Positions 1 through 64,000 of a DNA stretch of 64,000 bases are shown here, piece after piece. Under the pieces are notes generated by a model. That model saw nothing but the letters and a program-made list of their open reading frames with translations, searched no databases and was not told where the DNA came from. Numbering within the stretch: the stretch's first letter is position 1; each line of letters starts with the position of its first letter. Source of the stretch: an uncultured Sphingomonadaceae bacterium (lineage in GTDB: Bacteria; Pseudomonadota; Alphaproteobacteria; Sphingomonadales; Sphingomonadaceae); the NCBI GenBank assembly GCA_902806235.1, contig CADCVW010000106.1:43102-107101 (forward strand), given 5' to 3'. A program made the position numbers and the translations under genes.

Positions 1-825
1 CCCGGCGAACATCTGGTAGAGCGCTTCCGACGCCGCCCCGAGCGGCACGCTCGCGTCCGAGCCCTGCGCCGCTTCCAGCGCGAGCTTCAGGTCCTTGAGC
101 ATCAGCGTGGTGGCGAAGCCGCCCTCGTAGTCGCGGTTCGACGGCGCGGCCGGGACCGGGCCGGGGATAGGGCAGTAGCTCGTCATCGACCAGTTCTGCC
201 CCGACGCCTTGGAGCTGATGTCGAAGAAAGTCTGCGGATCAAGCCCGAGCCGCTGGGCGAGGTTGAACGCTTCGCACGTGCCGATCATGCCGATCGCCAA
301 GGCCATGTTGTTGCACAATTTCGCCGCCTGTCCCGCCCCGGCCTCGCCGGCGTGGATCACCGCGCGGCCCATCTTGTCGAGAATCAGCCTCGCCCGCGCG
401 AAACCGTCGGCCGTGCCGCCGACCATGAAGGTCAAGGTGCCCGCGTCGGCGGCCGCCGTGCCGCCGGAGACGGGCGCGTCAACCATGGCGAAGCCGCGGC
501 GCTCCGCCTCAGCGGCCACGCTCTTGGCGGTCGCGATGTCGATGGTGGAGCAGTCTATCAGCACCGCCGCTTGCAGAGCTTCGTCGAACACGGTCGAGCG
601 GTAGACTTCGGCGACGTGGCGACCGGCGGGGAGCATGGTAACCACGGCGTCCGCGCCGCGCACCGCCTCCGCAGCCGAGCCCGCACGTCGGCACCCGCCC
701 GCGACTACCCGCTCGAGTGCGGCGTGGGCGAGGTCGAAGGCGCGGACCTCGTGGCCCGCGCGGGCGAGGTTCAGCGCCATACCACCGCCCATGTGGCCGA
801 CGCCGATGAATGCAATGCTGGTCAT
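1..825 (-). CDS. mmsB: 3-hydroxyisobutyrate dehydrogenase (3' end runs off the window)
   Basis: Reverse translation from the ATG at 825 reads MTSIAFIGVGHMGGGMALNLARAGHEV...DAPVSGG...KLCNNM..., typical of MmsB. It is absent from the ORF track because it has no stop in the window. Its start overlaps the stop of the upstream ORF (ATGA). Confidence 0.85.
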   Translation of the reverse strand, partial: MTSIAFIGVGHMGGGMALNLARAGHEVRAFDLAHAALERVVAGGCRRAGSAAEAVRGADAVVTMLPAGRHVAEVYRSTVFDEALQAAVLIDCSTIDIATAKSVAAEAERRGFAMVDAPVSGGTAAADAGTLTFMVGGTADGFARARLILDKMGRAVIHAGEAGAGQAAKLCNNMALAIGMIGTCEAFNLAQRLGLDPQTFFDISSKASGQNWSMTSYCPIPGPVPAAPSNRDYEGGFATTLMLKDLKLALEAAQGSDASVPLGAASEALYQMFAG

Positions 826-1172
826 GAGGGTCGTCCCGCGCGCTGGCTGCCGAGCAGCGTGGCAGCGATGTCGCCGCGGTGCCGGAAGCTGAGAAAAAGG
901 AGATAGCCGGTCAGGAAGCCGCCACCGAAGAACAGGGCCAGCGCGGCGAGCAGCAGTCCCGCCGGCGAGAAATGATTGCGCCAAGTGGTCCACGTCGCCG
1001 ACAGCACGAGCAGCGTCAGGAAGTCGAAATCGAACTGACCGGGCCACCCCATCGAGGCGATGTCACCGAAGAAGATAGGGAGCAGGTTCAGTTCGTGCTC
1101 GGCGATGACCGGCGCGGTGTAAGCCATCAGCGTGATCAGCAGCGCGACGAAAAGAAGCCGAAACGTCGTCAT
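822..1172 (-). CDS. small integral membrane protein, function unknown
   Basis: 116-aa ORF with about three hydrophobic helices. It is packed between the enoyl-CoA hydratase and mmsB, with an ATGA overlap to the mmsB start. Confidence 0.5.
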   Translation of the reverse strand: MTTFRLLFVALLITLMAYTAPVIAEHELNLLPIFFGDIASMGWPGQFDFDFLTLLVLSATWTTWRNHFSPAGLLLAALALFFGGGFLTGYLLFLSFRHRGDIAATLLGSQRAGRPS

Positions 1173-1185
1173 CGTCCAGCGCGCC

Positions 1186-1959
1186 TCAACGGCCGGTCCA
1201 CTTCCCCGGCCGCTTCTCGACGAAGGCGGCCATGCCCTCCTTTTGGTCCTCCGTGCCGAACAGGCCGTGGAACAGGCGGCGCTCGAACAGCACGCCCTGC
1301 GCCAAGGTTGTCTCGAACGCCGCGTCGACCATCTCCTTGCACGCCATCGCGGCGAGCGGGGGCATGGCGGCGATCGCGGTCGCGACCTTCAGCGCTTCGG
1401 CGTCCAGCTCCGCCGCGGGTACGACGCGCGCGACGAGGCCGCTGCGCTCGGCTTCGGTCGCGTCCATCATCCGGCCGGTGAGGCACATTTCCATAGCCTT
1501 GGCCTTGCCCACCGCGCGGGCGAGCCGCTGCGAGCCGCCCATCCCTGGGGTGACGCCGAGCTTGATCTCCGGCTGGCCGAACTTGGCGGTGTCGGCGGCG
1601 ATGATGAAGTCAGCCATCATCGCGAGTTCGCACCCACCCCCCAAAGAGAAACCGGCGACCGCGGCGAACCACGGCTTGCGCGTGCGGGTGAGCGCGTCGA
1701 AGCCGCCGAAATAGTTGGCGGCGTACATCTCGGCGAAGCTCCGGTCAGCCATGTCCTTGATGTCCGCGCCGGCCGCGAAGGCGCGTTCGGAGCCGGTGAT
1801 GACTAGGCAGCGCTGCTCCGGATCCGCGTCGTAAGCAGCGTAAGCCAAGGTGAGTTCGGCGAGCACCTGCGGGTTGAGCGCGTTGAGCGCCCCCGGGCGG
1901 TTCAGTTGGATCAGCGTCACCGCGTCGCGACGCTCGACTAGGATCGTCTCGTAAGTCAT
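1186..1959 (-). CDS. enoyl-CoA hydratase (crotonase family)
   Basis: 257 aa. N-terminus is [29 protein letters not shown]. Crotonase motifs FAAGADI and GGGCELAM are present. Confidence 0.9.
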
Positions 1960-1967
1960 TGGCGTTC

Positions 1968-3110
1968 CTACTGGCGGATCAGGTCGCGGCCGATGATCAT
2001 GCGCATGATCTCGTTGGTGCCTTCGAGAATGCGGTGGACGCGCAGGTCACGGAAGTAGCGCTCGATCGGATAGTCTTGGAGGTAGCCGTAGCCGCCATGG
2101 AGCTGGAGCGCGCGATCGACGACTGTCATCCCGTTGTCGGTCGCCAGCCGCTTGGCCATGGCGGCGAAGCGCGTCTTGTCCGGCGCGTTGTTCTGCACCT
2201 TCTCCGCCGCCGCGTAGAGCAGGATGCGCGCGGACTGGAGGTCCGTCTCCATGTCGGCCAGCGTGAATTGAGTGTTTTGGAAGTCGGCCACCGTCTGGCC
2301 GAACACCTTGCGCTGCTTGGTGTAATCGATCGCGAGATCGAGGCAGCGCTGCCCGCCGCCGAGCGAGCAGGCGCCGATGTTGAGCCGGCCGCCGTCCAGG
2401 CCCATCATCGCGATGCGGAATCCCTCGCCTTCCGCGCCGACGCGGTTCGCGACGGGCACCCGCACCTCGTCGAAATTGACCTGGGTGGTGGGCTGCGAGC
2501 GCCAGCCGAGCTTGCGCTCGTTCGCGCCGAAGGAGACGCCGGGCATGTCGTGCTCGATCACGAGGCACGAGATGCCCTTCGACCCGTCCTCGCCGGTGCG
2601 GACCATGGTGACGTAGAGGTCGTTCGCGCCGCCGCCGGAGATGAACGCTTTCGATCCGCTAACGACGTAGTCGTCGCCGTCGCGCACCGCCCGCGTCTTG
2701 AGCGCGGCGGCGTCCGAGCCAGAGCCGGGCTCGGTGAGCGCGTAGGAGGCGATGGTCTCCATAGTCACCATCCGCGGCAGGTAGCGCGCCTTGACCTCCG
2801 GCGAGCCGAAGCGGTCGACCATCCAGCTCGCCATGTTGTGGATGGAGATGAAGGCGGAGGTCGACGGGTCGCCGTAGGCCATTGCCTCCATCACCAGCGC
2901 CGCCTCGATCCGGCCGAGGCCGATGCCGCCCTGCTCCTCCGAAACGTAGATCGCGCCGAAGCCGAGCTCGCCCGCGGCGCGCAGTGCGTCGAGCGGAAAG
3001 ATGTGGTGCTCGTCCCATTCCGCGGCGTTGGGGGTGAGCACGTCGGCGGTGAAGCGGCGCGCGGCGTCCTGGATCGCGCGCTGATCGTCAGTGAGCTCGA
3101 ACTGGTTCAT
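1968..3110 (-). CDS. acyl-CoA dehydrogenase (isobutyryl-CoA dehydrogenase-like)
   Basis: 380 aa with [16 protein letters not shown] and QLHGGYGY motifs. Context with the enoyl-CoA hydratase and mmsB suggests valine catabolism. Confidence 0.9.
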
Positions 3111-3153
3111 GGGCGGGGCTTAGAAGCGCGCCGCGCGGCCTGCAACATGGGGA

Positions 3154-3230
3154 TGGTAGCGGAGGAGGGACTTGAACCCCCGACACGCGGATTATGATTC
3201 CGCTGCTCTAACCAGCTGAGCTACTCCGCC
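3154..3230 (-). tRNA. tRNA with CAU anticodon (elongator Met type; tRNA-Ile2/lysidine not excluded)
   Basis: Hand-folded cloverleaf: GGCGGAG acceptor (G1-U72), anticodon stem GCGGA/TCCGC with loop AUCAUAA, GGTTCAAGTCC T-arm, encoded CCA. It lacks the initiator hallmarks (no C1-A72 mismatch, no 3 G-C pairs in the anticodon stem). Confidence 0.85.
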
Positions 3231-3282
3231 CCGTGGGCCGGCGCGGCCTATATGGGCCCGCCCGCGCCCGGTCAACCGAAGG

Positions 3283-3720
3283 TCAGCGGGCGCGCCCGTC
3301 CAGCGATACCGCGTCCGTCCCGGCGCGGTGGACCAAGCCGAACCAGGCGGCGGGTGCGGCGAGCAGGAGGTGGAGCCACACGTCGTTGCCGTAGAGCGGC
3401 ACCAGCCCGAAGGTCGTGTGGACGTTGCCCGCCTCGATCAGCCCGAAGATCGCCAGGACGCCGTAGATGATCGCCACGGACTTCGCGTAGTTGCGCGCGC
3501 CGCTGACGCTGCGCGCCGCGAGCAGGCCGAGCACGCCGAAGAGCAGGTGGAAGATGTTGTGGAGCAGGTTCACTGGAAAGAGCCCGAGCTCCAGCCCGAG
3601 GAAGGATTTGAGCGCGACATCCGGGTGGTCGTGCGGCTGCGTTAGTCCGGGGATGAAGCCACCCGTGCCGATAACGAGGAAGATGATGCCCCAGATGCGG
3701 GCGAAGGTCCGGACGTTCAT
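3283..3720 (-). CDS. DUF4383-like membrane protein
   Basis: Four hydrophobic helices (WGIIFLVIGTGGFIPG..., NLLHNIFHLLFG...). The ATG at 3720 is preceded by GAGGAG at 8 nt. The GTG at 3747 used by the track is less likely. Confidence 0.6.
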   Translation of the reverse strand: MNVRTFARIWGIIFLVIGTGGFIPGLTQPHDHPDVALKSFLGLELGLFPVNLLHNIFHLLFGVLGLLAARSVSGARNYAKSVAIIYGVLAIFGLIEAGNVHTTFGLVPLYGNDVWLHLLLAAPAAWFGLVHRAGTDAVSLDGRAR

Positions 3721-3860
3721 GGCGTGCTCCTCGCGGTGCGCGTTCACAAAGCCGCGCCGGCGCGCGGGTTCCGGTTCCTCACCTGGATCAATCTCCGGGC
3801 GCGGGAACCCGGCGCGCGCGCCCGCCGTTAGCCCGCCCGACCGCCATTCGGAGCCGACAC

Positions 3861-4289
3861 ATGGACCTCCTCACCCCGCTCGAGAGCATCTGCCGCATCA
3901 TCATCCGCGCGCGCGAATATGAGGCGCAGGTGCCGACCGACTCCGGCGCGGAGGACCCGGACAGCCTGGATGACGTGGAGGAGGACGAGGGCGGCCCGCA
4001 CGCGATGAGCGTGCTCGACGACGACCTCAACACCGGCGTCGAGGAGGAGTTGCGGGCGATGTTCGACGAGCTCGCCGACGATCAGATCGCCGAGGTGCTC
4101 GCACTGTGCTGGGTCGGCCGCGGCACGTTCGACGCGTCGGAATGGGAGGACGCTTTTGCCGAGGCGTCCGACAACGACCCGGAGGACATCGCCGACCAGC
4201 TGATGGATATGGGGATGCTCGCCGGCTACCTCGATTCCGGTCTCGCCGCCTTCGACTATAGCTGCGAGGGCGTCGGCCAGATGAGCTGA
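3861..4289 (+). CDS. acidic DUF3775-like protein
   Basis: 142 aa, very acidic. The motif ...IAEVLALCWVGRGTF...EW... matches my recollection of DUF3775. Confidence 0.55.
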   Translation: MDLLTPLESICRIIIRAREYEAQVPTDSGAEDPDSLDDVEEDEGGPHAMSVLDDDLNTGVEEELRAMFDELADDQIAEVLALCWVGRGTFDASEWEDAFAEASDNDPEDIADQLMDMGMLAGYLDSGLAAFDYSCEGVGQMS

Positions 4290-4299
4290 GCGGCGGCGG

Positions 4300-4830
4300 T
4301 CAGCCCCGGAAGGCGAAGCGGCTCCGCAACGCCCAAGGACCGCCGAGATAGTTCCAGCTCGCCAGCCCGGCGACGCGGATGATCCGCGGCGCGAAGCCGG
4401 CCTGGAGCTCCGCTAGGGTCGCGCGCGCCTGCGCCGGCTCCACCTTGTTCTGCACGGTGACGTGAGGCCGCCACCCCTGCCGATCCTGCGGCAGGAGCAA
4501 TCCTTCGAGCGCGTCGGCGAGCTCGGCGCGGATCTCCTGCAGCTCCGGGCTTTCCACCTTAAGGGCGACGCCGCGCCCCAGGTTCATCAGCCCCGGCACG
4601 CGTGCGGCCGGCGCCGGGCGGCGGCACAGCGCGGCGAGGCGCCGGTCGAGCTCGTCGCCGGCCGACGGAGGAATGTGGTGGAACATCGTGAGGTGCGCGG
4701 CGAGCTGGTTGCGCTCGGGCGGGAAGTAGCGCCGCCGCAGCCCGTCGGCCCAGGCCTGGTCGGCGGGCCCGAGTTCGGCGGAGACGATGATCGGGCGCGG
4801 GGGCGCGGCGTGCGGGGTCTCCAGCGTCAG
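4300..4830 (-). CDS. 2H phosphoesterase / LigT-like family protein
   Basis: Two HxT motifs are present: HLTM just upstream of the first ATG (4686) and HVTV downstream. The true start must therefore lie upstream of the track ORF. The only candidates are CTG at 4830 (CTGA overlap with the kup stop) or CTG at 4824. Confidence 0.6.
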
Positions 4831-6758
4831 ATCTCGACCTGGCTGCCGAGCTCGACCACGCGGTTCGGCGGCAGCTTAAAGAATTCCATCGCTGATTCCG
4901 CGTTGCGCAGCATCCAGGCGAACAGCCTTTCGCGCCACAAGGCCATGCCCGGGTAGCGCGCGGTAGCGAGCAGGGTCTGGCGGGCGAGGAAAAAGCTGGT
5001 GTTCATCATCCGGAACATGCCGCCGCACCTGTCGAGACGGGCGAGCGCGGCGGGGACGTCGGTCTCCTGCATGAAGCCGAAGCGCAGGATCACGCGGTAG
5101 AAGCCGTCGCCGAGTTCCGTCGTCTCCAGCTGGCGGTCCTCCGGGATCGTCGGCACGTCCTCGATCACGACTGTGAGCAGGACCACGCGCTCGTGCAGCA
5201 CCTTGTTGTGCTTGAGGTTGTGGAGCAGCGCGTGGGGCACGCCGTCGCGCGCGGTGGTCATGAAGACGGCGGTGCCCGGTACGCGGGCAGCGGAGCCCGT
5301 GGCGCTCTTGATGAACACGCCGATCGGGATGGAGGACTCGTGCAGCCGCTCCGTCATCAGCTTCCGCCCGCTCGCCCAAGTGGTGAGAAGGGTGAAGGCG
5401 ACGAAGCCGATCAGCAGCGGGAACCAGCCGCCGTCGGGCACCTTGGTCAGGTTCGCGGCCAAGTAAGCCCCGTCGACGATGAAGAAGAGCGCGAGCAACG
5501 GGATCGACAGCGCCTTGGGCCACTTCCAAAGCGAGAACAGGACCACGGCGAGCAGGAAGTTATCGATGAACATCGCCCCCGTCACCGCGATGCCGTAGGC
5601 GGCGGTGAGGTTGCTGGAGGTCTGGAAGGTGACCACGAGCAGGATCACCATCATCATCAGCGCCCAGTTGATCACCGGGATGTAGATCTGCCCGGCGGCC
5701 TTCTCGCTCGTGTGGGTAATGCGCAGCCGCGGGATGAAGCCGAGCTGGATCGCCTGCTGGGTGACAGAGAAGGCGCCGGTGATCACCGCTTGGCTGGCGA
5801 TCACGGTGGCGGCGGTGGCGAGCAGCACCAGCGGCAGGCGCAGCGCTTCGGGCGCGAGGAAAAAGAAGGGGCTCTCGATCGCCGCGGGCTCGTAGAGCAG
5901 CAGCGCACCCTGGCCAAGGTAGTTGAGCATCAGCGCGGGCATGACGAAGAACAGCCACGACACGCGGATCGGGTTGCGGCCGAAATGCCCCATGTCGGCG
6001 TAGAGCGCCTCCGCACCCGTGACCGCCAGCACCACGGAGCCGAGCGCGAGGAAAGCGGGCAGCGGATCGTCGAGGAAGAACAGCACCGCCCAGTGCGGGC
6101 TCAACGCGGCGAAGATCTCCGGATGCGCGGCGATGCTGATGACGCCAAGCACGGAGATCACCGCGAAATAGGTCAGCATCACCGGCCCGAACAGCGCGCC
6201 GACCTTGGCCGTGCCGCGCGACTGAATCGCGAACAAGGCGACCATGATGCCGACCGCGAGCGGGATCACAAAGGGGGTGAACGCCCTGGAGACGACCGAC
6301 AGCCCTTCGACCGCCGACAGCACGGACACGGCGGGGGTGATCATCGAATCGCCATAGAAGAGCGCGGTGGCGAACACGCCGAGCAGCACGATGCCCGAGG
6401 TCCAGCGCGCGCCCTCCGTCTTGCGGCTGATCAGCGCGAGCAGCGCGAGGCTGCCCCCTTCCCCCTTGTTATCGGCGCGCATGATGATGGTGACGTATTT
6501 CAGCGCCACCACAATCAGCATCGACCAGAAAACGAGCGATAGCACGCCGTAGATGTGCAGCTGATCGAGCGCGAGCGGGTGGTGGCCGGCGAAGGTTTCC
6601 CGGAAAGCGTAGAGCGGCGAGGTGCCGATGTCGCCGAAGACGATGCCGATCGCGCCGACCGCGAGCTTGAGCAGCGGGTCGGCCCCGTGCCCATGCCCGT
6701 GGGCTTGCTCCGCGGGGACGCCGGGCTGGGCCGTGCCATCCGCTTCGACGGTGCTCAT
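4827..6758 (-). CDS. kup: KUP-family potassium uptake transporter
   Basis: [15 protein letters not shown] signature, a polytopic N-terminal half and a cytoplasmic C-domain. The start is taken at MSTVEADG (ATG 6758) rather than the longer track ORF. Confidence 0.93.
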
Positions 6759-6932
6759 AGGCTGCGCTGGACCTTCGCCCCGGTGACGTCGTCCGCCCGG
6801 CGGGGGCTCCTGGGGCCGGGCGGGCGCGACTAGCATGGCGGGAACGGAGCCGCAACACGAAGGGCCGGCGGGCTTCCCACCCCCCGCCCCGCTGGCTATT
6901 GCCGGCCGCGACCATCCACCCGAGGATCATCC

Positions 6933-8033
6933 ATGCGCGTCGGCATCCCCAAGGAAATCAAGAACCACGAATACCGCGTCGGCCTAACGCCGTCCGCCGT
7001 CGCCGAACTGACCGCGGCGGGGCACGAGGTGGTGATGGAGACGGGCGCGGGGACAGGCATCGACTTCACCGACGAGGATTACACGGCGGCGGGCGCGACC
7101 GTGGCGCGCGACGCGGCCGAGGTGTTCGGCCGGTCGGACATGATCGTGAAGGTCAAGGAGCCGCAGCCCGACGAGATCGCCCGGCTAGAGCCGCGGCACA
7201 CCTTGTTCACTTACCTCCACCTCGCCGCCGACAAGCCGCAGGCGGAAGGGCTGATGAAGAGCGGGGCGACATGCATCGCCTATGAGACGGTGACCTCGCG
7301 CCGCGGCGCGCTGCCGCTGCTGCTGCCGATGTCGGAGGTGGCGGGGCGAATGTCGGTGCAGGTCGGCGCCCATTATCTGGAGAAGGGCCAGGGCGGGCGC
7401 GGCGTGCTGCTGGGCGGCGTGCCGGGCGTAGCCCCGGCGCGGGTGGCGATCCTCGGCGGCGGCGTATCCGGGCTGAACGCGGCGCAGATGGCGGTGGGCC
7501 TGCGCGCCGACGTGACTATCTACGACATCTCCAACGAGCGGCTGGCGGAGCTCGACACCTATTTCGGCAACCAGATCAAGACCGCCTACGCGTCGCGCGC
7601 GGCGATCGCGGCGGCCGTGTCGCGCGCGCATCTGGTGATCGGCGCGGTGCTGGTGCCGGGCGCGGCGGCGCCCAAGCTCGTCACGCGCGACATGCTGCGT
7701 ACCATGAAACGCGGCTCCGTGCTGGTCGACATCGCGATCGACCAAGGCGGCTGCTTCGAAACGTCGCACGCGACCACGCACGAGGACCCGGTATTCGAGG
7801 TCGACGGGGTGATCCATTATTGCGTCGCCAACATGCCCGGCGCGGTGGCGCGAACCTCTACCTTCGCGCTTAACAACGCGACCCTGCCGTTCGTGCTACG
7901 GCTGGCAAACATGGGCGCGGCCGACGCGATGGAGGCGGACGAGCACCTGGCGAATGGGCTTAACGTGTCCGGCGGGAAAATCCGCCACCCGGCGGTCGCG
8001 GAGGCGCTGGACTTGCCTTACGAAGCGGCGTGA
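6933..8033 (+). CDS. ald: alanine dehydrogenase
   Basis: 366 aa. N-terminus [20 protein letters not shown] and NAD motif ILGGGVSG. Confidence 0.93.
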
Positions 8034-8064
8034 CAGGGTCTCTAAGGTATATGACCCCTTCAAG

Positions 8065-8709
8065 TCAGGGCGCGATCGGCGGCGCGGCGCGCTCCAGCCG
8101 GCCGAGCAGCCCGAGCCGCCGTTCGAGCGTCGGGCGCCACGACGTGTCCCGCGGCGCGTCAGCGAGCAGCGCTTCCCATTCGCGCCGCGCGCCCGGCACG
8201 TCGCCGGCCCCGACGAGCGCGAGGCCCAGGAACCAGCGCGGCGCGGGCGAACTCGGGTCGAGCTGCTGCGCGCGCGCGAAGGCGAGGCGCGCGGCGGGCG
8301 TGACCAGCCCTTGCGCATGGGCGGTGAGCGCGTCGGCGAGGCCGAGCCACAGCACCGGGTCGCGCGGGTTCTGCCGAATGGCGGAGCGCAGCAAGGAGGT
8401 CGCCGCTTCCGTCTGGCCGATGCGGAGATAAGCGTCGGCGGTGATCAGCCACGGTTCGGCGGTCGAGAAGTTGCCGAACAGGATGCGCCGCTCGACGGTG
8501 AACGCGCGGTCCGCCGTGCCCGCGACCCGCGCGCGCGCGCTCTCGGGTGCGGCGCCGAGCCGGCCGGGGCTGCCCTGCCAAGCGTAGCCGGCGGCGGCGA
8601 GGGTGAGCGCGGCGGCAACTGCTAGGCGCAGCGACGGGTCGAGCCCGCCGAAGCGCCAGAGGGCGGCGACGGCAAGCGCGGCGAGCCCGAGGAGGATCAG
8701 CCAGCCCAT
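8065..8709 (-). CDS. TPR protein, CcmI/CycH-like (short form)
   Basis: N-terminal TM segments followed by TPR-like repeats. It lies directly downstream of ccmH. The ATG at 8709 has GGAG 6 nt upstream. Confidence 0.5.
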   Translation of the reverse strand: MGWLILLGLAALAVAALWRFGGLDPSLRLAVAAALTLAAAGYAWQGSPGRLGAAPESARARVAGTADRAFTVERRILFGNFSTAEPWLITADAYLRIGQTEAATSLLRSAIRQNPRDPVLWLGLADALTAHAQGLVTPAARLAFARAQQLDPSSPAPRWFLGLALVGAGDVPGARREWEALLADAPRDTSWRPTLERRLGLLGRLERAAPPIAP

Positions 8710-8748
8710 GGCCGGCTCCGGTCCAGCGACGGGCAATCCGCAATCATT

Positions 8749-8837
8749 CCCGTCAGCCCTGAGCCTGTTGAAAGGCGGGCCGCAAGTGCCGCCGTCGGTT
8801 CGTGTCGCTCGCCCTTCGACAAGCTCAGGGCTGACGG
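8749..8837. repeat. palindromic REP/MITE-like element, copy A
   Basis: The arms ccgtcagccctgagcctgttgaaagg and cccttcgacaagctcagggctgacgg are reverse complements (23/26). It lies between ccmH and the CcmI-like gene. Confidence 0.8.
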
Positions 8838-8859
8838 AGTTGGATGCACGGACAAGCTT

Positions 8860-9264
8860 CTACTTGCGCCGCCGCTTCAGCGTCCCGCGCGCGAGCAAGG
8901 CGCCCGCCGCCAGCAGCAGCAGCGGCGCGGCCCACAAGGGGGCACTCGCCGCCGACAGGCCCGGAGCGTAGCTCACCTGCTCGCCGTAGCGCTCGACTAA
9001 CCAAGCGCGCACCGCCGCCGGCTCCTCGCCCGCGGCGACCCGCTGGCGGACGAGCGCGCGCATGTCGCCGGCGAGCTCGGCGTCACTGTCAGCGATCGAC
9101 TGACCCTGGCAGACGACGCAGCGCAGCGTCTCCATGAGCGCCCGAGCCGCGCGCTCGCGCGCCGGGTCGGGAAGCTGCGTGTCGGCGAGCTCCGCCGGGG
9201 GCAGGTTCGATTGCGCCGCGGCGGGCGTGGCCAAGAGCAGCAGCAGGGCCGCGAGCGCCTTCAC
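8860..9264 (-). CDS. ccmH: cytochrome c-type biogenesis protein CcmH
   Basis: Signal peptide, LRCVVCQGQSIADS CxxC motif and a C-terminal TM segment. The GTG start at 9264 overlaps the ccmG stop (GTGA). The track ORF extending to 9564 is over-extended. Confidence 0.85.
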   Translation of the reverse strand: MKALAALLLLLATPAAAQSNLPPAELADTQLPDPARERAARALMETLRCVVCQGQSIADSDAELAGDMRALVRQRVAAGEEPAAVRAWLVERYGEQVSYAPGLSAASAPLWAAPLLLLAAGALLARGTLKRRRK

Positions 9265-9779
9265 TGCAGCGCCCGTGCCTGAGAGACGAGGTCGGGGACG
9301 TGCTCGGGCAGGATCGGCCCGACGTGGTGGGCGCGGATCAAACCCGCGCCGTCGACGAGGAAGGTTTCGGGGACGCCGGAGGAGCCGAGCGTGACCTGCA
9401 CATGGCTGATCGGGTCGCTGCCGATGAAGCGGAACGGGTCGCCGTGCTCCGCCAAGAAACGGCGGACGTCCTCCGGCCGGTCGCGGATCGCGACGGCGTC
9501 GATCGTCAGCCCGGCCTCGCGGAGCTGCAGCAGCTGCGGCGCTTCGGCGATGCAGGGGACGCACCAGCTGCCGAACAGGTTGACGAGCCGCGGCCCTTGC
9601 CCGCCGCCGGACGTCCCCGGGCGACTGGGCAGCATGGGCGGCAAGCTGAAGGCGGGCATCGGCTGGCCTACCAGCCGCGAGGGCGTGAGCGTCGCCGGCT
9701 CGCGCCGCAGCCCCATCATCGCCACGCCGACGAAGATCGCGAACAGCGCCAGGGGCGCCCAGAGCAGCCAGCGCCTCAC
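9261..9779 (-). CDS. ccmG: thiol:disulfide interchange protein CcmG/DsbE
   Basis: TM anchor plus WCVPC thioredoxin motif. The GTG start at 9779 overlaps the ccmF stop (GTGA). Confidence 0.9.
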   Translation of the reverse strand: MRRWLLWAPLALFAIFVGVAMMGLRREPATLTPSRLVGQPMPAFSLPPMLPSRPGTSGGGQGPRLVNLFGSWCVPCIAEAPQLLQLREAGLTIDAVAIRDRPEDVRRFLAEHGDPFRFIGSDPISHVQVTLGSSGVPETFLVDGAGLIRAHHVGPILPEHVPDLVSQARALQ

Positions 9780-11701
9780 GCCCAGGCCAACCGCTCTGCC
9801 GACCGCCGCTCGCGCCGCCAGCGCCCGACGAGGGTCAGCGCGCCACCGAGCGCGACGAGCGCGCCGCCGAGCCAAATCAGCGTGACCCACGGCTTCCACC
9901 ACAGCCGCAGCTGCCAGCGCCCGTCCTCGGTCGGGCGGCCGAGCACCGTGTAGAGCTGGCCGTCGAGCCGGGTGGAGATCGCCGCCTCCGCGGTCTCGGT
10001 CGGCGGCGAGCTGAAGGCGCGCGATTGGGGCGCGAGGGCGAAGCCGCCGTCGCCGCGGGTCGCGCTCAGCCGCGCCTCGACCGCGGTCCAGTTCGGCCCG
10101 GCGATGGGGCGCACGCCGTCCAGCCGGACGCGGTACGGGCCGACGTCCGCCGCCTGCCCCGGCCGCAGCGCGACCAGCGTTTCGCTGGTGAACGCCGCGT
10201 CCGCCGCCGCACCGGCGAGCGCGACGGCGATGCCGAGGTGCGACACCACCATGCCCCAAGTGAACAAGGGCGTGCGGCGCAAGGAGCGGCCGAACAAGGG
10301 CGCGACGCTCGCCAAGCCGACGCCGGCGGCGAGCACCAGCCCGAGGAGCGGCAGCACGCCGATGTCGGGCCGCAGCAGCAGCACCGCCGCGAACGCCGCG
10401 ATCCCCAGCGCCGCGGGTAGCGCGATGCGCCGCGCCGCCGCGCGCAGCTCGTCGCGCCGCCAACGGAGCAGCGGCCCCGCCCCCATCAGCGCGATCATCA
10501 GCAAGGCCAATGGGCCCGCCGCCGCGTTGAAGTAGGGCGGGCCGACCGAGATCTTCTCGCCCGTCAGCCCTTCGAGCGCGAGCGGATATAGCGTGCCGAA
10601 CAGCACCACACCGAGGATGGTCGAGAGCAGCAGGTTATTCGCGACCAGCGCGCCCTCCCGGCTCACCGCCTCGAACTGCCGGCCCGCGCGCACCGTGCCG
10701 ATGCGCAAGCCGAAGAGCAGCAGGGCGCCGCCGATGTAGAGCAAGAGCAGTGCGAGGATGAACGTGCCCCGCGCCGGGTCGACGGCGAAGCTGTGCACGC
10801 TCGTCAGGATGCCCGAGCGGACGAGGAAGGTACCGACCATCGACATGGAGAAGGCGACCACCGCGAGCACGATAGTCCAGGCGCGCAGGCCGTCTCGGGC
10901 GGCGAGCACCGTTACCGAGTGGAGCAGCGCGGTGGCCGCGAGCCACGGCATCAGGCTCGCGTTCTCAACCGGATCCCAGAACCACCAACCGCCCCAGCCG
11001 AGCTCGTAATAAGCCCAATAGCTGCCCGCGACGATGCCGAGCGTGAGCATGGTCCAGGCGCCGAGCACCCAGGGCCGCATCGCGCGGGCGAAGACGGGGT
11101 TCACCTCCCGCGTGACGAGCGCGCCGACGGCGAAGGAGAAGGCGACCGAGATGCCGACGTAGCCGAGGTAGAGCGTCGGCGGGTGAAAAGCGAGGCCGGG
11201 GTCCTGCAGCAGCGGGTTCAGGCCTTGGCCGTCCGGCGGCGCTTGCGCCAAGCGCGCGAACGGGTTGGAGGCGAACAGCAGGAAGGCGTAGAAGCCGGCG
11301 GCGATCGCCCCCTGCGCGCCGAGCGTCGCCGCCAGCGTACGGTCGCTCAAGCGCCGCTCAAGCAGCGCCACCGCCGCGCCCGCGAGCGCCAGCACCGTAA
11401 CCCAGAGCAGCATGGAGCCTTCGTGGTTCCCCCACGCGCCCGACAGCTTGTAGAGCAACGGCTTGCTCGAGTGGCTGTTCGCCGCGACCAGCGCGACGGA
11501 CAGGTCCGTGCGCCAGAACAGCAGCAGCAGCGCGGCGAAGCTCAGGCCCGCCATCAGCCCCTGCACGCCCGCGACCGCGCGGACGCTGCGCAGGGCGACA
11601 GCCGGCCCCTCCGCGCGCGCGGCGGCGCTCGCCAGCAGCAGCTGAAGCAGGCCGAGCGCGGCGGCGAGCCACAGGGCGGCAAGGCCGAACTCGGCGATCA
11701 C
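9776..11701 (-). CDS. ccmF: cytochrome c heme lyase subunit CcmF
   Basis: Polytopic protein with the WGGWWFWDPVEN (WWD) motif. The GTG start at 11701 (VIAEFGLAAL...) overlaps the ccmE stop (GTGA). Confidence 0.93.
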   Translation of the reverse strand: MIAEFGLAALWLAAALGLLQLLLASAAARAEGPAVALRSVRAVAGVQGLMAGLSFAALLLLFWRTDLSVALVAANSHSSKPLLYKLSGAWGNHEGSMLLWVTVLALAGAAVALLERRLSDRTLAATLGAQGAIAAGFYAFLLFASNPFARLAQAPPDGQGLNPLLQDPGLAFHPPTLYLGYVGISVAFSFAVGALVTREVNPVFARAMRPWVLGAWTMLTLGIVAGSYWAYYELGWGGWWFWDPVENASLMPWLAATALLHSVTVLAARDGLRAWTIVLAVVAFSMSMVGTFLVRSGILTSVHSFAVDPARGTFILALLLLYIGGALLLFGLRIGTVRAGRQFEAVSREGALVANNLLLSTILGVVLFGTLYPLALEGLTGEKISVGPPYFNAAAGPLALLMIALMGAGPLLRWRRDELRAAARRIALPAALGIAAFAAVLLLRPDIGVLPLLGLVLAAGVGLASVAPLFGRSLRRTPLFTWGMVVSHLGIAVALAGAAADAAFTSETLVALRPGQAADVGPYRVRLDGVRPIAGPNWTAVEARLSATRGDGGFALAPQSRAFSSPPTETAEAAISTRLDGQLYTVLGRPTEDGRWQLRLWWKPWVTLIWLGGALVALGGALTLVGRWRRERRSAERLAWA

Positions 11702-12132
11702 CGCAGCGTCTCCGTGCGGTGCGCGGCCGCGACCTTGTCCGGCGGCTTGTAGTTCTCGTCGTGCTTGGCGAGCAGCTCGGCGGCGACGAAACGGCCGTCG
11801 GGCGCGAAGCTCCCTTCGGCGATCACGCCGCTCCCTTCGCGGAACAGGTCGGGCGGCACGCCGCGGAAGCTGACGGGCACGGTGCGCGGCGTGTCGTCGC
11901 CGACGACGAAGGACAGCGACACGCCGTCGGGCGCGCGAACGAGCGAGCCAGGCCGCACCATGCCGCCGATCCGCACCGCCTGGCCCGCGGGCACGCTGCG
12001 CGTCCGCAGGTCGCCCGGCGACAGGAACAGCGCCGCGCGGTCGCGCAGGCCCCACATGGCGAGAAGCGCCGCGATGAGCATCGCGCCCATGCCGAGTAGC
12101 ACGAGCGTCATTCGCTGGTTCTTCGCCCTCAT
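11698..12132 (-). CDS. ccmE: heme chaperone CcmE
   Basis: 144 aa with a TM anchor and the LAKHDENYKPP heme-binding His motif. Confidence 0.93.
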   Translation of the reverse strand: MRAKNQRMTLVLLGMGAMLIAALLAMWGLRDRAALFLSPGDLRTRSVPAGQAVRIGGMVRPGSLVRAPDGVSLSFVVGDDTPRTVPVSFRGVPPDLFREGSGVIAEGSFAPDGRFVAAELLAKHDENYKPPDKVAAAHRTETLR

Positions 12133-12257
12133 GGCCGGCGCAGCGCTTCGGCCCTGCCTTCGTCGCGGCGCATCGCGCGGAGGCTGGCGAGCGTCAGAAC
12201 TCCCGTCGCGCCGAGCGTGAGAACGTAGGCAGCAATGACGAACGGCCAGTGGTTCAC
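12129..12257 (-). CDS. ccmD: heme exporter protein CcmD
   Basis: 42-aa single-TM peptide VNHWPFVIAAYVLTLGATGVLTL... Its GTG start overlaps the ccmC stop (GTGA), and its stop overlaps the ccmE start (ATGA). Confidence 0.7.
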   Translation of the reverse strand: MNHWPFVIAAYVLTLGATGVLTLASLRAMRRDEGRAEALRRP

Positions 12258-12967
12258 GCCGCCGCCCTCCGCAGCCGCGCCGCGAAGCGCGCCTGCCCCA
12301 GGATCGCGCGCATCCGCATTAGCACGATCGCGGCGAACAGCAGGGTGAAGCCGATCGTTGAGCCCAGCAGCGGCCATGCGATCGACGCATCGATGGCGGA
12401 GCCCTCCGTCGTGAGGCTCGGCGGCTGGTGCAGCGTGTTCCACCAAATCACGGAGAAGTGGATCACCGGCAGGTTCACCGCGCCGACCAGCCCGAAGATG
12501 GCGCTCAGCTTCGCTTCCCCGCCGCGCTCGCGCTCGGCGGCGTTCAAGGCGAGGTAGCCGCAGTAGAGGAAGAACAAGAGCAGCATGGAGGTCAGCCGCC
12601 CATCCCATTCCCACCAGGTGCCCCAGGTCGGCCGCCCCCAGATCGCGCCGGTGGCTAGGGCCAGGGCCGTCATCACCGCGCCCGGCACGGCGATCGCGCG
12701 CGCCGCTATGCCCGCGAGGGTATGCCGCCATACGAGATGGGACGCGCTGGCCGCGGCGAGCGCCGCCCAGCCGCCCATGCCGAGCCAGGCGGTGGGCACG
12801 TGGACGTACATGATGCGGACGGTCTCACCTTGCAGATAGTCCCGCGGCGACAGGAACAGCCCGCCGAACAGCGACGCCCCGAGCAGCGCCGCCCCGCCCC
12901 AGCCGAGCCAAGGGGTGAGCGGGCGCGCGAAGGACAGAAAGCGTGCGGGGTTCGCGAGGGCGTGCAT
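12254..12967 (-). CDS. ccmC: heme exporter protein CcmC
   Basis: 237 aa, polytopic, with the WGTWWEWDGRLTS (WWD) motif. Confidence 0.93.
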   Translation of the reverse strand: MHALANPARFLSFARPLTPWLGWGGAALLGASLFGGLFLSPRDYLQGETVRIMYVHVPTAWLGMGGWAALAAASASHLVWRHTLAGIAARAIAVPGAVMTALALATGAIWGRPTWGTWWEWDGRLTSMLLLFFLYCGYLALNAAERERGGEAKLSAIFGLVGAVNLPVIHFSVIWWNTLHQPPSLTTEGSAIDASIAWPLLGSTIGFTLLFAAIVLMRMRAILGQARFAARLRRAAA

Positions 12968-13015
12968 TTGCGGGTGCTATCTAGGGCTCTGCAGGGTAGC
13001 GGCCAAGGCCGCGCG

Positions 13016-13945
13016 ATGACCCATGTTGCTCCCCTCCTTCGCCCCGCCGCTGCGGCGCACGCGCCGGCGCGGCCGATGCTCGGGCTGGCGCTGCGGCTCG
13101 GCTCCGTGCTCGCGTTCGGCTGCATGGGCGCGGGGGTAAAGCTGGCGAGCGAGGGCGGGGCGCACCCACTAGAAACGATATTCTACCGCTTCCTGTTCGG
13201 CTTCCTGCCCTTGGCCGCGTGGCTGGCCGCCGGCCCCGGCTGGGGCGCGGTGCGGACGCGCCGGCCGGGCGCGCACCTGTGGCGCGCGGCGGTCGGGCTC
13301 GCCGCGATGATTGCCAACTTCTCGGCGATCGCGCTGCTGCCGCTGGCGGAGGCGACCGCCTTCTCCTTCGCCGCCCCGCTCGCCGCGACGGCGATGGCCG
13401 CGCTGTTCCTGCGCGAACCGGTCGGCCGGCACCGCTGGGCGGCGGTGCTGGTCGGCTTCGCCGGGGTGCTGATCGTCACCCGGCCGGGCGGCGCGAGTGA
13501 CCTGCCGGCGCTGGGCGTCCTGTTCGGGCTGCTCACCCCGTTCGGCATCGCGGCGGCCAACGTCACCGTGCGCCACATCAGCCGGACGGAGCGGCCGGAG
13601 GCGACCGTGTTCTGGTTCGGAGCGACCGCCGCGCTGGCGACCGCGCTGGCGCTACCCTTCGTCGGCGAGCGGCACGACCTGGGCACCTGGGGCGCGTTGC
13701 TCGCTACGGGGCTGGCCGGCGGGGTGGGCCAGCTGTTTATGTCGGCTTCGCTGAAGGCCGCGCCGCTGTCGGTGGTGGGGCCAATTGATTATCTCGCGAT
13801 CGGCGTCGCCGCGTTGCTCGGCTGGGCGATCTGGGGCGACGTGCCCGCGCCGAGCACCTGGGCGGGCGCGGGCGTGGTGGTGGCGAGCGGGCTGTACGTG
13901 GTGCATCGGGAGCGGGTGCGGGCGAAGCAAGCGCTCGCGAGCTGA
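13016..13945 (+). CDS. EamA/DMT-family transporter
   Basis: About 10 TM segments with a duplicated EamA-like architecture. The start is taken at the first ATG after the ccmC divergent region (MTHVAP...). The upstream part of the track ORF overlaps ccmC antisense. Confidence 0.75.
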   Translation: MTHVAPLLRPAAAAHAPARPMLGLALRLGSVLAFGCMGAGVKLASEGGAHPLETIFYRFLFGFLPLAAWLAAGPGWGAVRTRRPGAHLWRAAVGLAAMIANFSAIALLPLAEATAFSFAAPLAATAMAALFLREPVGRHRWAAVLVGFAGVLIVTRPGGASDLPALGVLFGLLTPFGIAAANVTVRHISRTERPEATVFWFGATAALATALALPFVGERHDLGTWGALLATGLAGGVGQLFMSASLKAAPLSVVGPIDYLAIGVAALLGWAIWGDVPAPSTWAGAGVVVASGLYVVHRERVRAKQALAS

Positions 13946-13967
13946 GAACCCGCTGTTTAGCAGAACT

Positions 13968-14062
13968 CCGTTCGGGCTGAGCTTGTCGAAGCTCTCCCTT
14001 CCCGTTCCCCTTCCGGCGGCGGGCCGTCCAGGAAGGCGCTTCGACAAGCTTAGCGCAAACGG
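13968..14062. repeat. palindromic REP/MITE-like element, copy B
   Basis: Arms ccgttcgggctgagcttgtcgaagc and gcttcgacaagcttagcgcaaacgg (22/25 complementary). It shares the 22-mer caggaaggcgcttcgacaagct with copy C. Confidence 0.8.
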
Positions 14063-14083
14063 GTTGCTGAGAGCGAGCGGATC

Positions 14084-15133
14084 CTACCCCCGCCCGATTA
14101 GCTTTCGCGCCATGTCGTCGGCCACCGCCGCTGGGTCGCGGCCTTGCGCCGCGCTCGCCGCCCAGACTTCCTCAAGCCGCTCGGGGATGCGCCGGATGCG
14201 CACCTCCACCTCCGCGCGGCTGCCCTGCCCCAGGTACTCGAGCGCGACGTTGATGATGCCGCCCGCATTGATTACGTAATCAGGAGCGTAGAGGACGCCC
14301 CGCGCGGCGAGCCGCGCGCCGTCCTGCGCCGTCGCCAGCTGGTTGTTCGCCCCGCCCGCGACCACGGGCGCGCGGAGCGCGGCGATGCTCGCCTCGTTTA
14401 GGATCGCCCCCAGCGCGTTCGGGCTCACTACGTCAGCCTCGACGGCCAAGATCTCGTCCGTGCCCGCCACCTCGGCGCCGAGCTCGGCCGCGAACGCCTC
14501 CGCGCGCGCCTGCGAAGCGTCCGCGAGCACCAGCCGCGCGCCTTCCGCCGCCGCGCGCCGGGCGACGCCACCGCCGACGCTGCCGACGCCCTGGATCGCG
14601 AGCCGCACACCCGACAGGTCCTCGCGCCCGAGCGCGCGGCGTACTGCCGCCTTGATCCCCAGGAAGACGCCGAGCGCGGTGAACGGCCCCGGGTCGCCGC
14701 CCACGCCCTCGCCCGTCACGGGCAGGCCGGAAACGTGGCGCGTCCGCGTCGCGATCGCGCTCATGTCCGCGTCCGTCATGCCGACGTCCTCGGCCGTGAC
14801 GTAGCGACCGCTCAAGCGTTCGATCGCCGCGCCGAAGGCGTGCAGCAGCTTTTCGCTCTTCCCGCCGTCCGGCCCGGCCAGGATCACCGCCTTGCCGCCG
14901 CCCATCGGCAGCCCGGCCATGGCGTTTTTATAGCTCATGCCGCGGCTCAGGCGCAGCGCGTCGGTCAGCGCGTCCTCGTCCCGCGCGTAGCGCCAGAAGC
15001 GCGCGCCGCCCGCCGCGGGGCCGAGGTGGGTGGAGTGCACCGCGATGATCGCGCGCAGCCCGCTGGCGGCGTCGCTCGCGAGGTGGACGGCTTCGTGGTC
15101 GTCGAAATCGGGCAAGGCCCAGGGCAGCGTCAC
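14084..15133 (-). CDS. Glu/Leu/Phe/Val dehydrogenase family (leucine/valine dehydrogenase-like)
   Basis: LPMGGGKAVI catalytic-Lys motif and IQGVGSVGGGVA NAD motif. The track ORF N-terminus (to 15223) overlaps tRNA-His, so GTG at 15133 (VTLPWALPDFDDHE) is proposed as the start. Confidence 0.8.
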   Translation of the reverse strand: MTLPWALPDFDDHEAVHLASDAASGLRAIIAVHSTHLGPAAGGARFWRYARDEDALTDALRLSRGMSYKNAMAGLPMGGGKAVILAGPDGGKSEKLLHAFGAAIERLSGRYVTAEDVGMTDADMSAIATRTRHVSGLPVTGEGVGGDPGPFTALGVFLGIKAAVRRALGREDLSGVRLAIQGVGSVGGGVARRAAAEGARLVLADASQARAEAFAAELGAEVAGTDEILAVEADVVSPNALGAILNEASIAALRAPVVAGGANNQLATAQDGARLAARGVLYAPDYVINAGGIINVALEYLGQGSRAEVEVRIRRIPERLEEVWAASAAQGRDPAAVADDMARKLIGRG

Positions 15134-15178
15134 GCGCGGCGGCTCCGGCTTGGGGCGCGAGGATCGCGCGGTAGGAGG

Positions 15179-15256
15179 TGGGGCGACCGACGGGGCTTGA
15201 ACCCGCGACCTCTGGTACCACAAACCAGCGCTCTAACCAGCTGAGCTACGATCGCC
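15179..15256 (-). tRNA. tRNA-His (GUG)
   Basis: Hand fold: encoded G-1, acceptor GCGATCG/CGGTCGC, anticodon loop UUGUGGU, discriminator C73, encoded CCA. Confidence 0.9.
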
Positions 15257-15326
15257 GCAAGGAGCGCGCAGATAGGCGCGGCGGTCGGGGGCCGTCAAGG
15301 AAAGACCGGCTCGTCCATCGCTTACC

Positions 15327-15412
15327 CGCTCGGGCTGAGCCTGTCGAAGCCTATTCCTTCCCTTCAGCGACGGGCTGTTCAGGAAGGCGCTTCGACAAGC
15401 TCAGCGCGATCG
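15327..15412. repeat. palindromic REP/MITE-like element, copy C
   Basis: Arms cgctcgggctgagcctgtcgaagc and gcttcgacaagctcagcgcgatcg. It lies between tRNA-His and tRNA-Val, in the same orientation as copy B. Confidence 0.8.
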
Positions 15413-15438
15413 GTGATTTGGAATTAGGAAGTGGAGCG

Positions 15439-15513
15439 TGGTGGGCGCGGCAAGGATTGAACTTGCGACCCCTGCGGTGTGAACACAGTGCTCTACCACT
15501 GAGCTACGCGCCC
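15439..15513 (-). tRNA. tRNA-Val (CAC)
   Basis: Hand fold: acceptor GGGCGCG/CGCGCCC, anticodon loop UUCACAC, GGTTCAATCC-like T-arm, encoded CCA. Confidence 0.9.
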
Positions 15514-15578
15514 ACGCTCGACCGGGCTCCTAGTGCGGGGCGAACCGGCTGTCCACCCCGCTTTCGCGCGGCGGCGCG

Positions 15579-15854
15579 CTATCCGTTGCAGGCGTCCTTT
15601 AACCCCTTGCCCGCCTTGAACTTTGGCTGGACGGAGGCGCCGATCTCCAGCGGCTCGCCCGTGCGCGGGTTTCGGCCGGTGGACGCCTTGCGCTGGGAAG
15701 ACGCGAAGGTGCCGAAGCCCACCAGCCGCACCTCCTCGCCGCGCTTCATCGCGTCGGTGATGGCGTCGAACACGCCCTCGACCGCCTTCACCGCGTCGTT
15801 GCGGTTCAGGCCCGTGCGGTCGGCGACGGTGGTGATCAGCTCCTGCTTGTTCAT
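15579..15854 (-). CDS. hup: DNA-binding protein HU
   Basis: 91 aa: MNKQELITTVADRTGL...RNPRTGEPLEI...KFKAGKGLK. Confidence 0.95.
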   Translation of the reverse strand: MNKQELITTVADRTGLNRNDAVKAVEGVFDAITDAMKRGEEVRLVGFGTFASSQRKASTGRNPRTGEPLEIGASVQPKFKAGKGLKDACNG

Positions 15855-15925
15855 GGCGTTCCCCTGCTGGCCCGGGCTTGCCCCCGGCGAGCGCGCATAA
15901 AGGACGGGGAAGCGCCCGCTGTAAA

Positions 15926-15953
15926 GGCCGGGGCGCGATGCCGCGCCCCGGCC
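15926..15953 (-). terminator. hairpin downstream of lon (possible intrinsic terminator)
   Basis: Perfect 12-bp GC stem ggccggggcgcg / cgcgccccggcc with a 4-nt loop. On the minus strand it is followed only by TTTA, so the U-tract is weak. Confidence 0.4.
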
Positions 15954-15959
15954 CGTCCG

Positions 15960-18374
<2,415 letters not shown>

Positions 18375-18418
18375 CGGTGCTCCGGGGAATCGGCCAGGGT
18401 GGGCCGTGCTTAACCGGA

Positions 18419-18447
18419 ATATGGTGGTCGCCGGGGGGACTCGCAAT
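18419..18447 (-). promoter_or_regulatory. candidate sigma-32 (RpoH)-type promoter of lon
   Basis: The minus strand reads ATTGCGA-N14-CACCATAT, compared with the E. coli sigma-32 consensus CTTGAAA-N13-15-CCCCATNT. It lies 45 nt upstream of the lon ATG. This is a pattern match only. Confidence 0.3.
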
Positions 18448-18502
18448 CGGCGGAACCCGCCGCGCGCAGTGGAGCGTTGAGCGGCCGAAACCTCGCCCGG
18501 AG

Positions 18503-19030
18503 ATGCCCATGCGCCAAGAGAAGCTGCCGCCCGCCGAACTCAGCCGCGAGCTCCGCTTGGAGGAAAACGACGACCTGCGGCGCCGTCGGCGCGTCGTCGG
18601 CCTGTCCCTGCTCGGGGCCGCGATCGGTGGCGTGGTGACCGCCTACCAGACCGGCTTGATCAAGCGCCTGCCCGACATCCTGCCCGGCAAGTTCTGGAAC
18701 GCGGAGAAGGTGGACGCCTCCGACTACGCCTACAAGCGGCTGAATATGCCGGACGCGCCCTTGATGATCCTGACCTACGGCGCGACCGCCGCGCTCGCCG
18801 CCGCGGGCGGGCGCGACCGCGCGAACGACGACCCCGCGCTGCCGATCGCAATGGCAGCCAAGGCGGCGTTCGACTTCCTGACCTGCCTCAAGCTGGCGCG
18901 GGAGGAGTGGGAGGAGAACGAGGCACTGTGCAGCTGGTGCCAGTTGGCGACCGCTATCTCCGGCACGACGCTCGCGATCAGCCTGCCGGAGGCAGCGAAG
19001 GCGGCTGGGCTAGGCCGGGCGGTAGCCTAG
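18503..19030 (+). CDS. membrane protein, vitamin K epoxide reductase (VKOR)-like, tentative
   Basis: 175 aa with several TM segments and a CSWC (CxxC) motif at the start of the last helix. I do not see the second (loop) Cys pair expected for a canonical VKOR. Confidence 0.4.
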   Translation: MPMRQEKLPPAELSRELRLEENDDLRRRRRVVGLSLLGAAIGGVVTAYQTGLIKRLPDILPGKFWNAEKVDASDYAYKRLNMPDAPLMILTYGATAALAAAGGRDRANDDPALPIAMAAKAAFDFLTCLKLAREEWEENEALCSWCQLATAISGTTLAISLPEAAKAAGLGRAVA

Positions 19031-19794
19031 GCCACAACCTCCGGCGCGAGGGCGCCCGGCGCGAAGCGGACAGGGATGTCGGGAGCGTATGGATTGTTCG
19101 GCGCATCGAGCGCCAAACCGCGGGCCGCAGCAGTGGCCGGCTCGGCGCAAAGGTCCGCTCGCGCCATGCTCAACTCGATCACCAGTGGATCGCCGCTGCC
19201 GTCGACTCCGCCGAAGTTGTTCGCATGAACGTGCACGACGCGGAAGCCCGTCATGCTCGCAATGAAGGAGTCGATCCGCTCCCGATGGAGATCCACGTCG
19301 TGGAACTCGATCGCGACGCCGGTGAGCTGATCGGCCGCGGCGGCGATCTGGTCGAGGATACGGTACTCCGAACCTTCGATGTCGATCTTCAAGAAAATTG
19401 CCCGCTCGCTCTCCCCGCGCAGCACGGAAGCGAGCGAAACGCTGCCCGGGCCGTCGTGGCCGATCATGAGTTGGCGATGCTCGGCCCGGCGACCGTTGAA
19501 GAAGCGGCGGTAGGCGAGGTAGCGCAGGCCGCGCCACGGCCGGAGGCGGGTTACCGAATCGTAGGCGTAGCGCGCCCAGAAGCGAGAGGTGACGGTACCG
19601 TCAAAGCATAGCACGCGCGCGCCGCTGAGCCGCGCGAAGTCCGCCTCGAAATTCCAGTCCGCGTTGAGCCCCATGCTGATCAGCAAGCGAGAAGCATCGA
19701 CCGCGGCGCGCGATACGACGTAGCCGCCGTCGTGCCTGGACCCGAGCCGGACCATGATACCGGCCCCGCGCGGTTCCCAGTTCGACGGCAGCAT
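19027..19794 (-). CDS. FkbM-family methyltransferase
   Basis: 255 aa with the FLKIDIEGSEYRIL motif typical of the FkbM family. GGAG lies 5 nt upstream of the ATG. Confidence 0.65.
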   Translation of the reverse strand: MLPSNWEPRGAGIMVRLGSRHDGGYVVSRAAVDASRLLISMGLNADWNFEADFARLSGARVLCFDGTVTSRFWARYAYDSVTRLRPWRGLRYLAYRRFFNGRRAEHRQLMIGHDGPGSVSLASVLRGESERAIFLKIDIEGSEYRILDQIAAAADQLTGVAIEFHDVDLHRERIDSFIASMTGFRVVHVHANNFGGVDGSGDPLVIELSMARADLCAEPATAAARGLALDAPNNPYAPDIPVRFAPGALAPEVVA

Positions 19795-19979
19795 AATATC
19801 TCCTAAGCTAGAGCAAGCGTAGCGACGAGGCGGCGCGCGTCGCCGATGCCGCCGTGCTCCTGCATCCCGTTACCAATCCTCCGTTAGTTGCTCGGGCGTC
19901 CGCAGGGCAAGCATGTGCGCATCCGTCGGCTCGACGCTGCCGCGGACCGGGCGTCCACCGGCACGCCGCGCGTCGCACC

Positions 19980-20498
19980 TCAGCCCATCCCGAAGCCGAA
20001 CAGCAGCAGCGCCGGCAAGCTGTTCTGAAGCGCGTGGATCGCCGCGGTGACGAGGACGGCCGCACCGTAGCCACGCGGCCGCCACGCCAGGAACGCAGTG
20101 GAGAAGACCAGGAACATCCAGAACGCCGTCAGCCCCCAAGCCGGGGCCGTCAACCCGTGCAGCACGCTCCACAGCGCCGCGCTGCCGAGCACGGCGGGGC
20201 CGAAGCCGAAGGAGCGATGAAGGAGCAGCAGCGGGCCGCTCATCAGCACCGTCTCGGCCAGCGGTGCGAACAAAGCCACGAGCACGAAGCCGGCCGCGCC
20301 GCTCAGCGGGAACGTGACGGGGAAGCCCCCGCCGTCCGCCAGCGCGTACAAGGTTGCGGCGATCGCCACGACCGGCACGAAGGTCAGCAGCCACGCCCTG
20401 ACGATGTAGAGCGCCGGGCCGCGCGGCTCGAAAAGGAACGCTGGCAGCGGGAGGTAGGACGGTCTCCGCGCCGCGGCGGGCGAGGCGACCGCTTCCAC
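19980..20498 (-). CDS. CPBP-like (CAAX-type) intramembrane protease family protein, tentative
   Basis: 172 aa, polytopic. The C-terminal His motifs (VLHGL, IHALQN) resemble CPBP motifs, but the EExxxR motif is not clear. Confidence 0.45.
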   Translation of the reverse strand: MEAVASPAAARRPSYLPLPAFLFEPRGPALYIVRAWLLTFVPVVAIAATLYALADGGGFPVTFPLSGAAGFVLVALFAPLAETVLMSGPLLLLHRSFGFGPAVLGSAALWSVLHGLTAPAWGLTAFWMFLVFSTAFLAWRPRGYGAAVLVTAAIHALQNSLPALLLFGFGMG

Positions 20499-20504
20499 GT
20501 CCCT

Positions 20505-21764
<1,260 letters not shown>

Positions 21765-21944
21765 GAAGGTTCCCTGGGCGCGGGCGGCCCGTTGCAGGTC
21801 GTGACTCTAGACCCCGACGCTAGGCCGGAGCAATGGCCGAGGCATTAACGCCGGGCCGAACCGCTCCGTTGCGCGGGCGGATGGACGAAGCTGTGGACGA
21901 TCCTCCGCCCGCGCGGGGCGGGCGGAGCGGCGGCGCGCCGAGGC

Positions 21945-22586
21945 TCAAGCGGCCTTCGCGATCTCCTCGTCGCCCGGTAACGGGCGCTTATCGAACACTT
22001 CGTCGACGAGGCCGAAGTCCTTTGCCTCCATCGCCGACAGAAAGGTGTCGCGGTCGAGTCGGCGCTCAATCTCGTCGATCGGCTGGCCGGTGTACTGGGC
22101 GTAGAGCTCGTTCATCCGGTGCCGGATGCGCAGGATCTCCTTGGCCTGGATCTCGATGTCGGACGCCATGCCCTGCGCGCCACCCGACGGCTGGTGGATC
22201 ATGATCCGCGCGTTGGTGAGCGCCACGCGCATCCCGGGCTCGCCGGCCGCGAGCAGGAACGAGCCCATCGACGCCGCCTGGCCGATGCACACGGTGCCGA
22301 CGCGCGGGCGGATGTACTGCATGGTATCGTGGATCGCCATGCCCGCCGTCACCACCCCGCCCGGCGAGTTGATGTACATGAAAATGTCCTTCTTCGGATT
22401 CTCCGACTCGAGGTACAGCAGCTGGGCGGTCACCAGCGTCGCCATGTGGTCCTCGACCCCGCCCGTAATAAACACGATGCGCTCGCGAAGCAGGCGCGAG
22501 TAGATGTCGAAACTCCGCTCGCCGCGATTCGACTGCTCGATCACGATGGGAACGAGCGCGTTGGCGATGTCGGCGTGGTCACGCAT
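21945..22586 (-). CDS. clpP: ATP-dependent Clp protease proteolytic subunit ClpP
   Basis: Catalytic Ser in GQAASMGS and catalytic His in IMIHQPSGG. Confidence 0.97.
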
Positions 22587-22646
22587 GGGAGGTGTCGGTC
22601 CTTCTGCCCGGGAAGATGCCCTACATCGGCCCCCGCGCCGCGGCCT

Positions 22647-23648
22647 TCAAGCCCCGGCGCCGGGCGCGGGAAAGCTCAGATAGGCGAGCCGCCGCATCTC
22701 GCGCCGCCCGCGCGTCACCGTGTCGAGGATCAGCCCGGCGAAGAAGGACAGCACGGACACGATGCCGAGGCCGGTGACGAGGATCGCGGTCGGGAAGCGC
22801 GGCACGAGGCCGGTACGCAGGAAGGTGACGACCAGCGGCCCGGCGAGAACGATCGCCGTCGTCAGCAGCGCCAGCGCGACCAGCCCGAAAAAGAAGGCGG
22901 GCCGTTCGTAGCGATACAGGTTCAGGATAGTCCGCAGGATGCGCCAGCCGTCGCGGTAGGTGGAGAGCTTGGATGCACTGCCGGCCGGGCGCGCGGCGTA
23001 GGCGGTGACCGCCTCGCCGACCGGCATGGCGAGCTCCAGCGCGTGGACGCTGATCTCCGTCTCGATCTCGAATCCGGAGGAGAGCACGGGAAAGCTCTTG
23101 GCGAAACGGCGCGAGAAGACGCGGTAACCCGACAGGATGTCGGTGAAGCTGCGGCCGAACAGGTTGGCGAGCAGGCCCGTGAGGGCACGGTTGCCGAGGC
23201 GGTGGCCGCGGCGGTAGGCCTGCTCGACTTCAGACCGCCGGGCACCGACGACCATATCTAGTTGCTCGTCCAAAAGCATGCGCACGAGTTCGGGCGCAGC
23301 AGCCGCGTCGTAGGTCGCGTCGCCGTCGGCCATGACGTAGATGTCGGCCTCGACGTCCGCGAACATGCGGCGGACGACGTGGCCCTTGCCCTGCATCCGC
23401 TCCGCGCGGACCACCGCGCCCGCGGCGCGCGCGACCTCCGCGGTGCGGTCACGGCTGTTGTTGTTGTACACGTAGATCTTCGCGTCCGGCAGCGCCGCGC
23501 GGAAGGCGCGAACCGTCGCCCCGATCGCCGCCTCTTCGTTGTAGCAAGGGAGGAGCACGGCGACGCGGGGACACGCGCCGGCCACCCCGCTCGCGCCATC
23601 CTCCGCCCTAGATCGACCGACTGCCATTTCTACGAGCATCACCGTCAT
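22647..23648 (-). CDS. family 2 glycosyltransferase, GtrB/ArnC/DPM1-like (polyprenol-phosphate sugar transferase type)
   Basis: VAVLLPCYNEE start of the GT-A fold, a DGD motif (MADGDATYD) and two C-terminal TM helices. The true start may be the internal MAVGRS (23627). Confidence 0.75.
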   Translation of the reverse strand: MTVMLVEMAVGRSRAEDGASGVAGACPRVAVLLPCYNEEAAIGATVRAFRAALPDAKIYVYNNNSRDRTAEVARAAGAVVRAERMQGKGHVVRRMFADVEADIYVMADGDATYDAAAAPELVRMLLDEQLDMVVGARRSEVEQAYRRGHRLGNRALTGLLANLFGRSFTDILSGYRVFSRRFAKSFPVLSSGFEIETEISVHALELAMPVGEAVTAYAARPAGSASKLSTYRDGWRILRTILNLYRYERPAFFFGLVALALLTTAIVLAGPLVVTFLRTGLVPRFPTAILVTGLGIVSVLSFFAGLILDTVTRGRREMRRLAYLSFPAPGAGA

Positions 23649-23757
23649 CCCCGCGTAGGCGGGGATCCATAAACCTCGACGTTCGGGAGCGCGATCCCAC
23701 GAAATTGTAGACTTATAGACCGGCGCTTTCGCGGGGGTGACGGGGGGAGGTTAAGGA

Positions 23758-25464
23758 TTAATCCCGGTCCGCAGCGGACTCTGCGGCTGCTGCCGCTTCG
23801 CCCGCCGTGTCTGCAGCCTCCGCCGCTGCGCCACCGGCGGCCTTCTTCGCCCGCGGCCTCTTCGGCGCGACCTCGCCGTCCTCGCCCGCGTCCTTCTTGG
23901 CCCGCGCCTTCTTAGGCGAAACCTCGGCGGCGGTTTCGGCGTCGGTCGCCGCGCCGCCCTCGGCCGCGGCTTTCTTGGTGCGGCCCTTCTTCGGCGCGGG
24001 CGCGACCTCCGCGGCCTGCTCGGGCTCCGCCGCGAGCGCCGCGGGAGCATGGTCGTGCCCGTGCGCGTGGTCATGGTCGTGGTCGCAGTCCGGGCCGTGG
24101 ACGTGCTCCTCCGCGGGCAGGTGCACCCCGGCCGGCAACTCGGCCTCAATCGCTGCCTCCAGCTCCTCGCGCGTCACCTCGCGCTCGGTGATCTCCGCTC
24201 GGCCGAACAGGAAGTCGACCACCTTGTCCTCGAACAGCGGCGCCCGGAGCTGCGCCGCAGCCATCGGCTCCTGCCGGACGTACTCGACGAAGCGTTCGCG
24301 GTCCTCCGGCCGGTACTGCTGGGCGGCCTGGGCGATCAGCCGCTGCATCTCCTGTTGGCTCACCTCCACGCCGTTGGCGTTGCCGATCTCCGACAGGAGC
24401 AGCCCCAGCCGGACGCGGCGCTCGGCGATCGCGCGATATTCCTCGCGCTCGCCTTCCATCTCGGCGCGGGCGGCCTCCGGATCGCTCTCGCGGGCTGCTT
24501 CGCTCTCCAGCTGGCGCCAGATCTGCTCGAATTCGGCCTCCACCATGCCCTGTGGCACGGGGAAGTCGTGCGCGTCGGCCAGCTGGTCGAGCAGACGGCG
24601 CTTCATCTGGGTGCGGGTGAGCCCGTTCAACTCCTGCTCGACCTGACCGTGGATCAGCCCGCGCAGCTGGTCGATGCCTTCCAGCCCCAGCGCCTTGGCA
24701 AATTCATCGTCGACCGCCGTCTCCTTGCGGACCCGGATCTCGGTTGCGGTGACGTCAAAGGTCGCCGGCTTGCCCGCCAGGTGCTTCGCGCCGTAATTCT
24801 CGGGGAACTGAAGATCGAGCGACCGGCTCTCGCCCGCCTTGATGCCGGTCAGGCCATCCTCGAAACCCGGGATCAGCTGGCCGGAGCCGAGCTCGACGCT
24901 CATCGCCTCGCCCGAGCCGCCTTCGAATGCCTCGCCATCAACCTTGCCGACGAAGTCCATTACGACGAGGTCGCCGGCCGCCGCCGGGTGGTCCTCCGGC
25001 GCAGCGTCGAACGAGCGCTGCTGGTCGGCCAGCTGGCGCAGTTGCTCCTCGACCCGGGCTTCGTCGACCGGCACGGTGAGCCGCTCGAGCTTGAGCCCAT
25101 CGATCTGCGGGGCAGGCACGTCCGGCAGCGTCTCGAGCTGCACCTCCACCTCGGCGTCGCGGCCGGGCGCGTAGTCGTCGCCGAGCTTCACCGCTGGCTG
25201 CATCGCCGGGCGAAGCCGGTTTTCGGCGAGGACCTGCTGCACTCCTTCCTGCACCGCAGTCTGTAGCGCTTCTTGGCTGAGCGCCGGTCCGTGCATCTTG
25301 CGGACGAGGTTCGCGGGCACCTTGCCAGGGCGGAAGCCGGGCATCCGCACTTGGGGCGCGACCTTGCGCAACTCCTTGTCGATGCGCGCCTCGATCTCGG
25401 CGGCGGGGATGGTGAGCTTGTAGCCGCGCTTCAGCCCGTCGTTGAGCGTTTCGACCGTCTGCAT
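23758..25464 (-). CDS. tig: trigger factor with about 120-aa C-terminal extension
   Basis: N-terminus MQTVETLNDGLKRGYKLTI...GFRPGKVP. The track ORF N-terminus overlaps tRNA-Leu, so ATG 25464 is used. See the finding on the tail. Confidence 0.93.
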   Translation of the reverse strand: MQTVETLNDGLKRGYKLTIPAAEIEARIDKELRKVAPQVRMPGFRPGKVPANLVRKMHGPALSQEALQTAVQEGVQQVLAENRLRPAMQPAVKLGDDYAPGRDAEVEVQLETLPDVPAPQIDGLKLERLTVPVDEARVEEQLRQLADQQRSFDAAPEDHPAAAGDLVVMDFVGKVDGEAFEGGSGEAMSVELGSGQLIPGFEDGLTGIKAGESRSLDLQFPENYGAKHLAGKPATFDVTATEIRVRKETAVDDEFAKALGLEGIDQLRGLIHGQVEQELNGLTRTQMKRRLLDQLADAHDFPVPQGMVEAEFEQIWRQLESEAARESDPEAARAEMEGEREEYRAIAERRVRLGLLLSEIGNANGVEVSQQEMQRLIAQAAQQYRPEDRERFVEYVRQEPMAAAQLRAPLFEDKVVDFLFGRAEITEREVTREELEAAIEAELPAGVHLPAEEHVHGPDCDHDHDHAHGHDHAPAALAAEPEQAAEVAPAPKKGRTKKAAAEGGAATDAETAAEVSPKKARAKKDAGEDGEVAPKRPRAKKAAGGAAAEAADTAGEAAAAAESAADRD

Positions 25465-25519
25465 GGGGGTGCCGTACCTCTTCTCTGATCCCGTCGCGCC
25501 GTCGCAGCGGGCCGGGGAC

Positions 25520-25604
25520 TGGTGCGGGCGAAGGGACTCGAACCCCCACATCTTACGATACTTGGACCTAAACCAAGCGCGTCTACCAGTTCCGCCACGC
25601 CCGC
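25520..25604 (-). tRNA. tRNA-Leu (UAG)
   Basis: Hand fold: acceptor GCGGGCG/CGCCCGC, anticodon loop UUUAGGU, long variable arm, encoded CCA. Confidence 0.9.
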
Positions 25605-25653
25605 AGGAGGCAGTCGGCGCGGGTCTATATCAGGGCGCGCGCGCGGGGCAAGG

Positions 25654-26049
25654 CTAGCGCGCTCGGGGGCGGTGTCCCCGCCTCAGGAAACCGAGAAGCC
25701 CAGCGAGCACGACGAGACCCAACCGTTGGAGCATTGAAACGAAGAGCAGCGCAACCACCACTCCGCTCAAGCGCGACGCATTTGGTTGCAGAGCGGGACT
25801 GTAGAGGAAACAGCCCAACGCGGCCGCTGCCGCGGCGAAGGCTGTCCACGACAAGGCGGCCACTCGCCTCGCCGTTCTCCAAGCGAGAATTGCGGCGAGC
25901 AGGACGGGACCGAAGGCCGCGAGCAGCAGGAGGAAGGATTGCACCAGAAAGCCGCGTTCGGCGAACGGCAAGGCGGGCGCGACTATCGCCAGCAGGTATA
26001 CTGTATTCGCCGTCGCTACGGCAGAGCCGACGCGCCCCGCCCAGGTCAC
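25654..26049 (-). CDS. small polytopic membrane protein, unknown function
   Basis: About four hydrophobic helices. The proposed GTG start at 26049 overlaps the stop of the upstream lipoprotein gene (GTGA). G+C looks somewhat lower than in the flanks. Confidence 0.45.
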   Translation of the reverse strand: MTWAGRVGSAVATANTVYLLAIVAPALPFAERGFLVQSFLLLLAAFGPVLLAAILAWRTARRVAALSWTAFAAAAAALGCFLYSPALQPNASRLSGVVVALLFVSMLQRLGLVVLAGLLGFLRRGHRPRAR

Positions 26050-26666
26050 CCCCGCAGCCGCGCGCTCGTCACCAGCCGTTCGTAGTGCGGCAGCCCCGCG
26101 CCGTAGTAATGCGAGCGCGCCGCGTCCCACAAGATCATGTACAGCCGCCCGTCGACCACCGCGCCAACCGCGCGGCCCCGGCGGCGGACCTCGTCGCCGG
26201 TGAGGTGGTCGTAGTCGAACTGGAAGCCGGTCCGGCCGAGGAACAACCGCGGCTCCAGGTTGGTCATCGCGAACTCGGTGGAGCCGCCGCGGACGCGGTA
26301 GAAGCTCTCGATCAGGCTGGCGATCTCCTGCGGCTGCATGTCGGAGCGGAAGCGGGGGACCTGCCGGTCCTCCTTGCGCCGCTGCCGGACGATGTTGCGG
26401 CCGTTCTCCACCCCGCCGAGGAACGACACGCCGTCGAGCAGCGGGCCGTTCAGCGTCCAGTTCTCCTCACGGTTGATGTCGTTACGGGTACGCGGGAAGC
26501 GGTTCCAGCGGATGTCGGGGGCGACCACCATCGCCGAGCGCGCGACGTCGCGCGGCTCCTCCTGCACCAGCCGGAAGCCGCCGCTTAGGCCGAGCGGATC
26601 GACCCCGCCGGCGCAGCCGCCGGCGAGCAGCGCGGCGGCGAGCGCCGCGACCAATTTCTTACGCAT
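26046..26666 (-). CDS. putative lipoprotein, unknown function
   Basis: N-terminus MRKKLVAALAAALLAGGC gives a signal peptide and lipobox-like Cys. The upstream part of the 391-aa track ORF is an Arg/Pro-rich shadow. Confidence 0.55.
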   Translation of the reverse strand: MRKKLVAALAAALLAGGCAGGVDPLGLSGGFRLVQEEPRDVARSAMVVAPDIRWNRFPRTRNDINREENWTLNGPLLDGVSFLGGVENGRNIVRQRRKEDRQVPRFRSDMQPQEIASLIESFYRVRGGSTEFAMTNLEPRLFLGRTGFQFDYDHLTGDEVRRRGRAVGAVVDGRLYMILWDAARSHYYGAGLPHYERLVTSARLRG

Positions 26667-26677
26667 CGCACGTCCCC

Positions 26678-27925
26678 TCACTGCGCCAGGCTGAAGCGCA
26701 CCATCTTCGCGTCCGGCGCGTTCGGCGCCTTGGCGAGATAGGTCTGCAGCGCCTGGCGACCCTCGGCAGGGCGCCCCGCCTTGATCTGCGCGTAGCCGTG
26801 CTGCCGCCACGCCTCGGCGGGCGCGTCCGGAAAGCGCACGGCCTGAGCGTAGCCGCTGACGGCGCGGGCCAGGTCCTCGGGCCGGCCGCGGAGCCGGTAG
26901 GTTTCCGCCTCGTAGAAGCGGAGCAGCCCGTTCCAGCCGTCCTTGGCCAGGTTCTCGATGATGTACAGGCTTGCGCCCGGATCGTTGAGCTTGATCTGAT
27001 CGTCGAGCAGCATGGCACGGTGCGGCGCCAACGCGTTCTGGTAGCGCGCGCGGCCGTCCTCGTAGGATCGCCCGGCTTGGGTAACCTCCGCGGCGGACGC
27101 GCGCAGGTCCCTCATCCGCTCGCGCGGCGCGGGGTGGGTGGCGAGGAGCGAGCCGCCGCGCCGCGGGCGCTTGTTGCGGACGCGGGCCGAGGCTTCGGTT
27201 TCCGCGATCAGCTGCTCCCACACGCGGCTCATCTCCATCGGCTCGTAACCGGTCTCGGCGATGTTGCGCAGCCCGATCGCGTCCGCCTCCGCTTCCAGCT
27301 CGCGGGAATAGTCGAACAGCGACAGGATGGTGCCGAGTTGGGCGAGCTGCACCGCGTCGCCGAGGTAGACGCCCGCCCCCGCCCCGCCGACGCCCGCCGC
27401 CATGGCGAGCACGGCGAAGGCGTTGGCCTTCTGCTTGGTGTCGCGGTAGGCGCGGATCTGGTGCTTGCGGAGGTAGTGGCCCGCCTCGTGGGCGATCACG
27501 CCCGACAGCTGCGCCTCGTTGCGCATCCGGGTGAGCAGGCCGGAGAAGACGACCATGAAGCCGGTGGGCGTCATGAACGCGTTAAACTCCGGCACGCGCA
27601 CCAGGTACACGCGCAGGTCGCGCGCCGCCGGTCCGCCGACGCGCTCGGCAAGCCCGCCGAGGTAGCGCTGCATCGCCGGATCGTTCATGCGGAGGTTGGA
27701 GCCGGCGACCTCCTCTTCGAAGCGGTCGTACTGCTGCCACAGACCGCGCTCGTCGCGGTCGACCGGCTTGTAGCCGGGGCCGACCAGCGAATTCATGCTC
27801 TTCGGCGCGATCCGCGCGAGCGCCTCACCCGTCCCCAGCACCCCCGCGCAGCAGGCGCAGCCGATGCCGCCGAGCAGCGCGCGGCGCGAAAGTAGGCCGG
27901 CGTCATGCTGGTGTTCGCGGCTCAT
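26678..27925 (-). CDS. M48-family zinc metalloprotease with C-terminal TPR-like repeats (BepA-like)
   Basis: AHEAGHYL (HExxH) motif, twin-arginine-like signal SRRALLGG and a helical repeat C-terminal half. The ATG at 27925 overlaps the stop of the upstream lipoprotein gene (ATGA). Confidence 0.8.
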   Translation of the reverse strand: MSREHQHDAGLLSRRALLGGIGCACCAGVLGTGEALARIAPKSMNSLVGPGYKPVDRDERGLWQQYDRFEEEVAGSNLRMNDPAMQRYLGGLAERVGGPAARDLRVYLVRVPEFNAFMTPTGFMVVFSGLLTRMRNEAQLSGVIAHEAGHYLRKHQIRAYRDTKQKANAFAVLAMAAGVGGAGAGVYLGDAVQLAQLGTILSLFDYSRELEAEADAIGLRNIAETGYEPMEMSRVWEQLIAETEASARVRNKRPRRGGSLLATHPAPRERMRDLRASAAEVTQAGRSYEDGRARYQNALAPHRAMLLDDQIKLNDPGASLYIIENLAKDGWNGLLRFYEAETYRLRGRPEDLARAVSGYAQAVRFPDAPAEAWRQHGYAQIKAGRPAEGRQALQTYLAKAPNAPDAKMVRFSLAQ

Positions 27926-28698
27926 CCCTGCCTCCGGTCCTGCGCGCGGCGGATGTTGCGGCCCGGCTTCATCCGGTCGAGCAACCGGTCGACGAGCCCC
28001 GCCGCGCCCTCGGGCGTGCGGATGTCGTTGCCCTGCACGCCGGGCAGCTGGCTGCCGCCCTGCAGCACGTTGAACCAAACCACCTCGCCCGAGCGCAGGT
28101 CGACGAGGGAGGCGAAGGCGGTCTGGCTGCCGCCGCCCTGCGGCGCGCAGAAACCAATGAAGCAGCCGAGGATGCCGACAACCTGCATCGCCACGCGCCC
28201 GTCCGACGCGCGGCTCGACTGAGCGTTCATAAACAGGGCGTAGTCGTAGCCGGTGGCGCGGCCGAACCGCTGCGCGTCCTCGCCCAGCGTGTAGTCGAGC
28301 CCCTGCCGGCGCTTCGTCGGCAGGGTCAGCCCGACGTACTTGTGGAGCAGGATCGACTGGCCCACGGCGGCGTGCAGCCGCTCGAGGTCGGCGACGAGTT
28401 GCGGGTCGGTGCCCGCGTCCGCGCGGGTCGCGACCACCTTGGTCCGCCCGCCGCGCTCGGCCTGTTGGGCACGGAGCGCGGCTAGGATGTTGGTCCGCGC
28501 CTGCTCCGTCCACTCCTCGCGCGGCTCGACGAGCCCGCCGGTGGTGAGCTGGCCGACTTGCACGTCCGGGCGCATCACGATCAGCGAATAGTCGCCCTGC
28601 GGTGGTGCAAAGTTCAGGTCGGCCAGCTGCTTGGTGCTCGTGCACCCGCCGAGCAACAGGGACGCGGCCGCCAACCCGGCCAACAGCTTGCCACGCAT
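27922..28698 (-). CDS. putative lipoprotein, unknown function
   Basis: MRGKLLAGLAAASLLLGGC signal/lipobox. About 258 aa. Confidence 0.55.
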   Translation of the reverse strand: MRGKLLAGLAAASLLLGGCTSTKQLADLNFAPPQGDYSLIVMRPDVQVGQLTTGGLVEPREEWTEQARTNILAALRAQQAERGGRTKVVATRADAGTDPQLVADLERLHAAVGQSILLHKYVGLTLPTKRRQGLDYTLGEDAQRFGRATGYDYALFMNAQSSRASDGRVAMQVVGILGCFIGFCAPQGGGSQTAFASLVDLRSGEVVWFNVLQGGSQLPGVQGNDIRTPEGAAGLVDRLLDRMKPGRNIRRAQDRRQG

Positions 28699-28769
28699 CC
28701 GCACCTCTCCCACGCCACTCGGGAACAAACTGGCACTCGATCCGCGAAAGAGCAAGCGGGCGAAAGAAC

Positions 28770-30245
28770 TTAGCCGAGTGCCTTCTTGAGCAGCTCGTTG
28801 ACCACCGCCGGATTCCCCTTGCCCGCCATCGCCTTCATAGTCTGGCCGACGAAGAAGCCGAACAGCTTGTCCTTGCCGCCGCGGTATTCCGCGACCTTGG
28901 TCTCGTTCGCCGCGAGAACCTGCGCGATCACCGCCTCGATCGCCCCCGTGTCGCTGGTCTGCCGGAGCCCGCGCTCCTCGACGATCTTCTCCGGGTCGCC
29001 GCCGGTCTCGAACATGACCTCCGCGACCTGCTTGGCGAGCGTCTTGGACAGCGTGCCGTCCGCCACCAGCCGCAGCAGCGAGGCGGCCTGGGCGGGGGCG
29101 ACCGGGCTGGCCTCGACGTTGGCGCCGATCCGGTTCAGCGCGCCGAACAGCTCGGCCACCACCCAGTTCGCCGCGTCGTTGGCGAGCTCGGGCCGGGCGA
29201 GCGCGTCGAGCGCCGCGTCGAAATAGCGCGCGGTCTCCACCTCGGCAGTGAGCACGGCGGCGTTGTAGGCGCTCACACCCAGCCCCGCGTAGCGCGCGCG
29301 CTTTGCGTCCGGCAGCTCGGGCAGGCTATCGCGGCACTCGCTCAGGAACTCGTCGGAGAGCTCGATCGGCAGCAGGTCAGGATCGGGGAAGTAGCGGTAG
29401 TCGTGCGCGTCCTCCTTGCTCCGCAGCGACCGCGTCTCGCCCCGGTCGGGGTCGAACAGTCGCGTTTCCTGGACGATGGCGCCGCCGCCCTCCAGCACCT
29501 CGATCTGTCGCCGCGCCTCATACTCGATCGCCGCCTGGATGAAGCGCACGCTGTTGACGTTCTTGATCTCGCAGCGCGTGCCGAACGGCGCGTTAGCCTT
29601 GCGGACGCTGACGTTGACATCCGCACGCATGGAGCCTTCCTCCATGTTCCCGTCGCAGCTGCCGACGTAGCGCAGGATGCTCCGCAGCTTCTTGACGTAG
29701 GCCCCCGCCTCCTCCGGCGAGCGCATGTCGGGTTTTGACACGATCTCCATCAGCGCCACGCCCGACCGGTTGAGGTCGACGTAGGACATGGTCGGGTGCT
29801 GGTCGTGGATCAGCTTGCCCGCGTCCTGCTCGAGATGGATGCGCTCGATGCCGATGCTCCGCACCGCGCTGTCCGGGTTTTTCTCGTCGGCCTGCACCTC
29901 CAGCGCGCCTTCGCCGACGATCGGATGGTAGAGCTGGCTGATCTGGTAGCCCTGCGGCAGATCAGCGTAGAAGTAGTTCTTGCGGTCGAAGCGCGACCAG
30001 CGGTGGATCTCAGCACCCAGCGCAAGCCCCGTGCGCACCGCCTGCTTGACGCACTCGCCGTTCACGACCGGCAGCATCCCGGGCATGGCGGCGTCGACCA
30101 GGCTCACCTGCGCGTTCGGCTCCGCGCCGAAGGAGGTCGCGGCGCCGGAGAAAAGCTTGGCGTTGGAGGTGACCTGGGCGTGGACCTCGAGCCCGATGAC
30201 CAGCTCCCACGGGCCGGTGTCGCCTTCGATGATGTAGTTTGCCAT
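28770..30245 (-). CDS. gatB: Asp/Glu-tRNA amidotransferase subunit B
   Basis: 491 aa: ...[13 protein letters not shown]... Confidence 0.97.
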
Positions 30246-30377
30246 CAGCCTAAGCTCCTACCGCCCGTCGCCTGCGCCGACGCGCTTCTCCGGCAGGCGA
30301 CGACGGATCGCTTTCCCGGCCGCCAGCTCACCAATGATCTGCGCCACGGTCGTGCACGGCTTCGAGAACGGCGGCGA

Positions 30378-31865
30378 TCACCACCACTTCTCCGGCTTGG
30401 CCGCGAACCCTGCCCGTTCTTCGATCGCAAGCCCCGCGTCGATCACGCCTTGCTCGTCCAACGCCCGCCCGATTACCTGCAAGCCGAGCGGGAGTCCCTG
30501 ACCGTCCAAACCCGCGGGCACGGAGATCGCCGGCAGCCCGGCGAGCGAGGACGGCACGGTGAACACGTCGTTGAGGTACATGGCGATCGGGTCTGCGCTC
30601 TTCTCGCCGAGCGCGAAAGCGGCGGAGGGCGCGGTGGGGGTGAGGAGCACGTCGCACTTCTCCCACGCCTGCTCGAAATCGCGGGCGATCAGCGCGCGGA
30701 CCTGCTGGGCCTTGCGAAAATAGGCGTCGTAGAAGCCGGCGGACAGCACGTAGGTGCCGATCATGATGCGCCGCTTCACCTCGTCGCCGAAGCCAGCCGC
30801 GCGCGTTTCGGCGTACATGTCGGCGAGCCCGCCCTGCCCCGGCGTGACGCGCAGGCCGTAGCGGACGCCGTCGTAGCGGGCGAGGTTGGAGGACGCCTCG
30901 GCCGGCGCGATGATATAATAGGTCGGCAGCGCGTACTTCGTGTGGGGTAGCGAGACGTCGACGATCTCCGCGCCGGCATCGCGCAGCCACGCCTTGCCCT
31001 GCTCCCACAGCCGCTCGATCTCCGCCGGCATGCCGTCCATCCGGTATTCGGCGGGGATGCCGACGCGCTTGCTGCGGAGGTCGCCGGACATGCTCGCTTC
31101 CCACGCCGGCACGGGCGCGTCGAGCGAGGTCGAGTCCTTCGGGTCGAAGCCGCTCATGGCCTCAAGCAGGATCGCGCAGTCGCGCACGTCCTGCGCCATC
31201 GGCCCCGCCTGATCGAGCGAGGAGGCGAAGGCGACGATGCCCCAGCGCGAGCAGCGGCCATAGGTCGGCTTCAAGCCGGTGATGCCGACGAAGGCGGCGG
31301 GCTGCCGAATAGAGCCGCCCGTGTCCGTTCCCGTCACCCCCGGCGCGAGGCGAGCCGCGACCGCCGCCGCCGAACCGCCGGACGAGCCGCCGGGCGTCAA
31401 CGGGGCATTGCCGCCGTCCCCGCGCCGCCACGGCGAGAGCACGTCGCCGTAGGCGCTGGTCTCGTTGGACGAGCCCATCGCAAACTGGTCCATGTTGAGC
31501 TTGCCGAGCATCCCCGCGCCCGCCGCGAAGAGCCTGGCGGTGACGCTGCTCTCGTAGGGCGGGACGAAGCCTTCGAGGATGCGGCTGCCCGCGGTGGTGG
31601 GCACGCCCTGCGTCGCGAACAGGTCCTTGATGCCGATCGGCACGCCGCTCAACGGCGGCGGCGCGCCCTCGCTCCGCGCGCGATCGGCGGCGTCGGCCGC
31701 GGCGAGCGCGTGGTCGGGGGTCTTTACCAGGAAAGCGTTCAGCGCGTCCGCGCCGTCGACGGCGGCGACAAAAGCCTCCGCAACTTCCCGCGCGGAGAAA
31801 TCGCCGCGGCGGAAACCGTCGCGGATGCCGGCGACGGTGAGGTCGGTGAGTTCCGCGCCCGCCAT
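30378..31865 (-). CDS. gatA: Asp/Glu-tRNA amidotransferase subunit A
   Basis: 495 aa with the amidase signature [12 protein letters not shown]. Confidence 0.97.
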
Positions 31866-32152
31866 TATTCAATCACCTTGGGGACGGCGAAGAAGCCGTG
31901 CTCAGCCGCCGGCGCGTTGGCGAGCACCGCGTCGCGGATGCCGCCGTCGGTGACGGCGTCCTCGCGCAGCCGCGTCCGGTTGGGCACCACGGCCTCCAGC
32001 GGCGCGACGCCTTCGGTGTCCACCTCGTTCAGCTGCTCGACCCAGTGGAGGATATTGTTGAGCTCGGGGACGAGCGCCTCCGCTTGGCGATCGCTCACGG
32101 CGATGCGGGCGAGGGTCGCAATCTTCTTCACTTGGGCCAAGTCGACGGACAT
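31865..32152 (-). CDS. gatC: Asp/Glu-tRNA amidotransferase subunit C
   Basis: 95 aa: [19 protein letters not shown]... It shares a 1-nt overlap with the gatA start. Confidence 0.9.
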
Positions 32153-32253
32153 GGGCGCGGCGGATAGCGCCCGCGCCCCCGCCCCACAAGCCGCGCCCTT
32201 CCGGGTCGGGCCCCGCGGGCCTACATGGCCGGCGGCTTCCCCGGAGAGTTCAG

Positions 32254-33378
32254 CTGGCCCGTCGCTTTCTTTGGTTCATCGCCGCCGCCATCATGCTCGT
32301 GATTGCCGGTGCCTTCGCTTATCGCGTGTTCGGCGGCGGGCTGATGCGCGCCGCGCTGGTGCCCACGGCGAAGTTCGCGCCGCCGATCGGCGACGCGGGC
32401 GCGCCCGATTACGCGTCGGACGCCGGCTGGATTGCCAAGCCCGGCATCGCCAACGATGCTTCGGCCTGGCGGCCGACCGATTTCGACGAGGCCGGTGAGG
32501 ACGCGAGTGGGAACGCCGCCGTGTTCTTCGTCCACCCGACCTCCTACCTGCAGAAGGAGCGATGGAACGCTCCGCTTGACGACGGCGAGTCACGTTGGCG
32601 CGCGCGGCTGTTCGTGCAAAGCCAAGCGAGCGCCTTCGCCAACGCAGGCCGGGTCTGGGCCCCGCGCTATCGCCAGGCGACGTTCGGCGCGTTCCTGACG
32701 AGCGAGGCGGACGCGCAGCGCGCGCTCGACTTCGCCTACCAGGACATCGAGCGCGCCTTCGACGCGTTTCTGCGCCAAGCGCCCGCCGACGCGCCGCTGA
32801 TCCTCGCAGGCCATAGCCAGGGCGCGCTCCACGTCGTCCGCCTGCTCCACGAGCGGGTGCGCGGGACGCCGCTGGCGCGCCGTGTGGTCGCGGCCTACCC
32901 GGTGGGCTGGCCGATCACGCTCTCCGCCGACCTGCCGGGGCTCGGCCTGCCCGGCTGCGAACGCGCTGACCAAGCCGGCTGCGTGCTCACCTGGCAGAGC
33001 TTCGCCGAGCCCGCCGAGCCCGAGCAGATCACCGCCATCTTCGACGAAACGCGCGGGCTGAACGGACGCCCGCGTCGCGGCGAGCCGCTGCTGTGCGTCA
33101 ACCCGCTCACGGGCACGCGCGACGGCGCAGCCCCGGCGGAGGCCAATCCCGGCACGCTGATCCCCAACGCCGAGCTGACGAAGGCGACGCTGCAGCCCCG
33201 CGCCGTGCCCGCGCGCTGCGCGCCGGAGCAGCGCGGCGTGCTGCTGATCGGCGACCCACCGTCGCTGGGTCCTTACGTGCTGCCCGGCAACAATTACCAC
33301 GTCTACGACTACGCGCTGTTCTGGAGCGCGACGCGCGCCGACGCGGCACGGCGGCTGGCAGCGTTCAACGCGCGGTGA
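32254..33378 (+). CDS. DUF3089-like alpha/beta hydrolase, membrane anchored
   Basis: GHSQGA nucleophile elbow. The first ATG (32293) lies inside an N-terminal TM helix ([19 protein letters not shown]). CTG at 32254 has GGAGAG 5 nt upstream and is proposed as the start. Confidence 0.6.
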
Positions 33379-33845
33379 TCACGGCGTCAGTCCCCGAGTA
33401 CCGCGCCGCCTTGCCGTCCGGCGGCCGGCTGCTCGGGCTTGACGTCGGCACGCGGACGATCGGCCTCGCGCTGTGCGACGCGGGGTGGAGCTTCGCCAGC
33501 CCCGCCGAGACGATCGCGCGCGGCAAGTTCACAGCCGACTTGGCGCGGCTCCGCGCCTTGGCGGAGGCGCAGCGCGTGCGCGGGTTGATCGTCGGGCTGC
33601 CGCTCAACATGGATGGGACCGACTCGCCGCGCACGCAGGCCACCCGCGCCTTCGCGCGCAACCTCCAGCCGCTAGGGCTGCCGGTACTGCTGTGGGACGA
33701 GCGCTGGTCGACGCAGGCCGTCGAGCGCGCAATGATCGCGGCGGACACGACCCGTGCGCGCCGCGCCGAGCTGGTCGACAAGCTCGCCGCGGCGCATATC
33801 CTGCAGGGCGCGATCGACGCCCTCGCGCTGCAGGGCGAAGCCTAG
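33375..33845 (+). CDS. ruvX: YqgF/RuvX putative pre-16S rRNA nuclease
   Basis: [14 protein letters not shown]...GLPLNMDGT motifs. The GTG start overlaps the upstream stop (GTGA). Confidence 0.85.
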
Positions 33846-34237
33846 TCGCGCTTCGCCCTGCGATAGGGCACGAACTCGCCGAGGAACACGTTGCCGGTGT
33901 AGAAACCGGAGGCCGTGTCGAAAGTCTGCAGCGTGTCGATGCTGCACAAGCGCGACAAGGTCGTCCGGAGCACCAGGGCGTCGCGGTCGTCAAGCGAGTC
34001 GGCGCCCGCGCGCGGCCGGTTGACGTAGAGCGTGCCGCCGGCGTCGTAAACGATCGCCGTGCCTTTGATCACTCGGCTCGACCGGATGGAGCGCAGGTTG
34101 ATGCAGTCGACCGGCTCGCCGGCCTGGCGGCCTTCGAGCAGGCGGGACAGCGCGGCTTCGGGGTCGCGGGGCGCGGCCGCCTGCAGCGGCGCGGCGGCGA
34201 GGAGCAGGGTGCCGAGGAGGAAACGGAGGGAGCGCAT
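33842..34237 (-). CDS. small secreted protein, unknown function
   Basis: [23 protein letters not shown] signal peptide, 131 aa. The remainder of the 516-aa track ORF is antisense to pyrB. Confidence 0.5.
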
Positions 34238-34351
34238 CGGTATCTCTTTCGCAGGAGCGGTTTCCGCTCCTGACATGGTGCGCCTGAACGCCGGTTGAAG
34301 GGTGCGGGCGCGCTTGCCCGCGCGGGGGCGCGGCGTTAGCGCACGGCCCCG

Positions 34352-35290
34352 ATGCCCGCCGACGCGCCCCGCCACCTGCTCGGCATCGCCGGCCTTCAAC
34401 CGCACCAGATCATGCGCATCCTGGACGAAGCGGAGCGTTGGGCGGACGCGCGCGACGCTCGGGCGGAGCCGCTGCTCGCGGGGCTGACGCAGATCAACGC
34501 CTTTTTCGAGCCGTCCACCCGCACGCTGCTGTCGTTCGAGATCGCCGGCAAGCGATTGGGCGCGGATGTAGTCAATATGCACGCGGCCGGGTCCAGCGTG
34601 ACCAAGGGCGAAACGCTGATCGACACGGCCGTCACCCTGAACGCGATGCGCGCGGACGTGCTGGTGATCCGCCACGGGTCGTCGGGCGCGGTGGGGCTGA
34701 TCGCCGACAAGGTGGGCTGCCCCGTGCTCAACGCGGGCGACGGATCGCACGAGCACCCCACCCAGGCGCTGCTCGACGCGCTCACCATCCGGCGGCGGAA
34801 AGGGGCGCTGGCCGGCCTGCGCGTGGCGATCTGCGGCGACCTGCTGCACAGCCGGGTGGCGCGCTCCAACATCCTGCTGCTCACCGCCATGGCCGCCGAG
34901 GTGCGCGTCGCTGCGCCCGCCACCCTGCTGCCCGCGGCGTTGAAGGCGATGGGCGTCGCGGCCTTCACGGACATGGACGAGGCGATCGAGGGCGCGGACG
35001 TCGTCATGATGCTGCGCGTCCAGCGCGAGCGCATGGCGGGCGGCCTTATCCCCTCCCCGCGCGAATACCACGCCTTCTGGGGCCTGACCCGCGAGCGCTT
35101 GGCGCGCGCCGCGCCGGACGCGCTTGTGATGCACCCGGGGCCGATGAACCGGGGCGTGGAGATTGCGAGCAGCGTGGCGGACGATCCCGAGCGGTCTGCA
35201 ATCACCGAGCAGGTGGCGATGGGCGTCGCGGTGCGGATGGCGTGCCTCGATCTCCTCACCCGCGACCAGCGGGCGGGCGGCGCGTCGTGA
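34352..35290 (+). CDS. pyrB: aspartate carbamoyltransferase catalytic chain
   Basis: [12 protein letters not shown] and HEHPTQAL motifs. Confidence 0.95.
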
Positions 35291-36501
35291 GCAGCCCGCT
35301 CCTGGTCCGCGGTGGCCGCCTCCCGTCCGGCGAGCGGGCCGAGATCTTGGCGGTGGACGGCCGGATCGCTGCCATAGGGTCAGGCTTTGCAACTGAGGGG
35401 GCGGAGCGCCTCGACGCCGCCGGCAAGCTCGTCGCGCCCGCGCTGGTCGACCTGGGCGTGTTCGCGATTGATCCCTCCGCCGCCCGCGCGGGCGGCATCG
35501 CTCACGCCGCGCTCATGCCCGATCAGTCGCTCCCGCTCGACGACGCGGCGCTGATCGAGCGAGCGGCGGGCGCGGGCGGGCCCGGACTGACCGTACACCC
35601 GCTCGCCGCCGCAACGCGGGGCCTGGGCGGGCAGGAGCTCGCCGAACTGGGCTTAATGCACGCGGCCGGCGCGCGGGCGGCCGCAACGGGGCGCGAGGCG
35701 ATCGGCAGCGCGGCGGTGATGCGGCGCGTGCTCGCCTACGCCGCCAGCTTCGACCTGCCCGTCGTCGTCCACGCGGAGGACCCGACGCTCGCCGAGGGCG
35801 CGGTCGCCACCGCCGGCGAGACGGCGACGCGGCTGGGCCTGCCCGCCGCGCCCGCGGTCGCCGAAGCGCTGATCGTCGCGCGCGACCTGCTGCTCGCGGA
35901 AGAAACGGGAGCGCGGGTGCACTTCCGCCAGCTCACCACGGCGCGCGCCTTCGCGCTCATGCGCGAGGCGAAGGCGCGCGGGCTGCCCGTCACCTGCGGA
36001 ATCACACCCGCCCACCTCCTGCTGTCCGACATAGCGGTCACCGGCTTCCGCAGCTTCGCCCACCTGTCGCCGCCGCTCCGCGACGAGGCCGACCGGCAAG
36101 CCGCGCGCGCCGCGCTGGCCGACGGCACTGTCGACGTGCTGTCGTCCGGGCACGACCCACGCGGACCGGAGGCGAAACGGCTGCCCTTCGCCGAGTCGTC
36201 GTCCGGCGCGGCGGGTGCGGCGACGCTGCTCGCATTATCCTGGTTGCTGGTGCGCGACGGGCTGATCGGGCCGGAGCGCTTGTTCGAGCTGCTCGCCCGC
36301 AATCCCGCGCGCATCCTCGGCCTTGACGCAGGCGAGCTCCGCGTTGGCGGACGCGCCGACCTGATCGTCGTCGATCCCGACGCGCCGTGGCGGATCGACG
36401 AGCGCACGCTGCCGGGGCTCGCCGGCAACACGCCGTTCGACGGTTTGCCCGTGCAGGGCAAGGCCGTCACGCTGGTCAAGAACGGCGTGCTGGTCGGCTA
36501 A
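35287..36501 (+). CDS. dihydroorotase-like protein, probably non-catalytic (PyrC-prime type)
   Basis: Amidohydrolase fold collinear with class I dihydroorotase. The HxH metal motif is replaced ([11 protein letters not shown]) and the HxS(T) His is replaced (HFRQLTT). The GTG start overlaps the pyrB stop (GTGA). Confidence 0.8.
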
Positions 36502-37760
36502 GCGCCCCGCGCAGCCCGACGCAGCGGCTGGTCTCCGGCCGCGGGGCGGGCGAAGCACTGGCCGCCCTCGGCCTGGTAACGGCGGCAGAGCGCCTGGGCT
36601 TCCGCGTTCGTGGCGAAACCGGTCGCCGCGAGACGGTGGAAGCGTCGACCGCGCAGCACGACCTGCGCGGACGCGGGCGTCAGGCCGCTCAACCCCGAGA
36701 AGCGGCGCAGCGCGGCGCGCCAGGCCTCGTCGACCATGGCCGCGCTGTCGAAGGCGCCGAGCTGGACCACGAAGCGGCCCTGCCGGGCGGACTGGGCGGT
36801 CGCGGGCCGCGGCGCGAAGCCGGCGGCGACCTGGGCGATGACCGCCATCGGTCGCTGCGCGGCGATCATCCGGGCGAGCGCCTGGTCGACCGCGGACGCC
36901 GGTCCGGGATCGGCGGCAGGCATTGGCGGCGGCATCGGCGCCGCTGCCGCCGCTACTGCCGCCGCAGGCGCGACCGGGCCATCCGGCGCCGGGGCGTCCA
37001 TCGGGACCGCTGCCGCGTCCCGCGCTTCGGCGAAGGCGGCGCCCGGCTCGTCGCGGAGCGCGAGGCGGACCGGCTGGCCGGGATCGAGCGTGGGCTGGAC
37101 GCCCAGCATCCAGGCCACCTGCTGGTGCGGCGCGCTCGGCCGGGCGAAGGCCGCCCATTCGAGCATGCGCCCGTCGAGTTCGGCCGGCGACACGTCCTGC
37201 GCCGCCACGGCGCGCGCCTCCGCCCAGCGCCCGTCCAGAGCGTAGGCGAGGGCGAGGTTCTGCCGCGTCCGCGCGTCGGCGCCCGACGCGCGCGCGGCCG
37301 CCTCGAGCAGTTCGGCCCCGCGTCGCGGATCGCCCGCCAGCGCGAAGGCGAGCCCGCGGTCGGCTGGCGAGACGTCCGCGCCGAGTTCGTCGATCCCGTG
37401 CAGCGCCAAGCGGTGCTCGCCGAGCGCGGCAAGCGAGAGGACGCGGAGCAGCCCCGCCCGGCCGTCGTCCGGCCGCAAGCGCAGCACGTCGCTAAAGGTG
37501 ACCGCCGCTGACAGGAAGCGGCCGCTCCGGAGGTAAGCCTCCGCCAGCGCTCGGCGTTCGGCCGCGTCGCGCGGCGCGGCCGCGACCCGTCCTTCCGCCG
37601 CCACCACGGTGCGCGCCGTCGGCACGGTTTTCGCCGCGAGCGCACCGCGCGGTCGAGCTTCCGGCGTCATCGGCGCGCAGGCGGAGCCGAGCAACGCCAG
37701 CGCCAAGGACGTTGCCGCGATTGCGAAATGCCTGCCCATGTCTTTTCCCGCCGATCTCAC
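36498..37760 (-). CDS. TPR + SPOR domain protein with signal peptide
   Basis: N-terminal signal (LALALLGSAC), TPR-like repeats, an Ala/Pro-rich linker and a C-terminal SPOR-like fold (FVVQLGAFDS...RFHRLAATGFATNAEAQALC). The ATG at 37760 overlaps the upstream stop (ATGA). The alternative start is MGRHF at 37739. Confidence 0.7.
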   Translation of the reverse strand: MRSAGKDMGRHFAIAATSLALALLGSACAPMTPEARPRGALAAKTVPTARTVVAAEGRVAAAPRDAAERRALAEAYLRSGRFLSAAVTFSDVLRLRPDDGRAGLLRVLSLAALGEHRLALHGIDELGADVSPADRGLAFALAGDPRRGAELLEAAARASGADARTRQNLALAYALDGRWAEARAVAAQDVSPAELDGRMLEWAAFARPSAPHQQVAWMLGVQPTLDPGQPVRLALRDEPGAAFAEARDAAAVPMDAPAPDGPVAPAAAVAAAAAPMPPPMPAADPGPASAVDQALARMIAAQRPMAVIAQVAAGFAPRPATAQSARQGRFVVQLGAFDSAAMVDEAWRAALRRFSGLSGLTPASAQVVLRGRRFHRLAATGFATNAEAQALCRRYQAEGGQCFARPAAGDQPLRRAARGA

Positions 37761-38290
37761 GCCCGCGTCGCCGGCTTATGCGGCGGCACCTGGCCCGCCA
37801 GCGTTTCGACCTCGGCCATGCCGCCGAGCAAGGCGTCCACGGCCTCCGTCACCAGCGCCTGCGCCGAGCGATGCGTCACGGCGGAGGCGAGGCGGAGGCG
37901 CAGGTGACGTTCGCTGTCGAGTCGCAAGGTAAAGGCCGCCTTGTCCTTTCCGCCCGCCGCTCGACGCGGCGTGGGCGGGGCCGACGGACCGGCCGCCACG
38001 AGCGTTTCCGGCGCGGCGGGGACCAGCTCGGCGGGGTCAGCGATGCGTACCACATGCGGTGCAGCGAGGCTGGCGGCGAGCTCCTCCTGCTGGCGCAGCG
38101 CTGGCGACGGGGCCGGCGCGGGCCGCCGCCCGTCCTCGGCGGCGGCAGTGGCCTGGCCCATGTCGTTCCAGCCGAGGTCGTCGAGCCCCGCGCCCATGTG
38201 GCCGGAGCCATGGCGGCGCATCGCGGGCTTGGCGGCGCCCTTGCGCGCGAGCAGGCCGGAGGACAGGGAGGCGAACCTGGCATCGTTCAT
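37757..38290 (-). CDS. hypothetical protein with C-terminal ribbon-helix-helix-like segment (possible ParA partner)
   Basis: 177 aa with a disordered Ala/Pro-rich middle. The C-terminus KAAFTLRLDSERHLRLRLASAVTHRSAQALVTEAVDALL looks like a beta-strand/helix/helix RHH. It lies 11 nt downstream of the ParA-like gene. Confidence 0.45.
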   Translation of the reverse strand: MNDARFASLSSGLLARKGAAKPAMRRHGSGHMGAGLDDLGWNDMGQATAAAEDGRRPAPAPSPALRQQEELAASLAAPHVVRIADPAELVPAAPETLVAAGPSAPPTPRRAAGGKDKAAFTLRLDSERHLRLRLASAVTHRSAQALVTEAVDALLGGMAEVETLAGQVPPHKPATRA

Positions 38291-38301
38291 CGCGCCGCTC
38301 C

Positions 38302-39021
38302 TCATTGACCGACGACGCGGCGGCCGAAGCCGCCGGGGGCGCGCGGCGCAGCGGCGCTCGGGACGTGCGCGCTGGGCGCCGCGAACACCGTGCGGCGGAA
38401 GTTCTTCTCCAGCCGGTCGGACACGTAGGTCCAGAGGTCGGCCACTTCCTTCGCGGATTTGCTCTTGGGATCGACCTCCATCACCGTTCGCCCGTCGATC
38501 ATGGACGCGGCGAAGTCGGTGCGGTGGTGCAGCGTCACTGGGGCCACCGTGCCGTGCTGCGACAGGGCAATCGCGGCCTGTGTGGTGATTCTCGCCTTGG
38601 GCGTGGCGCCGTTGACGACGAAGATGAGCGGCTTGCCCGCGCGCTCGCACAGGTCAACGGTGGCGCCAACCGCGCGCAGGTCGTGCGGGCTGGGGCGCGT
38701 CGGGATGACGATCAGCTCGGCGAAGGCGATCACCGACTGGATCGCGAGCGTGATCGCGGGCGGCGTATCGATCACCGCCAGGCGGAAGCCCTGCTGGCGG
38801 AGTGACTCCAGGTCGGCCGCGAGCCGGGCGACGGTGGTCTGCGCGAAGGCGGGCATATTCGCCTCGCGCTCGTTCCACCATTCGGCGAGCGAGCCCTGCG
38901 GGTCGATGTCGATCAGGCACACCGGCCCGTCGCCGGCGAGCTGCGCCTGCACGGCGAGGTGGCCGGAGAGCGTGGTCTTCCCCGACCCGCCCTTTTGCGA
39001 AGATAATGCCAGAACGCGCAT
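38302..39021 (-). CDS. ParA/MinD-family P-loop ATPase (orphan, small type)
   Basis: Deviant Walker A SQKGGSGKTT, IDIDPQGS and VIDTPP motifs. 239 aa. Confidence 0.85.
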   Translation of the reverse strand: MRVLALSSQKGGSGKTTLSGHLAVQAQLAGDGPVCLIDIDPQGSLAEWWNEREANMPAFAQTTVARLAADLESLRQQGFRLAVIDTPPAITLAIQSVIAFAELIVIPTRPSPHDLRAVGATVDLCERAGKPLIFVVNGATPKARITTQAAIALSQHGTVAPVTLHHRTDFAASMIDGRTVMEVDPKSKSAKEVADLWTYVSDRLEKNFRRTVFAAPSAHVPSAAAPRAPGGFGRRVVGQ

Positions 39022-39141
39022 CCATTTCCCCCCGGCGCCGCCGTGCTCGGCGTTCGGGATGCGACGGGATGGGCTAAGATCGGGTAAACGGAGACGGGCT
39101 GGCGCGGCAGGTCGCCGCGCTGCTGGGTTGCGCGTCTAGGT

Positions 39142-39226
39142 GGTGCCCCTGGCCCGAGTCGAACGGGCACTCCTTGCGGAACTCGATTTTGAGTCGAGCG
39201 CGTCTACCAATTCCGCCACAGGGGCA
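39142..39226 (-). tRNA. tRNA-Leu (CAA)
   Basis: Hand fold: acceptor GCCCCTG/CAGGGGC, anticodon loop CUCAAAA, long variable arm, encoded CCA. Confidence 0.9.
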
Positions 39227-39265
39227 CGGGTCGCGGCCTACCGGACCCGGCTCTTGGCCGCAAGT

Positions 39266-39796
39266 TCAGGCGAACACGTCGCCCAGGTGCTCCGCGGACT
39301 GCTTCGGGTCCGGCCCGAAGCGGTTCGGGCCGCGCGTGCCGTCGAGCAGCATGAAGACGAACACGGTGATGCCGAGGCCGAAAGCGATCAGCGACATGAG
39401 GCCGATGAACAGGCCGCCCGCAACCGCCGTGTCCGGCGCGCCGACGATCACCGCGATCGCGGCGAGCATCAGCAGATAGGGAACGGCGGGGGCGAGGAGC
39501 CACCAGCCCGTCCGGTCCGTGTCGTGCAGCCGGCGCACCCCAACGGCGATGGAAGGAATAATGAGGCCCAAAACGACGACGAGGTAGAGCAGCCCGATGA
39601 TGCCCGCGCCGACGCCCGCCGCCGCGACCGCCGTCGGATCAGTGAGCGCGACCAGCCCGCCGCCGAACAACGCCATCAAGCCTACTAGCCCGACGTAAAG
39701 CAGGAACTGGAACAGGATGAACATCCAGTACTCCTTACGGCGCGATCGGCCGCGGAACTCGCCGTAGCGGCGCAGCGGCAGCAGCATGTAGTTCAT
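39266..39796 (-). CDS. DUF805 (YhaH-like) membrane protein
   Basis: RRKEYWMF N-terminal motif and the RRLHDTDRTGWW motif. Confidence 0.75.
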   Translation of the reverse strand: MNYMLLPLRRYGEFRGRSRRKEYWMFILFQFLLYVGLVGLMALFGGGLVALTDPTAVAAAGVGAGIIGLLYLVVVLGLIIPSIAVGVRRLHDTDRTGWWLLAPAVPYLLMLAAIAVIVGAPDTAVAGGLFIGLMSLIAFGLGITVFVFMLLDGTRGPNRFGPDPKQSAEHLGDVFA

Positions 39797-40190
39797 CTCG
39801 TCCTCCCCTCTTGTCAGCTCCGCGGCGCCTGGCGGCGGTAGCTCAGCGCCTCACCGACGTGGACGCGCCTCACGCCGTCCGCGCCGGCCAAGTCGGCGAC
39901 CGTGCGCGCCACTTTGAGCACGCGGTGGTAACCGCGCGCGGACAAGCGCATCGCCTCCGCCGCCTGGGCGAGCAGCCGGCGGCCGGGCTCGTCGGGCGTC
40001 GCGGCGCGATCGAGCACCGCGCCGTAGGCCTCCGCGTTGGTGCGGACGCCATCGTCGGCGTAGCGCGCCGTCTGCACCGCGCGCGCCCGCGCCACCCGCG
40101 CCGCGACCTCCACAGACCCCTCGTGGCCGGCGGCAACATCAGGTCGGCGGCGGACACGGGCTGCAAGTCGACGTAAAGGTCGATGCGATC

Positions 40191-40794
40191 CCGCATTGCT
40201 ACCTTTTCAAGCTTGGCATCGATCGTCTGCCTCTACCCGCCTTAGCAGACACTTGGGTGTCCGGAAGCAAGTAGGTTTGAATCATTGTCATAGCCAGAGA
40301 GTAAAGCTTTTGTGCCATTAAGACTGTACACAAAGGTTTCCAGCCCTGTTCCACAAGTGAATTCTGTCTGATAGCGTATCGTGACATGGTTGCCGCCCGT
40401 GCCGTAGCTTGTCCGATAATCTTCTAGCTCACTTGCCTGAATAGGTCCGAGTCTCATATGCACGATAGCTAACGACTGAACAAACCTCGATCTCGACGTT
40501 TTATCCTTAAGCTCGGCTGACGCTTCATCGTAAAGCGCAGCAAACTGACCCTCCGCGAATTGCTAGCGAAAACGGGCGATCTCTCGCTCTGTGGTGTTGA
40601 CCTCTTCGCCGCCTGAGCAAGACAATAGGGTGAGCAGCGTTACACACAGCAAACTTGTCCACCCCTGCTTCATGCTCATGCTCCAATTGGTGCGTAGACG
40701 TGCTACTCTCACCGGGGTTTGCCTTCCACCCGTGGCGGACATTCAAGCCTAGAAACGGCGGAAAGGCCCAGCTTCCAACGTCCTGCCGTATGCT
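40191..40794. mobile_element. 604-bp low-GC insertion inside comM (origin and mechanism unknown)
   Basis: By hand count, 40201-40680 has 242/480 G+C (50%), against 46/60 (77%) in flank line 39841-39900. It interrupts SGPLLDR|IDL and is flanked by the near-identical hexamers gcgatc (40185-40190) and gcggtc (40795-40800). Confidence 0.55.
40242..40679 (-). pseudogene. small lipoprotein gene with in-frame TAG (NTF2/DUF4019-like pattern, tentative)
   Basis: MSMKQGWTSLLCVTLLTLLSCSGG (signal plus LLSC lipobox), then ...EREIARFR, TAG (40563-40565), then in the same frame QFAEGQFAALYDEASAELKDK...VTIRYQTEFTCGTGLETFVYSLNGTKALLSGYDND... GGAG lies 7 nt before the second ATG (40673). Confidence 0.45.
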
Positions 40795-42039
40795 GCGGTC
40801 GAGCAGCGGCCCCGACACCTTGGCCTGGTAATCCGCCGCGCACTTGGACGCGCGAACAGGCGAGCGCCGGTTCGCCTAGGTGCCCGCAGCGGCACGGGTT
40901 CATCGCCGTGACGAGCTGGACTCGGGCGGGGAAGGTGACTCGGGCGTTAGGCCGCGCGACGCTCACCGTGCCCGTCTCCAGCGGCTGCCGGAGCGAGTCG
41001 AGCACCGGGCGTTGAAACTGGGGCAGCTCGTCGAGGAACAGCACGCCCAAGTGCGCCAGGCTCACCTCCCCCGGCCGGACGGGCAAGCCGCCGCCGACCA
41101 GCGCGGCCATGGAGGCGCTGTGGTGCGGGCTGCGAAACGGGCGGCTGCGGCGGATGCGCCCGCCCTCCAGCTCGCTTGCGACGGAGGCGACCATCGACGG
41201 CTCCGTCGCTTCGGCCGCGGTGAGCGGCGGCAGGATGCCGGGGATTGCAGGCGGCAAGCAGCGACTTGCCGGCGCCGGGCAGGCCGCTCATCAGCAGGTT
41301 GCCCCCCCCCGCGGCGGCGATCTCCACTGCGCTTGGCTGTCTCCTGCCTCTTCACCTGGGCGAGGTCGGGCCCGCGCTCGGGCGCGTCGGCCTTTGCGCA
41401 AGCGGGCGCGGAGAGCACCGCACGACCGTTGAATTGGTTGAGCAAGGACAGGATGTTGCGCGGCGCGAGCAGCTCGATGCCGCTCGCCCAGGCGGCCTCG
41501 GCGCCCTGCGCCTGCGGGCAGATCAGCCCCATCCCCCGTTCGCTCGCGTGCATGGCGGCTAGCAAGGTGCCCGGCGACGGCGTGAGCTACCAGTCAAGCC
41601 CGAGCTCGCCCACCGCGACGAAGGCGGACAAGGAGTCCGCGGCCACCGCGCCCAGCGCGCAGAGCAGCGCCCGCGCGATCGGCAAGTCGTAGTGCGGGCC
41701 TTCCTTGGGCAGGTCGGCGGGCGACAGGTTCACGATCACGCGCTTGGGCGGCATCGCCAAGCCGATGGAGTCGAGCGCGGCGCGCACCCGCTCGCAGGAC
41801 TCCGCCACAGCCTTACCGAGGAGGCCGACCACGACGAAGGCGGGCAGCCCGGCCGCGATCTGCACCTGCGCTTCGACTGCGCGCGCCTCCAGCCCCAGAA
41901 ACGCCACCGTGGAGACTTGCGCGACCATCAAGCCCCTTTCCCCACCTTTGTTCCTGAAGCGGCGAACGACGGCTGTCGAGGGGCGGCGCGCGAACCCCGT
42001 CCCTTGTCCCGCGCCGGGGCGTCGGCCACATTGACCCGC

Positions 42040-42336
42040 ATGTTGTCGCGTTCCTGGCACGTGATCCGCCGTTTGGAAGCGTGGCGGCTATCGCAACTCG
42101 CGCTCGGTATCCTGCTGCTGATCGCCGCGCCGATCGTTGGCGTGCTGCCCGGTCCGGGCGGCCTGGTGCTGTTCGCCGGGGGCATGGCGCTCACCTTGCG
42201 CAACAGCCGCTGGGCCCGGCGGCGCTATGTCCGGTTCAAGCGGTGGCAGCCCAAGGCGGGACGTTGGGCCGACTGGGGGATGCGCCGCCCGAGCGCGCGG
42301 CGGCGCGAAGCGCTGCGCCGGGCGGGGCGCGATTGA
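42040..42336 (+). CDS. PGPGW-motif small membrane protein
   Basis: 98 aa with two TM helices joined by VLPGPGGL and a basic C-terminal tail. Confidence 0.5.
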   Translation: MLSRSWHVIRRLEAWRLSQLALGILLLIAAPIVGVLPGPGGLVLFAGGMALTLRNSRWARRRYVRFKRWQPKAGRWADWGMRRPSARRREALRRAGRD

Positions 42337-42372
42337 CTTGCCCGCCCCTGCGGCGTATCGGGCCGGCCAGCA

Positions 42373-42402
42373 GGCCGCCGCGTGAAGCGGCGGCCCTTTT
42401 TG
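42373..42402 (+). terminator. rho-independent terminator
   Basis: Stem ggccgccgc / gcggcggcc with loop gtgaa, followed by cTTTTTg. It lies downstream of the PGPGW gene and upstream of rpmH. Confidence 0.55.
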
Positions 42403-42426
42403 TTCAGTTATCCTCGGGGATGAGCG

Positions 42427-42561
42427 ATGAAGCGGACCTTCCAGCCGTCGAACCTGGTGCGCAAGCGCCGCCACGGCTTCCGCGCGCGTTCAGCGACGGT
42501 GGGCGGCCGCAAGGTGCTGGCGGCCCGCCGGGCGCGCGGCCGCAAGACGCTTTCGGCCTGA
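42427..42561 (+). CDS. rpmH: 50S ribosomal protein L34
   Basis: Hand translation gives [44 protein letters not shown]. It is too short for the ORF track. Confidence 0.95.
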
Positions 42562-42890
42562 CCACCCTTACCAAGCGCTCCGACTTCCTCCTCGCTAACC
42601 GGGGGCGGCGCGCGGCGATGCCCGGTTTCGTGCTGCTGGTGCGCGGCCGCGAGGACGGCAACGCGGCGATGCGCGTCGGCTTCACCGTAACCAAGAAGAT
42701 CGGCGGCGCCGTCGTCCGCAACCGAATGAAGCGCCGTTTCCGCGCGCTCGCCCGCGAGCTGCTGCCGGCGGGGGGCGTGCCCGGCGCCGACCATGTGCTG
42801 ATCGGCCGGGCGGAGGGCGTCGAGCGCGACTTCGGGACGCTCCGCGCGGAGTTCGCCAAGGCGTTGGCGAAGCTGGGCCGCGTCAAGTGA
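42558..42890 (+). CDS. rnpA: ribonuclease P protein component
   Basis: (L/M)[15 protein letters not shown]...[18 protein letters not shown] motif. There is no in-frame ATG/GTG/TTG near the N-terminus. CTG at 42558 overlaps the rpmH stop (CTGA). Confidence 0.8.
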
Positions 42891-43117
42891 TTGCCCGCGC
42901 ATTGATCGTCCTCGCGCGAGGTTGGCAGCTCGGCCCGTCGCTCGTGCTGCCGCCCAGCTGCCGCTACGCGCCGAGCTGCTCGGCCTACGCGATCGAGGCG
43001 TTGCGGGCGCACGGCGCGGCGCGCGGTGGCCTCCTCGCGCTCCGGCGCATCCTGCGCTGCCAGCCGTGGGGCGGCAGCGGTTACGACCCGGTTCCCCAAG
43101 GAAAGACCTCCGCGTGA
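42887..43117 (+). CDS. yidD: membrane protein insertion efficiency factor YidD
   Basis: [13 protein letters not shown] motif. The GTG start overlaps the rnpA stop (GTGA). Confidence 0.9.
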
Positions 43118-44808
43118 GCGAGCAGCGCAACATCCTCCTCTTCATCGTGCTGTCCGCGCTGATCCTGCTCGGCTGGAACCTGGCTGCCGATCGCTTCCTG
43201 CCGACGGCGGGGCCGCAAACGACCAAGGTGGAAGCGGGCCGCCAGGTCGCCTTGCCGCAGCCGGGGGCCGATCCGGCGGCGGACAGCCCGGCCGCACTGC
43301 GGAATCGGACGGTGGTGCTCGCCGAAACGCCGCGCGTGGCGATCGCTACCCCGCGCCTGCAGGGCTCAATCAACCTGCGCGGGCCGCGGATCGACGATCT
43401 CGTGCTGCTCTCTCACCGCGAGTCGCTGGGGCGCAACGCGCCGCCGATCCGACTGCTCTCGCCCGGCGGCGCGGCCGACGCTTACTTCGCGAGCTTCGGC
43501 TGGACGGGAGCGGCTGCGCCGGGCCCCGACACGATCTGGCGCGCGAGCGGGCCGCGGCTGACGCCGGGCACGCCCGTCACCCTGTCCGCCGACAACGGCC
43601 GGGGGCAAGTGTTCGAACTGATTCTGTCGGTCGACCCCAACTACATGTTCACCGTCCGCCAGCGCGTGGTGAACCGCGGCGCCGCGCCGGTCGCGGTGCG
43701 CCCATTCGGGCTCGTCAGCCGCGCGGGCAAGAGCCGCGACGCCGACAGCTGGACGATCCACGTCGGCCCGTCCGGCGTGTTCAACGGCGCGGTAAACCAC
43801 AAGGTCGATTACGACACGCTCGACGAAGATGGCGAGGCCCGCTTCGCGAGCACCGGCGGCTGGCTCGGCTTCGGCGACAAGTATTGGCTCACCGCCCTCG
43901 TCCCCGACCAGCGCGCGCCGCTCGACGCCGCGTTCCGGCGCGCGGGCGGCGGCGGTTACCAGGCCGACTTCGCCGCGCCCGCCGCTATCGTCGAGCCCGG
44001 CCGCGCCTTCGAGCGGGCCGCGCGCTTCTTCGCCGGGGCGAAAGAAGTGTCGGTCCTCAACGCCTATGAGGACGCGGGCATTCCGCTCTTCAGCCGCGCG
44101 GTCGATTGGGGCTGGTTCTCCTTCATCGAGCGGCCGATCTTCTCTCTGCTGCGCTTCCTGTTCAGTTCAATCGGCAATTTCGGCCTGGCGATCATGGCGC
44201 TTACGCTGATCGTCCGCTTGGCCATGTTCCCGGTGGCCCAGAAGCAGTTCGCCTCCATGGCCGCCATGCGCGTGCTCCAGCCCAAGATGAAGGCGCTGCA
44301 GGAGCGCTTCGCCGACGACAAGCCGCGGCTCCAGCAGGAGACGATGAAGCTCTACCAGCAGGAGAAGGTGAATCCGCTCGCCGGCTGCCTTCCCATCCTG
44401 ATCCAGATCCCGATCTTCTACGCGCTCTACAAGGTGCTCCTGCTCAGCGTGGAGATGCGCCATCAGCCCTTCTTCGGCTGGATCAAGGACCTGTCCGCGC
44501 CCGACCCGCTGACGCCGGTGAACCTGTTCGGCCTGCTCGACTTCACCCCGCCGGGCTTCCTGCTCATCGGCGTACTGCCGATCCTGGTGGGCCTGACGAG
44601 CTGGCTGAGCTTCAAGCTCAATCCGGCCTCGCCCGATCCGGTGCAGCAGCAGGTGTTCTCCGTCATGCCTTGGCTGTTCATCTTCATCATGGCCCCCTTC
44701 GCGGCCGGGCTGCAGCTCTACTGGGTGACCAACAACATTCTGACGATCGCGCAGCAGAGCTGGCTGTACAGCCGCTACCCGGGGATGAAGCAGGCGGTCG
44801 CGACGTGA
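43114..44808 (+). CDS. yidC: membrane protein insertase YidC
   Basis: N-terminus [22 protein letters not shown], a large periplasmic domain and a C-terminal 5-TM core (...[19 protein letters not shown]...). The GTG start overlaps the yidD stop. Confidence 0.95.
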
Positions 44809-45452
44809 GCGGGCCGGAGGACGAAGAACGCGCGGCGGAGGCGCGGCGCGTCTTCTCCGGCCCGATCCGCTTCCTGCTGTCCGCGCCCGAGCTGAAGTTC
44901 CTGCCTTCCGGCGACGCGCCGGAGGTGGCGTTCGCCGGGCGCTCCAACGTCGGCAAGTCGTCGCTCCTCAACGCGCTGACTAACCGCACGAGCCTCGCGC
45001 GCACCTCCAACACGCCGGGGCGCACGCAGGAGCTCAACTTCTTCGAGGTCGGCGAGCCCACCCGCTTCCGCCTCGTCGACATGCCCGGCTACGGCTTCGC
45101 CGAGGCCCCGCGCGACCTGGTCAACCGCTGGCGCCGGCTGGTGAACGACTATCTCCGCGGCCGGCAGGCGCTGCAGCGTGCGCTCGTTCTCATCGACAGC
45201 CGCCACGGTCTGAAGGATGTCGACCGCGAGGTCATGGGCATGCTGAACGACGCGGCGGTCAACTACCACCTGGTGCTCACCAAGACTGACAAGGTGAAAG
45301 CGAGCGAGCTCGACGCCGTGCTCGAGCGCACGCGCGCGGAGGCCGCGCGCAACTCGGCGGCGCACCCGCGCATTCTCCATACGTCGTCCGCCAAGGGGGG
45401 CGGGATCGAGGAACTGCGGGAAGCGGTGCTCGACGCCGTGGGGAAGAACTGA
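44805..45452 (+). CDS. engB: ribosome biogenesis GTPase EngB/YihA
   Basis: G1 motif GRSNVGKSSL, DMPGYG and TKTDK. The GTG start overlaps the yidC stop. Confidence 0.9.
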   Translation: MSGPEDEERAAEARRVFSGPIRFLLSAPELKFLPSGDAPEVAFAGRSNVGKSSLLNALTNRTSLARTSNTPGRTQELNFFEVGEPTRFRLVDMPGYGFAEAPRDLVNRWRRLVNDYLRGRQALQRALVLIDSRHGLKDVDREVMGMLNDAAVNYHLVLTKTDKVKASELDAVLERTRAEAARNSAAHPRILHTSSAKGGGIEELREAVLDAVGKN

Positions 45453-46123
45453 TGCTCAAGCTCATCATCGGCAACAAAGCCTACAGCAGCTGGTCGATGC
45501 GCGGCTGGCTCGCGGCCAAGCAGTCGGGACTGCCGTTCGAGGAGATCGTCGTCCCGCTCTACGATGAGGAATGGGACAAGAAGCGCGCCGGCGACGAATT
45601 CGCCCCGTCCTCCGGCAAGGTGCCGCTGCTGTGGGACAGCGACGTCGTCGTTTGGGATAGCCTGGCGATCATCGAATGGCTCGCCGACCGCACCGATCGC
45701 TCGCGCTTCTGGCCGCGCGACGACGCGGCGCGGGGCATGGCACGCTCCATGGCGGCCGAGATGCACTCGAGCTACGCCAACCTGCGGCGCGAGCACGCGA
45801 TGAACATCCGCCGTACCTTCCCGTCGAAGCCCCTAGCGCCCGAAGTGCTGGTGGAGGTGAAGCGCATCCTGGAGCTGTGGGCGGAGGCCCGCGCGCGCTT
45901 CGGCGGCGCTGGCCCCTACCTGTTCGGCGACTTCGGCGCGGCGGACATCATGTTCGCGCCGGTGGTGACGCGCTTCGTTACTTATCAGATCCCCGTGCCG
46001 CGCTTCGCCGCGAGCTACATGGAGGCGGTTCTCAACAACATCTTCGTCCACGAGTGGATCGCCGCCGCCCAGGAAGAGCCCTGGGTGATCGAAAAGTACG
46101 AAACGGCCGCGGCGGAAGCCTAG
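45452..46123 (+). CDS. glutathione S-transferase family protein
   Basis: 223 aa. N-terminus MLKLIIGNKAYSSWSMRGW with a thioredoxin-like N-domain and GKVPLLW. Confidence 0.75.
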   Translation: MLKLIIGNKAYSSWSMRGWLAAKQSGLPFEEIVVPLYDEEWDKKRAGDEFAPSSGKVPLLWDSDVVVWDSLAIIEWLADRTDRSRFWPRDDAARGMARSMAAEMHSSYANLRREHAMNIRRTFPSKPLAPEVLVEVKRILELWAEARARFGGAGPYLFGDFGAADIMFAPVVTRFVTYQIPVPRFAASYMEAVLNNIFVHEWIAAAQEEPWVIEKYETAAAEA

Positions 46124-46566
46124 AAGGCTGACCCGTCCTTCCGCCGGAATCCCGTGCCCGCGAACAGGTGCATATCGACGTCCGGGTAGTAGCAGTCGGT
46201 CGCCGCCGGGCGGCCCACCGCGACGAAGGTGCAGGGCGCGGCCGACTCGTTGATCAGTACGTGGCCGTTGCCGTCGCCCTTGGGGAAGGCGGCGCAATCG
46301 CCCGCGCGCATAAGTGTGCGGCCGGCGTCGTCGACCAGCACCGCCTCGCCGCTCAGCATCGCGACGAACTCGTCCTCGCCCTCATGCCAGTGGCGCTGGC
46401 TCGACCAGGCGCCAGACTCCAGCGTGACGTGCGAGACGCCGAACTCGGTGAGCCCGCCCGCGGGGCCCAGGCGGCGGTACCAGCGGCCCTGCACGGGCGC
46501 GGCATGCTCGGGCGGATAGCCGGTGGCGTTGGTGGGCGGCAGGGCGTTCAGATCGAGCTTGGGCAT
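46120..46566 (-). CDS. cupin domain protein
   Basis: 148 aa with the HWHEGEDEF cupin motif 1. Confidence 0.7.
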   Translation of the reverse strand: MPKLDLNALPPTNATGYPPEHAAPVQGRWYRRLGPAGGLTEFGVSHVTLESGAWSSQRHWHEGEDEFVAMLSGEAVLVDDAGRTLMRAGDCAAFPKGDGNGHVLINESAAPCTFVAVGRPAATDCYYPDVDMHLFAGTGFRRKDGSAF

Positions 46567-46601
46567 GGCGCGGGTCCCCCGTCGTGCTAGGCGGCGAAGC
46601 C

Positions 46602-47738
46602 ATGACGAGCGCGCCCGATCCTGTCGAGTTGGCCGAGTGGCTGCTCGCCGTGCCGAGCGTCACGCCGGCGCGGCAGGACATCATGGCGGCGCTGGAAGCC
46701 ATGCTGCTCCCGCTCGGCTTCGAGGTTCATCGCCTCGACTCTGGCGGGCCGCCGCACGGGCCGGTGGCCAACCTGTTCGCGACGCGCGGCGACCCAGCCG
46801 AAGGGCCGCACCTCGCTTTCGCCGGGCACCTCGACGTCGTGCCGCCGGGGCCGGGCTGGACGGGCGACCCCTTCGCGCCGCGCCATAGCGGCGAGCTGCT
46901 GGTCGGGCGCGGCGCGGTGGACATGAAGGGCGCGGTCGCCGCTTTCGTCGCCGCGTGCGGAGCAGTCGATCAGCCGCGCGGACGGGTGAGCCTGATCGTC
47001 ACCGGCGACGAGGAAGGCCCCGCCGTCCACGGCACGATCGCGCTGATTGCTTGGATGCGCGAGCGCGGCATCCGGCCCGACATGATCCTCGTCGGCGAGC
47101 CGACTTCGGTTGCCCGGCTCGGGGACACGGTGAAGATCGGCCGGCGCGGCTCGGTGAACATGGGCGTCGACGTGCCCGGCACGCAGGGCCACGTCGCCTA
47201 CCCGCACCTGGCCGACAATCCCCTGCCCCGCGCCGCGCGGATCATGACCGCCTTATCCGAGCTCCGCCTCGACGACGGGACCGAGTGGTTCCAGCCGTCG
47301 AACCTGGAGGTGACGAACGTCGAGGTCGGCAACTACGCGCACAACGTCATCCCGGGCGTGGCCTCGCTTCGCCTCAACATCCGCTTCAACGACCGCCACC
47401 GGGGCGCCGACCTGATCGAGCGGGTGCGGGAGGTCGTCCGGAGCGTCGACCCGCGCGCGACGGTGGTGGGCAGCGTGTCTGGCGAGGCGTTCGTCACCCC
47501 GCCCGGCCCCTTGTCGGCGCTGGTGGCGGACGCGATCCGCGCGGAAACGGGGCTGGAGCCCGACTTGTCCACCACGGGAGGCACGTCGGACGCGCGCTTC
47601 CTGTCGGCGGTCGCCCCCACCGTCGAGTTCGGCCTTCGCAATGCCACGATGCACAAGGTGGACGAAGCAGTCGCGATCGGTGACCTGCGCGCGCTGGCGC
47701 GCATCTACGCGCGGGTGATTGGGGCAGCGCTGGCCTAG
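46602..47738 (+). CDS. dapE: succinyl-diaminopimelate desuccinylase
   Basis: M20 peptidase motifs (FAGHLDVVP, GRGAVDMKG, TGDEEG). The start is taken at ATG 46602 (MTSAPDP). Confidence 0.88.
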   Translation: MTSAPDPVELAEWLLAVPSVTPARQDIMAALEAMLLPLGFEVHRLDSGGPPHGPVANLFATRGDPAEGPHLAFAGHLDVVPPGPGWTGDPFAPRHSGELLVGRGAVDMKGAVAAFVAACGAVDQPRGRVSLIVTGDEEGPAVHGTIALIAWMRERGIRPDMILVGEPTSVARLGDTVKIGRRGSVNMGVDVPGTQGHVAYPHLADNPLPRAARIMTALSELRLDDGTEWFQPSNLEVTNVEVGNYAHNVIPGVASLRLNIRFNDRHRGADLIERVREVVRSVDPRATVVGSVSGEAFVTPPGPLSALVADAIRAETGLEPDLSTTGGTSDARFLSAVAPTVEFGLRNATMHKVDEAVAIGDLRALARIYARVIGAALA

Positions 47739-48268
47739 GGCCGCGCCCGTCGCAGCACCACGTACAGCGCCCCCGCCCCGCCGTGGCGCTGGTGCGCGCG
47801 GCGCACGGCGGCGATGCGGCCGGCGTGGGGCGACAGCGTGAGCCAGTCGCCGATCGCCGCCCGGATCAACCCGCGCCGATATGGCGCTTCGCGCTCGCGC
47901 GGCGGGCGACCGGTGATCACGAGCAGCACGCGCGCGCCGCGCGCGACGGCTTGCGCCAGCGCGGCGTCGAGGACGCCATGCGCTTGGGCCACGCCATAGC
48001 CGTGCAGGTCCACCGTCATCTCCGGCGCGACGAGCCCGCGCGACAGGCGACGGTCCCAAGTGCCATCGAGCGTATCGCCCGGGCCGGCGCGCCCGGGCGG
48101 GGCGGGCCTCGCGACGGGAGCGGGCGGGCGGGCGACGACAGACCGGCGGCGCGGCCCCACCGATTCAGCCGCGGCCTCTTCCGTCTCCGCAGGCACGTAG
48201 CGCCGTACGCTCGCCGCCACCTTGGCCCATAACGCGCGCTCTTCAGCGCTGAGCCGGCGCTCCGCCAT
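47735..48268 (-). CDS. Smr/MutS2-C domain protein
   Basis: DLHGYGVAQAH...LLVITG motifs. Confidence 0.7.
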   Translation of the reverse strand: MAERRLSAEERALWAKVAASVRRYVPAETEEAAAESVGPRRRSVVARPPAPVARPAPPGRAGPGDTLDGTWDRRLSRGLVAPEMTVDLHGYGVAQAHGVLDAALAQAVARGARVLLVITGRPPREREAPYRRGLIRAAIGDWLTLSPHAGRIAAVRRAHQRHGGAGALYVVLRRARP

Positions 48269-49427
48269 CGCGGCTCCCCGCCCGCAGCCGCTTGAAGCTC
48301 GCCTTCGGCAGTAGCAGCAACGCGGTCCCCGACGCGCTCAGCCCGCCGGAAATTGCCGCTGCTTCCTCGCCCGCGCCCCAGAAGGTGTCGAAGCGATTAG
48401 CCCCCTTGATCGCCCCTCCGGTGTCCTGCGCGACCCACAGCCCGTCCGCCCGGTCATCGGCCAGATCGAGCACCACAGGCGCGCCGAGCGGCACGAAGGC
48501 TGGGTCTGCCGCCACGCTGGCCCGCGGGGTGACCGGCCTGCCCAGCGCGCCGAGCGGACCGGGGCCGGTCAGTTCGCGGAAGAACACCCAGCTCGCATTC
48601 TCGTTCATCACCGAAGCGCCGCCGTCCGGCTGGGAACGGAGGTGGGCGATGATATTGGCCATGGTGGCCTGGCCGGGCGCGAACACGCCGCGCTCGCGCA
48701 GCACTCGGCCGATCGCGGTGTAGTCGCGCCCGTTCTGGCCGTCGTAGCCGATGCGCATCACGGACCCGTCGGGCATCAGCAGCCGCCCGCTGCCCTGGAT
48801 CTGGAGGAAGAAGAGCTCGATGGGATCCGCCGCCCAGGCGAGCTCCAGCCCCTTGCCCGCCAGCGCGCCGCCGACGATCGCCGCCCGATCGTGGTAGGGC
48901 TGGAGCTGCCCGTCGACCACCAGCCCCCGCCGCTTGCGCGCCTTGCCCGTCGCGGGATCGACCACGTCGGCCTCCACCAGGTCGGGCGGGCGACGGTAGA
49001 CCGGCGCTTCGTAGCCCGGCGCGCGGACGCGCGAGGCCCTGATCTGCGGCTCGTAATAGCCGGTGGCGAAGGTTTGCCCGCTACCCACCCGCGCGGCGCG
49101 GAAGTGGCGCAGGAAAAAGCGTCGCGCCTGCGCGTCGGGCCAGATCTCGGCAGCGGCGCAGGCGGCGTCCCAATCGCCTTTAAGCGTCAGCCCGGACGCG
49201 TCCTCGCGCGTCCGCAGCGACGGGCAGCTGATCCGGAAGGCGCGCAGCGCCGGGGCCGCGTCGGCCGGGAGCAACCGTTTCAGCCCCGGGCCGGGCGCGA
49301 CGCCCGCCTGGACGGCGGTGGCTGGTTCGGCGGGGGTGGCCGCGACGGGTGGCGGCGCGACCCGCTGCGCGCAGGCGGCGAGCAGCAGCGCCGCGGCCAG
49401 CCCGGCCGCGCGAGGGATTAAGTTCAC
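48243..49427 (-). CDS. mltA: membrane-bound lytic murein transglycosylase A
   Basis: Lipobox LLLAAC and MltA/3D-domain motifs (...TGYYEP..., ...DTGGAIKG..RFD.FWG). The GTG start overlaps the upstream stop (GTGA). Confidence 0.85.
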   Translation of the reverse strand: MNLIPRAAGLAAALLLAACAQRVAPPPVAATPAEPATAVQAGVAPGPGLKRLLPADAAPALRAFRISCPSLRTREDASGLTLKGDWDAACAAAEIWPDAQARRFFLRHFRAARVGSGQTFATGYYEPQIRASRVRAPGYEAPVYRRPPDLVEADVVDPATGKARKRRGLVVDGQLQPYHDRAAIVGGALAGKGLELAWAADPIELFFLQIQGSGRLLMPDGSVMRIGYDGQNGRDYTAIGRVLRERGVFAPGQATMANIIAHLRSQPDGGASVMNENASWVFFRELTGPGPLGALGRPVTPRASVAADPAFVPLGAPVVLDLADDRADGLWVAQDTGGAIKGANRFDTFWGAGEEAAAISGGLSASGTALLLLPKASFKRLRAGSRDGGAPAQR

Positions 49428-50080
49428 GCCGCTTCGTCGGTTTCGACCAAGATCCAGTTCGGGTCGCGGCTGCCGAGGTCGCGCTGGAACGTCCAAACAT
49501 CGTGCGTCGTCACCGCGTCGCTCAGCGAACCCGCTACCGCCGCGCCGTCGCGGTCGCGCGTGACGGCGGCGACGTCGGCGTCGAAGCCTACGGTGACGCG
49601 GGCCGCGCGCCCTTCGAGCAGCGCGTCCTTGATCACCGCCTTGTTGACGGCGATCAGCCGGTTGTCGAGCCGGTGGCCCTCGGCCTCGCGCGCGACGACC
49701 GCCTCGGCGAACGCTTCGCGCACATGCGCGTCGGTGTAGGGCGCGAGCGCGTCAATGTCGCCGCGCCAGTAGGACTCGAGGATCAACCGGTACGCGCCCT
49801 GCGCGCCGTCGAGGAAGCGCGCCACGTCGAACTGCGGATCGGCGGCGAGGATAGCGCGTACGCCGCCTTCTGCCCGCTCCTCGTACACATGCTCGCTCGG
49901 GGTCGGCCGCTCGGGCGCGACGTCGGCCGCGGGGGGCGCGCGACGCTCGGCGATCGCCGGGGTCTCCGCCGGGCGCGCCACGGGCTGCTGTTCGTGCCCG
50001 CCGCGCTGGCCGAGCACGCTGTAAAGCCGCAGCCCGACGAACACGGCGATCATGGCCAGGATGACGATAGTCGGTGTCAC
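49424..50080 (-). CDS. Tim44-like domain protein
   Basis: N-terminal TM segment and a C-terminal Tim44-like fold (...DVWTFQRDLGSRDPNWILVET). GTG at 50080 has GGGAG 7 nt upstream. The track uses TTG at 50122. Confidence 0.65.
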   Translation of the reverse strand: MTPTIVILAMIAVFVGLRLYSVLGQRGGHEQQPVARPAETPAIAERRAPPAADVAPERPTPSEHVYEERAEGGVRAILAADPQFDVARFLDGAQGAYRLILESYWRGDIDALAPYTDAHVREAFAEAVVAREAEGHRLDNRLIAVNKAVIKDALLEGRAARVTVGFDADVAAVTRDRDGAAVAGSLSDAVTTHDVWTFQRDLGSRDPNWILVETDEAA

Positions 50081-50252
50081 CAGAAACTCCCGGGCTGCAC
50101 TGGCCTTGATAGATAGGCCCAACGCCCGCCCGTTTCAAACGGCGCGGCCGCCGCGCGGCATTGCGCGGCTCCGGACCCGCTGCTACCCGCGCCGCGACCT
50201 CGCGCGGCGGCCTTCCAGCCTCTCGCGCCCAGCCCGATCGAGGACCTCTCCC

Positions 50253-50747
50253 ATGGCCGACGACAACGGTTTCGTGACTACCAGCAGCGGCGGCGCCGAC
50301 GACCAGCCGCAGGTCGGCATCATCTCGCAGTATATAAAGGACCTGTCGTTCGAGAATCCGAACGCGCCCGCCGTGTACCAGTGGCAGCAGCAGCCCAAGG
50401 TCGACGTCAATTTCAACATCAACGCCCAGCGGCTCGGCGACGAGGTGCACGAGGTGGCGATCCGCGTGGAGGTGTCGGCCAAGGTCGAGGAGCAGACCGC
50501 CTTTCTGATCGATCTGACCTACGCCGGGCTGTTCGGCCTGCGCAACGTGCCGCCCGAGCAGCTCCAGCCCTTCCTGCTGGCCGAAGCGCCGCGCCTCCTC
50601 TTCCCGTTCGCCCGGCGCATCGTCGCGGACGCGGCGCAGGACGGCGGCTTTCCGCCGCTTATGCTGGAGCCGATCGACTTCACCGCGCTCTACATGCAGC
50701 AGGCCGCCGCGGCGCAGGGCGGGAACCCGCAACTCGGCCACGCCTAA
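50253..50747 (+). CDS. secB: protein-export chaperone SecB
   Basis: ...QYIKDLSFENPNAP...LFPFARRIVADA... motifs. Confidence 0.9.
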   Translation: MADDNGFVTTSSGGADDQPQVGIISQYIKDLSFENPNAPAVYQWQQQPKVDVNFNINAQRLGDEVHEVAIRVEVSAKVEEQTAFLIDLTYAGLFGLRNVPPEQLQPFLLAEAPRLLFPFARRIVADAAQDGGFPPLMLEPIDFTALYMQQAAAAQGGNPQLGHA

Positions 50748-50769
50748 CCCGGGCCGGGTCGCCTAACCC

Positions 50770-52335
50770 ATGAACCTCTACAAGGCGATTGGTGCTATCG
50801 GCGGGCTGACCATGGTCAGCCGTGTGCTCGGCTTCGTGCGCGAGGTGGTGGTCGCGCGCGTGCTGGGCGCCAGCGCCGCGGCCGACGTGTTCACCCTCGC
50901 CTTCCTGATCCCCAACCTGTTCCGACGTTTGTTTGGCGAGGGCGCCTTCTCCTCCGGCTTTGTGCCACTCTTTGCGCAACGGCTGAACGAGGACGCCGAC
51001 GGCGCGGCCGCGCGGCGCTTTGCGGAAGAGGTGCTGGCGGTGTTCCTGCCGCTGCTCGCGGCAGTCACCGCGCTGTTCGTGGTGGCCATGCCGCTTTTGA
51101 TCGCGCTGATCGTGCCGGATGACTGGGGGGTCGGGACCGAGAAGACGGCGTTCGCGGTGGCGATGACACGCGTCACCATGCCCTACCTCGTACTGATCTG
51201 CCTCGTGTCGCTCGTCTCCGGCGTGCTGAACTCCGTGGGCCGCTTCGCCGCCGCGGCCTTCGCGCCGGCCCTGCTCAACGTCGCGCTTGTCGCCGCGCTG
51301 CTGCTTGTGCCGGTCGGCGGAGCGGCCACGGTGAGGGCGATGTGCTGGGCGGTGCTCGCGGGCGGCGTGGCGCAGCTCGTGCTCTGCTGGGCGAGCATGG
51401 TGCGCGCTGGCGTGCCGATAAAGTTGCGCCGGCCGCGGCTCACGCCGGGGGTGCGCGAACTGTTCTTCCTCGTCCTGCCCGCGACTCTCGCAGGTGGCAC
51501 CTACTACATCAGCCAGTTCTTCTACGCTTATTTTGCGACGCGGCTGCCCGACGGCTCGCTCCTGATCCTCGGTCAGGCCGACCGGCTGAATCAGTTGCCC
51601 CTTGCCATCATCGGCTCCGCGCTCGGGGTCGCGATCCTGCCTTCCGTGAGCCGCGCCGTCGGCCGCGGCGACGAGGTGGAGGCGACGGACGTCACGGCGC
51701 GCGCGATCGAGCTCGGCATGCTGCTCACCATCCCCGCCACCGTCGCGCTCGCCGTCGCCGCCGGGCCGATCGCTGGCGCGCTGTTCGAGGGCGGGCGCTT
51801 CACCGCGGCGGACGCGGGGTTGACGGGCGCAGTGCTCGCTACCCTCGTGCTGGGCCTGCCCGCCTACGTCCTCATCAAGGTGCTCACCCCCGGCTTCTAC
51901 GCACGGCGCGATGTGCGGACGCCGGTGGTGGTCGCGGTAGGGACGCTGCTCGCCGGGGTGGCGCTGAACTTCGTCCTCGTGCCGCGGCTGGGCATCGTCG
52001 CCCTGCCGCTCTCCACGGCGCTCGCGGCTTGGACCAATTGCCTGATCCTCGCCGCGCTGCTCCGTGCGCGCGGCCATTTCCGCCTGCCCTCTTGGCTCAC
52101 CTCCCGCCTCCTCCGCCAGCTGCTCGCGGGCGCGGCGATGGGCGCGGCGCTGTGGGCGGTGCGCGAGGCGCTGGAGAGCCGCTTCGTCGGGTCAACGGGC
52201 GAGCGGCTGCTGTCGGTCGGCGCGCTGGTCGCGGTCGGCGCCTTGGTCTATTTCGCGGTCGCCTGGGCGATCGGCGGGGTCAACCGCGACGATCTCCTCG
52301 TCCTGCTCCGCCGCAAGAAGGCCACCGCCGCATGA
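50770..52335 (+). CDS. murJ: lipid II flippase MurJ
   Basis: 521 aa, polytopic. N-terminus ...[18 protein letters not shown]... Confidence 0.93.
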
Positions 52336-53348
52336 GCGCGCAGCGCATCGTTTCGGGCATCCAGCCAACCGGCGACCTCCACCTCGGCAACTACCTCGGC
52401 GCGATCCGGCGCTGGGTGCGGATGCAGGACGCGCTGCCGCCCGGCGGCTCCGCCTTCTACTTCCTCGCCGACCTGCACGCGATCACTGTCCAAAACGACC
52501 CCGCGAAGCTGCGCGGGGCGGTGCGCGAGATGGCGGCGACGCTGATCGCCGCGGGCATCGACCCTACCCGGAGCACTTTGTTCAACCAGGCGCGCATCCC
52601 TGCCCACGCCGAGCTCGGCTGGCTGCTGAACTGCACTGCGCGCATGGGCTGGCTGAACCGGATGACGCAGTTCAAGGAGAAGTCGGGCAAGGACCGCGAG
52701 GGCGCGTCCGTGGGACTATTCGCCTACCCGGTGCTACAGGCCGCCGACGTGCTGCTCTACCAGGCGACGCACGTGCCGGTGGGCGAGGACCAGAAGCAGC
52801 ACCTGGAGCTCGCGCGCGACATCGCTGCCAAGTTCAACAACGACTTCGGCGAGGAGGTCTTCACCCTGCCCGAACCGCTGGTGAGCGAAGAAGCGCCGCG
52901 CGTCATGTCGCTCCGCGACGGCTCGGCCAAGATGTCAAAGTCGGACCCGTCCGACATGAGCCGGGTGAATCTGACCGACGATCCGGACGCGATCGCGCAG
53001 AAGTTTCGCAAGGCGCGCACCGACGCGCCGCCGCTGCCCGATGACCCGGCGCTGCTCGAGGACCGCCCGGAGGCGCGCAACCTGGTACGCCTCTACGCGG
53101 CGCTGGAGGACGGCTCGGCCAGCGACGTGCTCGCCCGCTTCGCCGGCCAGGGCTTCGGCGTATTCAAGCCAGCGCTCGCCGAACTGACGATCGAAACGCT
53201 GCGACCTATCAGGGCGCGGTTACAGACGCTGCTCGCCGATCCGGGCGAGATCGATCGGCAACTGCGGGACGGGGCGGAGCGCGCCGCGGCGGCGGCGGAA
53301 CCGACGCTGAACCGCGCCTACCAAGTGCTCGGGCTGCACCGCCGCTGA
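52332..53348 (+). CDS. trpS: tryptophan--tRNA ligase
   Basis: HLGNY (HIGH) and KMSKS motifs. The ATG overlaps the murJ stop (ATGA). Confidence 0.95.
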
Positions 53349-53437
53349 TCGCGCTTCAGCCACCGTTCACCCTTTGTTGCTTACGGAACGCGACCTGCAG
53401 TCAACGCATTTACAGCGTTCCCGTGAGGATCATGACC

Positions 53438-54157
53438 ATGCCTCGTTTCAAGACCTTGGCCCTAGCGGTCGCGCCCGCTCTGCTCGGCCTGAGCGCCTGC
53501 GCCACGCCCGGCTTCCGCGCCGACGTGTCGCGCTTCCAGCAGCTGCCCGCGCCGCAGGGTCAGACCTTCGTCGTCCAGTCTGCTGACCCGCGCGAGCGCG
53601 GCGGGCTCGAGTTCTCGCGATATGCCGCCCTGGTAGCTGAGAAGCTGACGCAGCAGGGCTACCGCCCGGCGACGAACGCCGGCGGCGCCGACCTCGTCGT
53701 CTTCCTCGAATACGGGGTGGATAACGGACGCGAGGTCGCCGTGCGCCGGCCGGGCGTCGGCGTGTCGCCCTTCGGGTACGGCGGCTTGTACCGGCCCTTC
53801 TACGGCTACGGCGGCGGCCTGTACGGGCGCGGCTTCTACGGCCGGCCGGGCGGATTCTACCGGCCGGGGCGGCTGGGCTTCTACTATGGCTGGGACGACC
53901 CGTTCTGGTACTCGCCGTTCGGCTACGGCTACGACGACGTCCGCGAGGTGACCGTGTACGAGAGCTTCCTCGACATGGACATCAAGACCGCCGACGGCCG
54001 CTCGGTGTTCGAAGGCAAGGCGGAGGCGCGTTCGCGCACCGATGACCTGCCGGAGCTCGTGCCCAACTTGGTCGAGGCGATGTTCAAGGACTTCCCCGGT
54101 CGATCGGGCGAGTCGGTGAAGATCACGGTCCCGCCCGCGCCCAGGCGCGACCGCTAA
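53438..54157 (+). CDS. DUF4136-like lipoprotein with Gly/Tyr/Phe/Arg-rich insert
   Basis: N-terminus MPRFKTLALAVAPALLGLSAC with an LSAC lipobox. GAGGA lies upstream. Alternative starts are at 53423 and 53432. Confidence 0.6.
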   Translation: MPRFKTLALAVAPALLGLSACATPGFRADVSRFQQLPAPQGQTFVVQSADPRERGGLEFSRYAALVAEKLTQQGYRPATNAGGADLVVFLEYGVDNGREVAVRRPGVGVSPFGYGGLYRPFYGYGGGLYGRGFYGRPGGFYRPGRLGFYYGWDDPFWYSPFGYGYDDVREVTVYESFLDMDIKTADGRSVFEGKAEARSRTDDLPELVPNLVEAMFKDFPGRSGESVKITVPPAPRRDR

Positions 54158-54177
54158 GCAACGTCGTTTCGGGAAAG

Positions 54178-54210
54178 GCCGTCGCTCCCGGCCGGGAGCG
54201 GCGGCTTTTC
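54178..54210 (+). terminator. rho-independent terminator (between convergent genes)
   Basis: Stem ggccgtcgctccc / gggagcggcggc (1 mismatch) with loop ggcc, followed by TTTTCT. Confidence 0.5.
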
Positions 54211-54217
54211 TGCGTGC

Positions 54218-55267
54218 TCAGTCGGCGAGCCCGTAACCCCTGATCTCCGCGATGCGGGCGCGGTACGACTCGGCAACGCAAGCCTCGCCGCCGCAGCGGT
54301 CGCGCGCGCGCAGGAAGGCTTCGCGGCTGCGGCGGAGCTCGGCCTTGGTCGCCGGGTCGGCCGCGGCGACCGTGGCGTAGTAGGTGGACGCCATGCGCCG
54401 GTCGAGCGAGGCGAGATCGGGCGAGCCGCACACCATCCGCTCGCCCCGCGTCCGCGCGTAGCGGCAGTTGAAGCTCGGTAGCGCGGACGCCGCGCGCGCC
54501 GGGAGAGCCTCGGGACGGCGGACGGGCGCTTCGGCGCGGCGCGCGGGCGGCTCGGCTGGGAACGTTGGCGCTTGGGCACGGCGGGTCGAGGGGTCGACCG
54601 CCGGGGCCGGACGCGGCGGGGCTGCCGGAGGCGGGGTCGGCGCGGCGGAAGGAACGGGCGCGGGTTCCGGCGCGATCGGCGCCGGCGCAGCCGCGAAGTC
54701 GGCTTCGGCCGTGCGGATCTCCTCGGTGCGCGCGCTCGCGGCCGGTGCCGCGGCGGGCGCTCCCCCGCGCTGCGATAGTTCAAAGGCGGCGAGCCGGTAC
54801 ACGATCGGCTCCGCGCCCGTCATCTGGTAAATCATGCCGCTCTCGTCGGCGGCGGACTGTGCGGCGTACTCGACCTCGGCCGACAAGCGTCGGCGGCCGC
54901 CGAAGGCGCGCTCGGTCCCTGGCGGCAGCTCGAGCACCATACGCCCGCGGCAGGCGGTGACGTTCAGCTCCTCGTCGCGGCTGAGCACGACGGGTTCCTC
55001 CATGCGCAGCACCGCGACGCTCGCCAACCGGTCGAGCAGCGGCGACTGCGCGTTGTGCACCTCGCGCGCTTCCTCGAAGGCGAGGTCCTTGAGGCGCTGA
55101 TAGGTGGTCTCGCTGGCGCAGGCGCGCGCGACGCGCTTGGCGAGCGCCTCCTTGCGCTCGGCGGCTTCCTCCTTCGCCGCGGGCTGGTTGGGCTTCAGCC
55201 AACCGCAGGCCGGGAGCGAGGCAGCGAGGAGCAGCGGCAGGAGCGCACGGTAGCGGGCGGACGACAT
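54218..55267 (-). CDS. lipoprotein with Pro/Ala-rich linker and C-terminal LprI/DUF1311-like Cys-rich domain
   Basis: Signal/lipobox LLAASLPAC. The C-terminus [29 protein letters not shown]...[22 protein letters not shown] matches the DUF1311 pattern. Confidence 0.5.
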
Positions 55268-55309
55268 GGTCCTTCTACGAACGGGCCCGCGCGCCCGTTC
55301 CCGCCCCGC

Positions 55310-56719
55310 TCAGTCCTCCAGCTGCCGGGTGAGCAGCGCGAGGTCGGCGTCGAGCTCCGCGTCGGCGGCGCGCAGCTTCTCGATCGTCTTCACGGCGTGG
55401 ATCACCGTGGTGTGGTCGCGCCCGCCGAACTTGCGGCCGATCTCCGGGAGCGAGCGCGGCGTGAGCTGCTTGGCGAGGTACATCGCCACTTGGCGCGGCC
55501 GCGCCACCTCGCGCGCGCGGCGCGCCGACGTCATTTCCGCCTTGCGGATGCGGTAATGGTCGGAGACCCGGGTCTGGATGTCGTCGATAGAGATCTTGCG
55601 CTGATTGGAGCGCAGCAGGTTTGCCAGCACTTCGCCCGCGAAGTCGACGTCGATGGGCCGATCGCGCATGGTCGCGTATGCGGCAATGCGGTTGAGCGCG
55701 CCTTCGAGCTCGCGGACGTTCGACGAGATCCGCTTGGCGAGGAACAGCACCACGTCGGGCGGCACGTCCACGCCCGGCATCTGCTCCAGCTTGCGCTCGA
55801 TGATGGAAATGCGGAGCTCCAAGTCGGCGGCGTTGACGTCCGCCACCAATCCCCAGGACAGGCGCGACAGGATGCGCGGCTCGATCCCGTCGAGGTCCTG
55901 CGGCGCGCGGTCGGAGGTGATCGCGAGCCGGCGCCCCGCCACGATGATCTCGTTCATCGTGTGGAAGAACTCTTCCTGCGTCGATTCTTTGCCCGCGATG
56001 AACTGGACGTCGTCGACGAGGAGGAGGTCGGCGGCGCGCAGCCGGCGCTTGAAGCCGAGGGTATCGTTTTCCTTCAAGGCGCCGATGAAATCGACCATGA
56101 AGCGTTCGGCCGACATGTAGAGGACGTTGGCCCCCGGCTGCCGCTCCATCAGCGTTTGAGCGAGCGCGTGGAGCAGGTGCGTCTTGCCGCGCCCGGTGGC
56201 GCCGTGGATAAAAAGCGGGTTGAAGGTCAGCCGGTCGGCGGTGGCGAGCGTGCGGGCGGCGTTGAAAGCGACCTCGTTTGCCTTGCCGACGACAAAGGTC
56301 TCGAACCGGTAACGCGGGTCGAAGCCGCTCGGCGCGGGCGCTTCGGCGAGCCCGGGCGCGGCGGGCTCGGCCGGGAACGCGACCGGTTCGGGCATATCGA
56401 ACAAGGGTGGCCGGTCGGCGTCGGCGGCGCCGATCACCACCTCGCGCACGCCCGGCAACACGGACGCCCAGGCGAGCCTAAGCCGGTCGGCGAAGTGCGA
56501 CTGCACCCAATCGGCCATGAACTGCGACGGAAGCGACAGGCGGACGGTGCCCGCCTCCGGATCGAATGACTCGAGCGCGATGGGTTTCAGCCAGCCGTCG
56601 AACAGCCGCGCGCCGTGGTCGCGCTTAAGGCCCGAGCGGATGTGCGCCCAAGCCGCGAGCAGGGGATCGTCGTCCCCGCTGATGGTCCTCGCCGCGACGT
56701 TCAAGCCAGTTCCCCTCAT
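55310..56719 (-). CDS. dnaA: chromosomal replication initiator DnaA
   Basis: Walker [11 protein letters not shown] and a C-terminal DNA-binding helix region (...[14 protein letters not shown]...). Confidence 0.97.
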
Positions 56720-56988
56720 CTGCCCGGTCCGTCCCCGACCGGCGTTCGGCCCCCGCCGTGCTGTTGGGAGGGGGCGAACCCCGATCCGACGAGCATCCTA
56801 GGCAGCGGCTAAAGAACCGTTCAACAGCCCGGCCCGAGTCGCGGCGGAGTCGGGTCCGAAATAAACAGCTTGACGGCGGACTCCCGCGATTCCCGCTTGG
56901 AACAGCGGAAAACGGCCGATTTCTGCACAGTCAAGGCCGGCGTCGCGGGGCGGCGCGAGTCGAGCGAGGCGCGCGGGCAACAGGCATG

Positions 56989-57016
56989 AAAAAACCCGCC
57001 GGCGAGAACCGGCGGG
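56989..57016 (-). terminator. rho-independent terminator of rpsT
   Basis: The minus strand reads cccgccgg-ttctcg-ccggcggg followed by TTTTTTC. Confidence 0.65.
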
Positions 57017-57043
57017 TCCTGAACGCAGACGCTGGCGCGCGAC

Positions 57044-57307
57044 TCAGCCGAGCGCGACGACGCGCTTGTTGAGCCGCGAGAAGCGGCGCGCGGCGGTGTT
57101 CTTGTGCAGCACGCCCTTGGCGACCCCGCGCTGCAGCTCCGGCTGCACTCGGGCGAGCGCAACCTGCGCATCCTCGCGCGAGCCCGACTCGATCGCACTC
57201 TCCACCTGCTTGAGGAAGGTGCGGATGCGGCTCACGCGATCGCGGTTGATGATCGTGCGCTGCGCGTTGCGGCGGATGCGCTTCTTGGCTTGCGGCGTAT
57301 TCGCCAT
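57044..57307 (-). CDS. rpsT: 30S ribosomal protein S20
   Basis: [33 protein letters not shown]... 87 aa. The N-terminus of the track ORF is over-extended. Confidence 0.95.
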
Positions 57308-57427
57308 CGTCGACCCTCGAGCAAAAGGTTTAGGGCGCGGAATGCAGAGCATCGCGCCGAACGCGCGGGCTCTACGCGAGCGCCCTTCCCTGGTCAACGC
57401 TCAACCTGGCCGCCGACTCGAGCACGG

Positions 57428-58237
57428 TCACCGCTGGCATCGCCCGCAGTAGAAGGTGGAGCGCCCGCCTTCCACCCGCCGCTTCACCGTCGCCCCGCAG
57501 CCGCAGCGCTCGCCCTCGCGGCCGTACACGCGGAAGCTGTTCGCAAAATAACCGAGGTCGCCGTCCGGGTGCTGGAAATCGCGAAGCGTGGTGCCCCCGG
57601 CGGCGATGCTCTCCTCCAGCACCTTGCGGACAGCGACCACGAGCCGCTCCAACCGCCCTTCGGCGATGCCACCGCCCATGCGGCCGGGGGCGATGCCGGA
57701 ACGGTGGAGCGCCTCGCAAACGTAAATGTTGCCCAGGCCCGCGACGATGCGCTGGTCGAGGAGCAGCGTCTTGATCCCGCCCGTGCGGCCGGCGAGCGCG
57801 CGACGGAGGTGGGCGGCAGTGAGATCGGGACCGAGCGGTTCGGGGCCGAGCGCGGCCAACGGCGCGTAAGTCGGCAGCGCGTCGTCGTCGACCATGTCCA
57901 CCGAGCCGAAGCGGCGGTGGTCGTTGAGGAACAGGCGGCGGCCCTCGTCGGTGCGGAGCATGAAGTGGTCGTGCTTGTCGTCCGCCGCGGGGTCAACGCG
58001 CCACTTGCCCGTCATCCCGAGGTGGAAGACGAGCGTGCCGCGGTCGGTGTGGACGAGGCCGTACTTGGCCCGCCGTCCTAGGCCCGTGACGCGCGCGCCG
58101 GTCAGCCGCTGGCGCAGATCGGGCGGGAACGGGAAGCGCAGCCGCTCGCGGCGGACCTCGACCTCGGCGATCGTGCGGCCTTCGAGCACGGGCCGGAGGC
58201 CGCGCACGGTGGTTTCGACTTCGGGCAGTTCGGGCAA
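57428..58237 (-). CDS. mutM: formamidopyrimidine-DNA glycosylase
   Basis: A TTG start gives (M)PELPEVETTVRGL, with the obligatory N-terminal Pro. C-terminal zinc finger C..C...C..C. Confidence 0.9.
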   Translation of the reverse strand: MPELPEVETTVRGLRPVLEGRTIAEVEVRRERLRFPFPPDLRQRLTGARVTGLGRRAKYGLVHTDRGTLVFHLGMTGKWRVDPAADDKHDHFMLRTDEGRRLFLNDHRRFGSVDMVDDDALPTYAPLAALGPEPLGPDLTAAHLRRALAGRTGGIKTLLLDQRIVAGLGNIYVCEALHRSGIAPGRMGGGIAEGRLERLVVAVRKVLEESIAAGGTTLRDFQHPDGDLGYFANSFRVYGREGERCGCGATVKRRVEGGRSTFYCGRCQR

Positions 58238-58282
58238 GGGCGGCACTCGCAAATGGGCGCGCTCCCCTGCTAGGGGCGGCGC

Positions 58283-59017
58283 ATGGACAAGGTGTCGTTC
58301 GGATATGAGGACGTCGCGCCCGCGGAGAAGACCGCGCGGGTGATGCAGGTCTTCGAGCGCGTTGCGTCGCGCTACGACCTGATGAACGACCTGATGTCCG
58401 GCGGCATGCACCGGCTGTGGAAGGACCGCTTCGTGCGCCTCGTGAACCCGCGGCCGGGCGAGCGGGTGCTCGACATGGCGGGAGGCACGGGCGACGTCGC
58501 GTTCCGGATGCTGCGCGCGGGCGCGCGGGTGACGGTGGCGGACATTAATCCAGCGATGCTTGAGGTCGGCCGCAAGCGCGCGGCGGAGCGGGGGCTGGCG
58601 GACGCGGACCTGCAATGGGCGGAAGAGAACGCGGAGAAGCTGAGCTTCGCCGACGTTAGCTTCGACGCCTACACCATCGCCTTCGGCATCCGGAACGTGA
58701 CGGACGTGCCTGCCGCGCTGCGCGAGGCGCATCGCGTACTGAAGCGCGGCGGGCGATTCTTCTGCTTGGAGTTCTCCACGACGGAGTGGCCGGGCTTCGC
58801 GGAGGCCTACGACGCCTACTCGCACCGCGTGGTGCCCAAGATCGGCGGCGTGGTGGCGGGGGACCGCGACAGCTACCGTTACCTGATCGAGTCCATCCGC
58901 CGCTTCCCCGACATGGCCGGGTTCAGGGCCTTGGTGGCGGAAGCGGGGTTCGCGCAGGCCAAGGTGCGGCCGATCCTGGGCGGTCTGGTGGCAATCCACT
59001 CCGGCTGGAAGATTTGA
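58283..59017 (+). CDS. ubiE: ubiquinone/menaquinone C-methyltransferase UbiE
   Basis: VASRYDLMNDLMSGG and LDMAGGTGD motifs. Confidence 0.9.
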   Translation: MDKVSFGYEDVAPAEKTARVMQVFERVASRYDLMNDLMSGGMHRLWKDRFVRLVNPRPGERVLDMAGGTGDVAFRMLRAGARVTVADINPAMLEVGRKRAAERGLADADLQWAEENAEKLSFADVSFDAYTIAFGIRNVTDVPAALREAHRVLKRGGRFFCLEFSTTEWPGFAEAYDAYSHRVVPKIGGVVAGDRDSYRYLIESIRRFPDMAGFRALVAEAGFAQAKVRPILGGLVAIHSGWKI

Positions 59018-60552
59018 CGAGCGTCGCCACCCACGTCCCGCGGCTGCTCGGCTGGGGGCGCACGCTGGCCCGGCACGGGGCGCTCCTGCCGTTCGAGCGG
59101 GACGCGCGCACCCCCGCATTCGGCCGGCGGCTGTTCCGGCTCGCGCGGGTCGGGCTGCGGCAGCCGGCGAGGCCGGACTTCGCCGGCGCGCTGATGGCGA
59201 TCGGCCCGGCGGCGGTGAAGCTCGGGCAGGCGCTCGGCACGCGGCCGGACCTCGTCGGCGAGGAGGTCGCGAGCGACCTGCGCCGGTTGCAGGACCGGTT
59301 GCCGCCCGCCCCCTTTCCGCTCATCCGCCGCACGATCGAGGAGGAACTGCGCGCGCCGCTCGATCGGCTGTTCGCGCGCTTCGATCCCGAGCCGGTGGGC
59401 GCGGCGTCCATCGCGCAGGTGCATCGGGCGACGACGCCGGAGGGCCGCGAGGTCGCGGTGAAGGTATTGCGGCCGGGGATCGAGCGAACCTTCGCGCAGG
59501 CGATCGAGACTTACGAGTGGGGCGCGGCGCACCTCGAGGGGTTCGGGCCGGAGGCGGCGCGGCTGCGGCCCCGCCACGTCATCGCCAATTTCAAGGTCTG
59601 GACAGGGCGTGAACTCGACTTGCGGCGGGAAGCGTCCTCCGCGTCCGAACTGGCGGACGGGAGCGCGGCGGGCGAGGACTTCGTGGTGCCCGGGATCGAC
59701 TGGGACCGCACCGCACGGCGCGTACTCTGCACCGACTGGGTGGACGGGATCAAGCTCACCGACCGCGCCGCGGTGCTGGCGGCGGGGCACGACCCGCGCG
59801 CGCTGGCGACCGTGCTGGTGCGGAGCTTTCTACGGATGGCGGTGGTCGACGGCTATTTCCACGCGGACCTGCACCAAGGGAACCTGTTCGCGTTGTCGGG
59901 CGACCGCCTCGCCGCCGTGGACTTCGGCATCATGGGACGGATCAACCGGCAGGCGCGGCTGTGGCTGGCGGAAATCCTGTACGGGCTGATCAGCGGCGAT
60001 TATCGCCGGGTGGCGGAGATCCACTTCGAAGCGCAGTATGTGCCGTCCCACCACAGCCCGGAGGAGTTCGCCACCGCGCTGCGCAGCGTTGGCGAGCCCA
60101 TCCGCGGGCTGCCGGTCGGCGAGATCAGCGTCGGCCATATGCTCGAAGGGCTCTTCGCGATCACGCGCGACTTCGAGATGCCGGTGCAGCCGCACTTGCT
60201 GCTGCTGCAGAAGACAATGGTGATGATGGAGGGCGTCGCGACCTCGCTCGATCCGGCGGTCAATATGTGGGAGGTGGCCGAACCGCTGCTGCGCGGCTGG
60301 CTGCGCGACGAGCTGGGGCCGGAGGCGAAGATCGCGAACGCGCTGCGGCGCGACCTCGGCACCTTGGCGCGCTTGCCCGAGCTCATCCGGCGCGTGGAGA
60401 AGCGTTACCTGCCGCCGTCTGGCGCCGCCCCCGTCGGGCCGCCGCTGCCGGTGGTTGCGACGGTCAAGCTGCCGCGCGTCGCGACCTACGCGGCGGCGCT
60501 CGCGATCGGCGCGGCGGCTGGGGCGGGCTCAATGGCGGCGTTCGGCGGATGA
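59014..60552 (+). CDS. ubiB: ubiquinone biosynthesis regulatory kinase-like protein UbiB
   Basis: ABC1/UbiB motifs (...GPAAVKLGQALGTRPDL..., ...AASIAQVH..., ...HADLHQGN...). The TTG start overlaps the ubiE stop (TTGA). Confidence 0.88.
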   Translation: MTSVATHVPRLLGWGRTLARHGALLPFERDARTPAFGRRLFRLARVGLRQPARPDFAGALMAIGPAAVKLGQALGTRPDLVGEEVASDLRRLQDRLPPAPFPLIRRTIEEELRAPLDRLFARFDPEPVGAASIAQVHRATTPEGREVAVKVLRPGIERTFAQAIETYEWGAAHLEGFGPEAARLRPRHVIANFKVWTGRELDLRREASSASELADGSAAGEDFVVPGIDWDRTARRVLCTDWVDGIKLTDRAAVLAAGHDPRALATVLVRSFLRMAVVDGYFHADLHQGNLFALSGDRLAAVDFGIMGRINRQARLWLAEILYGLISGDYRRVAEIHFEAQYVPSHHSPEEFATALRSVGEPIRGLPVGEISVGHMLEGLFAITRDFEMPVQPHLLLLQKTMVMMEGVATSLDPAVNMWEVAEPLLRGWLRDELGPEAKIANALRRDLGTLARLPELIRRVEKRYLPPSGAAPVGPPLPVVATVKLPRVATYAAALAIGAAAGAGSMAAFGG

Positions 60553-61859
60553 GGGGCAAGCGCGTCCTCCTGATCGTCGGCGGGGGCATCGCCGCCTACA
60601 AATCTTGCGAGCTGATCCGCGAGTTGCGGCGGAACGGCTGCGCCGTGCGCTGCGTGCTGACGGCGGGGGGGGCGCAGTTCGTAACGCCCATGCTGCTCGC
60701 GGCGCTCAGCGAGCACCCCGTCCACACCAGCCTCTGGGACCTGAAGGACGAGGCGGAGATGGGGCACATCCAGCTCAGCCGCGAGGCGGACCTGCTGGTC
60801 GTCTGCCCGGCTTCGGCCGACCTGCTGGCGCGCATGGCGACGGGCAAGGCGGACGATCTGGCCGCCACCGTGCTGCTGGCGACGGACAAGCCGGTGCTCG
60901 CCGTTCCTGCGATGAACGTGCGCATGTGGCTGCATCCGGCGACGAAGCGCAACGTGGCGCAGCTGCGCGCGGACGGGGTGGAGGTGCTGGAGCCCGACGA
61001 GGGGCCGATGGCTTGCGGCGAGTTCGGGCCGGGGCGGCTGCCGGAGATGGAGCGGATCGTGGCGGCGGTGCGGGACCGGCTGGGGCGGTCACAGTTCCAG
61101 GCCCAGAACACCGTTCGGGCTGAGCCTGTCGAAGCCCTCCCTTCTTCCGGCGATGGAAAAGACGGGAGCCCTTCGACAAGCTCAGGGCGAACGGGGGTGA
61201 GTGGGACGGGTGATAATTCGCTCGCCGGCCGCCACGTCCTCGTCACCGCCGGCCCCACCCACGAGCCGATCGACCCGGTTCGCTACATCGCCAACCGGTC
61301 GTCGGGGAAGCAGGGCTTTGCAATTGCCGGGGCACTCGCCGCACTCGGCGCGCGGGTGACGCTGGTGGCGGGGCCGGTAGCGTTGCCGACGCCGCCCGGC
61401 GAGGTGCGGCGGGTGGACGTGGAGACGGCGCGGGAGATGGCGGCGGCGGTGGACGCCGCCTTGCCGGCGGACGCGGCGGTGCTGGTGGCGGCGGTGGCCG
61501 ACTGGCGGGCGGAAGCGTCAGCGGCGAAGATCAAGAAGCGGGCGGGCGGGCCGCCGCCGGCGCTGAGCCTGACGGAGAACCCGGACATCCTGGCCGGCCT
61601 CGCCGGCTCGCCCGACCGTCCCCGCCTGCTGGTCGGCTTCGCGGCGGAAACGGAGGAGGTAATCGAGCATGCCGTGGCCAAGCGGGCGCGGAAGGGGTGC
61701 GACTGGATCATCGCCAACGACGTGTCGGGAAACGTGATGGGGGGCGACGCGAACCGGCCGCATCTGGTCACGGCGGGAGGCGTCGAGAGTTGGGACGAGC
61801 TGCCGAAGGCCGAGGTCGCGGCGCGACTGGCGCGGAGGATCGCCGATGCGCTCTCCTGA
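60549..61859 (+). CDS. coaBC: bifunctional phosphopantothenoylcysteine decarboxylase / synthetase
   Basis: CoaC N-domain ([12 protein letters not shown]...PAMN..MW) and CoaB C-domain ([25 protein letters not shown]). The ATG overlaps the ubiB stop. The linker carries repeat copy D. Confidence 0.93.
61111..61194. repeat. palindromic REP/MITE-like element, copy D, inside the coaBC reading frame
   Basis: Arms ccgttcgggctgagcctgtcgaagccc and gcccttcgacaagctcagggcgaacgg. 84 nt (28 codons). It is translated as ...[28 protein letters not shown]... Confidence 0.8.
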
Positions 61860-62295
61860 GGTGACGATCGGCCTGCTGCGTCTGCCCCACGGTGCGGGGC
61901 TGCCCCTCCCCGCCTACGCCACGGCGGGCGCGGCGGGGCTGGACGTGGTCGCGGCGGAGGACGTCGACCTCGCCCCGGGTGGGCGGGCAGCGGTCGCCAC
62001 CGGCTTCGCCCTCGCCATTCCGGACGGCTGGGAAGTGCAGGTGCGCCCGCGCTCTGGGCTCGCGTTCCGCCACGGCGTGACCTGCCTTAACACGCCCGGC
62101 ACCATCGACAGCGACTACCGCGGCGAGGTGAAGGTGATCCTGGCCAACCTCGGGAGCGAGCCCTTCGCGGTGCGGCGCGGCGAGCGCATCGCGCAGCTCG
62201 TCCCCGCCCCCGTCGCGCGCGCGGCGCTGGCGGAGGTGGACGCGCTGGACGAGACGGCGCGCGGGCGGGGCGGGTTCGGCTCGACGGGGCGGTGA
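61846..62295 (+). CDS. dut: dUTP diphosphatase
   Basis: 149 aa with ...[10 protein letters not shown]... and ...RGGFGSTG motifs. It has a 14-nt overlap with coaBC. Confidence 0.93.
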
Positions 62296-63044
62296 GCCTG
62301 CGCGACGACCAGCTCGAACGCTACGGGCGCCACTTACTGCTTAAGGAGATCGGCGGCGCGGGGCAGCGGCGGGTGCTGGCCGCGCGCGTCGCGGTGGTCG
62401 GTGCGGGCGGGATCGGCTCGCCGGCGCTGCTCTACCTGGCGGCGGCGGGGATCGGGCGCTTGACGGTGATCGACGACGACGTGGTGGCACTGTCGAACCT
62501 GCAGCGGCAGGTGCTGTTCGGCACGGACGACGTCGGCGCGGCGAAGGTCGCGCGCGCGGCGGACGGCTTGCGGCGGCTCAACCCCGACGTCGAGGTCCGC
62601 GCCGTCCGCGAGCGGCTGACGCCGGAGAACGCGGCGGAGCTGCTCGACGGCGCGGAGGTCGTGGTCGACGGCAGCGACAGCTTCGCGACACGGCTGGCGG
62701 TGAACGACGCGACGCTGGCGCTACGGGTCCCGCTGGTGTCGGCGGCGGTGGGGCAGCTGGACGGGCAGTTGGCAGTGTACCGGGGGTGGGAGGCGGGGCG
62801 GCCCTGCTACCGCTGCCTGGTCGGGAACGCGGCGGAGCGGGCCGACGGCACTTGCGCCGACGACGGAGTGCTCGGGGCGCTCACCGGCGTGCTGGGGAGC
62901 CTAGCCGCACTCGAGGCGGTGCGGGCGCTCTGGCCGTTCGGTGAAGACCCGACGGGGCAAATGCTGCTGGTGGATGCCCTTCAATTCCGTTTCCGGACGG
63001 TGCGGGTCGTCAAGGATCCCGGATGTGCGGCGTGCGCGGGCTGA
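62292..63044 (+). CDS. HesA/MoeB/ThiF-family adenylyltransferase
   Basis: [20 protein letters not shown] and LQRQVLF motifs, and CxxC pairs (CYRC, CAAC). The GTG start overlaps the dut stop. Confidence 0.8.
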
Positions 63045-63388
63045 CTGTGGTGCTGGCCGAGGCGAAACCGGCGCGGCTTCGCGCGGCCTTGTCGCTGCTC
63101 GCCGCGCAAGCCGCGCTGGGCGGAAGGGCGCGGCTATACCTGCACGAGGACGCGGTGGCGCTGCTCGGCGCGGCCCCGCTCGCCCACGCAAGCGACGGGG
63201 TGCACCGGGCGGCGGGGCTGCCCGACCTCGCCGGGCTGCTCGCCGACGCGCGCGAGCTCGGCGTCGAGGTGCACGCCTGCCAGACGGGGGCGTCGATGGC
63301 GGGCGTGGGACTGGACGGGCTCGCGGAGGCCGGCGGGCTGCTGTCGCTCCTTCAAGCTTTGGGCGAGGACCGCTTGGTCTTGGCCTGA
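63023..63388 (+). CDS. DsrE/DsrF-like small protein, tentative
   Basis: About 115-121 aa with alternating beta-alpha character and ...VEVHACQTGASMAG... containing a single conserved-looking Cys. The start is ambiguous (ATG 63023, GTG 63032 or GTG 63047). It overlaps the moeB-like stop. Confidence 0.4.
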   Translation: MCGVRGLTVVLAEAKPARLRAALSLLAAQAALGGRARLYLHEDAVALLGAAPLAHASDGVHRAAGLPDLAGLLADARELGVEVHACQTGASMAGVGLDGLAEAGGLLSLLQALGEDRLVLA

Positions 63389-64000
63389 GCGGGTTTCGCG
63401 GCTGGCTTCTTGGCAGCAGCCTTCTTCGCCGCGGGTTTCTCGGCCGCCTCCTTCGGCTTGGCCGACTTCTTAGGGATGGCCTTCTTCGCCGCACCGCGCT
63501 TCGCCTTGGGCGGCGACTTGGCGGCCCGGTCGTCGATCAGCTGCGCCGCTTCCTCCAGCGTCAGCTGATCGGGGGCGACCGACTTCGGGATGGTCGCGTG
63601 GGTCGCGCCGTCGGTGACGTAGGGGCCGTAGCGCCCTTCCATCACCTTGAGCTCGGCCTCCGTGCGCGGGTGGGCGCCGAGCACGCGCAGAGGCTCGCGC
63701 GCGGCGCCCCGGCCCTTGCCCCCGCCCGCCGCGGCCTCCGCCAGCTTGACCACGGCGGCGTTCATGCCCGTCTCGAACACCTCCGCGGTGGATTGCAGCC
63801 GCGCGTACTTACCCTGGTGCGCGAGGTAGGGACCGTAGCGGCCGATGGAGGCGGTAATCGGCTCGCCGCTCTCCGGGTGCGCGCCCACCGTGCGGGGCAA
63901 GGACAGGAGCTTGAGCGCGAGCGCCAAATCCAGCTCGCCCGCGTCCTTTGGGATGGAAGCGCGCTTGGCCTCCTTGCCCTCGCCGAGCTGCACGTAGGGG
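63352..64000 (-). CDS. topA: DNA topoisomerase I, C-terminal part (5' end outside the window)
   Basis: Repeated ...GRYGPYL/V... C-terminal modules followed by a Lys/Ala/Pro-rich tail. Confidence 0.88.
   Translation of the reverse strand, partial: PYVQLGEGKEAKRASIPKDAGELDLALALKLLSLPRTVGAHPESGEPITASIGRYGPYLAHQGKYARLQSTAEVFETGMNAAVVKLAEAAAGGGKGRGAAREPLRVLGAHPRTEAELKVMEGRYGPYVTDGATHATIPKSVAPDQLTLEEAAQLIDDRAAKSPPKAKRGAAKKAIPKKSAKPKEAAEKPAAKKAAAKKPAAKPAQAKTKRSSPKA

Follow-up and report, generated by a model that had tools for sequence, protein, structure and literature searches.

The window, which is the whole 64-kb stretch of DNA that was analysed, carries on its minus strand (39814-41928) a comM gene that is interrupted by DNA of very different composition. 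Relative to uninterrupted comM, 610 extra nucleotides are present at 40185-40794, between the codons for ...SGPLLDR and IDL.... Their G+C content is 0.523 (reported as 52%), compared with about 71% in the surroundings and with a mean of 0.707 (sd 0.031, minimum 0.625) for other 610-nt windows in the 64 kb, which places the insert at z = -6. In comM sense the junctions read ...CTGCTCGACCGC|AGCATACGG... on the left and ...GCAATGCGGGATCGC|ATCGACCTT... on the right. The flanks, GACCGC and GATCGC, match at 5/6 bases with CGC exact; a match of at least 5/6 has a chance probability of about 0.5%. The features of the locus are listed below, with the basis of each in brackets.

39814..40190, minus strand: 3′ part of the comM pseudogene, with the second GA core copy (40189-40190) and the B′ arm (TCGCATCGACC...) at its start (tblastn against P0166)
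40191..40214, minus strand: P arm of attR, AAGCTTGAAAAGGTAGCAATGCGG (match to the L192 and L188 attR sites)
40191..40798, minus strand: element-derived DNA, 608 nt, G+C 0.525 (composition; 3 SNPs in an independent assembly)
40242..40673, minus strand: DUF4019/DUF3887-type small lipoprotein gene, 143 codons (phmmer, alignment, Pfam, codon-position G+C)
40674..40798, minus strand: leader of the insert, G+C about 0.58 (direct reading; B′-likeness score)
40799..40822, minus strand: left junction, with the B arm (...GGGGCCGCTGCTC) and the putative crossover GA at 40799-40800 (comparison with five family attL junctions)
40799..41928, minus strand: 5′ part of the comM pseudogene (YifB/Mg-chelatase-like AAA+ ATPase), to the GA of the Asp-378 codon (Pfam, tblastn, strain comparison)

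The low-GC insert is real. An earlier sequence-only reading had placed a 604-nt insert at 40191-40794, which leaves out the 6-nt repeat copy at 40185-40190; its count of 242 G+C in 480 nt over 40201-40680 was reproduced exactly, and the flanking repeat does have the one mismatch described, so the copies are not identical. A Logan assembly of run ERR3870372 (L081) is 100% identical over both junctions, and the same insert, with three SNPs within it, recurs in an ENA contig of a separate assembly (ERZ1300029, L082), which matches at 99.8% identity over 12.1 kb. The insert, found in three assemblies, has become fixed in this lineage. None of the 80 sphingomonad comM loci that were fetched is interrupted, a check that the earlier reading had proposed. 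The sequence CTN GAY MGN ATY GAY was found at the insertion site in 79 of them by a motif scan; the 80th (L011) was missed by the scan, yet all 502 residues match. The best 120 ComM proteins are likewise all contiguous, at about 502 aa. A metagenome-like source makes chimeras possible in principle, but an assembly chimera, or an ancestral sequence common to all relatives, retains practically no probability, since the former conflicts with the recurrence of both junctions in two other assemblies, one of which has SNPs inside the insert, and the latter with the 80 loci and 120 proteins that have no insert.

Both parts of comM are decayed. Frame-by-frame tblastn with the closest intact ComM (P0166, 78% identity) places in the 5′ part an in-frame TAG (41587-41589) and three frameshifts, near 41330 (-2), 41245 (+1) and 40852 (-2), and one frameshift near 40120 (-1) in the 3′ part, which ends at a TGA stop at 39814-39816. 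The total damage is one stop codon and four frameshifts. A poly-C run in the 5′ part (41302-41310) differs in length among strains. The reconstructed protein has the Pfam domains ChlI, Mg_chelatase and Mg_chelatase_C. No genome close enough to provide an empty or fully occupied site in the same species was found, the nearest ComM being 78% identical, and exact-protein look-ups for an empty-site allele returned only contigs that bear the insert. The end of the Logan contig lies exactly 30 nt away from where the sequence first departs from intact comM. This was considered as evidence of an empty allele and was set aside: other sphingomonads differ at only 2/36 positions in the 36 nt upstream, so that the comM of another species would explain the branch, and the other junction shows no break to match.

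The insert carries a single gene, which encodes a small lipoprotein with a signal peptide, a lipobox Cys (LLSC) and the conserved domain of about 100 residues that characterizes the DUF4019/DUF3887 type. The gene has a TAG at codon 37 (40563-40565), and is therefore a pseudogene; its terminal TAA is at 40242-40244. A phmmer search returned 598 homologues, all lipoproteins of about 135-142 aa, with a top identity of 45%. Aligned with 20 of these, the window protein is collinear and keeps 10/10 invariant residues. All 21 family members match Pfam DUF4019, and the window copy scores E = 1e-4 and 23 bits, under the curated cut-off of 26.5 bits. No close relative was found, as a word-indexed search was empty and the full phmmer scan gave no more than 45% identity. 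One family member that was looked up lies in an ordinary chromosomal setting. The third-codon-position G+C of the gene is 0.52, versus 0.90-0.92 for host genes, and its overall G+C of 50% is below the 59-63% of related elements. The leader may hold the last 14 codons and the stop of a truncated upstream gene (...AYGRTLEAGPFRRF*). After this putative gene end, a candidate GGAG ribosome-binding site precedes the lipoprotein ATG. Rfam, promoter and terminator scans of the insert region gave nothing meaningful. Searches for a donor or further copies of the insert gave no match in plasmids (blastn), in plasmids and phages (tblastn) or in JGI metagenomes (protein patterns), and a lineage-specific 26-mer over the right flank had no match in JGI metagenomes. 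There is no second copy in the 64-kb window.

A prophage family at the same comM codon

In several independent sphingomonad loci, comM is cut at the same Asp codon beside the gene of a large serine recombinase, or LSR (L133, L142, L205 from Sphingomonas aracearum, L206/L207 and L208). The L206/L207 locus has the gene order yidC-yidD-rnpA-rpmH-comM, as in the window. The LSR genes, which contain Resolvase, Recombinase and Zn_ribbon_recom domains, start 40-130 nt inside the left junction, and in L208 a phage capsid gene follows. The five attL junctions of the family all read ...CTGCTCGA|C(A/C)ATAA...TCAAG. Right junctions of elements at the same comM codon are found in L187, L188 and L192. Since L187 lies on the same contig as L142, the element between them is about 39 kb long. 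L188 and L192, which provide the best matches to the right arm in the window, are tied to the LSR family only by the shared site and the mirror motif. The gene adjoining attR in L188 looks like a candidate cargo or abortive-infection type gene, and a cargo gene at the right end in the window would fit this pattern. When viral contigs were searched for more family integrases, and for the left ends of the elements in L188 and L192, nothing came up beyond the two loci already known, and no close relative of the family integrase was found among sequenced phages.

The sites of the family have the layout CTTGA-N16-GA-N16-TCAAG. The P arms have CTTGA 16 nt to the left of GA and the P′ arms have TCAAG 16 nt to the right, a mirror symmetry that points to GA as the centre; from this symmetry alone we infer that the crossover takes place at GA. 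The same GA lies at the junctions in the window, which read ...CTGCTCGA|CCGCAG... and ...GCGG|GA|TCGCATCGACC, in agreement with the family attL and attR. The GAT at the right junction requires no mutation, because L192 also has GAT, and GAT is the natural reading in some sphingomonads (L049, L057). The flanking repeat had been likened to a target-site duplication. With a serine integrase, it would instead be the shared GA core plus neighbouring bases that are alike by chance.

The right end of the insert has the features of a phage arm. It reads CTTGAAAAGGTAGCAATGCGG|GA|TCGCATCGACC, with the outer motif CTTGA at 40207-40211, 16 nt from the GA core, and it is homologous to family sites. The block CTTGAAAAG(G) occurs in the L192 attR at the same offset as in the window, and in the L188 attR one base further out, so that a 9-mer is common to the window and L192 and a 10-mer to the window and L188. 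The homology with L192 runs for about 50 nt and takes in GCGGGTAG.GGC. In local alignments of the right arm against shuffled sequences, the observed score was reached in 3/2000 cases for L192 and 14/2000 for L188. A degenerate P-arm pattern searched in viral contigs recovered only L192 itself.

The left end is different. A P′ arm (GA-N16-TCAAG, starting with C(A/C)ATAA) was not recognisable there in comparison with five family P′ arms; the shuffle fractions were 0.13-0.84, versus <0.01 for most pairs of family members. The start of the leader (CCGCA...) resembles the bacterial B′ arm instead, matching the consensus B′ at 13/24 bases, a score reached in related phage DNA by just 0.76% of GA sites. 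When the two ends of the insert are joined, they give ...GCAATGCGG-GA-CCGCAGCAT..., with a 5-nt dyad (TGCGG/CCGCA) around GA.

Origin of the insert

The insert is probably the remnant of a temperate phage, or of a phage-like integrative element, that was placed in comM by its own LSR; most likely it is the last 0.6 kb of an LSR prophage at a conserved comM site. Three points are established by the sequences themselves, namely where the insert lies, that elements with an integrase gene occupy the same place elsewhere, and that the right arm is homologous to theirs. A tblastn search of the 64-kb window with two family integrases gave no match, and no phage gene is present either, so that we infer the former prophage rather than see it. 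Because neither an integrase gene inside attL nor phage structural genes are found in the window, the feature is classed as the remnant of an LSR element and not as a member of the family. As such it is a dead scar, left at an attachment site that has been used repeatedly. With no integrase and no complete left site, it cannot excise.

The family integrase would pair the phage site CTTGA-N16-GA-N16-TCAAG with the bacterial site across the ...GPLLDRIDL... codons of comM, cut both at the central GA, with which the Asp-378 codon begins, and swap the halves. Integration would leave comM split by about 39 kb of phage DNA, in which the integrase gene starts 40-130 nt in from the left junction and cargo genes lie just within the right one. 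In the window lineage, nearly the whole element appears to have been deleted later; the integrase gene went, and so did the left phage arm. The surviving 0.6 kb or so would be the right end, in which the leader is followed by the lipoprotein gene, a single piece of cargo with foreign composition, and by the right phage arm at its junction with comM. Possibly the integrase itself created the left junction, by acting on a secondary site whose right half resembled the bacterial arm. Under this scheme comM stayed broken and then decayed, acquiring one stop codon and four frameshifts, and the lipoprotein gene acquired its nonsense mutation.

A one-off illegitimate insertion, in which a random piece of foreign DNA entered comM at a double-strand break, or by joining through short microhomologies during DNA uptake, with no part played by a site-specific recombinase, is an unlikely alternative. 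It would account for a single-copy insert with no detectable recombinase, transposase or inverted repeat, for a gene of foreign composition without close relatives, for a fragment that seems to start within the 3′ end of another gene, and for the 3-6 nt of microhomology at the junction. However, it leaves unexplained why the junction hits precisely the codon at which the LSR family integrates, and why the last 24-50 nt match the phage-side arm with the same junction offset. This arm homology disfavours illegitimate insertion.

Insertion of a whole non-autonomous circle is very unlikely. Such a circle of about 0.6 kb, with one gene and an attachment site, would have been integrated in trans by the serine integrase of a resident or co-infecting phage. 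Both junctions lie exactly at the putative crossover, the joined ends give the dyad around GA and the right arm is canonical, all of which speaks for this alternative. The left arm, however, is not P′-like. As it resembles the bacterial arm, the joined site would be attR-like, and serine integrases normally do not recombine an attR-like site with attB (LSR directionality). Moreover, the searches turned up neither a second copy of the unit nor one of the joined site. The single 22-nt match to the joined site among viral contigs falls within a tail-fibre-like ORF and is probably due to chance.

Other mobile elements in comM

The sequence-only reading had proposed that the insert may be a relic of a Tn7-like Tn6022/AbaR element at the same fixed site in comM as in Acinetobacter. 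A relic of Tn6022/AbaR, or of a Tsy element, at the comM site recognised by TnsF is exceedingly improbable. The proposal has in its favour that ACCGC is the Tn6022 target duplication (PMC11014353) and that comM is targeted by both kinds of element (PMC10293859), but it is refuted by position. The A. baumannii junctions, read directly from L209 and L210, are ...GTTGGGGGCGGT|TGTCAG... and ...AATGACA|GCGGTTCACACC..., with the 5-bp duplication within the ALVGGG codons, 293 bp upstream of the insert in the window. The equivalent codons in the window (41087-41101) are unoccupied. The duplication sequence given in that reading was right, but it belongs to the other strand, since the duplication reads GCGGT in comM sense. 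An ACCGC match is in any case little informative, as there are four copies in the window comM and 328 in the window. The idea of a conserved attachment site that holds a relic is supported for LSR prophages, but not for a Tn7-like element.

The ends and the gene content of the insert agree with this. No terminal inverted repeats, TGT...ACA ends or repeated TnsB-type sites were found at the ends of the insert (AGCATACGG... and ...AATGCGGG), and the repeat copies ACCGC and ATCGC differ from each other. One lipoprotein ORF is the only gene content. No transposase, integrase or tns genes were found among the genes called about 5 kb to either side (gene list of L082), where the neighbours are housekeeping genes; the absence of inverted repeats, Tn7-type ends and transposase or integrase had been noticed earlier and was borne out by the search. 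The lack of terminal inverted repeats and of an exact duplication, together with the single copy in the window, also sets the insert apart from IS elements and MITEs. An integron cassette was rejected by eye, since the ends have neither a GTTRRRY core nor an attC-like site.

The target of TnsF is the Walker B region of comM (PMC10293859), which agrees with the position of the A. baumannii junction. In the window, the Walker B codons LFLDEL are at 41024-41041 and the insert starts at 40798, about 225 bp downstream, a position that does not fit a Tsy element. The published E. coli comM primers, mapped on yifB, agree with this: those for Tn6022 bracket nt 783-936, and the downstream ZooTsy primer extends to nt 1117, short of the LDRFD codons at 1126-1140. 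The equivalent site in E. coli yifB is intact in 5415/5426 genomes, and in the one listed case of interruption the break is about 29 bp off; the site is no hot spot there.

Even though Tn6022/AbaR (Tn7-like, with TnsABC, TniQ and TnsF) also disrupts comM in Acinetobacter, with a short repeat flanking the insert, it differs in its position about 100 codons upstream at the VGGG codons and in its cut-and-paste mode, which gives an exact 5-bp duplication, TGT/ACA ends and TnsB-binding repeats. Tsy elements, which have a tyrosine recombinase and an active TnsF (PMC10293859), are likewise recombinase-driven comM insertions without inverted repeats, but they use tyrosine recombinases and a Walker B target, and the window has neither that position nor such genes. 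Another parallel is provided by Wolbachia phage WO, in which serine-recombinase phages integrate into the Mg-chelatase (comM-family) gene (PMC9203015, PMC5062602, PMC5447182). As in the window, the sr1WO group (WOCauB2, WORiC, WOVitA2 and others) has an alphaproteobacterial host and fragments of the Mg-chelatase gene on both sides. These phages are temperate, with the LSR gene at one end, and rearranged remnants have also been described (PMC9203015, PMC5062602, PMC5447182). The window, in contrast, keeps only about 0.6 kb and no recombinase.

Integration of LSR elements inside a coding gene has other examples. Listeria A118/phi10403S integrates in comK, Bacillus subtilis SPbeta in spsM and skin, a decayed prophage, in sigK. 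Such gene-splitting prophages use a short site with a 2-bp crossover and phage arms with outer inverted motifs, and make no target duplication. A118/phi10403S, SPbeta and skin keep their recombinase and excise to restore the gene, whereas the window has a remnant without recombinase and without one arm, in a host gene that has decayed.

The window remnant itself is an ordinary genomic scar, a dead cargo gene of a dead phage inside a dead competence gene. The sphingomonad serine-integrase prophage family, on the other hand, has a well-defined attachment pair, with CTTGA-N16-GA-N16-TCAAG on the phage and highly conserved comM codons on the bacterium. Serine integrases with known sites are sought for genome engineering, and the bacterial comM site is nearly invariant across many sphingomonads. 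The family also represents another mobile-element route to disabling comM, beside those of Tn6022, at the VGGG codons, and of Tsy, close to Walker B. Together with a further prophage site noticed in comM at about residue 337, this supports the view that comM is preferred as a target because its disruption shields resident elements from replacement by incoming DNA.

A broader proposal, possible if doubtful, is that the GA of the Asp codon in ...GPLLDRIDL... is a landing site used widely and repeatedly by unrelated LSRs, with intact members acting as reversible comM switches and the window as a switch locked off by an integrase-made deletion. If so, intact elements could turn the helicase for transformation and gene-transfer-agent recombination off and on by integration and excision. 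The window would then be a failed switch, in which a secondary-site deletion took the integrase itself and left comM off for good.

Candidate users of the Asp-codon site, seen or reported, are sphingomonads, a distant host of an AT-rich element (L109) and possibly Wolbachia phage WO.

Extent of the insert and decay of comM

Relative to its uninterrupted relatives, the comM gene of the window carries 610 extra nucleotides (40185-40794, against 604 in the sequence-only reading) between the codons ...SGPLLDR and IDL.... The two genes concerned are:

41928 to 39814, minus strand: comM (YifB / Mg-chelatase-like AAA+ ATPase gene)
40673-40242, same strand as comM: small lipoprotein gene, the sole gene carried by the insert

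In comM sense the first junction reads ...CTGCTCGACCGC / AGCATACGG... and the second ...GCAATGCGGGATCGC / ATCGACC.... The G+C content of the insert is 0.523 (z = -6 against the other 610-nt windows of the 64 kb, which range from 0.625 to about 0.78 with a mean of 0.707). The earlier hand count of 242/480 is confirmed exactly by a recount. Unoccupied sites, which the sequence-only reading had proposed to seek, are present in all 80 sphingomonad comM loci fetched; 79 have CTN GAY MGN ATY GAY at the insertion site, the 80th (L011) being missed by the motif scan. ComM is also contiguous in the 120 best proteins of a large protein collection. Across 39201-40823, a stretch that spans both junctions, a Logan assembly of run ERR3870372 matches the window at 100% identity, and a separately assembled ENA contig (ERZ1300029, 48.7 kb) has the same insert, with 99.8% identity across 12.1 kb and three SNPs within the insert (40409, 40476 and 40774). 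The insert is genuine and has become fixed in a lineage, and both an assembly chimera and ancestral sequence are refuted by the independent assemblies together with the 80 relatives. The Logan contig stops at 40823, and the distance from there to the first mismatch with intact comM is exactly 30 nt (k-1), a sign that the de Bruijn graph branches at the left junction. The 36 nt upstream hardly vary from one species to another, so the branch probably stems from the intact comM of another sphingomonad in the sample.

The comM gene is a decayed pseudogene. Called against the closest ComM (78% identity), its lesions besides the insert are an in-frame TAG (41587-41589) and frameshifts near 41330 (-2), 41245 (+1), 40852 (-2) and 40120 (-1). 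The premature stop belongs to a cluster of three substitutions in six bases at 41587-41595, where GGGCGG (Gly-Arg) of relatives is TGGTAG (Trp-stop). A poly-C run at 41302-41310 varies in length by strain (C9 in the window, C7 in the ENA contig, C6 in locus L085), which fits neutral slippage in a dead gene. The neighbours (parA-like, tRNA-Leu, DUF805, rpmH, rnpA, yidD and yidC) are intact.

The product of the lipoprotein gene has a signal peptide (lipobox LLSC) and, after it, a domain of about 100 aa; the family matches Pfam DUF4019/DUF3887. A full phmmer scan gives 598 homologues, all of about 135-142 aa, with a top identity of 45%; the alignment is collinear and every invariant residue is kept, and codon 37 (Q or H in relatives) has become a TAG (40563-40565). 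Host genes have a third-position G+C of 0.90-0.92 but this gene only 0.52, which marks it as foreign and scarcely ameliorated. The insert extends about 120 nt upstream of it, where the end of another ORF may lie, and 51 nt downstream (40191-40241).

Position relative to the Tn6022 target

The sequence-only reading proposed that the insert may occupy the Tn6022/AbaR site of comM. Tn6022 does duplicate ACCGC (PMC11014353), but the attachment site is a different one. Two A. baumannii contigs (L209 and L210) carry comM halves with Tn6022 ends, ...GCACTGGTTGGGGGCGGT / TGTCAGTTCC... and ...GTAAATGACA / GCGGTTCACACCCTAAACCGGGTGAA..., so that the duplication is GCGGT in comM sense and falls within the codons for ALVGGG, some 17 codons ahead of Walker B, in agreement with the published TnsF target (PMC10293859). 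The equivalent codons in the window (41087-41101) are intact and lie 293 bp away from the insert. On E. coli yifB, the published comM primers for AjTn6022 enclose nt 783-936 and the downstream ZooTsy primer stops at nt 1117; LDRFD is encoded at nt 1126-1140. ACCGC occurs four times in the window comM and 328 times in the whole window. Neither TGT/ACA ends, end repeats nor tns genes are present at the insert or in the neighbouring genes. Its position in comM refutes a Tn7-like or Tsy relic. The two A. baumannii contigs (CAKLQH020000023.1 and CAKLQH020000037.1) bear the label 'Acinetobacter phage MD-2021a' in the phage collection, and are in fact chromosomal contigs ending in Tn6022/AbaR termini inside comM.

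A serine-integrase family at the Asp-378 codon

When viral contigs were scanned with ComM, many partial matches were found, among which one group (L133, L142, L172 and L109) ends exactly at ...SGPLLD. After ...CTGCTCGAC, L133 and L142 continue AATAATG..., and a gene of 575-587 aa starts 42 nt past the comM junction in L133 and at a similar distance in L142. Its Resolvase, Recombinase and Zn_ribbon_recom domains identify a large serine recombinase (LSR). The protein collection holds 40 homologues, and truncated comM directly precedes the recombinase in the three of three looked up.

Gene order at comM sites with elements
Sphingomonas aracearum (L205): recombinase directly after truncated comM
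JGI contig (L206/L207): recombinase after truncated comM; yidC-yidD-rnpA-rpmH-comM order as in the window
L208 contig: truncated comM, integrase, then phage capsid gene

A comM 3' pattern retrieves right-hand junctions (L187, L188 and L192); L187 and L142 lie on one contig, giving an element of about 39 kb. The phage arms are mirrored, with CTTGA 16 nt left of GA in right junctions and TCAAG 16 nt right of GA in left junctions. From this we infer that the phage site is CTTGA-N16-GA-N16-TCAAG and that the crossover takes place at GA within the Asp-378 codon.

No description of this family or its comM site was found in the literature searched. The nearest published parallel is Wolbachia phage WO, since serine-recombinase phages integrate into the Wolbachia Mg-chelatase gene (PMC9203015, PMC5062602, PMC5447182); the likeness is at the level of the gene. 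In L109 (IMGVR_UViG_2667527889_000006), from a distant host with a ComM 49% identical, comM is cut after GPLLD (junction near 3086) beside an AT-rich element whose LSR has no BLASTP similarity to the sphingomonad LSRs; the site may have been adopted there independently. A further prophage attachment site in comM is well populated and lies at about residues 335-350 (L098, L127, L143, L172 and many others), where many viral contigs retain either the part of comM from residue 1 to about 338-350 or residues 337-502. UViG_3300031413_000015 has comM(1-338), then about 43 kb, then comM(335-378), and its end coincides exactly with the GAC of the serine-integrase site; a single comM thus seems to hold two elements.

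Origin of the insert

At its right end the insert has AAGCTTGAAAAGGTAGCAATGCGG-GA-TCGCATCGACC, and the right junctions of L192 and L188 read GCACTTGAAAAGCGAACAATACCA-GA-TCGGATCGACC and CTCTTGAAAAGGGTAATTATGCGT-GA-CCGCATCGACC. A 9-10-nt block, CTTGAAAAG(G), has the same offset in the window as in L192 and lies one base further out in L188; homology with L192 runs about 50 nt onward (GCGGGTAG.GGC...). Unconstrained local alignments are beaten by shuffles in 3/2000 (L192) and 14/2000 (L188) cases. By these sequence comparisons, the right junction is a true attR of the sphingomonad LSR family. The T of its GAT needs no mutation, since L192 also has GAT and some sphingomonads use it there. A hairpin, CGATGCGATCCCGCATTG (40181-40198, plus strand), straddles this junction and reflects the attR inner dyad, with P arm ...ATGCG and B' arm CGCAT... 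around GA.

The left junction reads ...CTGCTCGA then CCGCAGCATACGG...; comparison with the family P' arms finds no likeness, and a search of the whole 64-kb window finds no integrase gene. The insert is most likely what is left of a prophage at a serine-integrase attachment site, a type of feature already known. On this reading, some 40 kb of prophage DNA entered comM at this site and was later deleted almost wholly, so that just the cargo gene of the right end and attR survive. At the left junction comM is intact up to the crossover GA and P' bases are absent, a precision that a random deletion endpoint would not be expected to show. The bases that follow resemble a B' arm (CCGCA identical, 13/24 matching the consensus), a score that few GA sites in related phage DNA attain (0.76%). 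Together these features suggest that the integrase made the deletion, through recombination between attL and a secondary site within the prophage that excised a circle bearing the integrase gene; the support from B'-likeness is modest, since about 20 equally good sites are expected in a 40-kb phage. Whichever way the deletion arose, the remnant cannot excise; comM remained disrupted, and it decayed along with the lipoprotein gene.

A self-contained mini-element moved in trans is very improbable: its joined site would be attR-like, and no second copy was found in the collections searched. Random illegitimate capture of foreign DNA, consistent with the lack of mobile-element features, is disfavoured as it leaves the shared site and the arm homology unexplained. 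A 22-nt exact match to the joined insert ends (GCAATGCGGGACCGCAGCATAC) at 1427-1448 of L182 (IMGVR_UViG_3300014866_000001) falls within a tail-fibre-like ORF (392 aa) on an unrelated phage contig of 68 kb; we take it for a coincidence. The prophage remnant itself is ordinary; the attachment-site family that it reveals is moderately interesting.

Elsewhere in the window, a palindromic intergenic repeat family with the core CCGTTCGGGCTGAGCTTGTCGAAGC / GCTTCGACAAGCTCAGCGCGAACGG occurs at 8750-8842, 13945-14085, 15319-15420 and 61104-61199 (repeat families D2, D4, D15, I3, I5, I12 and I19 of the window repeat scan), two copies flanking a tRNA-His/tRNA-Val pair.
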